Program-made: the position numbers and the translations under genes
Shown: positions 1 through 64,000 of the stretch, one piece after another
Position numbering within the stretch: the stretch's first letter is position 1
Layout of the letters: each line of letters opens with the position of its first letter
DNA from: Cystobasidiomycetes sp. EMM_F5
Lineage: Eukaryota
Direction: 5' to 3'
Length of the DNA: 64,000 bases
NCBI GenBank assembly: GCA_051047955.1
Contig: JBPGPT010000002.1
Coordinates: 248,001 to 312,000, forward strand
The notes under the pieces: model-generated
What the model saw: only the letters and a program-made list of their open reading frames with translations
The model's database searches: none
Told to the model about the DNA's origin: nothing

Positions 1-448
1 GCGACGGCAAGAGCAGCAACGGCCAATGGAAACAAGAAGTGCAATGCAAAACAAAAGTCGTCTTCAATGGCTTACCGTCGGTCGATTGCTACAACTTCAG
101 CGCCCAGCATTATCTCAAACTGGAGGTCCCCACGCCTGGCTTGACTTTCAAGCTCTGTGCACCATACAAACTAGTCTCAGGAATGTAGTTGTCACACCCT
201 GGCCGTCTCTTTAGTAATCTGTAGCCTTACTGACGTTTTCAATTTGTTACAAAGTAATCACTGTTGTTGTAGTTAGCCCAGCATCAGAGACAGTCCGTCT
301 CCGCGTACTAGGCCTCACACAGCTGTGTCCAGCCGTGTCCTCTACGTTATATATTCACACTTGCTTGATCCCGTTTCGTGCCTGAGGGGGTCCACCCTCA
401 GCTCTGCCTTGACTCACGCGAACCACACTTCAGCTTGAAAATCGCAAA

Positions 449-2172
449 ATGAGCGCCGCACCTGGTCGCAGACTCTACATCGGACGGCTCCATCCTGATG
501 CCAACCGCCTGGATGTCGTAAGTCCTGCATTTTCGCCGTTTGTTGCAAGTGCGGCGGGCGGGCAATCGCTGACGGGAACCGCCTACAACTCACGCAATCC
601 GTCTGGTGACAACGCGAACTTTGTCAATAATGGATACGATGCATAGGAGGACTTGTTCAACTCGGTCGCAAAGACTGTAGAGGTCAAGATCTTCAGCGGT
701 TTTGGCTTCATCGAGTACGACAGCATCGATGTGGGTGTGGCTTAGTTTACTCTGAGTCTCCGGTGGAACTGACGTGTACAACACCTTGCTACAATGCATT
801 CATGTCCGTTATGATCTGCTGCCTGCGTCGTACTCTGCTTGTCATACTGCCTTTCAGGATGCCGAGGATGCCATCAAAAAGCTAGACGGTACAGACTTTA
901 TGGGAGATCGGTATGTAGGGAGTCTTGTACGCACCAACCACCAACTAACAAATCGGCCTTAGCATTATCGTTCAGTTCGCCAAAAGCGCTGGTCGAGACC
1001 GCGAGCGTCGCGACGCTCCTCGTTACGATCGAGGCGACCGTGGCAGTGGCGGACGCCCAGAGCAAGGCTGGCGTTTGGTCATGTCCAATCTCCCTCCTGG
1101 ATGCAGCTGGCAGGTACGGTGAAATTCTCTTTGGCATCTCTCAAGCTCCTCCTGTGGCTCTTGCCGTTGCCCTGTGGCTTTCTTTCCTCGTGGTTTGGCC
1201 GTGGCTGGCGTACTTGTCGCACTGTGTCTGAGGCCTACACCGCGTCTCTAAGGGCTTCACTGCCATATGGATGCTGAGCAGACAACGGGTCCTCCGGCAC
1301 TTATGTTCGGAAACGTTTCCTACCGTGGCGTGGCTTTGACAAGCTTGGTTTGGTCGATGGCGGCTGCACTGGATTGTACCCTCTTCCGTCCTTTTCCCTT
1401 ATCTTTGTGGTCCTCTTCGGAGTGGAGCTCGAAACGGATGGATATGGAACAAGACTAATTGGCTCTTCTCTCCCTCTTTACCTGGTCTGTCGATGGCTTG
1501 TCCACGCTGGCTTCTGGTCCCCGTGACTCCGATTAAACAGGATCTCAAGGACTTCGCGCGCACTGCAGGCAATGTCCATTATTCTGAAGTCTCTCGCTCG
1601 GACCCCTCTGAAGGGTGGGTCATACTCTCAGCCAATCGGCTCGACTCTGCTAACATGTTTGGATTTCTCTAGTCTGGTCGAGTACATGTCTCACTCTGAT
1701 GCAGAGGAAGCAATCAAGAAGCTAGACGGAGTCGACATGCGCGGCAGCATTGTCCGGGTCGCTGAAGGACAGGCTCCGCCCGGTCAAACCTGGTCCAACC
1801 CTGTAGGCTCAATGCATACCTTCGTTGATGTGCTCAGGAACTGAACGATGTAACGCAAACCTCCAGCGCCCTTCTCCTCCACGCGCAGCCCGTGACGATC
1901 GTGACAGAGGCTACTCCAGACGGGACCGAAGCCGCTCGCCCGGCTACAGGCGTGACGATCGTGACCGTGACCGCGGAGGAGATCGCGACCGTTATAATGA
2001 CCGTCGCCGCGATGAACGTGATGGAGGTCGTGACCGCGATGACCGTGACCGTCGAGGAGGCGACCGCGATAGAGATGTTGACCGCCGAGACCGCGGCGGA
2101 GACCGCGATCGATACGATGACCGCCGTCGCAGCCCTCCTCGTCGCGAACGCAGCCCGCCAAAGTACGATTAG
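449..2172 (+). CDS. SR-family splicing factor with two RRMs (SRSF4/5/6, Srp2-like) and an RD/RS-rich tail; multi-exon
   Basis: RRM1 motifs RLYIGRL and GFGFIEY; RRM2 signature SWQ|DLKDF split by intron 1114-1540; C-terminal RDRD/RSP repeats ending at TAG 2170-2172. Confidence 0.9.
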
Positions 2173-2399
2173 GCAGCCTCGACAAAGGGTCGAAGTAGGT
2201 CTTAGACCAGTCTATCAGGTACTATTGCCTGTAGGATGGTAGCAAAAAGGATTTTATATTGAATTGGATGCTTGCGATCAATGGTATCGGGTTTTCATAT
2301 TGCGTCTGCTTGTGTCTGACAGCGTTTGACAATTATTCTCTCGGCCGAAGTTGTTCATAGCACGCCCTTGACTCTGCCGTTCACGCAAGCCCTGCGACT

Positions 2400-4622
2400 A
2401 TGAGCGAAGCTGGCACGGCCACCAGCTCAAACAATGCGCGCTTGCAGCTGAATCTGAACGTCCTGAAGCGGCATGACGCGAGCATTGTCGAGATTGTCGA
2501 CAGCACCAGCTTTGTTGTGCTATACCGCTGGGGCGCAGATGACGATGACGAGACCGAGCTCGACAATCAATGGGTCGGCGAACGAGATGCGATATTTGTC
2601 GAGTGTACTTGCTGACGGTGTGTATTTGCAGCACAAGATTGGTCTCGAAGGAACAATGTTCCTGTTTAGACGGTAAGTCCTGCGCGTGACTTTGAGCATT
2701 GCCGCTGTCAATACGCAACGACAAGTCGCAGATTGTCCAGTAAGTCTGGAGCTGAATGAGCATGGCTAACATATGCTCTGCGAATCTTGGACCCTTCGTT
2801 CAGAGCCCGTCCGCCGCTTTACGGCATCTTTGTTCTGAATCGTAACGGCCTCAACAATTTTACAGAAGATTTAGTCGACGAAGCCTACCTCGAACTGACG
2901 CCGGAGTTTATCATCGTCAAGACTCCGCATGGTTCGTTGTCATGCCGGGCGAACTTTGCCGACGAACTTTTGACTGTCTGACGTATCTATCATATAAACA
3001 GATTCCCAGGACGATGACCGTATACATGGCATTTGGGTATTCGAAGAGGAACACCGTGAGAGAATAGCACAGCGGATGGTGGAGTGAGCAAGCTTGTCTT
3101 GCGGAGGTTGTCTGATTTGACTGACAATGTTCCAGACTATGTCGACTTTCGAAAGCTGCGCAACCACTGCCTCAACAAGTGTCGATCCCTGCAGCATTAC
3201 CATTGCCAAGCTCGGCACCACCTAAGTCAAATCCTCCGGCCGGACAGTCTATATCTCTTGACGCCCTATTCGGAACAGACCGGATTTCGCCCACAAATCG
3301 AACCGCCGAAGCAGTACCAGTCCGTGCTGCACTTCAGGCTGGAATCAGTGCCTCCCAGGCGGAGAGCGGTGATGCGAACGTCGATGACCAACATGCTGGA
3401 CTATCCCTGTTGGACTCACTGTTCAGCAACGCTGCTCTGAGTCGAAAGCCTGCTTCGACCGGCAACCTCATTGATAATTCGCCCACGGTCAGTAAGCGTT
3501 TGATGACTGCGCAAACAAATGTGCACCAAGCGGTGCATGCCGATGAGACAGCCTTGAAAACACTTTTGGGCCTGACAGAGTCACCGAGCGGTCTCGCTGC
3601 CCCAAACCAGCCTCAGACTCAACAAAATCTGGGTCGCAGTAGAGGACCCTTGCCCATTCCGGGCGGTCACCTGTTAGACAGTGCGAGGAATATACCGGCC
3701 TCTTTGACACAGGCCTTGCCGACCCAGAATGTCCCGCAGCAAGCTCCGAAACAGCAAAACCTGCCGCATCCATCCCAGCGGGGTCAAGGAGGTGTCAATC
3801 CCAGTTACCCTCAAGTGGCGTACCAGCATCAGTATCCATCGACAATGTATGCAAACGTAAAATCTGCTCCGAGTGAACAGTATGCGCCGCCGCCGCCGCG
3901 TTCTAATCCGGTACCTCTGATGCCGTCAGTATTGCTCAATAAGAATCGCGGGGCTGCTGCTCCTGCGTTCCCGCCTCCCTCAGCACAGACGCAGCCGCAA
4001 AACCAGTATTTCCCTGTTCAATCGGATGCTCGCAGTCAGCCTGTAGTTGGCGCAGAACAAGGCCAACGTGATCAACCAGGTCACGTCCATAACGTGCTTG
4101 CACTATCACAGAAGGGCTCGCAAGCTGCTAGTAATTCGCAGAGTTCTGGCGTAGTACCTCCTCGCCTTCATTCGCAACCATACGAGCATCGATCAGGTGC
4201 GGCTTCCATCCCACCTCCGCCGGTTCCACCTATGGCTAGCCGGCCGCAACAATCACTTCCATCGCCCACCCAACTCAAGACCTCTACAACGGTGCAAAGC
4301 ACAAATTTGGATGGGCAACAACAGAGCTCGCCAAGTAACGCATATCTTGAGCGTAAGACTACGACTCCGTCACAACATGCGACTGCCCTGGACCTGCTCG
4401 AGGCAGCCATGCACCACAATAGCATACGAACGTCAGCTTATACACGTGCTACATCCACAATGGACAGGCGCAGCTTCAGCGATCACATTTATAAGCTGCT
4501 TGGGGTGAGACATGCTGCATTTGCATATATGTCATCGTGCTGACATCCAGTCGTAAATACAGGATGGTCGTTTTATGGAGGATTTATACCAAAGCTACCT
4601 GGCCAGAAATCGCAGCGACTGA
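2400..4622 (+). CDS. DCP1: mRNA decapping activator Dcp1 (EVH1 domain, long P/Q-rich linker, C-terminal helical domain)
   Basis: LNLNVLKRHD..IVEIVDSTSFVVLY, W|HKIGLEGTMFLF, YGIFVLNRNGLNNF and IHGIWVFEEE motifs across exons; last exon 4563-4622. Confidence 0.9.
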
Positions 4623-4915
4623 TACTATTCTGGTGCTCGTGTGTTGGCAGTGATCTTGCTACGTTTGTTGTTCCCTACGGTCGTAATCGCTTGCACACGC
4701 ATTGTTGGGCATTCACATGATATCACCTCTTTTGCTACCACTAGTAGTCTTCCCTATGTTGATGTTGAAAGTTTAGTTCAGCAGTGGTGTATGACCTGCA
4801 GTGAAGAAGATCAAGCAGATTTCAACTGCAGTACAGCTTTCTAGCCTGCGATGATCTCGATTTGAGCGTCTTCCCAGAACTCCTCTTCCAGCCAGCTCGG
4901 CATGATTCACGAATG

Positions 4916-5365
4916 TCATGACGATGGTTTGGAAGACGACACTTCGTCGACGCTCTGAAGACCAAGATTATCCCACTCGTCCTTCTCCATCAGACCACTG
5001 TATAGGATTGCGCATCAAGAAGGGCTAGAGGTCCGCGCGGGGATTGATTACTTACTTGTCCATCCTACACTTTAGATACTGTTTGGTGAGATGCCTGCAT
5101 TGCCCGTTTTCGTTTTTATTTTGCTTCAGGCACTTCAGGTAGGCCGTCATGAATTGTTTGCATTCGCCTGTGTAATGCATTTCATTCAGTAGAATATCGT
5201 AATAGCCAGACTAGGCTCTCACCATCATGGTCTAACGGGAAAGAACCACGATCTGGGTGGAAACGATAATAGCATTCAGCCTTGAACGGTTGTCATTCGG
5301 ATAGTAAGCCGACCTGGAGGAGAGACAGAGAAATTCGAGAAATTGGGAGGCTTTCCAAATGACAT
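4916..5365 (-). CDS. COX19: Cytochrome c oxidase assembly protein Cox19 (twin CX9C)
   Basis: Spliced translation [70 protein letters not shown]; not in the ORF track. Confidence 0.93.
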
Positions 5366-5672
5366 CGGATAGAAGAGATGGAAAGTGACGCGGTCAGGGT
5401 GCGAAAAGCTGTTTAATGCTTTCGGTCATGAGTCGGCAGCTGGGTGACCGGTAAACCTCAGTGGCGCATTTCGAGACTTTGTTTCCCATGAAAGCTGAAC
5501 GACCGCCTGAGGCCTGCTTGCACAGCATTAGTTCGCCGTATGGCTGTCGATGTACGAGTCCAACGTTGTTTCGATGACCGTACAACTTCGGCTGCTCGTC
5601 CTGCAATAATGACACAGTGAGACCGGGACCTGTTAGTGCTTGCTCTTCTCCCAAAACACTCTGCAACACGCA

Positions 5673-6355
5673 ATGGAGGTCGACCAGCCTGCCGATACTG
5701 AAGCAAAGGGCAAGAAACAACCGCGCTTCGAAGTCAAAAAAGTGCGGTGCCGTTGAGATATGATGGACCTCTCAGGGAGCTGATGCGCCAGGATACAGTG
5801 GCATGCCGTTGCTCTGTGGACATGGGGTGGGTGCTTGTGTCTCTGTCTGAACTTTCGTGCACGTCACTGACGGCTGCATTACAGATATGCAAGTCGATGT
5901 ACGCACTTGGACTTGCGGTCATCCGGTGCTCTGGCTGACATTATCGACAGAACTGCGCCATCTGCAAGAACCACCTGATGGAACTATGTGAGAGGCCTAA
6001 TTGGAATGGCCAAATGTTTTACAGCCGCAAAACTAAACGGATCATTGGCACTCTCATGCAGGCATCGAATGTCAAGCGAATCAAGCGAGTGCGACAAACG
6101 AAGAATGCTACCCAGCTTGGGGTACTTGCAACGTAAGAATCCCCGCATATCCGTCAAGATGTTACCGCTGATACTGATAGCTCCGTTTCAGCACGCTTTC
6201 CACTTCCACTGCATCAGCCGATGGCTAAAGAGTCGTAATGTATGTCCTCTCGACAACAGAGAATGGGAATTACAGAAGGTGAGAAGGCCATTTCCTCGCG
6301 ACAAAAGCTTTCAGGAACTGAACCTCCTCTCCAAATAATCCAGTATGGTGTGTGA
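5673..6355 (+). CDS. RBX1: RING-box protein Rbx1/Roc1 (cullin-RING ligase subunit)
   Basis: Exons give [74 protein letters not shown]. Confidence 0.95.
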
Positions 6356-6592
6356 TTGTACGCGTCTGACCCGCGCATCTACACGAATCATCTGCAATCC
6401 TGCGGTTTCACTCGTCATCCGCACTCAGTCTTCTTAGTCGTTACATGTACGCTTTCGCAGTACTTTCTACGAAACGTTGTTGTAAGCATGTCTGTGTACA
6501 TCCATATCGCCGGTTCTCGCTTCGTTGCCTTGTTTATCGTCCGAATTCATGATTGTCCACCAAAACTGCACTGCCACTTTGCACAACGTGCC

Positions 6593-7914
6593 ATGTATTA
6601 TGATCTTAACGTCGTCTGGCCTGCGCAGGTGCAGTCGACGTCTGCGGCAGGGGCCGGAGCAGCATCGTCCAACGAAGCGTTGAAAAGCAAGAAGCAAAAG
6701 GGCAAACAGCGAGCAGTCGAAGATACTGGCGCGGCATCCAACAAGCATGGACTGGAGCTGCTCATTGAGGCTGACCGTACTGAGCTGCGCAAGTCTGTAG
6801 AAATGGCCATCAAGCGTGAGTCTGGTGTTCGCAAAAACACATAAACATCAGCGTCATTTTGAATTCTACATTCATCAACAACAAAAGTGGGCTACTCGAC
6901 CATTGCGTTCAATCACATACTCCCAAAGACCAAGGTCGAGAATCGCGACATCATCAACTGCAATCCCTGCCATGGCGCTCGACCTGTATTTCCAGACCTC
7001 GACCCGAGAACGTCAACGTCTGCTGGCAAAACGATACTGCAGCTCAGCAGACTGACGGTCATGATGGACGAAGGCAGTATCACAGGTGGAAAAGGCGCGT
7101 CTTCATTATTTGTGGGTTCGCTCTGTCACAATCGATATACAATGCACATCACTCAATATGAAACGATACTATCCAACTCTCTTCCCACGTAGACTACATC
7201 CAATGCCTCGGTGCTTTCAGGCTACAATCTCATCTCTGTGCAGCCATTGGATTCAGCAGCGTTCACTCACGTCTGTATCAACATGGCGACCCCTGGACCG
7301 TCCGGAGTAGACATTATCGCTCTGGACCTTGCAACATCACCTCGTCTCCCTTTTCAGCTCAAACGATCACTCGTGCTCAAGGCAATCGCCGACGGAGCTT
7401 TCTTCGAAATCAGCTATGGGCCCGCATTGCAGGCTCAACCAATACCGAAAGAAGCGAGACGTAATGTCATAGCAGGCGCAAGAGAGCTCATTCGCGTAAC
7501 GAATGGTAAAGGTATCATCTTGTCAAGCGAAGTGCGTCGGTGCTTCGAGTTACGGGGTCCCGTTGATCTCTGCAATCTTGGAACTATACTCGGCTTCAAA
7601 CCAGATCAAGCTAAGGCGGCGTTGGAAGCCAGCCCTAGGCTCGCTGTGCTGCGCGGACGTGCGTATTGTCTGACGGCTACGTAGATGCCGCAGTCTGAGC
7701 TAACCACTCACCTCCGCGTGCAGACGCAAATAGAGGGACATATCGTGGTGTTATAAGCAATCCAGAAATTGTACCTACAGAAGTCGATTTGGGGTCTGCG
7801 GCGCCGGTACCATCGACTGGCCCTGTGTCAGCATTGCAGCCTGTCCAGTCAGGTGCCGGAACCAAGCGCAAACGCAATGTGGACGATGATCAAGGTCGAT
7901 CGCGGGCCGGCTAG
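6593..7914 (+). CDS. RPP1: RNase P/MRP subunit p30 (Rpp30/Rpp1)
   Basis: MYYDLNV start, GYSTIAFNH, DIIALDL, FEISYGP, GKGIILSSE, LRGPVDLCNL motifs. Confidence 0.9.
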
Positions 7915-8281
7915 AATTGAGATGCGGAAGAGTAGATACATCAATCATGATGTTGCGAGGCGTTTCGCTCGCTGCAGCATCGAACGCGCAGGCCGAGTAA
8001 TTTGACATGCCGAAATTCATGGGGAGTAGCCTGGTAGATATTTCGTGTTCAGGCCTCAAACGACGCCCACGTAGTGTCTGTTAGTAGTCAGCCCATGCCG
8101 CTACTCCGCAGCATATTCAACTGCATCCAGCAGCGGAAAGTGTCACGATGAAATGCGTTCTAAGGTCAGCAGCAGAACGCGACCCAATAGAGCTGGCATA
8201 CGTCGAGCGCGACAGGCAGAAAGGAAATGTGGTTGTACTCAAACACAACACAACCCAAAGAAAGCGTTACAAAGGTGTGGT

Positions 8282-8864
8282 TTATCGCTTGCCGCCAGCC
8301 TTCATCTGCGTCTTGCTGAGTTTGGGAGCGGCAGTCTTGCCAGCAGCGGGCTGTGAGGAAGAGCCCAGTGTCTCAGACGATGGCACACAAGAGACTCATA
8401 TGACAAGCTGCCTACCTTGCTCGAAGCCTTCTTCGCCTCCGCCTCCTTCTTCTTGTCCTTGCCCGCCTTCAACGCGGCTTCACGGGCAGCAGCACGGGCC
8501 TCTGCGGGCTGAGCTGTAGCGATGCGACAGTAGTCAGTAATGCTTCCATCGATGCCGCATGCTCATTCTTCCCCAACGCACTTCGCTTGCGCTTGATATC
8601 ATCGAGGGACAATCCAGCAATTCCACGCTGGACCTTGACCGTTCTCCTGCTGCGCTTCTTTGCTACCTCCTCGCTGACACCCTTCTTATTGACACGTCTG
8701 TAGATCTGGGTCCAGGCGAGCTTTCGCGGGTTCTTTCGTTGCCTGAATAAGCTCTCCTCCTTGCTGGCGACAAAGCGGAATGCCTTGCTGTCTGTTCGGA
8801 CGAAAAGGCGACCCCGTCCTGGGTAGATCTTGTAGCCGGATAGCGCGTCTAGTTCGACTCTCAT
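8282..8864 (-). CDS. RPL24: 60S ribosomal protein L24 (eL24)
   Basis: MRVELDALSGYKIYPGRGRLFVRTDSK..RKNPRKLAWTQIYRR; ends GGKR*. Confidence 0.95.
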
Positions 8865-9218
8865 GGTGACGATGTGATGCTGTTGTAGCGTATTACGTCG
8901 TCAATTGGGTGGTATTGCACGGCGAGATCGAGGTCGGTACAAGCGCAGCCAGCGAGATGCGGAAATCGAAACAGACCAGTATGTCAGATTTGCTCAGTAC
9001 GTATATGCTGGACGCCCTCACCTCGTCTTCTCTTGATTGTGATAGCAAGGCTTCGGAGGCTGGGGAGGGTCTAAAGGATTTGCCTTCCTCGCAGCCTCTC
9101 TTCCGCGAGGGAAAAATCAGAAGTTGCAGCGGAGAAATTCGAAAGGCTTGTACTGCAAAAGCACGAGTGACCTTGTGTGGACAACAACAGGTAGACTTCA
9201 CACTCAGACAGCTAAATT

Positions 9219-14519
<5,301 letters not shown>

Positions 14520-14906
14520 CTATATTGTTGGAAAATGATGCTATAAGCCTGATCAGGCTTTGCGGACATGTGTATGCAACCTATAGGGGACTGGTCCGCC
14601 TGATAGCATCTGGCGTTTTCGGATGTCTCTTACATCGAGATTTCCTGGCGCGAGGTTCGACAGGTTGAGATGCTAACAGTCAGCGGAGCCTTGCTAATTC
14701 TACACATCGCTGGCCTACATGACAATCTACCCCGCTCCAGAATCCTGTCGCCAATTTCGAGCAACCGCGGCACCGCCACGACACTGATACTGTCGCACTC
14801 GATGCTGTGCCCACCTGTCACTCTCCTGAAGTGACTCGACGGGAGTGACCCTGACACTTATCGTCCTGCTCTGCGACTTGTCTGCAGCGTTGTCCAGGCT
14901 CGGCTG

Positions 14907-16223
14907 ATGTTGCCAATTCCTGTCCCGCTCATCGTTTGGTTTGGAATCCTTGGTGTCGTGGTGTTAGCTGCAGTCGTCACGCTAGCCCGGAGTCCGCGCA
15001 AGTCGCGCAAGAAATCGAAGAGGAGTTCGCCGTCAGTGCCTTTGAAGAGCACCTATCTCGAAGCCGTCAACGGTCGCAAAGGCCATACAGCCACGGTGAT
15101 CTTCCTGCACGGCATGGGCCAATCAAGCCAAGAGTGGAAAGAGTATGCCGAGACGCTGAACGCGAGTATGCCACACGTCAGATTCATCTTTCCCCAAGCA
15201 CCGACCATACCTATCACTATATTAGGCGGTAAGTTCATGTTTGTATCGTGCTTGTTAGCTTATATCGATCTTGTTGCATCCTCGACGCTCTTCGGTGAAC
15301 AGGGGAACGCCAACCCGGTCAGTATTTGCTGTTTTGCGGGACCAAGGTGCCTGACACGATGAAACGAATGACTCTGCTCCTACATAGCATGGTTCAATAT
15401 ACGGTTAGTGAGACGTATGTGACAGGGGCAGGCACCGTGTCATCGTACTGACAGTCGTGCCCTTCGACCAGCGCCATCCGAGTCCCTCCACAACCTGGAG
15501 ACGAAGATGAGGCAGGCGTGCTGTCAAGTGCGCGAAGAATACATCAGATTGTTGAAAATGAAATCAAAGGCGGTATAGACGAGCGCAGAATTGTCGTCGC
15601 TGGGTTCAGTCAAGGTGGCGCGATGTGTTATATCGTTGCCATAACGACAACTCGAAAAGTGATTTACGATGACAAAGAGAGGTTACCGACAGAGTCTAAG
15701 ACTGAGCAATCTCCTTGTTTCGTAGCTTGCTGGATTTGTCTCTCTCTCTTCCTGGCTGCCCCTTTTTCACAAGGCCGAAGAGGTACGTATATGTTTACTG
15801 TAGTCATATGGAGAACGACGTTTTGCGGCTGAGCAGCTCCACATCCGTGCAATACTAAGCTTCAAAAACCGGGAACCTACAGTACGCCCTTCTTTCACGG
15901 GCATGGCGTGTCGGATCCGATCGTCAAGTAGGTATAGGCATCAACCTTGCGCTACCTTCTGCTTATTCGATTATCCACGCTCCTTTGAGGTTTGAATGGG
16001 GAAAAAGGTCTGCTCTCAAGTTGCAGTACGGTCTCATGTTTATGTCACACGTGATCTTTAAAGAGTATCTCGGTGAGCCTGCCCTCTAGTCGACAGACTA
16101 GTCTGGCAATTCGTCTCACATCTCATCGCAGGTTTGGGCCACACTGTGAATGCAGAGGAAACGCTTGACATAGGACAATTTCTGATGAGAATAATACCGC
16201 CGCTGGGAAACGAGACTGTTTAG
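14907..16223 (+). CDS. Acyl-protein thioesterase paralog, copy B, with N-terminal hydrophobic anchor
   Basis: HTATVIFLHGMG, AGFSQGG, HGHGVSDPIV, GLGH; same intron positions as copy A. Confidence 0.85.
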
Positions 16224-16961
16224 AGCACATGCAGATGCAACCGAGGCCGAGAATATTGTCCAAGCTCTTTACGCAGCAGTTGGCGTGGGTCTCGCTAAAG
16301 AGAGTGAGCATTCGCATTCCACAGGCAGATTCGATCTCCGTCCCAGTTTCGACGAACGATGGTCGACTAGGGTGCTTTCCGTCGCGAACACTACCGCCGG
16401 ACATTTGACAGCTTCCTCCAGATGCTGTAAGTACCGAGCATGGCACAGTACCGCGAGGTAACGCGACAATGTGGAGATGCAGTGCCGCAATGCCGTAGGA
16501 CAGAATTTTTGTTGTTGATACCCCTCACTTCCCGAAGGAAACTTCATAGTCGACGACAGCAGGTGCATCAATTCGGCCGAATTGTTGTAGAATGAGCACG
16601 GCGCGTGGGTACGTAAACGGTTTGTGACCTGCTTCGAGCGTTTTCGCCACTCAATTGTGCCTGACACGCTTCCCAAAGCCGCTCGTCTTGTTTGCACGGT
16701 ACCATCAGTCAACGCTGCACCGGGGTCCGCCATCATCTGCATCGGCGCACGATATGCAAAGGCGGAACGTATCAGCGCAGGAGCGCGAAACGATACTTCA
16801 CCATCCGGCACCTCAGGTGAGGGCACTTCAAACAGTCTGCTCATCCAGCAGTCTAGACGCTCACGCTGTGGTCGCTACTTGTACAGCATCCCGTCAATCC
16901 TCGGAATCTGCACTCCTCACCTCCGCCCGGGGCGAGCTCCATAGTTGCAGGCAATTTAAAC

Positions 16962-18193
16962 ATGCCCAGCGATTATCAAAGATTCAGCAGTCCGCCTGTC
17001 GGGCAGCCGCAGCCGCAATCACAATTTCCCAGCATGAACGCAAATGGCAGGCCATCACAAGACTATCAACGCTTCAGCTCTCCTCCAGTCACGAACGCAC
17101 AAGTCAATCAAGCACCCATCAGTATGTTTCAGGCAGCGACAAACATTCAAGGCAGCACGAGCGGCAGTAGCGGGACAGGAAAGCAGCAACAGCAGATGTT
17201 TGGCGTAGGAAATATGCAGAGTCAAGGCCCCCACCAACAGTACCCCAACATGCAGAACGGACAGATGCCGTGGGGTCAGTTTGGCATGATGAATGACGCG
17301 ACTGCACAGATGGGGATGCAGTTCGGAAGATCTGCTGTAGCTGCAGGTCAGGAATACATGAATAAGAATGTGAGCATCCTGCAGATGTGCCACTGATTGC
17401 AAAGGAAGCTGACTTTTCAGCTATTTGCCAAATTAGATTACACGACATCTGCCGGTGCAATACCTGCTGCACAGCTTCAACGTGTCCAACACGTATGTTC
17501 TACACAAGCTTCGTCTTGTTCTCTTTCCGTGGCGGCATGTGGGTTGCTGCACTTAGGATTGCATTGCAGCCAAATTGACGGTGGTGTGACATACAACAGC
17601 ATCCGTGGTCACGCTTGTTCAAGCGCAACGAAACGACTGGACAGATTGAGGGATACAAGCCGCCTCGCGATGATATCAATTCTCCCGACATGTACATTCC
17701 AGTGATGGCTCTGGTAACGTACATTTTGCTCGCAGGCGTGGTGACTGGCAAGCGTGGGGAATTCCACCCTGATGACTTGGGGATGACGGCATCAAAGTCT
17801 CTAGGTATCATCTTTATCGAATTCTGTCTCATCAAATTAGGGACATACCTGCTCGCGATAGGCGGAGAAGGCACCGTCGTCGACTTGTTCAGCTACAGCG
17901 GATACAAATTTGTCGGTATCATCCTGACGCTGGTAGTCCAGCTCGTCAATGTACGGGGCTGGATGTACTGGTCCGTCTTCGTCTACGTCTTTTGCGCAAA
18001 CGCATTCTTCCTTCTGCGGTCACTCAGATATGTTGTTCTGCCCGACCCGACACTGCAAGGTGCATTCTCAGATACGTCTGGCACACCGGCTACACAAAAT
18101 GTCTCTCACGTTCAACGAAGCAGGAGGATAAAGTTTTTATTCTTTATAGCAGTGTCTCAGATAGCGAGTATGTGGTATTTAATCAGAGTATGA
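16962..18193 (+). CDS. YIF1: ER-Golgi transport protein Yif1
   Basis: TAQMGMQFG, PPRDDINSPDMYIPVMALVTYILL, DLFSYSGYKFVG, NAFFLLRSL. Confidence 0.95.
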
Positions 18194-18879
18194 TCGCTGT
18201 CAGCGAATGAATGTATAATTACACACACCTTACAGAGACTGACTTTGACTGTATTTGGTCCAACACCTTTGGCAATAGTACGTGCTCGAGCAGGCAGACA
18301 TAGCGCTCCAAGTGCAATCAAATACATCTTGAAGCTCGTGACCTACTCGTGCAATACTAGTAGTGCGTGCGAAAATGATGTGGCAGTCAGCGTAGTGGAC
18401 ATCTTTGCCCAATTAAGATCCGCGACATGCTGTACTTGTAGCCCAAGACTCGCTTGGGCGCAGACTGAAAAGCTGGGCGCACTTCCACACGATACCCTCG
18501 TATACGTAGTGTAACAAGACGCAGCGACAACGGTTACAGCTCAATTCTGAGGAATGCGGGAGTTGAGAGTCAGCATATATATATATGTGCAACACAATCA
18601 TGGAGTGCAGAAATTTCCGGTCATTGTCGGGCAGTGTCAGTCACAGTCTGCGTGTGCCAGCGCTGACGGATGCCGCTGCTAACGGTTTAGGCTCTCTGTG
18701 CTCTCACTGTGCAGGAATATGATTGACTCTTTGCTTTCTGTGCATACGCAGATTGCGATCAGTGATGCTGGCAGACGAAATGTTTGAGCATTGTCCCATG
18801 CTGTAAACTACTTCTTCCAAATCCCAATGTTCAACGGATTCCGCAACTTCGGTCTGACTACGGAATTGATACTGCGACT

Positions 18880-20052
18880 TTATAGCTTCTCCTTAGGTAC
18901 TATGACAGGAACAGGATGAAACTCAGGCTTTGGCCTCGTATCAATCCGCAAAATACACAACATACCGTAGACATAGCCTGGTGCTTTCTTCAAGGCTCGC
19001 TGATATGCTGGGCGGGCTTGCGTGCGTTCCACATATTCCCGAATGCGAGGGGTCAGGAGGCTTGACTCCAGACGTCCGCCATAGATACCAGCTTCAAGCG
19101 GGAATTCCATCTGCGTCGACATATGTTCATTATAAGATTGCGCACAATCATCGAGTTGAGAAATATGCCATGACGCACCATAAAGTCTGCGCCCGTCGGT
19201 TCGTTACCTCCTGCAAGCCACTGCCTTCCTCCATCCCGCTCGAGATAGCCGTTAATCATGGCAAATATCCTCTTGAGATTTGGGTCGATGTAGCCAGAAA
19301 AGATGCCATTCTTGACGAGACCTACGATAGGACGGATGAAAAAAGGCGAAGAAGCTTCTGCTTTTGTCAAGACGAGCTTCATGACAAGCGGCGGCATTAG
19401 GGAGCCTGTATATTTGATGAATAAGATGGGTGATCAGCACAAGCGAGGATTGAAAAGTGGGATCAGTATAGTCAGCAGACGAGCGAGAGGTCAGAGCTCA
19501 CCCTCTGCAAAATGCTGGAAGAATGTATCATCGAGCTGTTTGTCTTCGTCGTCGTGAATGACGAAACGGCCCTTGCCGTACTTGGAGATCAGGTACTGAA
19601 CGATAGCTCCACTGCATGAACACAATGTCAGCCTGCTTCGGAGGAATGGATCATGCACTTCGCACGCACCTCTCGGCAATTGTGCGGGGTCCATCTGTGA
19701 TGACTGGACTCTTGCCAGTCTGTGCGGAACATAGCGTGGTGAGTCGTGTAACGTTCGGTATTTGACAAGAACAATTAATCATTCTTACCGGATGTATTGC
19801 TTTCAATTCAGCAGGGGCCAAGCCATTCTGATGCGATGTTAGCTGGATGGTTCGAACAGATCGCCATCGTTCGCCTCACAATTCGCGGATACTCCTTGAT
19901 ATCGTAGTCAATCTCGAGTTCCTCCAGCAACCATAGGATCCTCTGGGACCGAGACTGCTCGAGGTGCTGCGAGACGCGCGACAAGAATGTCAGAACGAAA
20001 CACTCAGTTCACATCAGTGTTAGCCTACGTGGAGCACAATCTTCTCAGTCAT
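18880..20052 (-). CDS. Glutathione S-transferase, GTT1-like
   Basis: HLEQSRSQRILWLLEEL, KSPVITD..ESGAIVQYL, FAEG|SLMPPLV, WLAGGNEPTGADFM, RPAYQRAL. Confidence 0.9.
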
Positions 20053-20451
20053 GTTTGCGGGTAGTCAATTGGACAACGAAGAGATGTGCTGCCCGGCTGT
20101 CCGCTTATTTGAGTATTGCTTGTCGGGCCGACATGGACACTCGCGACCAAAGTACGTTGCAAAGGGTGGCGATTCTCAAGCAAAGCGAGCTTAGCAGACG
20201 CGGTAATTCCATGATGCTCGGTACTAGGAATTGATTACAACTTCATTTCTAATGCCCGTACGCTGCTTTGTTTACTCGTTGTGGCTGGGGCAAAACCTCA
20301 CTCTTTGGATCCTTTGGATGGCTGTAAAACTGATGGCAGCCACTTTGGCTGAACTCCCATTGACCAAGTCTATCGAGCACCAGCAGAAGCACCACCAACA
20401 CCGAACGCACAGTAACAGCAGCGCACCCTCGGAGTAACCACACGCGCAGTC

Positions 20452-21558
20452 ATGCCAAAGGTGGGCATCGTCGTTGCATGCCCGAGGGATTCGCGCTGAA
20501 TTGAAGTCATTTGCAATCGACAGAACAAGGGTAAAGTGAGTGATGGACAGCCAGCCAAATGGATAGCACGGCGCACAGGCTGACGATAACCTTACTACAA
20601 TATCTTACTACTACTTACCTGCTCATCTGGCGTCGTCATCTCGCGTCCCTTTGCATCTGGCACCAATTTGTCAAATTGCTGGATGGCCAATAATTCGATG
20701 AATCATGCGATAATCTGTACAACGCACGGGCTGGACGGGCTGGACGTGCAAATATAACAGGGAGGAAAGAATCGCCGTAGAGGCAAGAACGAGAATGACG
20801 ATGAAAAGAGAGAATTGGTCTTCAAGGAGGACGGGCAAGGTGAGGCCGTTGGAAATGTGCAGCAATTTAGACGGGCCATAGCGCACAGTCTTACACCTGC
20901 ACAGAGGTTCCCGCATAAGAAGCCTGCATACTGATGACCTACCTACCGCACAGAATATGCTCAAGTCATCAAAATGCTCGGAAACGGAAGGTTGGAAGCA
21001 ATGTGCTTTGACGGCGAGAAGCGGCTAGCGCACATTCGCGGAAAGATGAGGAAGAAGGTAGCATGGCAGATCAGTTTCACATCATGTCCAACGCGCTAAA
21101 TCGCGCATACATAATTGCAGGTCTGGATCAACCAAGGTGACATTATTCTCCTCTCGCTCCGCGAATTCCAAGACGACAAGGCGGACGTCATTCAAAAGTA
21201 CACGGCAGACGAAGCGAGAAATCTCAAAGCCTACGGTGAATTGCCAGAGACGGCAAAGATCAATGAGACGGATACCTTTGGCCCTGGCGAAGACGACGAC
21301 AACATCGAGTTTGACGAAGAGGTGCGTCGATGACAGAATCTCAACGTGAAATTTTTGCTGACGGTTGATGTATGTATTCTGTGTATTGCAGGACATCGTA
21401 AGTTTGAGAATGCGGAATATGCCTAGTGCGTGTTGGAATGGGCTAATCGATGGCTTCCCATTGTCTCCTCTGACTTGCTGCCATTCAGGACGATATTGTA
21501 AGTCAACCTTTCACTCATTCTGTCGCACTTAATAGTTCTGACGCTCCAAATACAGTAA
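20452..21558 (+). CDS. TIF11: Translation initiation factor eIF1A
   Basis: [69 protein letters not shown]. Confidence 0.96.
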
Positions 21559-22103
21559 ATCTGTTTTCAGTGTATCGAGTCTTCCATACTCCTGTATTTT
21601 CCGAGTTTTCGATATGGCATGCATACTGGCCTATACTTGATCCGCATTGTCTTAGTCAGCGCCGTCTACAAAGCTTCACGTTTGCAGAGGGGATGTGAGT
21701 ACGCTCGTCCTGCAGCCACTGACTTATCCTCTCGACGTGTGTGCCTGTTCCCCATCGGTGGCACGCGCTCGATCCGGGTGACCAGGCTGCAATGGCTTAG
21801 CTGTAACAGTCACCTCTCTCCGAGTTCACGTATCGACTCCCACCACTATCGCAGCAACGCCCACATGAAAGTCCGAGTGCCCTGAGAGTGAACGATCATC
21901 CGGTAGCGTTCACGGCATTACTCCGAAAGTTGACACCCCTTAATGCCGCATATGGTCTGCTGATGTCTCTCGCTGCGGTGCAGACTCTTAAGCGAAAGTG
22001 ACGCTCACCTACACTCCGGCTTTGCTCTGCTTCTTACTCGACAGTCTTTACTCCTAATATCCAAGTCAATTAAACACACTAATTTCGTCTCTACTTCACC
22101 ACT

Positions 22104-23084
22104 ATGGTCCAATCTGCTTCCACACTCCGCTCATCTGCACCTGCCGGCAGGTCCCCCGCAGCTAAAGAGAGCCATCTACGTGATACAACTCAACCGTCTT
22201 CGATTTATAATGCAGGGAACGACGATGTCAACTACATCAATCGCTTCTGTATGCCATCTCTATCCATCAGTCCCTCTCTCCCGTCTACAGATTTGCGCTC
22301 TCCAGTTCTTGTAACCTTGTACCCATCAGGCGGTAATGCTGCAGCTGTGCTGTACGGCGGTGCTACCCAAGACTGCATCAAGGGCAAGCAACATGGAGAG
22401 AGACAGGCACGTACCACCAGCTCCACATCTCTGTCGACACCCGTGCTGTCCGTCTCGCGTTCCGTGGATGCAGCACTACCTGCCAAGTCTGGATTGGGCG
22501 CCAGTCTATCGACGTTCCGCATGCCTCTGTCCCCTGCTTCCCCTCTACCTCCATTATCGCCGCGGGGACTCAGACTGGCAGATGCCGAGCGTGTACACAA
22601 ACTCAAATGCATGAATCGTATAGTCGAGAAGCGTCGAAAAGCAAGCGACGGCATCAGAGACATCATCACGTACGAGTGAGTAGGCCGGTCCAATACCAAT
22701 AAGCAGAAGCTGACGGAACGGTCCTGCAGAGCAGCATCTGCACCGTCAAGCATGTTGCCCAACTCCTGGCAAGGATCACTAGCTGGCGGCGGACACGCAC
22801 GCCGTGTATCTTTTCAGACAAACGACAATGGCTCTTTGGACGCACCCCGCTTGCAGCACAGTCTCCCAACGTCGGTTCCTTCTTCAGTGTCGACAGACTC
22901 GCTTCCTGCGGCTAGAGCAATCCTGGCTGCAGTGGCATCGTCACCTTGTTCACCCGCCTTCATGTTTGGTAACAGCATGTCTACTTTCCCAAACTTGCGT
23001 ACTCCATTCGAGTTCACCTTTCGCCTGACTGACGTCCTTCCGATGCCAATGTCGCCGATTTCGCCGCTCGTGCTCGGACACTGA
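22104..23084 (+). CDS. Hypothetical Ser/Pro-rich protein (two exons, intron 22676-22729)
   Basis: Two long ORFs joined in frame by a canonical 54-nt intron (GTGAGT..GCTGAC..CAG); no family recognised. Confidence 0.65.
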
Positions 23085-23641
23085 CTAGCATCATCGGTGC
23101 CGCTGTCACGAGCGGCTAACGCTCAATTTCCAGCGACGCCTTGTGCACAGAACACGACCGCTGCTGCATCGGTGTTGCGGTACTCCCTTAATTGTCCCCT
23201 TAATTGGTCTTGCATCACTGTCTTTTCTGCTCAATCACTGTCATTACGGGCGCTCGAGTATACTATCTGTTGTACTCGTATTCAAAGCAAAGTCTAATCA
23301 TCGCATTATGCAATTTCTTTGCTTCGTGACACGTAACGTGACGACAGGGGTTCTTGCGTACAACAGGTATGCGGCGACTTCGACAGCGACTACAAGGAAA
23401 GGGGTATTCAAGTAGTTGAAAGGTATAGATGGTATATTATGCAGAAAGAAAGTATGACAAGCGATCGGAATTGGACACTGCCTGCGCGACAAGGATGCAG
23501 ATGAAAAGGAGTGCTCGTAGGCAGTGGAATCAAGAGAAAGGCTTCGAAGGATCGATCGAGGTGATATAGAGTAGAGTAGCGAGCTAGGGGCTATCGCTCC
23601 GGTTGCATACGCAGGTCTTGGCCTAACGGACTATGGCATCT

Positions 23642-24536
23642 TCAATTGGCCTTGCATACGCCATTGACGAGCGTGTAGCCTTGGTCGCACAGGCCAATGA
23701 CGCAAACGCCCTTGTTGCAGCCGACTGCTGCAACATTGGGCAGAGCCGTGCAGTCGATGCCCTCGCCAATGGATGCGCATCCACCGCAAGATTCCCTGAA
23801 ACAAGAAATGAGCACAAATACAAATACTAGCATTTGAGCAGGCTTACAGCGAGCTATCGGTGTTGATGCAATCCCAGCCGGAACCGTCTGTCAAAGGGCA
23901 AGCCGTGATCTCGCCTCCCGCAATCTGTGTGGTATGACAGACGTTGGCTGCTGCTTGTCCATGCAAGGCGTATTTGCCGGCAATATTCTGGGAGCCTGCA
24001 GGCACATGACCTGGTATGTACTTGTTTGAGGGTCTGTGGGATGGTTTATGAGACGGATTGTACTTGTGCGTTGTGGGCGTAATCACGGTGGCCGGATCAT
24101 CAGGAGTGGGCGAAAAGGGTGTAAACATAGAGTGCGAGGATGGTGTAAACATGGTAGGTGGGTTTGGCGTGAACATTGATGATTTGGATGGCGTGAACAT
24201 AGACGTCGTTGCTGGAATCGTAGGGGTAAAGGCGGTAGGAGGAAGAGGATAGGTCTTTGAGGGGGAGGCGCTTCCGTGATTGCGTCGTGCAGGGCTTTGA
24301 GCTTTCGGATCCCATTGCTTTAGAGCGCGGGCAACTTTCAAGTTTAATGCATACTACGGGTCAGCTTGGTCCGCTCGTTGCAATCATATGCAATGATCCT
24401 CACCAGTATCATGGTCATCGCGCTTGTGATCGCCTCCCCGAAGGGACAGATCGTGCAGTCCGTACGGTAACCGGAAAGCATTGACTGAATGTATGGCGAG
24501 GAGAGCGAGAGCGGTGCATTTCACTGTGGCGAGCAT
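23642..24536 (-). CDS. Secreted PriA/CPL1-like cysteine-rich protein
   Basis: Signal peptide MLATVKCTALALLAIHSVNA; C-terminal ACP..WDCINTDSSL|ESCGGC..GIDCTALPNV..VGC..GVC...C..GY matches the PriA/Cpl1 Cys pattern. Confidence 0.85.
24117..24203 (-). repeat. Four coding tandem repeats, 24-nt period (8 aa, xMFTPxxx)
   Basis: Met codons (CAT on + strand) at 24126, 24150, 24174, 24198; SMFTPSKS-SMFTPNPP-TMFTPSSH-SMFTPFSP. Confidence 0.85.
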
Positions 24537-25662
24537 ATTGAAGAGTTGCGTAGATTCGGTATTGCTACGATGGTGTCGTGAGGTTCTAGGGAATGCCGAA
24601 GGGCGGTAATTTGCTGGCTAGCTTGACTTGGTGCGTTGGGCTGTGTATTGCTGAAGAGCTGTGGATATGGTTTGGTAGTTGGTTTAAAATGAAAGTCTTG
24701 TAACGGGTGTCGTCGTTACGGCCGATGTGTACCAGAGGAGTCTGGTGCTGTGTGGTGGAGGGTGAGGGTAGTCGGGGTCGAAGTCGTTCTTGCAGGGATG
24801 GTAAGATGGCAAGGATGAGGCCAAATCATAGTCACAGCAGCGGATCGCCCCCATACCGAGGAGCGCGAGTATATTATGCCCCCATGCCGAGCCAAAGAGT
24901 TTTGAATTTGTTGCTGTCGGCGCCCGCGTCTGCTTTTTTAGTATTTTCATAACAAAAACACAACGTCACGAGATTCGAAAAGAAGGAATGTCCTCACAAC
25001 ACACAGCGCGCGTCATAACGGGAGGAATGTTACGCCAAAGTTGCATTCTTTTCGGCTCGGATTTATGATCGGTGACTGGAATGTGGCTTGGACTCAAACA
25101 AGCATGATGCTGAGCTTGCTTTGCTCGTTAAAGTTATTAAAGGTCAGCCGATCGGTAATGCTTCAACGTCATGTTGACATCTTCTGTAAACGAATCAACA
25201 CGATAAAACACAGCAAAGGAGACTTTTGATAGGTCGGAAAAAGAGCTCAATTTCTTTTGGTTGTTTGCAAAGTTGTTCTTGCACCATGATGAAGACAATC
25301 GCGCAGCATGGCTCCGTGGAAGGTGAACGACCGTTCAAATGCGTCATGACAGCTATGGGCGGCAGTTTCCAGCTAGCCGGACGCGTCTTTGCGCATCACG
25401 TGATCCGTCCAGTACGAGCTGCTCAGCCTGTCATGTAATTGTCTTCTGAAGCAGGAACGTATTGCATGAGTTGATCCTTCGCTGCTACACCTTGAGTCGG
25501 AACTATCGCAGATTTGGTAGAATGAGCCGACAATTCAACAGAGTCCAGTTGCGGTATCGTCTTACAGGTTAATATGTATGCTCGCCGTCGCAAATCGTTG
25601 CAATTGATGTGCACAGCACGTCCTACCAAAGTAGTCGCACCCGGGTTGCGGTGAAGTGGTTT

Positions 25663-26462
25663 TCAAGCTGCATAATGTGATCTTCAGTAGTGCACTTCGG
25701 GCGTCCGGCCGTCAGGTGACGCTTGCGTACCTTCAAGATAGTCAGCTGCAACCAACCTGTGTATTTGATATTCATATGGTTGAACGTGATGTATGTCAGC
25801 GATACAGCAATTCAGTACCGACGAAGTCCGCAAAGCTTACAATTTCAGACACTCCTCAATGGGTATTCGTGGCTATAAGCAGAGGATTAGCACAGCATGG
25901 TGAATGATACATCTGACTTACCTTGAACGAAGGTATAGATTCAGATGTAGTGGATCCTGTTGATGCGCTTATTGAGCTGTACTTGTCGTTATAAATCAGG
26001 TATTCCGCCTAGCAAGCAAAACGACGTCAGCTGCATCGCTTGAACAGCATCCTGCTTCCACACACGATGATCTCGAGAGTGCTCGTAGAGATGGTAGGTA
26101 GCTTGACCAGGCCAGACTTAGATTCCTCCCAGTCGGAATCGCCTATTCAACCACGACACTGGGGATCAGTCTGCGGACTACAGATCATCTTAGGCATGCT
26201 ACAGACTCAGTGTGGAACTGATGGTTTTTGAGCGTGTAGCAGCCGAGCGGGGCAGAATGACCTTGAAGCCTGAGATTGGCATGTCGCCGTTCGTCCATCC
26301 GGTGACGTTGTTGCAATGTACGCGTGGACAGCAGCAGTATGCAAAATGAATGCAAGAACATCAGGCTTGTGTAGCATTGAACACCGGCCTTACAAGCGTA
26401 CCCTCTGCAGACACCAGCGTGATCCACTTCGGACCTTGTTCTAACCCATTTGCTTCAGACAT
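25663..26462 (-). CDS. ELC1: Elongin C (SKP1/BTB family); about 7 short exons
   Basis: Spliced: MSEANGLEQGPKWITLVSAEG|FKVILPRSAATRSKTISSTLS|DSDWEESKSGLVKLPTISTSTLEII|AEYLIYNDKY..IPSFK|PRIPIEECLKL|LVAADYLE|A*; not in the ORF track. Confidence 0.9.
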
Positions 26463-26739
26463 GGCTTGCAGGTTGGCGCAGAATACGGCAGACCGCACGG
26501 CTTGCAACTAGGTGCAGTCTACCAAGCTTGTTTAGCACTTGCTGCGGGTCGGTGGTTATCGGACAAAACGCAAGCGAAACAAACCATGACATGAGTCCTG
26601 GATTTTGCAACGCGGTAACTAACGTTATAACAGTAGCGGCAGACATGAAGCAATATCAAGGATTTCCTGAAAGTCCAGAACCGTACTTTCAACGAAGATT
26701 TAACATCGCAGCATAATTCAGCAGAACCCTTCGCCTGCG

Positions 26740-28595
26740 TCAGCGCGGGACTTTCCCAAATCCAAGCTGAGATCCGCGAGGCATTTGTGCTTTCAGCCGT
26801 CCTGTGGGCAGCGATAATGGAAGTTCGTCATGGGCCTCATCGTCGTCGTCCATGGCTAAAGGCTTTTTCTTGGCTGGCGCCGTGCTGGCTAAGGACAATA
26901 AGGGTCGATTGCTCCCTGCGACCGTCGCTGGAGCAGCTTGTGAGTTTGGGATATTGCTGCTTCCCTTGCTGACTTGAACCCCGCCAGCCGATACAAATTG
27001 CATGCCTTTGGGTTGCCGATGAGTGTTGACAGTAGATGCATGTGTCGCAATTTCGAATGAACCTTTACTACTTGGTACAGCATCGCCCTCAAAGAAGTTG
27101 TTGCGGCTCTTGCGGACTTCCTCAGGCTTGCGTATAGTGATAGTGCTGGCACTGGGCATACCAGATAGTAAGGGATGCAATGTCTGAACGGGGCCCCACC
27201 TGCTCGCCCTGGCTGACTGCTCGGTACTCGTGGAGCGGCCATTTACAGCCTCTCCATGTGACGGCTTGAATGATGCAGCCAAAGAGGCGGACTGTGTAAA
27301 GCGTGGGGCTGCGGCTCGCGTTGATTCGCCTGAGGGTCCTGGAGGAGGCGGAGGCTGCGGCGCACTGGAAGGCGGTGGAGGAGGCATGGACGTTGCCGGA
27401 GTCGGTGGCACGGGCGCCGGCGGTCCACTCCGCGGGTCGCCGTGTTGCGCAACCGAAGCTGAAACGCTTGCCACCTTGAAGAAGCCGCCTCGCTTTTCCG
27501 CAGGTTTCGGAACCTGTGGTGCTTCTAGCGGCCCAGGCGTCGGCGTCGCTGCTATCTTGCCGATACTGCCTCCAGACGAAGTAAAGGCGCTGCTCTTTCC
27601 TCCAGCAGCCTTGAGCATCCGCTCCAGCTCCATTTGTTCTCGCCTCTTCTCCTTTTCTCTGCGCTTGTTGACCTCCTCGGCATTGTTCTTGGCGTCTTTG
27701 CTTTGCATTGCAACCTCACGTTTTCGCTTTGCATGATTGTGGCCATATGAAAGCAAGTGCTCTTCCCATTGCGCAACGTTTGTGTATCCTTTATTGCATA
27801 TATTGCAGTGAAACTTTGCGATCGTATCAGAGATCTCGGCAGCGACCTCAGCCTGCGATGCAGCTTTGGCCTTTGGGTGCCGTAAGGATAGCGTTAGTAT
27901 GGCAATGTCCGTCGGGCGTATGTGACGCAGTACAAACCTCTCGTAGAAGACGTTCCTGTTCCGTCTCTGTAGCTATCTTATGAGCCATGAGAACCTTTGT
28001 GCGCTTTGCTATTGCCTCATCCAGCATGCGTGTCTCAATGTTCGCTTTGCCAAGTCCGAGACCATCCATCTTCTCCGGCAAGGGAATAGGATCGGTGCGG
28101 CCTGTACATTGCAGTTGACCTTCAACACCTGTGCTTTTCAGACTTATGCGGGATTCCTCACCAGTTCCCTTTGCGCCCAAGCCGCCCCCAGACCAGCCCA
28201 TGAGCTTAAGCAGCTTCATCCCGACGTTGTTGTCATTGAGTGGTGTCTTGGAGGTGATCTTCTCCGGAGTGACTGCCCTCTCGCGCTGACCGCGGCTGAA
28301 CCTATCGAGTCTACCATCGTCGCGACGTTCCGGCTCGTTCAGCCAGTCATCGTCGTTGAGCTCGCTCCAAGCTGAGTCGGACCCAGAAGAGCTAGAAGCG
28401 GACTGCGAGCGTTCACGCTACAGGATTGCATGACAATGTATAGGATGTACGAAGAGGGAAACAAGAGAATACGACACCAGGCAGCCTTTGTTTCCTGGCA
28501 GTTCAGCGGTGTATGGTGTAGAATACCTTCGATGACCGGTCTGCAGTGCTCAGCGCAGACGCGCTCTGCCTCGGCTGCGCATTTTCCCATTCCAT
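26740..28595 (-). CDS. G-patch plus C2H2 zinc-finger protein (GPATCH8-like architecture)
   Basis: NNVGMKLLKLMGWSGGGLGAKGTG..GLGLG G-patch; FHCNICNKGY..WEEHLLSYGHNH zinc finger; start codon tentative. Confidence 0.85.
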
Positions 28596-28715
28596 GCTGC
28601 TGTCTGAATGCAGGTCCTTTCAGTCGGCTACAGCCCAACCCGAGTACAGTACCACTGCCATAAGGTCACAACAACGTATGCTCGTCTACTGCACTACTTG
28701 CGCATACACATGTCG

Positions 28716-30502
28716 TCAAGGCTCGCTCGCTAGTATTACACCCTTCTTTTGGTTTGTCCGCAACTGATAGTCTTCAGAATTGACGATATAGCGCACCCAA
28801 GGTAACGCCTGGTAACCGCTCTTTTCCTGAATCTTGAGGTAGCGTACTTGCACGCCGGAGACTGTGAAGTACGGAATCTCAAACGACACCGTTATGGGCG
28901 CCCGTTTCTCCACTTCCTCGCCCTTGACGGAAGGCAGGCCAAAATGCGCCCGCATCAGATATTCTCGGCCACCACCTAGTTGCTTGATTTTCCAGACAAA
29001 GGCAGACTTCTCCGGCACGTAATGGACAGTACCCACAGCGGCCTGTAGCAACAACCTTCAGCCTGTGAAACGCAATGAAGGGCGCAGGCGGCGTACCCTG
29101 AACTTCGGGGAATCTGCATCGTCTGGGACCGGCACGTAAATCTCGACATTGTTGGCAGTGGATCTCCGCTTGAATTGTGCTTTGACCTGTTGAGGAAATT
29201 GAGTCGTGTTGTCGAGATACTCAGTGGATTCAGAGCATACCTTCACGACATACTCTACTCGGCTGCCCGAATGCTGTTCTATACTCGCTTCTGCCCATAT
29301 CAGTGGCTTGACTTGTGTATTCAGGCGATAAGACATGAGTTCGAATTCGCCATCCGGAGGAATGAAGGATATCGTTCTGTCATTTTCGAACCGCGATAGC
29401 CGGACGCATTGGTGAAACTTGACATCCTCCATCTCAATTGCTTTGCCGCGCGATGCTGTCAAGCACGTGGGTCAGTGAATGTAATAGCTGCCTGAGGACG
29501 TACGTACTCCGCCCGGTAGACTCAAACATAACCTTGTCGTTCAGTCCCAATCGCAATTCCGGCATGCCACTCAAGTAGCACTTCATCTTTACAGCTCCCA
29601 AAATCTCGCTCCGCACCACGTTGCCATTGGAGTTGACCTGAACATGATCACATCAACCGCTGTGCAATATAATAATGGTATGGACTCACAAGTAGATTGA
29701 CACTCTCGACGACATCCAAGAATACTTCGTTTTTGCGATACCGTATGCCCTCTGACCGCCATGATACAGCATTCGTGACGGCCATAGGTGGCCGCACTTG
29801 AACTTCCAATTTATGCGACTCTTGCGTGATGTATTCCTGTAAGATCTTGCTTTCTGTTGTTTGCGGGAATCCAAAATCCATCATCTCGTCCAGTAGCTCG
29901 TACACAATGACAAAATTGTCGCGAATCGACTCTTCTTCCAGCTCCTTGAAGTACTCCATCAACACCTGGTGACGCTTAATTAGGCCAGGCTGCCTTGCTA
30001 TGTACACGGACAATCATGGATATTCACCTCGGCGAGCTTGTGCAGGAAGGACAGAATCTCGATAGCATTTGTATTCTTCTTCGACAGCGCCAGGACTGAG
30101 AGGGTTAGTTGTGCGTCAATTGGCATCTAAGGCATCGCGCTTGAGGCATTCGAGGTACGAACGGTAGAGGTTGTTGTAGCGAATATACATGTAGTTGATG
30201 CCAGCACTCGTGAAGCACGGCGTTATAGTCTGGCCTTCCTCTTCTTGCTCGAGCAGCAATGGCAGGAATCGCTCAGTCTGGATTGACGGGATATCATCGC
30301 GGTCTGGCCAATTTACGAAGCAGGAACACGGCTCAGCTCAAGGCAGAGCGAATGACATTTGGGCTTACAGCTTCTTTGTATCAAGCTCTGCGATGCGTGC
30401 GAGCGCCATGCTCAGCTCAGAATGCCCCAAGTCTGATAAACGCGACACGTCCTGACGGCCTACCTTGCCCTTAAGGTCCAAAATGGCTACCAGCGACGCC
30501 AT
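28716..30502 (-). CDS. APM1: AP-1 adaptor complex mu subunit
   Basis: MASLVAILDLKGK, EESIRDNFVIVYELLDEMMDFG, LSGMPELRLGLNDK, DVKFHQCVRL, SGYQALPWVRY. Confidence 0.96.
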
Positions 30503-30811
30503 GGCAGCGACCGGACTCGCCGTTGCCCGCTTATCTGACTGCGATTCTGCCCAGTCCGGACACCAATGTTGCGTCGACGGACACTAGGGGCTATTCAGAA
30601 TTGTTAGTCGCGCTTGGTTGCAAGGAAAGCAGGTGGCAATCATGCACGCATAACACGGCTTCAAGCAGATACAACGCGAACAGACAACGTGGCTAGGCGC
30701 TACGGCAAATAGAAGGCTTTCTTTCGAAATCATATACCGGGAGGATAGACCAAATGGACGACAGGGAGAAAATGTACACTCGCAAAGCCAAATTATGGGT
30801 AATCGTTAACG

Positions 30812-32464
30812 TCAAGTGTCTGATTGACCGGTAGTAGGTCTGCTGGTTGGAAGCAGGGACCGGCCAGTGCTGGGACGGACGACCTCGTTTGGTTTCCAGC
30901 AAAGCACGACAGTTCCGGCACGGCCATGTTCGTACGAGGTGACAATGGGCAAACGGGATTCAATGTTATCCAGCGCATCAAAGTTCCGTGCAGGCTTGTC
31001 GCTCAGCTCGCCTTCTTTGATGTCATTGTATGAGTCAACGGCCGTGTCATCCGAATCTTTTGAAGCAACTGATTCCCGCCGAACAGATGTCTCCGATATC
31101 TTGATACCTTCCGCCCAATCCGTCTTGGCAGATAACAGGCCTCGCATCTGCATTCGGCTTCCTGTGTCCGCTGATGGACGACCTTCACGGTGTAATGGCA
31201 GGATTGGCTTTGCCGAAACAACTGCAGAAGAAGCTGGTCGCGCGCCCTCTGCTTTCAGTGCGAGAGCGAGTCGTGACACGAATATACTCGTGAAGACAGT
31301 ACACAGCAGCCCGCCGTTACTGGCGACCGTTGGTAGCCCGAGGTGTTTCGTTGCGCTGCGATCAACCTTAAGTCTCATCTTCGGCATTATTGGCGATGTC
31401 ACTCACATGGCCATGAAAGCGAGATTGGTAGCATTCTGCATGCAGACATCAGTATCGCACGGCATCAAGATCGTCTTTGGCAGATGGTTCCACTGACTGC
31501 TAAGGCGGTCCCGACCGCGTAGAAGGTGCCGTGTCTGGTAAAGTTGGCGATCAACGTGGAATGAAAGCCACCCATCTCTCTCTTTAAAGCTACACCCCTC
31601 CAGATGCAAAGTACGCTTGTAGTCAAGTCGTAGATCAGAGGCAGGACCTTCGAAATCGAGCATCAGAAAAGCACTTCACCCCTATGAAAGGCTAATCATG
31701 GACGACCTACGCAGTAGAGATCCATTATTGGCGTGTGGGTGGAGGTCATACATGGTCCTATACCACCCGGAAAGGCTAATGCTGGGCATACCTGCGTCAG
31801 CGTTCGTTCCGATGCATTCAATATAGGAAGCTACTAACCCTTGACTTGGGTAGCAGCTAGCCAGATGCTGACGCCGAGTTGTGCCGCAAAGAGCGGACAC
31901 AGCAGGAGCAGTACCCAGCGAGCATGACCCCACTGGGCACTCACAGGTCAGCAAATTACGATGTCACGGGTCGGATCGGCTTACAATGGCGTATGTACGT
32001 AATAACAGCAAAGTGCCGCCCGCTGCGGAAATTGCAACTGGTAGGAAGGTTTGAAAAGGGATATAGTATGCCTGACATGTGTCGGTCCGCAAGTGTAGTC
32101 GGAACCCGATGAGGATAATGATGGATTCCAGCAACATCAAGTACCGATTCAAGAAGAATATAATCTAAGATTCCAGCTGCGTCAGCTAAAGCACATGATG
32201 TGATTGATACACAGCCTACTTTGACAGGTGACCAGGCTGCCAGCCAAATGCTATCCTTTTGCTGTCAGCCATGCTTAGCGGGAATACAACAGTTTGCTGA
32301 CCGTCGGTATTCGTTGTGTAGGGTTGCGAAGTATTCATAATACAGGATTCCGTATAGGCTGGTGAGTTATAGGTCAGCAGAGTGACGACGAATTTGAATG
32401 TCGCCTACATCAGGTAGTAGGTCAGCATGAAGCTTCTGTTCTCCTCTGCGGTGGCTAGTGTCAT
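30812..32464 (-). CDS. Multi-pass membrane protein, DUF6533-like
   Basis: Spliced N-terminus LYYEYFATLHNEYRRIAFGWQPGHLSKIIFFLNRYL resembles DUF6533; several hydrophobic exons; SIFVSRLALALK before a polar tail; internal exon limits approximate. Confidence 0.7.
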
Positions 32465-33004
32465 TATCTTGGGCTATATGAGACTGGACGGATTATCGTT
32501 GCCTGAACTTGTATGTCTTATGGGATGAGGAAGGAGAGGAAGAGAGACTGCGCCGAGGCACAAGTTTTGATTCGGTCTCGTCCGAGCTACTCATCGAGCT
32601 ACAGATGATGCTTTTCACGCTATGTCAGCGGCTCGATAGTGTGACAGGTCGTTGAACGGAATCTGACAGACCAGCAAGGGCAGCGTAGAGCCTGTTACGC
32701 ATTCTTCTTTGCGCCAAGAAAGCTTGCAAAGGTCACCACCCATTCGCTGCTGACAGCCTGTCCGGCTAAACTCGCTAAGATAGTCTAGACGTTATGCGTC
32801 TGATTCGCGTCAGCTGAATTAGCGTGACAGCGTAGACCACCGTCGAGGTTAGCATTGTGAGATGCAGTCTAGCCAGCTGTTATTCGTAGAGCTAGAAGAC
32901 CTGAAGTGATCTCTGACATTCGGTCGTTACATGCTGTACTGAACAGCCGGTAAGTCTCCTCACGGCCGACTGCGTACGAGTCGCCGATCTTCAGCCATTA
33001 CTGC

Positions 33005-35494
33005 ATGATCCTGGTACCATGTTGCTATAGAGCTGCTGGACGCCCTTCGCGATTCCGCTTGCCGTGGTTTGAATGTGGGGTCCGACAAGCATCCGAAAAT
33101 TACAGAACGTCACAGTCCCGGTGGTCCGCTACCAGCAGGGCGTTTCATCAATCTTCACAATGCAGTAATAACAAGACGCTGCCGTTCAAGTTGTCGGATT
33201 TTGAACCTCGTCTCATCAGGAATATTGCCATAATTGCGCATGTGGGTCTTCCTAGCCGTTCATGGCAAACCATGACATCGTGAAACTGACGGCATGTCCA
33301 GGTTGACCATGGGAAGTCCACTTTGGCTGACCGCTTGCTGGAGCTCACTGGTACGATCCCCTCTGCCAAGAATGGAGAGCGGAACAAACAAGTGCTCGAC
33401 ACGCTGAAGGTTGAAAGAGAACGCGGAATCACAGTCCGAGCCATGAGTGTTTCGTACGTCCAGCTTGTACATGTGCATACAAAAGCATCCTCATGTCTCT
33501 CGTTCAGGATGATCTTCAAACCACACTGGTCATCCGAGCAGTATTTACTAAACCTGGTGGATACACCTGGTCACGTCGACTTTTCATCCGAGGTACTCAG
33601 ATCCCTGCTGGCAGTCCAGGGCGCATTGCTTCTGGTCGACTGTACTCAGGGCGTTCAAGCGCAAACCCTGGTAAATCTCATACCTTTGACCAATATCGCA
33701 ACTGTTAAATCAATTTGCAGTCTGTCCTGGATGCTGCCCGTAAACGCAAGCTAGCCATCGTAGGGGTGGCCAACAAGGTCTGTGTATGGCGTCATAACTG
33801 TTCGAATGCCAGCTCATACTTTCACAGATTGATCTACCCAATTCCGATGTACCAAGTACCCGCGGGGAGATGCTGGCATTGCTGGACGAGGGAGAGCCTA
33901 TTCTACCTATATCAGCCAAGACTGGAGAGGGTGTTGAAGCTGTCCTGGAAGCCATCATCAAGCACATCCCCCCTCCCAGCGGATCACCACTGGGTGTGCC
34001 TTTTCGCGCTCTGGCTTTCGATTCCTGGTTTGATGAGTTCAAGGGAGTCGTAAGCCTCATTAGCGTAGCATCGGGAAAAATTGGAAGGGGTGAGAAGCAT
34101 ACATGGACATGTAGTCTGAGAAAATCTGACTTTGGTTTGGTAGGCGATCGCATCACGTCGATAAATACACAAAAGAACTACGAGGTAAATGACATCGGCA
34201 TACTACACCCAGGGCAGGTTCCTGTATCAGAGGGTCTTGCTACCGGTCAAGTCGGTTACATTACGTGTGGCATGAAGGATCCTATGGATGGTATGTGTGA
34301 CACAGAAGGCTGCCTCTCGAAAAATCCCAAGCTAAGTCATGATTTACCAGCATTTCTGGGAGACACTTTCCACAAGACGGGCACACCTACAGAACCGTTA
34401 GAAGCTTTCCGACCGCAGAAAGCCATGGTCTATGCGGGTCTCTTTCCGTTCGAGGCGTCGCAATTTCCCAAACTGGAGGAATCCGTCCGGAAACTTACCC
34501 TAACCGATCGGTCTGTGTCAGTGCAACGGGAATCCTCAGCTGCACTCGGTCAAGGTTTTCGACTTGGCTTTCTAGGCGCGCTTCACGCCGAGGTCTTCAA
34601 ACAGAGGTTGGAGGACGAGTATCAGTCGGAAGTCCTAATCACGAAGTCATTCGTATCCTTAAAACGTGAGTTATCCATGCAAGCAGCGCCATCATGCTGA
34701 CGTTTGGCAACAGTCATCGAAAGAGATGCAACGGAGACTATGATTGACAATCCTAGTAATTTCCCGGAGCCAAGTGACATGTCTGCTGGTCGATATACCG
34801 AGATCCTTGAGCCGATCATTCGAGCAACCATCATCGCCCCGGATGAGTATACTGGTCCCATCATGGATCTGTGCGCAGACAATAGAGGTGGTCAGATGTC
34901 GTTCAACTACCTCGACGAATCGTCGACAGCTTCTAGACCACGCGTCAGCCTAGTTTATACCTTACCTCTCTCCAGCATTGTAGGGGTGTTTCATTCGCAA
35001 CTCAAGTCAATCACGTCAGGGTATGCATCTTTCGACTACGAGGAAGGCGGATGGCAATCCTCAAATATGGTCCGCATGAATATTCTCGTGAATGGTCGAC
35101 CCGTCGATGCGCTCGCCAGCGTACTGCATCGATCAGAGTTGACTCGAGAAGCCCGGAGCTGGACAGAAAGACTGAAGGAGGTGATACCCAGACAACAGTA
35201 TGAAGTTATAATACAAGCTGCTGTTGGGTCGAAGATCATTGCCCGTGAACGCTTGGCGCCTATCCGGAAGGACGTAGTAGGGCGCGAAACGACTTCGAAC
35301 ATTGAAATGATTGCTAACACTGTCGTTAGACAGGTTACCTCTACGGAGGCGACTACTCAAGAAAGCTTAAGCTTCTCAACAAGCAGAAGATTGGGTTGAA
35401 GAAATTGAAGCGGTTTGGCAATGTCGAGTTGCCACCTGAAGCTTTCTACCAAGTTCTGCGTAGTTCTGGGCCCGGAGGACCGACTACGAAGTAA
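33005..35494 (+). CDS. GUF1: Mitochondrial translation factor Guf1 (LepA/EF4)
   Basis: [70 protein letters not shown]. Confidence 0.96.
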
Positions 35495-36094
35495 CACAAG
35501 AGTCAAGGCTGAACTTAATGGGGTGAGGCTATCATGCAAGCTCCTGGCAACGCAGATGCAATGTGCGGCACTTGAGTTGGCTCACGTTTACGAGAGCCGC
35601 TGCCCGACTTATTGGTATAAACATTGGGCAATATGGGGCCGCACAAGCCATTGAGACGCATGGAGGGCTGCTGACAGAGATGCATCGAAATGTGCCCCGC
35701 CTCTCGAGTCGCTTTCCTAAATTCAGTCGACCCGCTGATTTCGTGAGACCGTGATTGAGAGGCAATCTCCGTTACGCTGAAGATCAACACTAGCCACTGC
35801 TCATACAGAGCCAGTCCGGCGGTCTCCTTGCGAAGTGATAGCAGGAGTGATGACAGCTTCTTGCAGCTTGCAGAGGCAGAGGACAGAGACCTGCAGACTC
35901 TTGAAGCAAACGAGACACACACAGATGCGTAGACATTTAGCTTGGGCACATCACCGCTTTGAAGCCAGGGTTCAGGCGCGTTGTTTCACTGTGGCGTTGT
36001 TGCCAGTTTGCGCGGTCACACATGCTTCTTTTTGCACCGAACATAACACTGCGATATTGATCTTACTATTCTGCCACCGTCTGCATTCTGATAT

Positions 36095-38097
36095 ATGGCA
36101 GCTGAATCTCCAACATGGCCGCCAGCGCTCAAGGCTTTCGTCAATCTAACGTTCAGCCAGGTTCGTCACGGTGTCCGGCTGCCCAGGTGTGCCGTTAAAA
36201 AGCATTTTCAGTGCAATGACACAAACCGAGAGAAGGTGGAGACGGAGCTCAAGAAGGTGGACGAGGCTCGCTCGCATCGCTATTGCATGAACTGAGATGC
36301 CTATTATTCGCGTTCGATTATAGCGGATCTACGATGCCTACAGCAGCAACACCATGTGGACGATAGACTGGGCGAATGTCAAGCTTGATGCGTGAGGAGA
36401 TATACCTCTATTGAGCTGACATTCGCTGAGGTTGCATCCACAGGTTGAAAGCGCCGGCCAAGCGGAAAAAGTATGATGTAGTTGCAGGCCATACAATGCG
36501 ACATCTGACATCCACTATCATGTCAGAAATGCCATCAACCTGATACCTAGCGCTCAGCTGTCAGCCATTGCATCTTCAGCGGCATCCGGCGTGGCGTTCG
36601 CCAGCACATCAAATAGCACCTTTGAAGAACAGAATATGAGGCAGAAAAGACAGAAACGCTTTGAGAATGATCGTGGATTCTCGCCTGTCGTCAGTGGGCC
36701 TGTCCCAAATATCGGGCAGACCAATGGCAAGGGAAAATCAGCGATGAATAGCTTTCGGGGACTTTCTATACAGGAACAGCGACATCTCTCGTCAACGCCT
36801 GACCCGGTATTCGACCCAGTAAGCTTAGCCTGTGTAACCCTTTCTACGACTTATACCCCAAAAATTTGGCAGAACGTTATTGACTGGGACGAGGCTACCA
36901 TTGTTGGCACATCGCAACAACTGGAGAAGCCATATCTTCGACTAACATCCGCTCCGGATCCACGGGAAGTGCGACCCTTAGCAGTACTCAAGCAGACCCT
37001 GGATCATTTGAAGCGTAAATGGCGGGCTGAGAACAACTATGCATGGGTCTGCGATCAATTCAAGAGCCTACGGCAGGATTTGACGGTCCGTTGTTCACAA
37101 CCCGAGCGTGTTGATGTGCTCTGATGCCCGAATGGTATCTAAGGTTCAGCGCATAAAGAATGACTTTACCGTCATGGCATACGAAATACACGCTCGAATA
37201 GCACTCGAGAAGGTATATCCGCTGATCTCGATTCCTTACGACAGCTCTGACGCGGCAGTGACAGGGTGATCTTGGCGAGTATAATCAATGTCAATCGCAA
37301 CTGCGCGAGCTATACAAGTACGGACTGCAAGGTCATCCAATGGAGTTTCTAGCCTATCGCATATTATACATGGTACATACTCGTAACCGAAGCGGTATGC
37401 GGGCTCGTTTTTTACGTAACAGCAATGTCTGATATGATCATGCAGATTTCAATGCTCTTTTGGCCAGCCTTACTCCGGAACAGCTCGAAGAGGAGACTGT
37501 AAAGCACGCACTCGCTGTCCGAAGCTCACTTGCTACCTCCAATTACCACCAGTTCTTCAAGCTATTCCAATCTGCTCCAAAGATGGGTCCGTACATGATG
37601 GACCACTTCATAGACCGGGAGCGGATCAACGCACTTCTCGTGATTTCGAAAGCGTGAGTCGGTATGTGCCCAAAGAAGCGAGGTATTGGCTAAAACGGCT
37701 ATCGGCATAATGCACAGGTACAAGACTATTCCCCTTGCGTATCTTACTGACGAGCTAGCTTTTGATGATTCCAGCCTAACGCACGAATTTCTACTGAAGT
37801 ACAATGCAGCGCACTATATCCCCGAGTCTCCCGCCCCACCCATACTCGCCAAACCCATCTCCATTTCCCTATCTTCGCCCAAACCTCCCAAAATAACGGC
37901 GGCCGAGCGAGCCGCAATCAAGCAAAGGGAGGAGGAAGAACGCAAGCGCGAGAAGCGCCAATTGGATTGTAAGGCTGCATATCCTCAACTACTCGCTGCC
38001 TCCCAGACCTTCAACAAGGTGGACATCAAGGTGCAGTAGCTGTTATAAGTAGATGGCACCTAATTGACCGTTCTACATTCGCCAGGGACAAATCTAG
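36095..38097 (+). CDS. THP3: SAC3/GANP-domain protein Thp3/LENG8
   Basis: IVGTSQQLEKPYLRLTSAPDP, CDQFKSLRQDLT|VQRIKN, YEIHARIALEK|GDLGEYNQCQ, ends VDIK|GQI*. Confidence 0.92.
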
Positions 38098-38239
38098 TTC
38101 TCGGATCTTTTTTCGCGGACTGTGAGCCCGGTACGCATCTTATTCGACGTGCAACTGTCCTGTTCGTATCAAGCCTGTCTTGCTTGTTGTTGTTCAATGA
38201 CTTCACGTACCGCCATCGTTGTTGAATTGCTTTCGTGAC

Positions 38240-39929
38240 CTAATCGCGCATGCGAGTCGGTATGAATCGTTTGAGTGATACTTCCTTGACTGTGTAAAGC
38301 GAAAGACATGCTGGTGATGTCAATTCTGCAAAACCGCCATTACTATTTCGATGCAGTCTAGAGATTGCGGGAATAGCGACATATGCCAGTATAACGGTCT
38401 TCTTTACGCCTGAACACACTCGGTTTACAGTGTTGAGCCATTGCCAGTCACGGCGAGCCCGTAGAACGACTTGCGTCGGTGAATCTGAAGCATCTTCGTA
38501 TGTCGGAATTACAACGACGGCAAATCTGGCGCAGCCACGGTCAGTATTACAATTCGCTAGTACCTCCGTTGAGTCGCAGCTACACTCACTCCGCGTGTCC
38601 GCCCACCGGCCCAGCCCCACCGCGCATGTTGACGACGCCATCCGCTCCTTTGTACAGCACCCAATCTACGCAAAACTTTATACCATTTCGAACGACCCAT
38701 CCTAGCGACCTATAATGATGGTAGGTCACGTATGATATAATGAAAGGATTGTCTGGCCGCATCGTGTCAGCTTGGAAGACGTTCCAGCGTTGCGGGAGGG
38801 GTAGGCTGGCTTGAGCAAACATTTGCCATAGCTGCAGCGTCGTTAATTGATGAGTCGGAGGGGTGTCTGCTTCCGTCTCCGTGTCAACCTTGACGCTCGA
38901 TTCGACAATCAGCACGCCAGCTCCGAAAGCGAGAAACATTGCTTCTTCACGTTGAAGTTGCACATGTTCCTGGTTTAGAACTTGCACTCCAAGTTCTTCC
39001 AAAGCCTTCATCTGGCGCAGATTCGTACTATCGCGTTGCTTTGTCTTTCCTTTTGATTGGTGAGCGGGTTTGTCGGATTCGGGAGCGATACTGTTTCGTA
39101 GTGAATGGATGGAATCCTTGTCCTGCTCGACTCGGCTGAGACTATCGTCACCTCGAACGGGGTCTGCTGGACTATCTGCGCCTTGTTTTGTAGCCAAAGC
39201 TAACGCTTGCTTATCCCGCTCATCGGACCTTTCTTTCTGCTTCTGTATCTTGTGGAGTTTCCGGTCGGCCCGCCGTTGAGCTGTTACATCTTCAGCTGTG
39301 AGGACTAGTTACCGAACAGAGAATCAGATTCGTCCCGTAGATTGGCGTGGGGGCTCTTTCATACCATGTTCTCCGCTGATCCTATTCTTCTCGCGCTGCC
39401 ACCAGGTTGGCTCGGACCTGCTCAAACTTCCTTTGCCAAAGAATCCTTTTATCCACAAGACTTTCATGTCATTTTCGGCAGTAGCATCAGCGTTGATTTG
39501 TATATCTTCCGGCGACTGTTTTTCAAGTGTGCCTGTTCCACTGTTGTTCGAAGGTCTTTGGGTATCGGCGCGGTCAGTGTTCGCATGCGTGTCTGAATTG
39601 CGTCTCCGCTTCTTGTGCTTTGGGCCAATCCACACACTCCTAGTTGCTTCGTCCCAATGCCCAACTAGTTTCGTCGAGATGCAAGTTTCCCGCGACACAT
39701 AGTTTCTCGCTGTCCTCTTCAAATTCACCAGGGTGAGCAGTGCGTGCACAGACTGCCGGAGTGTCCAGGCTATGCTGTACAGAATGGCAGCCTCTTCTAC
39801 GTAAATTGGTAGCGGCGTCGCATAGATGGCAGCCCGGTTCTGGGCACTGCGCTTCGAGGCTGACTCGCTGGACTCTGGACGTGTCGAGGATCCTTTGGCA
39901 GCCTGCCCCGAGGACGTGTCATTGCGCAT
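38240..39929 (-). CDS. SEN2: tRNA-splicing endonuclease subunit Sen2
   Basis: LWIKGFFGKGSLSRSEPTW, EHVQL..EEAMFL, YHHYRSLGWVVRNGIKFCVDWVLYK, GHAE, GVKKT, RFIPTRMRD*. Confidence 0.93.
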
Positions 39930-40283
39930 GTATCTAAAGCAGTATCAGTCAATTCACGGTCGGTTACTGGTCAAGCTTTGCTAAATCACGTTTCGGCAAT
40001 CAATCTAATCTTTCGGATCTATACAGTAGTGACCATGTAATGGCAAGCATGCAACGCAGCCGCACGGGCAGCCGTCTTCGCGCGATTCCTTTGTGAGACT
40101 TCCTCAACGTAAAGCTATGTGCACACGTCAACCTTCAAAGGTATCTTCCGGACTGAACGAGTGTCTGGCTGTCCTAAAAATTCTATGCTTTTGTAGCACA
40201 TCAATTGACCAATTGACGCCGCGTGCCTGTGGTAATTCATTGGCACTTAGGAGATGTTCCATATCCGATGATTGCGTTGCTCG

Positions 40284-41371
40284 TTATTCGTCCTTGTCGA
40301 TTGTTATAACCACCTTTCGAGTTGCACCCAACGGTTTCTTGTAGTCGTAGAGCTCTCGGTAGAGCCAGAGTATTGAGATTGCACTACCAGGTCCCAAGAA
40401 CTGTGTGACGAGGAGAACGACCAAAGAGTATCCCCATGCTTCTTCCATTCCGGATTCAAAGCTGAAAATGACATGACTAGCCACCGCAAGAAAGGTGGAG
40501 ACGTAGTCGACAAGAAAGAAGAGATGCACTTGACGCTTGAACGTCGCTTCTTTCGGCCAGAACAGCATGACTATGTCCCGGAAGTCTTCGCCGGAATTTA
40601 GGATTTCTAGATGGCCTTTGGCTGAGATGAGTAAACCCAACAATCCGATGAGGAAGACTGGTATAGCTGACGGCGTCTTCGACAGGAATGGGCGTAGTAT
40701 CGGCGGCATGAGTAGCCCAACAATCGCGATGTAAACCGGAAAGATCTGCCATAGTGCCATTGATGTATAGCTTTGCCCTTCTTTAGCCATGAATAAGGAG
40801 GGCCCGAGGTAGCCGATAAGGCCGCTCAATAAGGCGGACCATGCATATTCGGCGCTGGGAGGTTTCAACACGGACACGTCTTTGACAGCAACTGCAGCTT
40901 TCCTGGATCCTGTAACGCTGGCGAAATAGAGCGGAATACCAACCCCTGCCCCTGCTAGTTGCGACAGCATGAGGAAAGATCCGCCAAGCTTGGCCAGGAA
41001 ACCGTGCTGTCTATAGCTCTCGTACATCATGATGCATACAGTAGGGAAAAGCAGGTGTCCGAAGGAACCCGCAAGCAACTGAGCTGGCTTGTTGCCGTCC
41101 AGACCTTGAAAGAAGACGTATAAAAAGCAGAGTAAATCGTTCAGAGGATCGGGAAGGAAGTCAAAACGTTTGGTTGCGGGGTTCAGCAAGCATCTGCCGG
41201 GTGCCGCAAGCGGTTCATTCTTGATTGCCGGCGTCTGCAGGACTGTTTCCAATCATCAGCAAGTCGTTAGGAGTGATGCGGCACTTGACTGGGCTGACTC
41301 CATAGATGCAACAAGCCGAACGCTATTGCGGCCAGTGTGAGAAACCAGGCAGTTTGCTTCTTGCCGGGCAT
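40284..41371 (-). CDS. Integral membrane protein resembling the CtvD/AurD/PaxA(IdtA)-type hydrolase/cyclase family
   Basis: Many TM segments with L(N)DLL..L..FF, ES.R, QLAGAGVGIPLYF, ALWQIFP and LGPGSAISILWLYRE motifs; family call from recalled motif resemblance. Confidence 0.65.
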
Positions 41372-41559
41372 GATGACGCGCTCCCGGCGACAGTTTAAAT
41401 CAGACAGTAGTTCAGAAGTGTTGCAGCAGTATCAGAAGAGTCGCCATAACAAAGCCGCGATATTGGTGTAGGCAGAGGTGTGAATCAGATATTCGGCACA
41501 AAAAACAGCAACGTGATTGTAAAGGGTGCACTTATTAATATACAAGTAACTTATCCAGC

Positions 41560-43123
41560 ATGCAACGCGGACTGCGAGCTTCTGCAAAGTTGGCTACACG
41601 ACGTCGCAAATATGCTACCCCTAGTCATGCTGCCCTCGCTACTCCAATGACGTTGCCGCGACTGGATTCATCGTCGTCCGTTCCTCCAGCGCCGCACGCA
41701 GCAGCTCCCCAAAGCAAGAATGATGGGAGCATATCCTCGTCCTCGTCTCGTATAGCCGTCCCGACAACATCGGAAGCCGAGCCGCAGCTTGTGACGCTGA
41801 CATTACGCACGAAAGCTTTGGATGTCGAAGCCCCGGCCTACGGGTTGCCGAAAGCTTCTTTTCCGTATGTATGGCTACGCGACGTGTGTACGGGTGCAGA
41901 GTCGGTAGATGCAAGCACGCGTCAGAAGCTCTTCAGATCAGAAGATATCGATGTCAGTATTAAACCCTGGAATTGCAAGATTGACGAACAGACCCATCAA
42001 CTGGTGATTGAATGGGATAGACCGTTGAAAGGCAAGCCGAAGAATGCGAAAGAGACCAGCACGTATGACCTAGGCTTCTTGCGGACTCACTCATCTTACG
42101 AGACGTGGCGAAGACGTTATCGCATCGACGACATGGAGCAATATAAGGCCTGGGACGCCAAAACACTAAGTACGGGGGTACACGAAAACTACGTTTAGCG
42201 TTCGCTAATGCGGGTAATCCTAGGGAAATCGCTGCTGGAAGTACCGTATGAAAAAACCGCGTCTGCTGCCGTTCAACAAGCTGTGATCAGCTCACTGTAC
42301 AGCGACGGCGTCGTCGTCTTCAATGAATTACCTAGCGAGTAAGTGATGCATTGATGCCGCACCCGACGCAGCGTTGATTGGATCCTAAAGCCCTAGCAGC
42401 GCTACGAGCGGAGAGACACTGACGCAGCTCGCCAAGCGCATCGGAACTCCCATACGGACTTGGTATGGTGAGAACACCTTCTCCGTTCGGTCGGTAGCAA
42501 ACAGCAAAAATATAGCATATACGTCTCTGGCACTCGACCTTCACATGGATCTGCTCCACTTTCATTCCCCGCCGCGTTACCAGTTTCTGCATTGCGTTCA
42601 TGCTGACGCCAGTCTTGAAGGTGGGGCTTCTTACTTTGTAGATGCCTACAAAGCCGCAGAGAAACTACAATCGTCCGATATGCCTGCCTATCGTATCTTG
42701 TGTGATAACAAAATTGGTTTCGAGTATAGGAATGACAATCACTGGACATACGCCGAACGCCCCACATTTGAAACGACGTCAGAAGGGAAACTCTCCGCTG
42801 TTAATTACTCTCCGCCCTTTCAAGCACCTATGCGTCTCTACACAGACCCAAAAAATCAGCAGGATCCGACTGACCGCATTCAAGCCATTCATACTGCTTT
42901 GCAGGCATATAGAAGACTGTTGGTCGACCCTAGTATGCGCTTTCAGATTCAGCTACGTCCAGGTCAATGCGTAGCTTTCGACAATAGACGTGTGCTACAC
43001 GCAAGAACAGCATTCAAAGCAAATTCCGACAACAAAGGAGACATCAGACTTCTTATCGGCTGCTATGTTGACGAAACCTCAGTCGCAGACAGGTTCCGCA
43101 CTCTCGGAGAACAACTGGATTAG
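41560..43123 (+). CDS. Fe(II)/2-oxoglutarate dioxygenase, gamma-butyrobetaine hydroxylase (TauD) family, with a mitochondrial-like presequence
   Basis: WLRDVC..TRQKL N-terminal domain, NIAYT..LDLHMDL (HxD), VNYSPPFQ, FDNRRVLHAR. Confidence 0.92.
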
Positions 43124-43295
43124 AGATCCGCCTGCGGATGGCCAAGAAAAAAAAAGCTCGATCTACCCACAACATGCATCAATCACTGATCTGGTGGCGG
43201 GACGACGAGATCACTCGTGACTTCGGAGTGCGGAGACTCGCCAACATGGCCATGTTGAGCAGCTACCTGCCCTAAACGCTGGCCACGAGTTGTGC

Positions 43296-43970
43296 CTAAA
43301 CAGCCTTGGCCAAGCATGCAGCCTTGTGCCGGGCGTTCATGTTATCAAGAATCCTCAGCACACCTGCATCGAAGTGGACTTGCTTATTCGGCACGACTTT
43401 GGTCGCTTCTGCCACGCGCTTCCTTTCCGCTTTCGCCGCCAGTTGTGCGGCCTGTTTCTTGGCCTCCTCTTGCTGCTTCTTCAGCTCATGCACCTGGCTG
43501 TGGTTCAAGGCACCATTAATGGCCCTAGTGAAAATCTTCTTCTGGTCTAGCGCATGATGCGGGGGAACAACCGTTTGTGGCCGGTATGGCCATACTTTCC
43601 AGTTCTGTGTGCATCTTCTGATCATGTTGACGAGATCCGGGCGCTGTAGGCAATTCCACCACTTCTGCCAGGCTTCATAGCTGATGTGCTCAAGGACCTT
43701 TGCAACGCAGCTGCACCGCCCACAGCCGTAATCAATGTCGATGCGGATGAGGATGCTAGCGGGCACAGCGCAGCCCGTTGTGTTTACATGCTTGACCAGC
43801 CAATCCCATTGTACGGCGCTCCCGTACATACAGTACTCCTGTAGAGACAGCTTCGCCGGCTTTGTCCACAGCTGAGGTGCTGCCTGTTGAAGTTTGGGCT
43901 TTCGGAGCTGCCCCACTGTGCCAACGTAATCGTTCCTTTGAAGCGCAAGGCCATCTGAGCTGCTCATCAA
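43296..43970 (-). CDS. Hypothetical protein (long last exon; upstream exons probable)
   Basis: 224-codon open frame preceded by an acceptor (GCTGAT..CCAG near 43973); C-terminal coiled-coil-like K/Q/E/A segment; no family recognised. Confidence 0.5.
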   Translation of the reverse strand: MMSSSDGLALQRNDYVGTVGQLRKPKLQQAAPQLWTKPAKLSLQEYCMYGSAVQWDWLVKHVNTTGCAVPASILIRIDIDYGCGRCSCVAKVLEHISYEAWQKWWNCLQRPDLVNMIRRCTQNWKVWPYRPQTVVPPHHALDQKKIFTRAINGALNHSQVHELKKQQEEAKKQAAQLAAKAERKRVAEATKVVPNKQVHFDAGVLRILDNMNARHKAACLAKAV

Positions 43971-44530
43971 GACTGGAGTATGATCAGCAATTGTGTCTGT
44001 TCGTGTCGGGCCAGTCTGACTGGTGCTGAAGGTCGTTCCTGCCCGCTGCGCTGCGCTGCTCGCGCACCGCCACCGGCGCTGCTTCCCCTATAGCTATGGC
44101 AACACTGGTCGAATTTTCAGCAAGCTCAATATATGTTCCGCGATAGTCGTCTGACGTACAGTATACGATACCGATGGATACGATCGTCTCCCTTCACCAC
44201 GGGGATCTACTGGATAACGTTAAAGCGGATTCCACGTGTAACACGGTCTGTCTGAGCCTGCTTGCGGCATCTGCGTATAGTGAATGATTTTTGCAATAGC
44301 ACACTTTTGAGTTGTAGCAGAGCAATTGCACGGGAATACAGCCGTAAACAGCAGATCCCGCACGTAAGAAGGAGATCCAGACAGCATTGTGATAGTAACA
44401 AAGACATGAGACAACAGTACAAGCACTAGATGACGAACACATGCCACATCGGCAGACGTGAAATACTAACAATAAAGCGGAGTGTCCATGCTACAAGTTC
44501 AAAAATCCGAAGGCGGTCTTTCTTGAGGGT

Positions 44531-47500
44531 TCACGGTGCGGGCGCCGTCTCGCTCGTTTCGCCGAAGTGATGTTGGTCGTCCATCCGGTAAACATCAACA
44601 ATCGGCGAGGAGGGGTGTAAAGAAAGCTTGAAAAGTGGAACAGCTTCAAGATGACTAAGCTGCGGTGCAGGGTGCGGCTGAGGACTAGACAGTGAGTTGT
44701 TGCCTGTAATGTCCAAAGCCTTCGGATCCAGCAGGACGCCCAGTCCCACGCTATCCTTCTTTTGCATAGGTTGACTGAAGATCGTGGCAGCTACACTGTC
44801 TTGCATAATGTCGCCAACCGACGTATTCTCGCGGGAATGCGCAGAGCTTGACATTCCAGATACCGATGATGTCGCGTACAGCGAGGAGTCAAGGAGAAAT
44901 TCAACATCATCTGCATCCTCGTCTTCATCTTGCTCAGATGAATCGCCATTTGCAGTTTGACGACCAGCGTCCAGCTTGGCTGGCAGTGAGTCTGGCCTCG
45001 CCGGCAAGCTATTATGATGCTGCCTTTGCAACCTCTTCTTGCTATGTTTAGATAAGGAACCTGGCGCAAACGGGTAAGGCGGGTGCAGAATGTCTTTGGA
45101 GGAATAGGGAGTACTTGGAGACGGGAAATGCGAAGTGGAAATGTCACTGCTGGGAGTCAAAAGGGGGGTCGGCCCGTGTAGAGACGAGTCCAAGCTGGAA
45201 GACTGTCCTGTTGATTAGACGGACTCGCCAACTTCTCAAGCTTTTTGACTTACTATGCCAGGATCACGTTTGCTCGACTCATTCACGACAGCAGTAGCGT
45301 CAGTGCTTGCCTTGTCATCAGTAGTGGATTGGACCTTGCTTCCTTCCGCTACAGACGAAACACCAGCGGAGGATTCAGATAGTCGGATGCGTGCTTCTGC
45401 TCTTTCTGCTCTCTCGGCAAAGTGGGAAACAGCTCGATGGTGCTATCGATAGAGTATGAGTTGCTGCCAAAGGCTGAGATGCAAGCCTCACAGACTTACC
45501 TCTATGGCAGAACTCCGCTTGTCGACATCGTGACACTCGATGCGCCAACGAGCAATTTCCAGCTCTTTCGCACGGCGGAGGAGTGCTTCCTCAACCTGCA
45601 ACGTACGCTCGCGAAGCTCGTCTTGTGACAAAGCCGAAAGGTCTACAGTGCCAATGCTTGCAATGAGCTCAGCGTCAGCCCGAAGTCTTGCCGGATCTTC
45701 AACCTCCACCTGATCGGCTTTGATTCGAGTGAGAAGCGCGACAGATTGCCTCTGATCGCTGCCTCCTGCGTGTCCATCTCTGTTCCTGCCACTCATCGTT
45801 CTCCGCCGAGGGCTGCCATGCAAAGGATGAGACGTACTTTCACTGTACGCAAGAGAAGTATCAAAAGTATCACGCTTTGGCGATGTCAGGGGCTCGTCTC
45901 GATTAGAGTGAAACGACGCGCCGGAATGCCGTCTAGAAAGTCGAGCTGGCTGCCTGCCATGTTCGCGATAATGATCCTTCTTCCCGTACCTCTGCGCTGG
46001 CGAATCATCATTGGCAATAGTCGTCAACGAAAGGTGGCCATACTGTGAGGGAGGTCCGCTATACTTCCGCCGGGTCAACGGCGATCCGCTCGACGAGCTT
46101 GCGTTGGCATCGCTGGAAGCCCACGTTGGAGTAGCGCGCGGCGAGACATATTGAGCAGGCAGTCCAGCTGATGCTGCGTGCGGGGATGTTGCGACATGCT
46201 TGAGGTCGCTGTTTATGAACAGTGGAGACCTCGGTATAGGAGATGCGTGATTGAGCAGAGCATGGGGAGACTGCTGCAATTTTCGGCCGTCCGGGCTCAA
46301 TTGCATCATCGCGGCCATATCGTTTGACAGAGGCGAGGCAAGCGAGTTTGCATGTAAATGCGGCCGAGATGGGCCTGCCGCCATGGTTGGAATATACACA
46401 TTTCCCGGCTGCGATGCTATGGCTAGCGCATGAAAGTAAGCCTGCTGTTGCTGCGTAGCAGCAGTGGCAGCCATAGCAGCCATATACTGTTGCTGCTGCA
46501 TGATCTGACGACTGATATGATGACCGTGCTGACGCTGTTGCTTGGTATTTGCGGGTTCAGTAAGACCAGAAGTCTCCTTTTTCGATTCGACACGGACAGC
46601 ACTCTCGTGTACATCGTGTACAGCCGGATCCAAAGCAACTTTTGCAGACTGGATTTGTGGAGAGACTGGACGAGACGAAGCTGCTACCGAAGCAGAGGAA
46701 GATGATGAGGATGCGGACCCTTGCAATATCACAGGCTGGATGTTGGGATAGAGCATTCCCGCTCCCTTCCCCTGTGACTGGCTCCACTGGTGTTGCAGTA
46801 ACAAGGCCTGCTGTTGTTGAGGGTGCAACATTGCTTGTGCTTGCAATTGCTGACTATACATGGCCATGAAATGCTGTTGTTGGCGAAACACGGCTTCTTG
46901 AGACGGACTCATTTGAACAGTGTCCGCAGACACCTGAAGCGCAGCAGATCGTTGATCGTCAGAGATCACCGGCTTTGCTGAGGTTTTGCGGTGTGAATCA
47001 GGTGGAGTTGGCAAATAGATGTCGGGCTGCGTCTGCTCCGCATCATAAGCAAGCAGGGGTGATGTTGTCGGTTTGGGCGCTGTGTCAATAGAATCTTGCT
47101 TGGTCGGCGGTCTTGCAGCCTCAAGTGATGCTTTCGGTGCGAAGAGACTTGGAAAGAGTAATTCGCCGTCTTCGCCAAGATACCTCTCCTCATCTTCGTT
47201 TACTGCAACCAGCGGTTTGAACTGTTCTACGGCATCCTGGGATACTTCCGGACTGTCCTCCTGAAGTGAATCGCCCATGTCTGGCAGAAGCGTAAAGAGG
47301 TTGACGTTTTCTGGACGAATTGCACGCGGTTTCATTGTCGAACCGAGAGCACGCATAGACTGCATAGTAGAACGAGGCAACTCCGCCGTTGCTGCGACAG
47401 GGCTGCAGCAGAAGGAATTGGGTGTAGTGCTAGCGGTAAGAGCATTGCCACCATGGGAATGGGCAGACATTGCCGAAGTGATACCGAGAGAATGCTTAGA

Positions 47501-49261
47501 CGACGAGCAGGTAGATGACGCAGAGGACAAGGACTGCGCAACAAGCGCGGAAGGCAGGACAGTTGCGATGCCGCTGCTGTAGCTAGCTAGTGAGGACGGG
47601 TAATCGAGTCCTGCGGATACGGAAGAAGGCGAGTGCACTAGCGACGTTGCTGGAGAGCTACTCGAGGCTTTCGCTCTTGATTCAAGCGAATCGGTAGCGA
47701 CAGATGATGTAGTACCATCAGTAGAGACGGACATTCTCGTACTTCTGCCAGTGACGGAAGTATTAGGCTGCATTCGCTGACTTGTAGTTGCGCTAGAAGA
47801 CTGCTTGCTATCGATGGCCGCCTTGTCAAGTCTCAGCGGAGTGCGCTTGGCCAGATCCAAGCTGCTTCCGTCAGGCTGAACTTGGTCCGTGCTCTGACGA
47901 ACGGCATTATCTCGACGCTGCTGCAAGGTGGTGACGGTAGCCTCCCTCGTCCTCTCATAGACCTCAGCATTGCGACGTATACCATCAGAATGGGAGTTGA
48001 CGGCGTCAAGCCTCAAGGCAGTGGCCGTCGGTACCACGGTCTGCGCAAGGCCGGGAATGCTAGCTCGACTAGCTTCACGACGAACACTAGCTCTAGCCTT
48101 CCTACTTGCCTTGTCGCGACCACTCCGCGATGCGCTAGACGGCGGCCTCTCACCAATCGACAATAGGTGTGAGGTGTCGTACAATGATTCATTGCCATTG
48201 GCAGAACCGAATGATGGAGCACAAGAAAGATCAGACATGGGAGGCGCAGAGTCCAAGCTGAATGACGATGAAAAGGAGGAAGAGCGGGAGAGGGAGGGCC
48301 TGTCCGAGAGGGGTTCGGGCAGAAGAGCGCCTAATTGTTGACGACCTCTGGCAATGTAGTGGCGAGGGGATAGCGACGACTCGGGCGAGCATTCTAGAGG
48401 CGGCGTGACCTGCACACCAATCTCTTTTGTTTCCTTCTTGACTGCAACGGCTGAGCTGGGTGTCGACGCGACAGCTGGTACATTGGCAGGAGCGGCTTGG
48501 CCTGGCCCATTCTTGCGTTTTTGCTGTTTGGAGGATGAGCGCGACTTGCTGCTTACTGACGGTCCATTGTATTTGGCGTCCTTCGACGCGTTGTTTTGCC
48601 CCTGACCTCCTTGCCCTTCGTCTGACTTTGCAGGCTGTAATGTCCCAGCGCCCGTCCGTTGAGTTGCCAATGATGCCGAGGTAGAAGCAGAGGGTCCCAT
48701 CGAAGTGTCTCGCGATGGTATAGTCGACGGAAGTAGAGACGAATCCCTGGGACTGTCGGCTGAAACTTGAGAAAGCGGGAGGGGTGCGGAAGGAGGTGTC
48801 GCGGCTGTTCCAGATTTCCGTCGTTTTCTCATAAAGGTGGGCGTGAGCGTATACAAGATATCGTGGAGAGGCATGGAGGGTATGGCAATGGAATGCGGTG
48901 ATGAGGCGCTTAGGTGATGACTGGCCGTTGCATCCAGGTCGTTGTAATGTGGCGGCCACTCGGACGATTGTACATTTCCAAGACCTGTCGACGTACTCGT
49001 ACTTCGTGACCTGCTAGTCGACGTCGCTGGTGTGACTGGTACTCCGAGGAGCTTGCGCTTCTTCTCCCTCGCTCGCCGTTCTATCCGTCGCAACCTTGCC
49101 CGGTCAACAGCAAACCACGCACATCCGATGACGATGACTGTGAGCAGAGCGAGGCCGTTTTCCGTTGTCAGATAGTGCTGCTGCCGTATGAAAAGGAGAA
49201 TATTGCCATTCTCTCGTCCGTCTGCACGGCTGCGACTCGAAGTGCGTCCATCGGTCGCCAT
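44531..49261 (-). CDS. Large low-complexity protein (~1550 aa) with N-terminal TM anchor and a coiled coil
   Basis: 1257-codon ORF plus intron (GTAAGT near 45498) into the terminal exon; TM GLALLTVIVIGCAWFAV followed by a basic patch; S-rich and Q-rich tracts. Confidence 0.8.
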
Positions 49262-50341
49262 TGCTCAATTCCAAAAACAGTCGTCAGGGTCCGACTTGGC
49301 GAGCGGTGACGGACAACCAGACTGTGACGGGCGAGCTACCAGACCAGCTGATGAGGTCGATGGAGGAGTTCAAGCAGACTGTGCCAGGCTCTTTTTGGCT
49401 AGAGACCGGTCCTGACTGCCGCCTCTTTACACCACTTGGAACCGACGGGCGAGCCGACTTTGGCGAATGTATGGAAGCTTGTCAAGGTAATGCCTTTTTC
49501 CACTGCTGTCAGAGTGCCCAGTTGCACCTGGATTCCGTTTCAGAGCATTGCCAGTTTCGATGCCGCATCCATGGCCAGTTTACACGGAGTGATCCTCGAC
49601 CGCTGCGAAGCAACGAGGCGGTGTGCTGGCTGGGCGGCCTGGGAAAGTGTGCTGGCTCCAGAATGCAGCTTGCACAGACTGAACTGCGTTGTTGTTGAAA
49701 CTGTTCTGACCTCGCTGCTCCTTATTGCGTTGGCCGTGCTTACAGGACCCAACGGCGGCACCTGCCTTAAACAGAATTATGGTGCCTGAAAAGGAGCCCC
49801 GGTGTGACAATTGAACGTGCAATAATGGCAGGCAGAGCGCATGGTTCATGAGCAACGCGTCAAGGCAAACGTAGCCGAGTTGAAGCTCTTTTATGGCAGT
49901 GTTTGTCTGATTATTACACACGTAGAGATACAAAGAAAATACAACCAAGCCTTCAGACCACATTTTCGCAATTTGCCGCGAGAAGGTATGATGAATTTCA
50001 TTGACTGTTGAGACAGCACAGAACAATCGGACCGCGACAGGCGGAGAAGAAAGCGCACGCCAGCCAGGAAAAAGTAAGTGTTGCCAAGGACGAAGAATGC
50101 AAAAGCAGAAGAACGTGGCACAGTGGGCGCAAGCATTCCACCGTTGCTGATCTTCAGCCTATACCAGTCACCGTGGGTGCGGCATAAGCTGTTCTTCTTG
50201 CTACCTTTCTCGATGTGGTGGGGAGTGGGATGGGTCCAATCGCTGCAGGTCGCGACATTTCACTCAGACTTGGTAAGATACGAAGCTACTTTCAAACTCA
50301 CGCTCGTAGATACTTCCGCCATTGCTGTCGTGCGCTGCTTC

Positions 50342-51035
50342 CTATTTCTTTACGACAATCGGCACGACAATAATGATGATCAGGATAACGATACCAGCGA
50401 TGATGAGAAGTCGCATTTTCATGTCCTGAAATTATACTCGACTCAGCCATACTTCTAAAATTCTTGCCCACAGCTTTGGCACACCTTCCACCACATGGCC
50501 TTTCGCACTCTGTTGGCACCTCGTCTGAAACCTTGCGCCGACACGGCCAGCGTGTCTGTATAGGAGTAGAGTAAGGCAGGAATAAGCGACACATGCTTCT
50601 CCGATACTTCTGAATACTTCTGCCTAGTTAGGCACTCACCAGTCTTGTCCTGCAGCGAATCCAGTCGTTCACCACGTTCCGCTACCTTCTTGATGTTGTC
50701 CTGCATGATGTTGACAGTCTGATCAATCTCTGCCTGGATAGCTGCCGTTCTGTTGTTGCCCCCGCTTCCGCTGCCTGCGGATCCAGGTTGGCGACCTGCA
50801 CTGCCTGGCTGCCTGCCAGACCCGCCCGGCGGCGACGTCGCAGACGAGGATGGATACGGATCATATGGTCTGTTTGAGCATGAGTTTGTTCATATCATCG
50901 TTATGAATGTGAATGTCAGTCATGTGCGCTGTTTGGTCACACTTGGTTTGGTCCTTGGCTCACTCTGCTGAGGACCTGTGTACGGATAGCTATAGCTCAT
51001 TCACCGCCCAACACGCCAGAGGAGTGCACTCACAT
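50342..51035 (-). CDS. SNC1: Synaptobrevin/VAMP v-SNARE (Snc1/2)
   Basis: [72 protein letters not shown] plus TM. Confidence 0.95.
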
Positions 51036-51894
51036 TGTGCGAGCTGATGCCAATGAGGGCGTTTGCAGTGAGTTACAGGTTCAGGATGACCGTGGAATAT
51101 GTCACGGTTGGGCCTGAGGAAGGGTGCCGGTTGTGGCTGAGAGCTGAGAACGTCGAAAGAAACTGATGTGCAAATAGAAAGGCAAGACTTGCAAAGTGAC
51201 GCGACAGACTACTGACTTCTTGAAGCTTACGCATTATGACAATCGCTTCCAGTCAACACAGCCCATGCCTCGCCCTTCAAACCACCCCAAAGCGGCAACT
51301 CCATCAACAAAGACTGATGAGGGCAAGTTCCTGATCCTGCTGGAGAGTGTCCATGACACGTTGCAACGTCCCTCACGGCTGAACATGGAATGCCAGCGTC
51401 TCGAGGACTCGTCCCCGACACCGATATGTGCCTTGCTGTTCGGTCAATACTATATCTCATCCGATTCATCAATAATAAACCGCTCGAAACCACGTAATAA
51501 AGCTCCTGGCAGCCTCGACTTCGAGATCGTCCATATGTCAAGGCGCGTGCTTGTACTCCTTTGACAGCTAGGAGGCATAGCCAGGACCGCCCGTGGAATC
51601 GCCATGGCGGCGGGGATGAAATTGCGGGTCCGCCCTCTGCAATAAGCTCAGGTGCACGGACTTCTGTTCCTCCGACATCATCACATCAGCAATTTTGCAC
51701 GTTAAACCACTTCATTCGAACTGCAATACGCCATTTCAAACACTGACGGACATGCCAACCCTTACAATCAGCAACGGCCAGGCTAGCGTGACTGGCGGAG
51801 CGAGTTACCCACCTCAGAGTGAGTAGAGTGATATTGGATGTCATTAGCATATATCGATAATGCAAAACGGCCACTGACTCGCAACTGGCTAGCC

Positions 51895-52569
51895 ATGACT
51901 AAACACCGGAGGCGTTCATCAGATCCAGTCATGCCGGCCCCTAACGTGCCGCAGCTCAGTTCTCAGTCGCAAACAGTCAGATCGGCAACACTGAGTCAAT
52001 ACGTTCCCAATACCCAGGCCTTCCCGCCTGGACCGTCTAGGTCCAGCAAGCGACTAATTATTGCAAAGAGTGTCGACGCTACGGGTCAGCACCGCACAAA
52101 GTCCGTCGAGGACATTGTGCACGTAGCGAACAATGGCATGCGCATTGTCTTGGATTTTGCGCAGATATATACGCGTGCTGCAACGGACGACAATGTTCGT
52201 GAAGATCCCTCCGGCCTTCTTGGTCAAGCAGTCCAAGCTCTTCTTTATCAGCGACTTTACGGTAGGCGACACTTACAGAAGTGGTCAACATAGAAAATGT
52301 GCTGACAATGTGATCTGCCAGACTCTCTCGAGCGCTCCATCGATGATTTACCATTTGTCAAACTGGATCAGCTAAGCAATCTTGTAGAAGGATTTCCAGC
52401 TGCGCCGAAAACAAAGCGCAAGGCCTGTCTTTCCTTGATATCGCGTCGGCGCGAGAAGGAGCAACAGATCCTGTCGTTATCAATCGGCAAAAAAACCGTT
52501 GGCGGAGGAGCACATTTGCATCATCAGCAGCAGTCAAACAACCGTCGCTCTTTTAAACGGAGAGGCTAG
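51895..52569 (+). CDS. Hypothetical protein (two exons; may extend upstream)
   Basis: ORF from ATG 51895 joined in frame via a GTAGGC..GCTGAC..CCAG intron (52262-52321) to an exon ending at TAG 52567-52569. Confidence 0.45.
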
Positions 52570-52911
52570 AAACGTTAGCAGGGATAAAGTAGTGCAGAGA
52601 TCCACCCGGATGAGCTGGTCGCGGCGTGACGGAGATTGCCGTCTGCCCAGAGCAGAGTATACTCAGCCTTCCATTTAGCATTCATGACTTTCATTCAGTC
52701 TTGCAATTGAGGTTCGCGGCATTGTCCTACATAAGCGGGGGTACTAGTAGCGATGCAGACCGCGATTCTGTTTAAGATTGAAGCAAACCAACATTTCGCC
52801 CAAGTGCAGATTCTGCCCATAGCGATACACTTCTGCGGTTATACTTAGCTTGCTATGGTCCTGGTAATGTCTCCAAGAGCTATTCGCCGCTGAGCTCTGC
52901 GATACCGTCGG

Positions 52912-54413
52912 ATGTCCAAGCGTGTCAAAATCGGCAAGCCTGATGCTAGGGTCGCCCCTACTCGGACGGACGGCGCCTCGTCGCCATCTCAATCGTTCAC
53001 CGTCTCTTTCTCTGCTCTCCTGGCACTTGGTTTGGCATTGCGTCTGATACTCATTGTATATGGAATTTGGCATGACGCCAAACATGAGCTCAAGTACACC
53101 GATGTCGACTATGCAGTGTTTTCGGATGCCGCAGCATTCATCGCGAAGTCTGCTTCCAATGGTGGACACGCGCAAGGTCCGCTTGCTGGCAAGATTGCTC
53201 GATGGCTCAACCTGTCTTATATAGGCAGTCCCTACGTACGGGCAACATACCGTTATACGCCGCTACTAGCCCTTCTGCTCGTTCCAAACGTGTACATCCA
53301 TGCACTCTGGGGCAAGTTTCTGTTTTGTGCTTCGGATCTTGTCGCTGCTGGACTACAGTATCGCATTCTCCGCAACACTTCAATCCGTCATGTAACGGCG
53401 AGACAAGCAAAGACGTACGTTGCAATCATCTGGCTCCTCAACCCTTTCGTCGCAAACATTTCCACTCGAGGATCAGCTGAATCTGTACTTGCTGTGATGG
53501 TCCTCGCTTCTCTGGCTACCGCCGAAGAGGGAAGACTGATCATCTCCGCGATCTTGCTCGGGCTGTCCGCTCACTTTAAACTCTATCCTGTCATCTACGG
53601 GATTGCCATGATGGGTCGGTTATCCAGCGGACCTTCAACGAGCTCTTTACACATCAACTTGAGACAGCTTCGCTATGCTGGAACGGCAGCAGCTTCATTC
53701 GCTCTGATGAACGCTCTTATGTACGCAACGTGAGTCGATAAGTGTCATTTCCCAGTACTCATGTCATTTATGAGTCTCATCAGATGGGGTTGGTCTTTCT
53801 TTGAGCATGCATATCTGTATCACTTGATTCGTTTGGACCATCGCCATAATTTCTCGCACCACTTCTACGACATATATACTACACTCAGTCTACAGTCCGG
53901 GGGAGCTCAACCCTCTGCAGAGCCCACGCATCTGGATCCACTTTTTCGCGTCTTCCTTCAAGTGCTATCGTCGTCGTTCGTACCGCAAATGCTCCTCACA
54001 AGCGGGCTTGGCTGCCTTTTAGGGTTTCGCCGTCAATTCTCACTGTCCTTCGCGTGGTTCATGCAAACTCTCGCTTTCGTGACATTCAATCGCGTGTGCA
54101 CATCTCAGGTGCGTTTTTGACCTAGCGTATTGACGATGCTCAGGCTGACCAGGTCGATCCTGAACATAAGTATTTCATGTGGTCCCTATGCTTCCTCCCG
54201 ATGCTCGTCCCGCATTTCAATTATCTGTCGGCCAGGAGAGGGTTGACAATTCTTGCTGCCTGGGTGGCGGGGCAAGCATTGTGGCTAAGTATGGCATATA
54301 AATTGGAGATTGAAGGGAAGCCGGTCTTCCTGGAAGTATGGATGGCTAGCGTCAGCTTCTTCTGTATCAACATTGGCATCTTGTGGGAGTTGTTGCACAG
54401 CTATAGAGCGTGA
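52912..54413 (+). CDS. GPI14: GPI mannosyltransferase I (PIG-M/Gpi14)
   Basis: KYTDVDYAVFSDAA, PYVRATYRYTPLL, NISTRGSAE, HFKLYPVIY, RLDHRHNFS, FNRVCTSQ|YF. Confidence 0.96.
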
Positions 54414-54815
54414 GCACAGGAAAGAGAACAGAGAATATCCCTGTATTGGCTATAGCTTTGAGGGCGAAATTGTTGGCGTTGTAAGAGCCTCCTAACGATT
54501 TTCAAACAGGGTCTACAACATGTGCGATCGCTAAAGGGAATGCTACAGAGGTTTAATGCGGTCGAAGAAGGCCCACTTCAAGAAAATCACAAACAAGCAT
54601 CAGCTTGCGTTCGCCAAAAGAATGACAGTATGCAGCACAGGGAGTACAGCAGAAGATGTCCTCAGCAAGATCAATTGGAGTTGTGTTTAAGGAATAATCA
54701 TATCGTTCACGATGTGTGAGACAATCTTATAAATCCCTAATGTGCTCATCACTGGACCTGGGAGAGGAAAGGTGCGGTTGGAAGTCATAGACGCTGCGGA
54801 CCCACCTTTATAGAT

Positions 54816-56245
54816 TCATTGCGTTCGGATCATTCTGCTCTTCGGTGGCGGTCGCGGCGGAGGATATATTATTTGCGGACCTTGCCCATTGGTGCCGACT
54901 ATGCCTGTACCTTCCGGCCATGCGAGTCTGTTCTCCAGGTTCAGTGGGACACCCCACAATTCACGGTAGACGCCATCCTTGATGCTGCTTATCCACCGGA
55001 ACGTAGTAGGTAGTACCGCATGCATCTGCTCCGGAGGTATGATTTTACCATCCTCGTCAACCCCGGCGCCTGTTGCGATCGGTAGCGTGGCGGGCTGGCG
55101 CTCGACCTTGGTCTGTGCCGCAATTCGCGATGTGCTTGCACCTGATTTACGTCCGATAGGCTTCTTTAGTAGACGTTCGATAGTCTCTTGCTTCTCCTCC
55201 TCCAACTTCTTGTTGAGTAGATGTTTCCTCCTCCTTGATGTCTCCACCTTGCGCATTGCAGCTTCGTCTTCAGTAAGATGTTTCTTTCTGGATGGTGCTG
55301 GAAAGTCGTTCAAGTCAGTGTTGTTGCTAAAAGGTATTACCGTGACATACCGTCCGGCAATGTCATGAATTGCGTGTCTTCGCCAATATGAGCAGCTCTT
55401 TGACGCGCAGTCATCTTGCTCAAAGAAACGTCCGATTGAGCATCAGAAGCGTCTGACAGGAAGTCTTCTTCATCGTCCTCGTCCTCAGGCAATGTCCGAA
55501 TAATGTTCTCGTCGTCATCCTCTGCTGTTCAATTAGGTTGCATTCAGAAGTGCGAAGATGCTACTAGTAAGAAATCTCACATACCTTCATTCGGTCTCTT
55601 TCTCTTCGCACGTGCTACTCCAGGAGGTATGATGGCTTTGGACTTTCGCCCAGTCTTGGTTGCTGAGACTGAAAGAGCCGGACTGCTGGATCCAGATGCG
55701 ATGCCTCTGCCACGCTTCAAGCCTATAACGCCAGGAGCGGGAAGAGACGTGGTGGACTTGTTGCCAAACTTCAATTTGAGCTTTACAGACGGGGTCTGAC
55801 TGTATGTGGACGCCGCCTCGGACGGAATGACCGAAGCATCTTCTGCATCAAGCTCTGCATCTTCATCGTCATCGCCTGCAAGGATATCCTCCTCGTCGTC
55901 CTCTGCATACTCGTCGGCTTCTCCATCCTGGTCTTCGAGTTCATCGATTTCCTCGTCGTCCTCGTCGCCGGATCCATCGATGTCCATGCTCTCATTGGCT
56001 TTGATGGCTGCCTGACGAGCCGGACGCGCTGCCGCTACTGAAGGGGCTGCTTGAAACGCTGGAATTGCAGGCGCTGTCACTTTGATACGCGTAGACGAGC
56101 GCGCATTTGCGGGTTGACTGCCAGACTTTGCGGATCCAGCTCGACGACTGGACCCGGCCGCACCGCTCGCTGGCTCTGGCACGTACTCGTCCAGCTCGTC
56201 GGCCTCCTCATCCTCATAATCAGACTCGACTATCCGAGGTGGCAT
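54816..56245 (-). CDS. IES2: INO80 complex subunit Ies2/INO80B (PAPA-1 domain)
   Basis: Acidic N-terminus; KMTARQRA; LTEDEAAMRKVETSRRRK..EEEKQETIERLLKK; RWISS. Confidence 0.85.
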
Positions 56246-56334
56246 GACCCTTTTGTTGGAGCGGAATCATCAGAAATTTGGAGAACGGTTGTTTGGAAAT
56301 ATACCGGATGATGTGGACGCCAATTTGACCAAAC

Positions 56335-58060
56335 ATGGCTGGAAGAAACTGCAGCAGATCTGTATTGCGCAAGACCTTATATGCTGGTCCCCGTCTCACT
56401 GCTTCCCGCAACGCCCATCCCGCCCGCTTCGCATTTGTGCATAGTCGTCCATCGTCATCGGCAGCTTCGAACAAGATCCAAGGTGGATTGCACCAACGAG
56501 AAAGCTATTGGCAAGCACTGATTCCACGGACTCACAGTGATTCCCTTCGCATTCTCGCCAAATTGGGTCGCTCTTGCTGCAAGCACCTTCGCAAAGATAA
56601 CCGCATATCTGGGTAGTACAGATAAGCCGAGCATATCGAGGCTAGCATTCCAGGTGACTCTCGTTATTATGACTACCCTCCGCGATGCATGCTAACCGCC
56701 TCAATTCAATAGTTGCTGAAAGGTTGGATGGGCCTTTCATCCAGCCTTGCCAAGGTGAACTTGCTCAAGTCGCAAGCAAGTCAGAATCGTTTCAGATCGG
56801 AAGAGTCGCGCGTTGACGGTAGTTCTACTGACAGCCAATCCTCCTACCATATTGGTACCTTGACATTTCCTGTCTTGTCGGAGCTCGCATCGACGGCGTC
56901 GATAACGGTGTAGGGGTCAGTGCGACAGACGTGCCATGCATTGGGACAAATTTGGCACCTTTCAGCAGCTTCAACTATCTTCTGCCCACAGGGCACGATT
57001 TTGCAGAAACTTTGGAACCGTATGACGAGAGTCAGTATAAAACATTCCCGAAATTGTATGGAGGCATGCAAGAGACACCAGATATTGTCACTATTCCATT
57101 CTCCTTCTTTCCTGACCTTCCGGCAGCTTTACGCAATACTCTGGGTGCCATACGTGACGTGGACATCCGGTTGTCTGGCAGAGTTGACAATGGATTGTAT
57201 GCGGCGTATCCAATTTACGTACCGTTCTTCCTTGCCGAGGTGGAAGTCATAGAGAGCAACTCGCCTCCCTGGACTACAACTGTTCTGATCTACGCGGGCA
57301 AGGTGAATTACTGTGGCGCTTGTAAGGATTCGAAATCACAGCTGACGCGAGAGTACGATGCAAGCCCTTCTTCCCAACAGGCACCCCTCCTACCGTCCCT
57401 ATAGGACTGTATAGAGGCAAGGGTGAGACCTGGGAAAAGGTCACGCAGGCTCCCAGCTTCTCGGCGCAAATAGTCCACATACCTCCCTCTATATTTCCGG
57501 ATGAAAAGCATAATGACACAGCACAATCAGCTCAGCCGTTCAATTCACAGTCCCCTGCTGATTCTGCTGCTGCTGCTTTGACTGCTGGATCTATACAAGG
57601 CATGTTGACTCAAATGGGGAAACATCTTGCAATATGGTCACGCTTGGGGGTCATCTTGACAAGCGCGATGCATAAATTCACACAAGATGTTCCTTTGCAG
57701 CGCTCAGACAAGGCATCTCCTGCCCGCTCTGTCTACAATAAGATCTTCGATAACATGGCAGTAATGAGCTATTCTGTCGATAACATAATCCCTAACAGGA
57801 ACTATATACATAAATTGGCTGAGCTGAAGGACGCAACCTTCACATTAGACCTCGTATGATACATACCTAAATACGCAGTTTATCATATTTTGCTGATGAG
57901 GATTATACCTTGGTTATAGGTGCGTTCAGAAGACTTGAAGCATCGGAATATGCGAAACCCCGCCGAAAATCAGAGGTTTGCGCACAAAATCACCACGCTT
58001 GAGCAAACGGTAGCATCGAAACGCCAAGCCGCGCTGGAGGCAAGACCGAAATGGATGTAG
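56335..58060 (+). CDS. Uncharacterised, probably mitochondrial protein (multi-exon)
   Basis: Arg/Ser-rich presequence-like N-terminus lacking acidic residues; coding-like exons (AAYPIYVPFFLAEVE); last exon ends ALEARPKWM*; boundaries approximate. Confidence 0.6.
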
Positions 58061-58116
58061 CAGGCTCCAGGCAGCAGCTCTTTGTTCGACGCATGTCACC
58101 ACTTGACACGAAGTCA

Positions 58117-58470
58117 AGCCCACGCCCGAGCATGCGTACTATCTGTAAAACGCAGGGCGGCGTGAGCGCGACGCCCGGCTTTGCTGAGTCGCTCGGCGAA
58201 AATGGAGGTTGCGCTCTCTGGCTCAGACGAGAAGCTATCAGCTATCGGTTATCGGAATGCAGTTGTCTGTTCAACGTACGTCGTAACTTCGCCCGAGGCT
58301 AGCCCCACGCCCGAGCATGCGTACTGTCTGTACAACGAATTCTGACCTTGCCGAACCGCTCGGAGCAGCCTCTCGAAAGCATCGTCGGGCGCATCGCGAT
58401 CAGACTGCTTGGCTATACGGTGAATCGGAATTGAACAAGGCGTCAATGATTGCAGAACGCAAGTCGTAAG
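58117..58470. repeat. Diverged tandem duplication, period ~185 bp, with a 34-bp near-identical core
   Basis: CCCACGCCCGAGCATGCGTACT(A/G)TCTGTA(A/C)AACG at 58119-58152 and 58304-58337, followed by further matching blocks (TTGC.GA..CGCTCGG; TCAGAC; GCTAT..CGGT..ATCGGAAT; AACG...GTCGTAA). Confidence 0.8.
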
Positions 58471-58886
58471 ATCGTGATGCCCGGATTACTGAGGCGAATG
58501 CACAAGCTTCTCCGAACTCAACTGAACAAGGGGGACGAGTCCATCAGGCTGGAATGGTAGTATCTGTTTTAAAGTCGCAAGATGTGAGACAGGCGCTGCG
58601 CCAGCCAAGTATGGCCACCCAAGCAGCGAGAATATTGCCATACCGCTGCAGCCGAAGCGCAGACATCCACGCAATAATATTCGTCACGTGCTATCTGTAC
58701 AGGCTCAGTTTGCTGGAAACGTCTATTGCACAGCCGGTAAACTTCTACGACCTTCCTATCCAGAAGTTGACATTGCCCGTCCTAGGATTGGTGGGACAGC
58801 CCCCCACGCAAATATAGACCAGGCACCGTCAGCAGCGGCAAAGTGGCGAATGAAATACAAGGGGGATAAGAGGTCTGACTAAAAGG

Positions 58887-58893
58887 TATAAAT
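58887..58893 (+). promoter_or_regulatory. TATA box of the metallothionein-like gene
   Basis: TATAAAT about 120 bp upstream of ATG 59014, followed by a C/A-rich leader and CAACATG start context. Confidence 0.65.
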
Positions 58894-59013
58894 TGGGCCA
58901 TTGGCTTGCGCTGCAGGTTGCTTCTGCTCCATCCACATCAGCATCTTCCAACCCCAAACCTGTCAAAGGCAAATCAGACCTCTACTCCATCTCAAACTCA
59001 AAGCTCAATCAAC

Positions 59014-59245
59014 ATGACTTCCTGCTCTTGCTCCTGTACGTATCCGTCTTCGCTTATTGCCCATGATGTACACCGTCGTTGACTCTGCTGTCACTCGCAG
59101 GCACCAACTGCACCTGCACCAACTGCACTTGCTCCAAGTGAGCGCTATCAGCAATGGCCTGCGCATCGACTTTGTGCGTCATCCTTTGTTCAATGCCAAG
59201 CTTGTTAGTATGCGGATGCTGACTACATTGTGCACGTACAGCTAG
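59014..59245 (+). CDS. Very small metallothionein-like peptide MTSCSCSCTNCTCTNCTCSN (20 aa, 7 Cys)
   Basis: Exons 59014-59035, 59101-59137, 59242-59245; canonical introns GTACGT..TTGAC..CAG and GTGAGC..GCTGAC..CAG; CxC/CxxC pattern, no aromatic residues. Confidence 0.85.
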
Positions 59246-59660
59246 CGAGGTCAGCGCGTCTTCGTTTGACAGGCATACGTTGCCTCTGACCCGATGTCAG
59301 ACTGTGTGAATGCAAACATTCGCAGCGGTGTAGATCAGCCCGATATACGTTATGTAGTACTATCAGCGTTGTCTGTCCTGATCTGTCAGTAACGCTTCAA
59401 ACTCTCAACATCTTGCGTAGCCGGTCCTGCTTGCACGTTATTGACAGGGCGTTTTGTCGTGACGCTTTCATTTCGCCGTGAGAAAGCGTGCAACGACTCC
59501 GGGGTTCTTGACGCCTTTTAGCCAGCGAACTCGAAGAAGGAAGAGAAGTAAAGCATAGAATGATTCATAAATAGACCAAACCGAAGCACAACGATTTTCC
59601 AAATACCAGACCGTCAATGATTGCGCTTTTGCGTATGCATGAATCGTGGTCCAGAAGCCT

Positions 59661-60651
59661 CTACCTAGCCGTCAACATTTTTACGAACTCATCGTAGTTG
59701 ATCTGGCCGTCTCCATCCACGTCTGTCATGCAATATGCGCAGCAATTTAGAAATTTCCATAGTCGTACAACAAGGATGAGAAAACTCACCAGCTTCGCGA
59801 ATCATTTCCTCGACTTCGGTATCAGATAGCTTTTCGCCGAGGTTGGTCATGACGTGTCTCAGCTCGGCAGCAGAAATGAAACCGTTGCCGTCCTTGTCGA
59901 AGACCTTGAATGCCTCCTTGATCTCCTCCTCACTGTCGGTGTCTTTCATTTTTCGGGCCATCATGGTCAGGAATTCGGCTGTAGCATGCGACCAGACCTT
60001 ATCAGGAGAACGCTGGAATGCAGGATTAGGATAAAGTGGCTTACGAAAGTCGATGGTACCGTTGCTGTCGGTATCTACTTCGTTGATCATGTCTTGTAAT
60101 TCGGCCTCGGTTGGGTTCTGGCCCAGCGACCGCATCACGGTTCCGAGCTCCTTGGTGGTGATTGTGCCATCTCCATCTGAGAGCACCATAGTAGTTAGTG
60201 TCAAGCAACTCCAAGACAGCTCTATTGATGCCTCTCTCACCCTTGTCCTACGTATGAGATCGGGAAGGTCAATGCGACCAAATTGACGAGAGTTAATGTC
60301 AGCAAGGAGGGCGAGCATAAGCTGATCTATCCAACCGTACAAAGAGAGAGAATGCCTCCTTGAACTCTGCGAGGCGCACAAAATGGAACCGGATCAGTGA
60401 TTGACCAAAGACGTGCCTATTGACTTCGCCAGAACGTACCAGAGATTTGCTCTAGATATCGTCGAAACAGGAGATGGGCACGGTCGACGCGCGTATCAGT
60501 GATCTTGCAATGCTCTCTGGCCAAGTGTCCCGACTATGTCCCATTGTAGACTTACCCTCAGTCTGGTCAAACGGGCAGCGAGAATGAGCATGGTTCAGAG
60601 TGCTGCGTGGCCTGCTAGCAGTGAACGTGGACTCACAAGCTGGTCTGCCAT
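59661..60651 (-). CDS. CMD1: Calmodulin
   Basis: Micro-exons give [89 protein letters not shown]. Confidence 0.97.
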
Positions 60652-60860
60652 GTCTGCGTCAAGAAGGGTCTGAGTGGTGTTGCAAGTGCAGACTTGGTGT
60701 CCGTCAGAAAGGCAGCCAGGTGCATCAGGTGAAATCTGGAACAGCTCCGACTGATAGCGACAAGCTTCGAGCTACAGACTGGTATAACTAAGTCTACTAC
60801 TCCATAAGATATATCAGATTCACAGGCTGGGGTTGAGCTGAGTGTCCGCCTCGCTCGAGC

Positions 60861-61510
60861 ATGCAGAGCCAACAAGCTGGTGACCAGCGAAATACAATCT
60901 ATGTCGGTAGGGATAGTCATAGTCTGCCAGCCGTGCCGCGCAAAAGCGTCTGGCTGACTTCTATCGTTATATGCCAGGCGGATTCGGCCAAGAAATGGAC
61001 TCGACAACCCTATACAGTGCATTCTTACCGTTTGGCGAAATAATGGATGTACAGATACCGCCGGACCCGACAAAGCGTTAGTCGCTAGCGATTCCGATAC
61101 TGAAAGAAAGTTGCTGAAGCTCCCTTCTGACGCAGGAGATAGCGCAACTCACAGAGGATTTGGCTTCGTGACTTTTCAGACTCACGAAGATGCCCTAGAT
61201 GCCGTCGATAACATGCACCTGAATGAGATTGCTGGAAGAGTAGGTTGATATACTACTGAATTTCTCTACGTATGCTCATGCAACTCTACATCAGGTCTTG
61301 AAGGTCAATATAGCCAAGCCGTCCAAAGCGCAAATGAATGTCGGATCCAACAGAGCCAGTGAGTTGGGAAATCTCCATGCAGATTACGGCAGCTTATCAC
61401 AAAAACGATGTTTCGCAGTCTGGGAAGACGAGGAATGGCTCAGACAACACAACAAGCCGCTTGGACAGAGCTCGGCAGCGGATAAGCAAGAGGGAGGGGA
61501 GGAGAGCTGA
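60861..61510 (+). CDS. Single-RRM protein similar to the RRM of cyclophilin E/Cyp33, without a PPIase domain
   Basis: TIYVG|GF..FLPFGEIMDVQIP..HRGFGFVTF..DAVDNMHLNEIAGR|VLKVNIAKP..WEDEEWL. Confidence 0.85.
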
Positions 61511-61615
61511 GAGCAAACCGGTGCTGTGCAGTAAGAAGTATCATCATATCGACGTGTCGTTGTACAATAAGAGTATCTTCAGGCTTATAGCTACAATGGT
61601 CTATGCTTCATATAC

Positions 61616-62374
61616 CTAATCCCGCCAATCGACCTGCCCTTTCAACCATTTGTCCGTCTGCAGCTGACGACGGTACCACAACTTTCTTACCTCCCTAAAC
61701 TGCTTTGCAAAGTCATCTGGCGCGAGCTTTCCATCTAGTAGTGACGATATGAGCGACTCTGATAGCCTATCGTGGTCTCCGAGTGCTTGCCGCAAGCGCA
61801 TCAGCTGTCGTTGCGGGGTGAAGCGCTACAGTGACGGTATATCAGTGATACATCCGAAGTGACTCAAGTTGATGGCCCACTTGGTATGCCTCTGCCTGCT
61901 GCAGGACAGTATGCTGATGCCACCGTTCTTGAAGGCGGCGAGCGTCATCAAACGCAGCCTGAGAGTCCGCTTTCAGTGCTTGGTGCTGCTCCTTGAGAGC
62001 CATGTTGGCAGCTGTGTGTCCGCAATCAGTCTTACCATCCAGTCAATCTCAGTCTGGCATGACGCACCTGTAGCCTGTTCGTTGCGGACAAGATGCTGCT
62101 CGTGCTCGTCGTACATGGCCTTCGCTTGCGGCAGAGTCCCAAAGAGCGCATCAAAGTATGCCGGCGACCGCAGAGCTTCCTCGAGGTCGTCGCGTGTCAG
62201 CTTTGCCGTTGATGGAAACTGCAGCAGCAGCATCTCGGCTGGATCGTTTGAAGGAGCTGCTGCATTGCTGTAGGCTGCAGGCGGATATGGTTGCTGTGCA
62301 GCAGCTACGGGCGTGTACTGTGGTGACTGCGAGTACTGCTGCTGCTGCTGCTGGGCATACTGCTGTGCTGCCAT
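61616..62374 (-). CDS. VPS37: ESCRT-I subunit Vps37 (Mod_r domain)
   Basis: YFDALFGTLPQ..N; LRQAL..DRLSESLISS..FAKQFREVRKLWYRR at the C-terminus. Confidence 0.8.
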
Positions 62375-62465
62375 GAAACAATGGTCGGCAGGATTGGAAG
62401 CTCGACATCCAACTTGAGCATCGTGTTCTGGTCTGCTCTGTACGAGGCTCTGCCGTTATAAACCC

Positions 62466-64000
62466 ATGCCAGTCTCTGCGGAATCGTCCCCGGACAGCAA
62501 GCTCGGTCAAGAGCCAGCTGTGGTGGACGCTGTCGAAGTGACAACGACGACAGCGACGGGCAGTCCCAGAGTCGTCGTATCGAAAGACGAGAGCATCATC
62601 GATGTGGCATTGACGCAGCAACAGGCCCAAGAGCACAGGCAATGGCACGAAGACCGGATACGAAGGCGTCTCTTGAATGAGTACGAGCAGCGAGGTCGCG
62701 CATTGAGCGAAATTGTGTGTCGAAGACTTGGGAAATTGTCATATCGCATCAATCCAAAGAAACTGATGAATCTGCTTCCTGTACTCTCATTTGACTTCTT
62801 CACTGATGTTGTATGCAGGTATCCAACAACCTCGACACTCCTCTACGCCTGAATGCCATTCGCGTCGTCGGAGCCAAACATACGCGGACCGACTTTCTCG
62901 CACGCATTGCCGCACCTTTTCTGTCGGATGACAAAGATGACTCGCAAAGAGCATACAGCGACACTCTGCGAGGTGTCTTGCAAAAGACACGGGGGTTCAG
63001 AGAAGCTCTACAAAAGTTTGACATCTTTTCGGAAATTGAAGAAGGGCTCGAGAGTTCACCAGGAGTGATGAACACTGATCAAGACGTCGACTTGATTGTC
63101 AAAGTCAAGGAGGGGAGCAAATACTTTTTGCGGACAGCGACTGATGTTGGCGATGGGGAAGGGAGTGCGGTACGTTCTCTGCTGGGCGATCTGTGCGTGT
63201 CGTGTACTCTGCTCACACGCACTGCGTACGGCAGACTGCAACAGCACGGATACGAAACGCTTTCGGTGGTGGAGAGACACTGGAAGGCAATGCTTCCTTC
63301 GGAACAAGAACGAAATCTTCATTCCAAGTTCGAGCGGCCACACCTTTATTTGCGGATCCCACAACAACCCTATCACTGAGCGCGTTCGCCATAGAGAGAG
63401 ATCTGTCCTACTTTGCGAGCTGTAGAGAACGCGTGAGGGGAGGTCGCCTGAGCTTTCGGGTACGTAACCTGTCGTTTCCCGCGACGATGGCCGGTCCTTA
63501 GGTTTTTTGCGAACAGGGTCTGTCGGCTCTTGGGGAGCATGAAGTAGCGTACGAAGGAGCTTTACGGAATCTTTGTGACGTCGGCAAGAATGCTTCTATG
63601 ACGTACGCAGACCATGAAGCTGTCCGATGCAAGACTAACTCATTCATGGCTTCATGCCCTATAGTATCCGAAATGCAGCAGGCTTATCTGTGAAATCCGC
63701 TCTTTCGCACACTTTATTAAGAGATACGCGGGACGATCCATTCATCGCAACTCGTGGCATGTATACTCGGCTGGTCCAAGAGTACGCAGGCTTGGGTGGA
63801 GACGCTACATTCATCAAGAGCGAAAATGAAGCGCAGATATCAAGACCCATAGGAGGTGGATGTGTGAGCAGACTCTATGATCTGTCTTGCCAAGTTTCTG
63901 GCTTATACCCTGATTCCCAGACCCTGTCTCTCGCGTTACGAGGCGGCCTTTTATATCCTCTAGGCGGAAAGCCGTCTCACATGCTGGACCGCTTCCACTT
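62466..64000 (+). CDS. SAM50: Mitochondrial outer-membrane SAM complex subunit Sam50 (partial, runs off the window)
   Basis: POTRA-like IRVVGAKHTRTDFL; DVGDGEG; RNAFGGGETL; DTRDDPFIATRG; EYAGLGGDA. Confidence 0.93.

Follow-up and report, generated by a model that had tools for sequence, protein, structure and literature searches.

The question raised by this locus is whether a frame of only 20 codons, split by an intron and dense in Cys, can be a functional gene, and whether its product would act as a metallothionein. The frame lies in a 64-kb stretch of fungal DNA, which was analysed as a whole and is referred to as the window. For a GPI-mannosyltransferase exon the look-up placed the matches in Eukaryota, with Ascomycota the most frequent group. 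According to the preliminary description, the ATG at 59014 opens a frame of 20 residues with seven Cys across an intron at 59036-59100, and this is borne out by the sequence and by the transcript contigs. The start codon at 59014-59016 stands in the context caacATGac behind a pyrimidine-rich leader, and the intron (intron 1 in Table 1) has the donor GTACGT, a TGAC branch-like site and the acceptor CAG. Its removal restores a Cys codon (T/GC), after which the frame runs to the TGA at 59140-59142 and yields 20 codons with a Cys content of 35%. Read without splicing, the same ATG leads to a stop after 22 codons.

The predicted peptide is composed of seven Cys, five Thr, four Ser, two Asn, one Lys and one Met. 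Its layout is M-x2, then C-x-C-x-C-x2-C-x-C-x2-C-x-C, then x2, with S-K as the last two residues, and no Cys stands outside the C-x-C and C-x2-C arrays. The spacers consist exclusively of Thr, Ser and Asn, there is no aromatic residue and no His, and no signal peptide or processing motif was recognised in the 20 residues.

Transcription of the locus was investigated in two runs of different studies, X1 and X2, each with a word share of 0.05. Both were aligned to 58800-60600, a region in which contig cover is absent at 58800-58921 and 59288-59653, and the RNA nature of both is a guess. One contig per run was at least 99% alike to the window, and both represent the micro-gene locus with intron 1 removed. 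The X1 contig (record 1, 151 letters, word depth 2.7) follows 58931-59035 and 59101-59137, and the X2 contig (record 8, 160 letters, word depth 2.3) follows 58968-59035 and 59101-59173, in both cases with no differences. The junction 59035/59101, for which an RNA check had been proposed in the preliminary description, was accordingly present in its joined form in both of the two runs, taking these to be RNA as guessed. The joint skips 65 nt with GT..AG ends and has a side of 37 letters in X1 and of 68 letters in X2. Since the contigs of two studies join 59035 to 59101, intron 1 is excised in real molecules.

The remaining contigs on 58800-60600 match calmodulin-like exons, one of them at 90-95% and twelve at less than 90%, and at below 95% likeness they are therefore assigned to other organisms. 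In X1, a run of 47 million letters, the contigs of another organism's calmodulin reached word depths of several hundred to more than 1000. We infer that cDNA is the best reading of the X1 and X2 micro-gene contigs. The joined form could instead stem from an intron-less (processed) DNA copy in the strain or from an assembly artefact, with the gene itself silent. Such an origin would be compatible with the merely guessed RNA nature of the runs and with contigs that are read-like in length and low in depth, but the skipped piece is exactly GT..AG with fungal-type donor and acceptor, it is skipped in two studies, and its flanks are identical to the window. The X2 contig moreover seems to skip a second GT..AG unit, and the great depth of the foreign calmodulin in X1 would fit cDNA better than genomic DNA. 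A DNA copy or artefact is on this evidence very improbable, and that the micro-gene is real and spliced is held to be highly probable.

Ahead of 58931 the X1 contig carries nine non-genomic letters that end in GGGG, which resemble a template-switch 5′ end. On that reading the transcript would start near 58931, 44 nt past the TATA box, although contigs cannot prove a start. The TATA box and the good start context that had been described were both recovered, as TATAAAT at 58887-58893 and as caacATGac. No ATG occurs at 58880-59013, and in the spliced RNA the 20-codon frame is therefore preceded by no other ORF; those that come next, of 7 and 32 codons, are both located downstream of it. Two other frames were considered as candidates and rejected. 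An ATG frame of 60 codons, within the stop-to-stop frame 59018-59245, starts inside intron 1, which is absent from the RNA, and its start is without transcript context; the start of an 80-codon frame on the minus strand likewise has no transcript context.

Table 1. Features of the micro-gene locus, in positions of the window.
Feature	Position	Strand	Evidence
TATA box TATAAAT	58887..58893	+	sequence only; 44 nt upstream of the first base in a contig
5′UTR, minimum extent 83 nt, no ATG	58931..59013	+	X1 contig
Coding exon 1: ATG, six codons and base 1 of a Cys codon	59014..59035	+	X1 and X2 contigs, 100% identity
Intron 1, 65 nt, GTACGT...CAG, phase 1	59036..59100	+	absent from contigs in 2/2 runs
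Exon 2, coding part including stop TGA 59140-59142	59101..59142	+	sequence and contigs
3′UTR, first part	59143..59173	+	X2 contig
Probable 3′UTR intron, 68 nt, GTGCGT...CTGAC...CAG	59174..59241	+	inferred; exact acceptor not seen
3′UTR continuation, 19 letters of the X2 contig	59242..59260	+	placement inferred

The 3′ part of the gene differs from what had been proposed. A second coding intron had been placed between a donor GT at 59138 and an acceptor at 59241, with a product ending in N, and the X2 contig contradicts it by running unbroken over 59101-59173, with no other letters, across the proposed donor. Because X2 reads through 59138, the stop in that mRNA is the TGA at 59140 and the predicted peptide ends in K, which matches the alternative given in the same description, namely a product of 20 residues ending in K when intron 2 is retained. 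The X1 contig ends at 59137, at its length of 151 letters, and is thus uninformative on the donor at 59138.

A second intron probably exists in the 3′UTR, with its donor at 59174 and with the acceptor at 59241 that had been proposed for the coding intron. The depth of the X2 contig is 0.30 in the bin 59166-59226 (2.3 x 8/61) and 0.72 in the bin 59227-59287 (2.3 x 19/61), GTGCGT begins at 59174, and CTGAC precedes, by 18 nt, the CAG ending at 59241. These bin depths and splice signals together therefore point to a 3′UTR intron of 68 nt at 59174-59241. Of the three exons over which the coding sequence was said to be split, two remain as coding exons, and the number three applies to the transcript if the probable 3′UTR intron is counted. 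A second ATG opens a plus-strand frame at 59154-59216, which would have 20 codons with five Cys if the 3′UTR intron is kept and seven codons once it is spliced; this Cys-bearing frame is probably due to chance.

How easily a frame of this kind arises in such DNA was assessed by listing every ATG of the 64-kb window, on either strand, and reading it unspliced or with one GTRNGT..YAG intron of 45-150 nt. Two ATGs gave products of at most 40 aa with at least seven Cys, namely the micro-gene and a 39-aa frame at 2570 in which the Cys are scattered. Among 20 dinucleotide shuffles, one yielded a model of at most 40 aa with at least seven Cys. This rarity in both the window and the shuffles counts against the view that the RNA is transcribed and spliced but non-coding, or that the 20-codon frame is functionless and its Cys frame a by-product of tandem repeats. 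Exon 1 is indeed a repeat of the 6-nt unit TCYTGC in about three copies, and exon 2 consists of two copies of a 15-nt unit with one synonymous C/T difference between them. Low-complexity DNA of this kind, present in both exons, could have given rise to the Cys richness incidentally. The window also has about 20 places with at least five Cys in 15 codons, mostly derived from repeats, and composition alone is therefore unconvincing as an argument for a gene.

Coding statistics were of modest help. GC3 of the 20-codon frame is 85%; six long ORFs have 48-58% and a calmodulin-like exon has 68%. This contrast is weak evidence, since GC3 climbs to 84% in another frame of that DNA. Two positions distinguish the repeat copies, and both changes are silent in the Cys frame, as they are in one further frame. 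On the other hand, the frame opens at the first AUG, in good context and with no ATG upstream, splicing keeps the Cys codons in frame and restores one of them, and the stop follows directly after the array, all of which are hard to reconcile with a frame devoid of function. Elsewhere in the window, runs of Cys codons occur in off-frames of repeat-rich DNA at 62301-62345 (+) and 62641-62662 (-), where simple repeats suffice to produce Cys-dense frames.

Profile searches gave little for the contiguous pieces of the gene. Neither the 24-aa stop-to-stop piece that holds exon 2 nor the 22-aa unspliced reading had any match in Pfam or PDB at E<=10, and with the Pfam family PF01439 (Metallothio_2) the 24-aa piece was again without a match at that threshold. 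This lack of profile matches for a contiguous piece is what a functionless frame would lead one to expect, but the nine-residue core of the peptide recurs in metallothionein-like genes elsewhere. When the core NCTCTNCTC, with T or S permitted at the x positions, was scanned for in metagenome contigs, 134 matches in 85 loci were obtained, mostly prokaryotic or from other kingdoms, and no fungal orthologue was among these 85 loci. In 21 of the 85 the core lies within a Met-started ORF of at most 60 aa with at least 25% Cys. Among viral contigs the core was present in five stretches, none of them in a Met-started short Cys-rich ORF, and in the literature searched the core was not found.

In the loci L029 and L044 and in the group of L006 and L023, of which those two were checked, the core stands at the end of a eukaryotic metallothionein-like gene, in a last exon that follows an intron. 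The last exons of L029 and L044, each at 1995-2069 (-), lie on contigs of low GC (0.34-0.35). Against Pfam Metallothio_2, L029 reached an E value of 0.0031 and 18.8 bits, below the cut-off of 23, and it was the exception among the 12 metagenome core ORFs tested, the other 11 having no Pfam match. Found both in short ORFs rich in Cys and at the end of metallothionein-like genes, the core is therefore a recurrent metallothionein building block. The metagenome matches represent likeness of design and are no evidence of descent or homology. With the evidence on both sides weighed, a non-coding RNA or functionless frame is rather unlikely.

Two further groups of ORFs were noticed among the metagenome loci. 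An ORF of 18 codons with six Cys was found at L001:1849-1902, L009:632-685 and L028:1721-1774; its last 11 residues are the same as in the window peptide, it is shorter than the fungal one of 20 codons, and its variants differ by one D/E change. A ribosome-binding site AAGGAGG precedes the ORF, which in L001 is situated about 25 nt upstream of thyX (Pfam Thy1, E 2.9e-21), and the context of these three loci is therefore taken to be prokaryotic or phage. The second group comprises 14 loci (L004, L014, L015, L030, L039, L046, L049, L059, L062, L065, L067, L081, L083 and L084) with ORFs of 33-41 codons and 11 Cys each, to which the cut L075 also belongs. These begin with M-K or M-N and end with the nine-residue core followed by C-x-C, and none of the three tested matched Pfam.

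Metal-response motifs were sought with the consensus sequences TGCRCNC and HTHNNGCTGD, of which the latter is Ace1-like. TGCRCNC had 53 matches in the window as against 109 expected, none of them between 58400 and the ATG at 59014. For HTHNNGCTGD, 76 matches were found where 71 were expected, and a single one, at 58543, falls in the stretch from 58400 to the ATG. Neither motif is thus enriched in the 64-kb window.

The metallothionein superfamily is made up of small, Cys-rich proteins that form metal-thiolate clusters, and the predicted peptide shows its traits in small size, high Cys content, C-x-C and C-x2-C arrays and absence of aromatics. Like the Fungi-I metallothioneins (family 8) of Neurospora crassa and Agaricus bisporus, it would have one domain with seven Cys, arranged as three C-x-C pairs and one Cys, with small polar spacers, no aromatics and Lys at or near the C-terminus. 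The Fungi-I spacers are made up of Gly, Ser and Ala, and those of the micro-gene of Thr, Asn and Ser. Unlike in Fungi-I, there are 20 codons as against 26, the spacers between the Cys groups measure 1, 2 and 2 as against 5, 3 and 2, and the single Cys follows the first pair where that of the family stands at the end. In PMC4755600 the 26-aa, 7-Cys metallothioneins of Neurospora and Agaricus are given the pattern X2-[CXC]-X5-[CXC]-X3-[CXC]-X2-C-X3, and for metallothioneins of this family the number of Cu(I) bound is about 6 (PMC4755600, PMC13107397). This Cys pattern is not found in the micro-gene peptide, which shares with it the seven Cys in one domain, and the label of a Neurospora-type version that had been attached to the peptide does not hold. 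The claim that it is more compact than the Neurospora metallothionein of about 26 aa stands, with 20 codons compared to 26 in PMC4755600 and 23 for MMT1.

In Agaricomycetes, according to PMC12508003, metallothioneins of 32-59 aa have the heptaCys motif C-x4-C-x-C-x2,3-C-x-C-x4-C-x-C, their genes have three to four exons and introns of about 50 bp, and they have grown by internal duplication. The short ones (AcMT2, PiMT1, AsMT2, LbMT1 and others) measure 32-35 aa according to the same paper. The micro-gene resembles these short forms in having seven Cys in one domain, small introns, several exons and growth by tandem duplication, and it is likewise a small multi-exon gene, with the 65-nt intron and the inferred, non-coding one of 68 nt. 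The heptaCys motif is absent from it: it has no more in common with the motif than the central C-x-C-x2-C-x-C, flanked by outer spacers of 1 and 2 where the motif has 4 and 4. It also has no Cys-free N-terminal stretch, and it is at least 12 residues shorter than the short Agaricomycete forms. The Cys layout thus matches neither of the two published fungal patterns with which it was compared (PMC4755600, PMC12508003), and from its sequence it appears to be a compressed and new one.

A likeness also exists to the C-terminal Cys domain of the plant-type metallothioneins (PF01439), as the last exon of L029 and L044 ends in exactly the nine residues of the exon 2 core; the plant-type proteins differ in their long spacer and additional Cys domain. 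In length and description the micro-gene resembles another very small fungal metallothionein-like gene, MMT1 of Magnaporthe oryzae, which encodes 23 aa and could be annotated only with a lowered length limit, according to bioRxiv 10.64898/2026.05.04.722827. Small as it is, MMT1 matters for function (PMC9036806). No metallothionein shorter than 20 residues was found in the literature searched, of which coverage was partial.

The best explanation of these data, with a probability of roughly 60%, is that the micro-gene is translated into a metallothionein-like metal-thiolate peptide. The RNA is transcribed from a TATA promoter and loses the 65-nt intron, and its first AUG opens the 20-codon frame; transcript, splice and first-AUG position are observed, and translation and a metallothionein action are predicted. 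The seven thiolates of the translated peptide would hold Cu(I) in a small thiolate cluster, and Zn or Cd less well. By analogy with other 7-Cys fungal metallothioneins such a cluster may hold roughly 4-6 Cu(I); Cu5-(7-Cys) units are given for the Cryptococcus metallothioneins in PMC4755600, and 5.8 and 6 Cu per metallothionein for 7-Cys fungal ones in PMC13107397. The peptide would thereby buffer or detoxify metal and may scavenge oxidants. The gene would have arisen via short tandem duplications of the 6-nt unit and the 15-nt unit, a known mode of growth among metallothioneins.

A peptide that is made may also have a main role other than metal storage, as a thiol antioxidant, a factor of the cell wall or of infection structures, or a precursor for modification. 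MMT1, with its 23 aa, is described as a wall-localised antioxidant required for penetration (PMC9036806, citing Tucker 2004), and the dominance of other organisms' sequences in X1 and X2 suggests that the source may live with a host. Against such a role, the 20 residues lack a signal peptide or processing motif. A metal-thiolate function and an antioxidant one are moreover compatible, and MMT1 is itself classed as a metallothionein. A main role outside metal storage is thus unlikely, and metal-thiolate action is retained as the preferred reading.

A more far-reaching version of this reading is put forward as a tentative one, and is on balance doubtful. The peptide would then be the shortest gene-encoded metallothionein yet seen, with 20 codons, or 19 residues if the initiator Met is cleaved off ahead of Thr, and a nearly spacer-free heptathiolate with a defined Cu(I) cluster. 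It would belong to a separate lineage of fungal metallothioneins built of C-T-N-C-T repeats, and would be expressed in or on another organism as a shield against copper or oxidants, like MMT1 or the Cryptococcus CMTs.

A multi-intron gene for a calmodulin-like EF-hand protein lies tail-to-tail with the micro-gene at 59689-60400 (-), about 550 nt apart, and would be a useful synteny anchor for orthologues of the micro-gene. If metal binding is true, the size limit of a natural ribosomal metal-thiolate cluster peptide would drop from 23-26 to 19-20 residues, and the classical 7-Cys unit of fungi could do without its long spacers. A 20-mer is easily synthesised, and the question of the minimal cluster is therefore directly testable by ESI-MS and spectroscopy. 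After MMT1, the micro-gene is another functional-looking gene below the length thresholds of gene finders, and it was recovered thanks to spliced cDNA contigs. Fungal transcriptomes should therefore be screened systematically for short ORFs rich in Cys.
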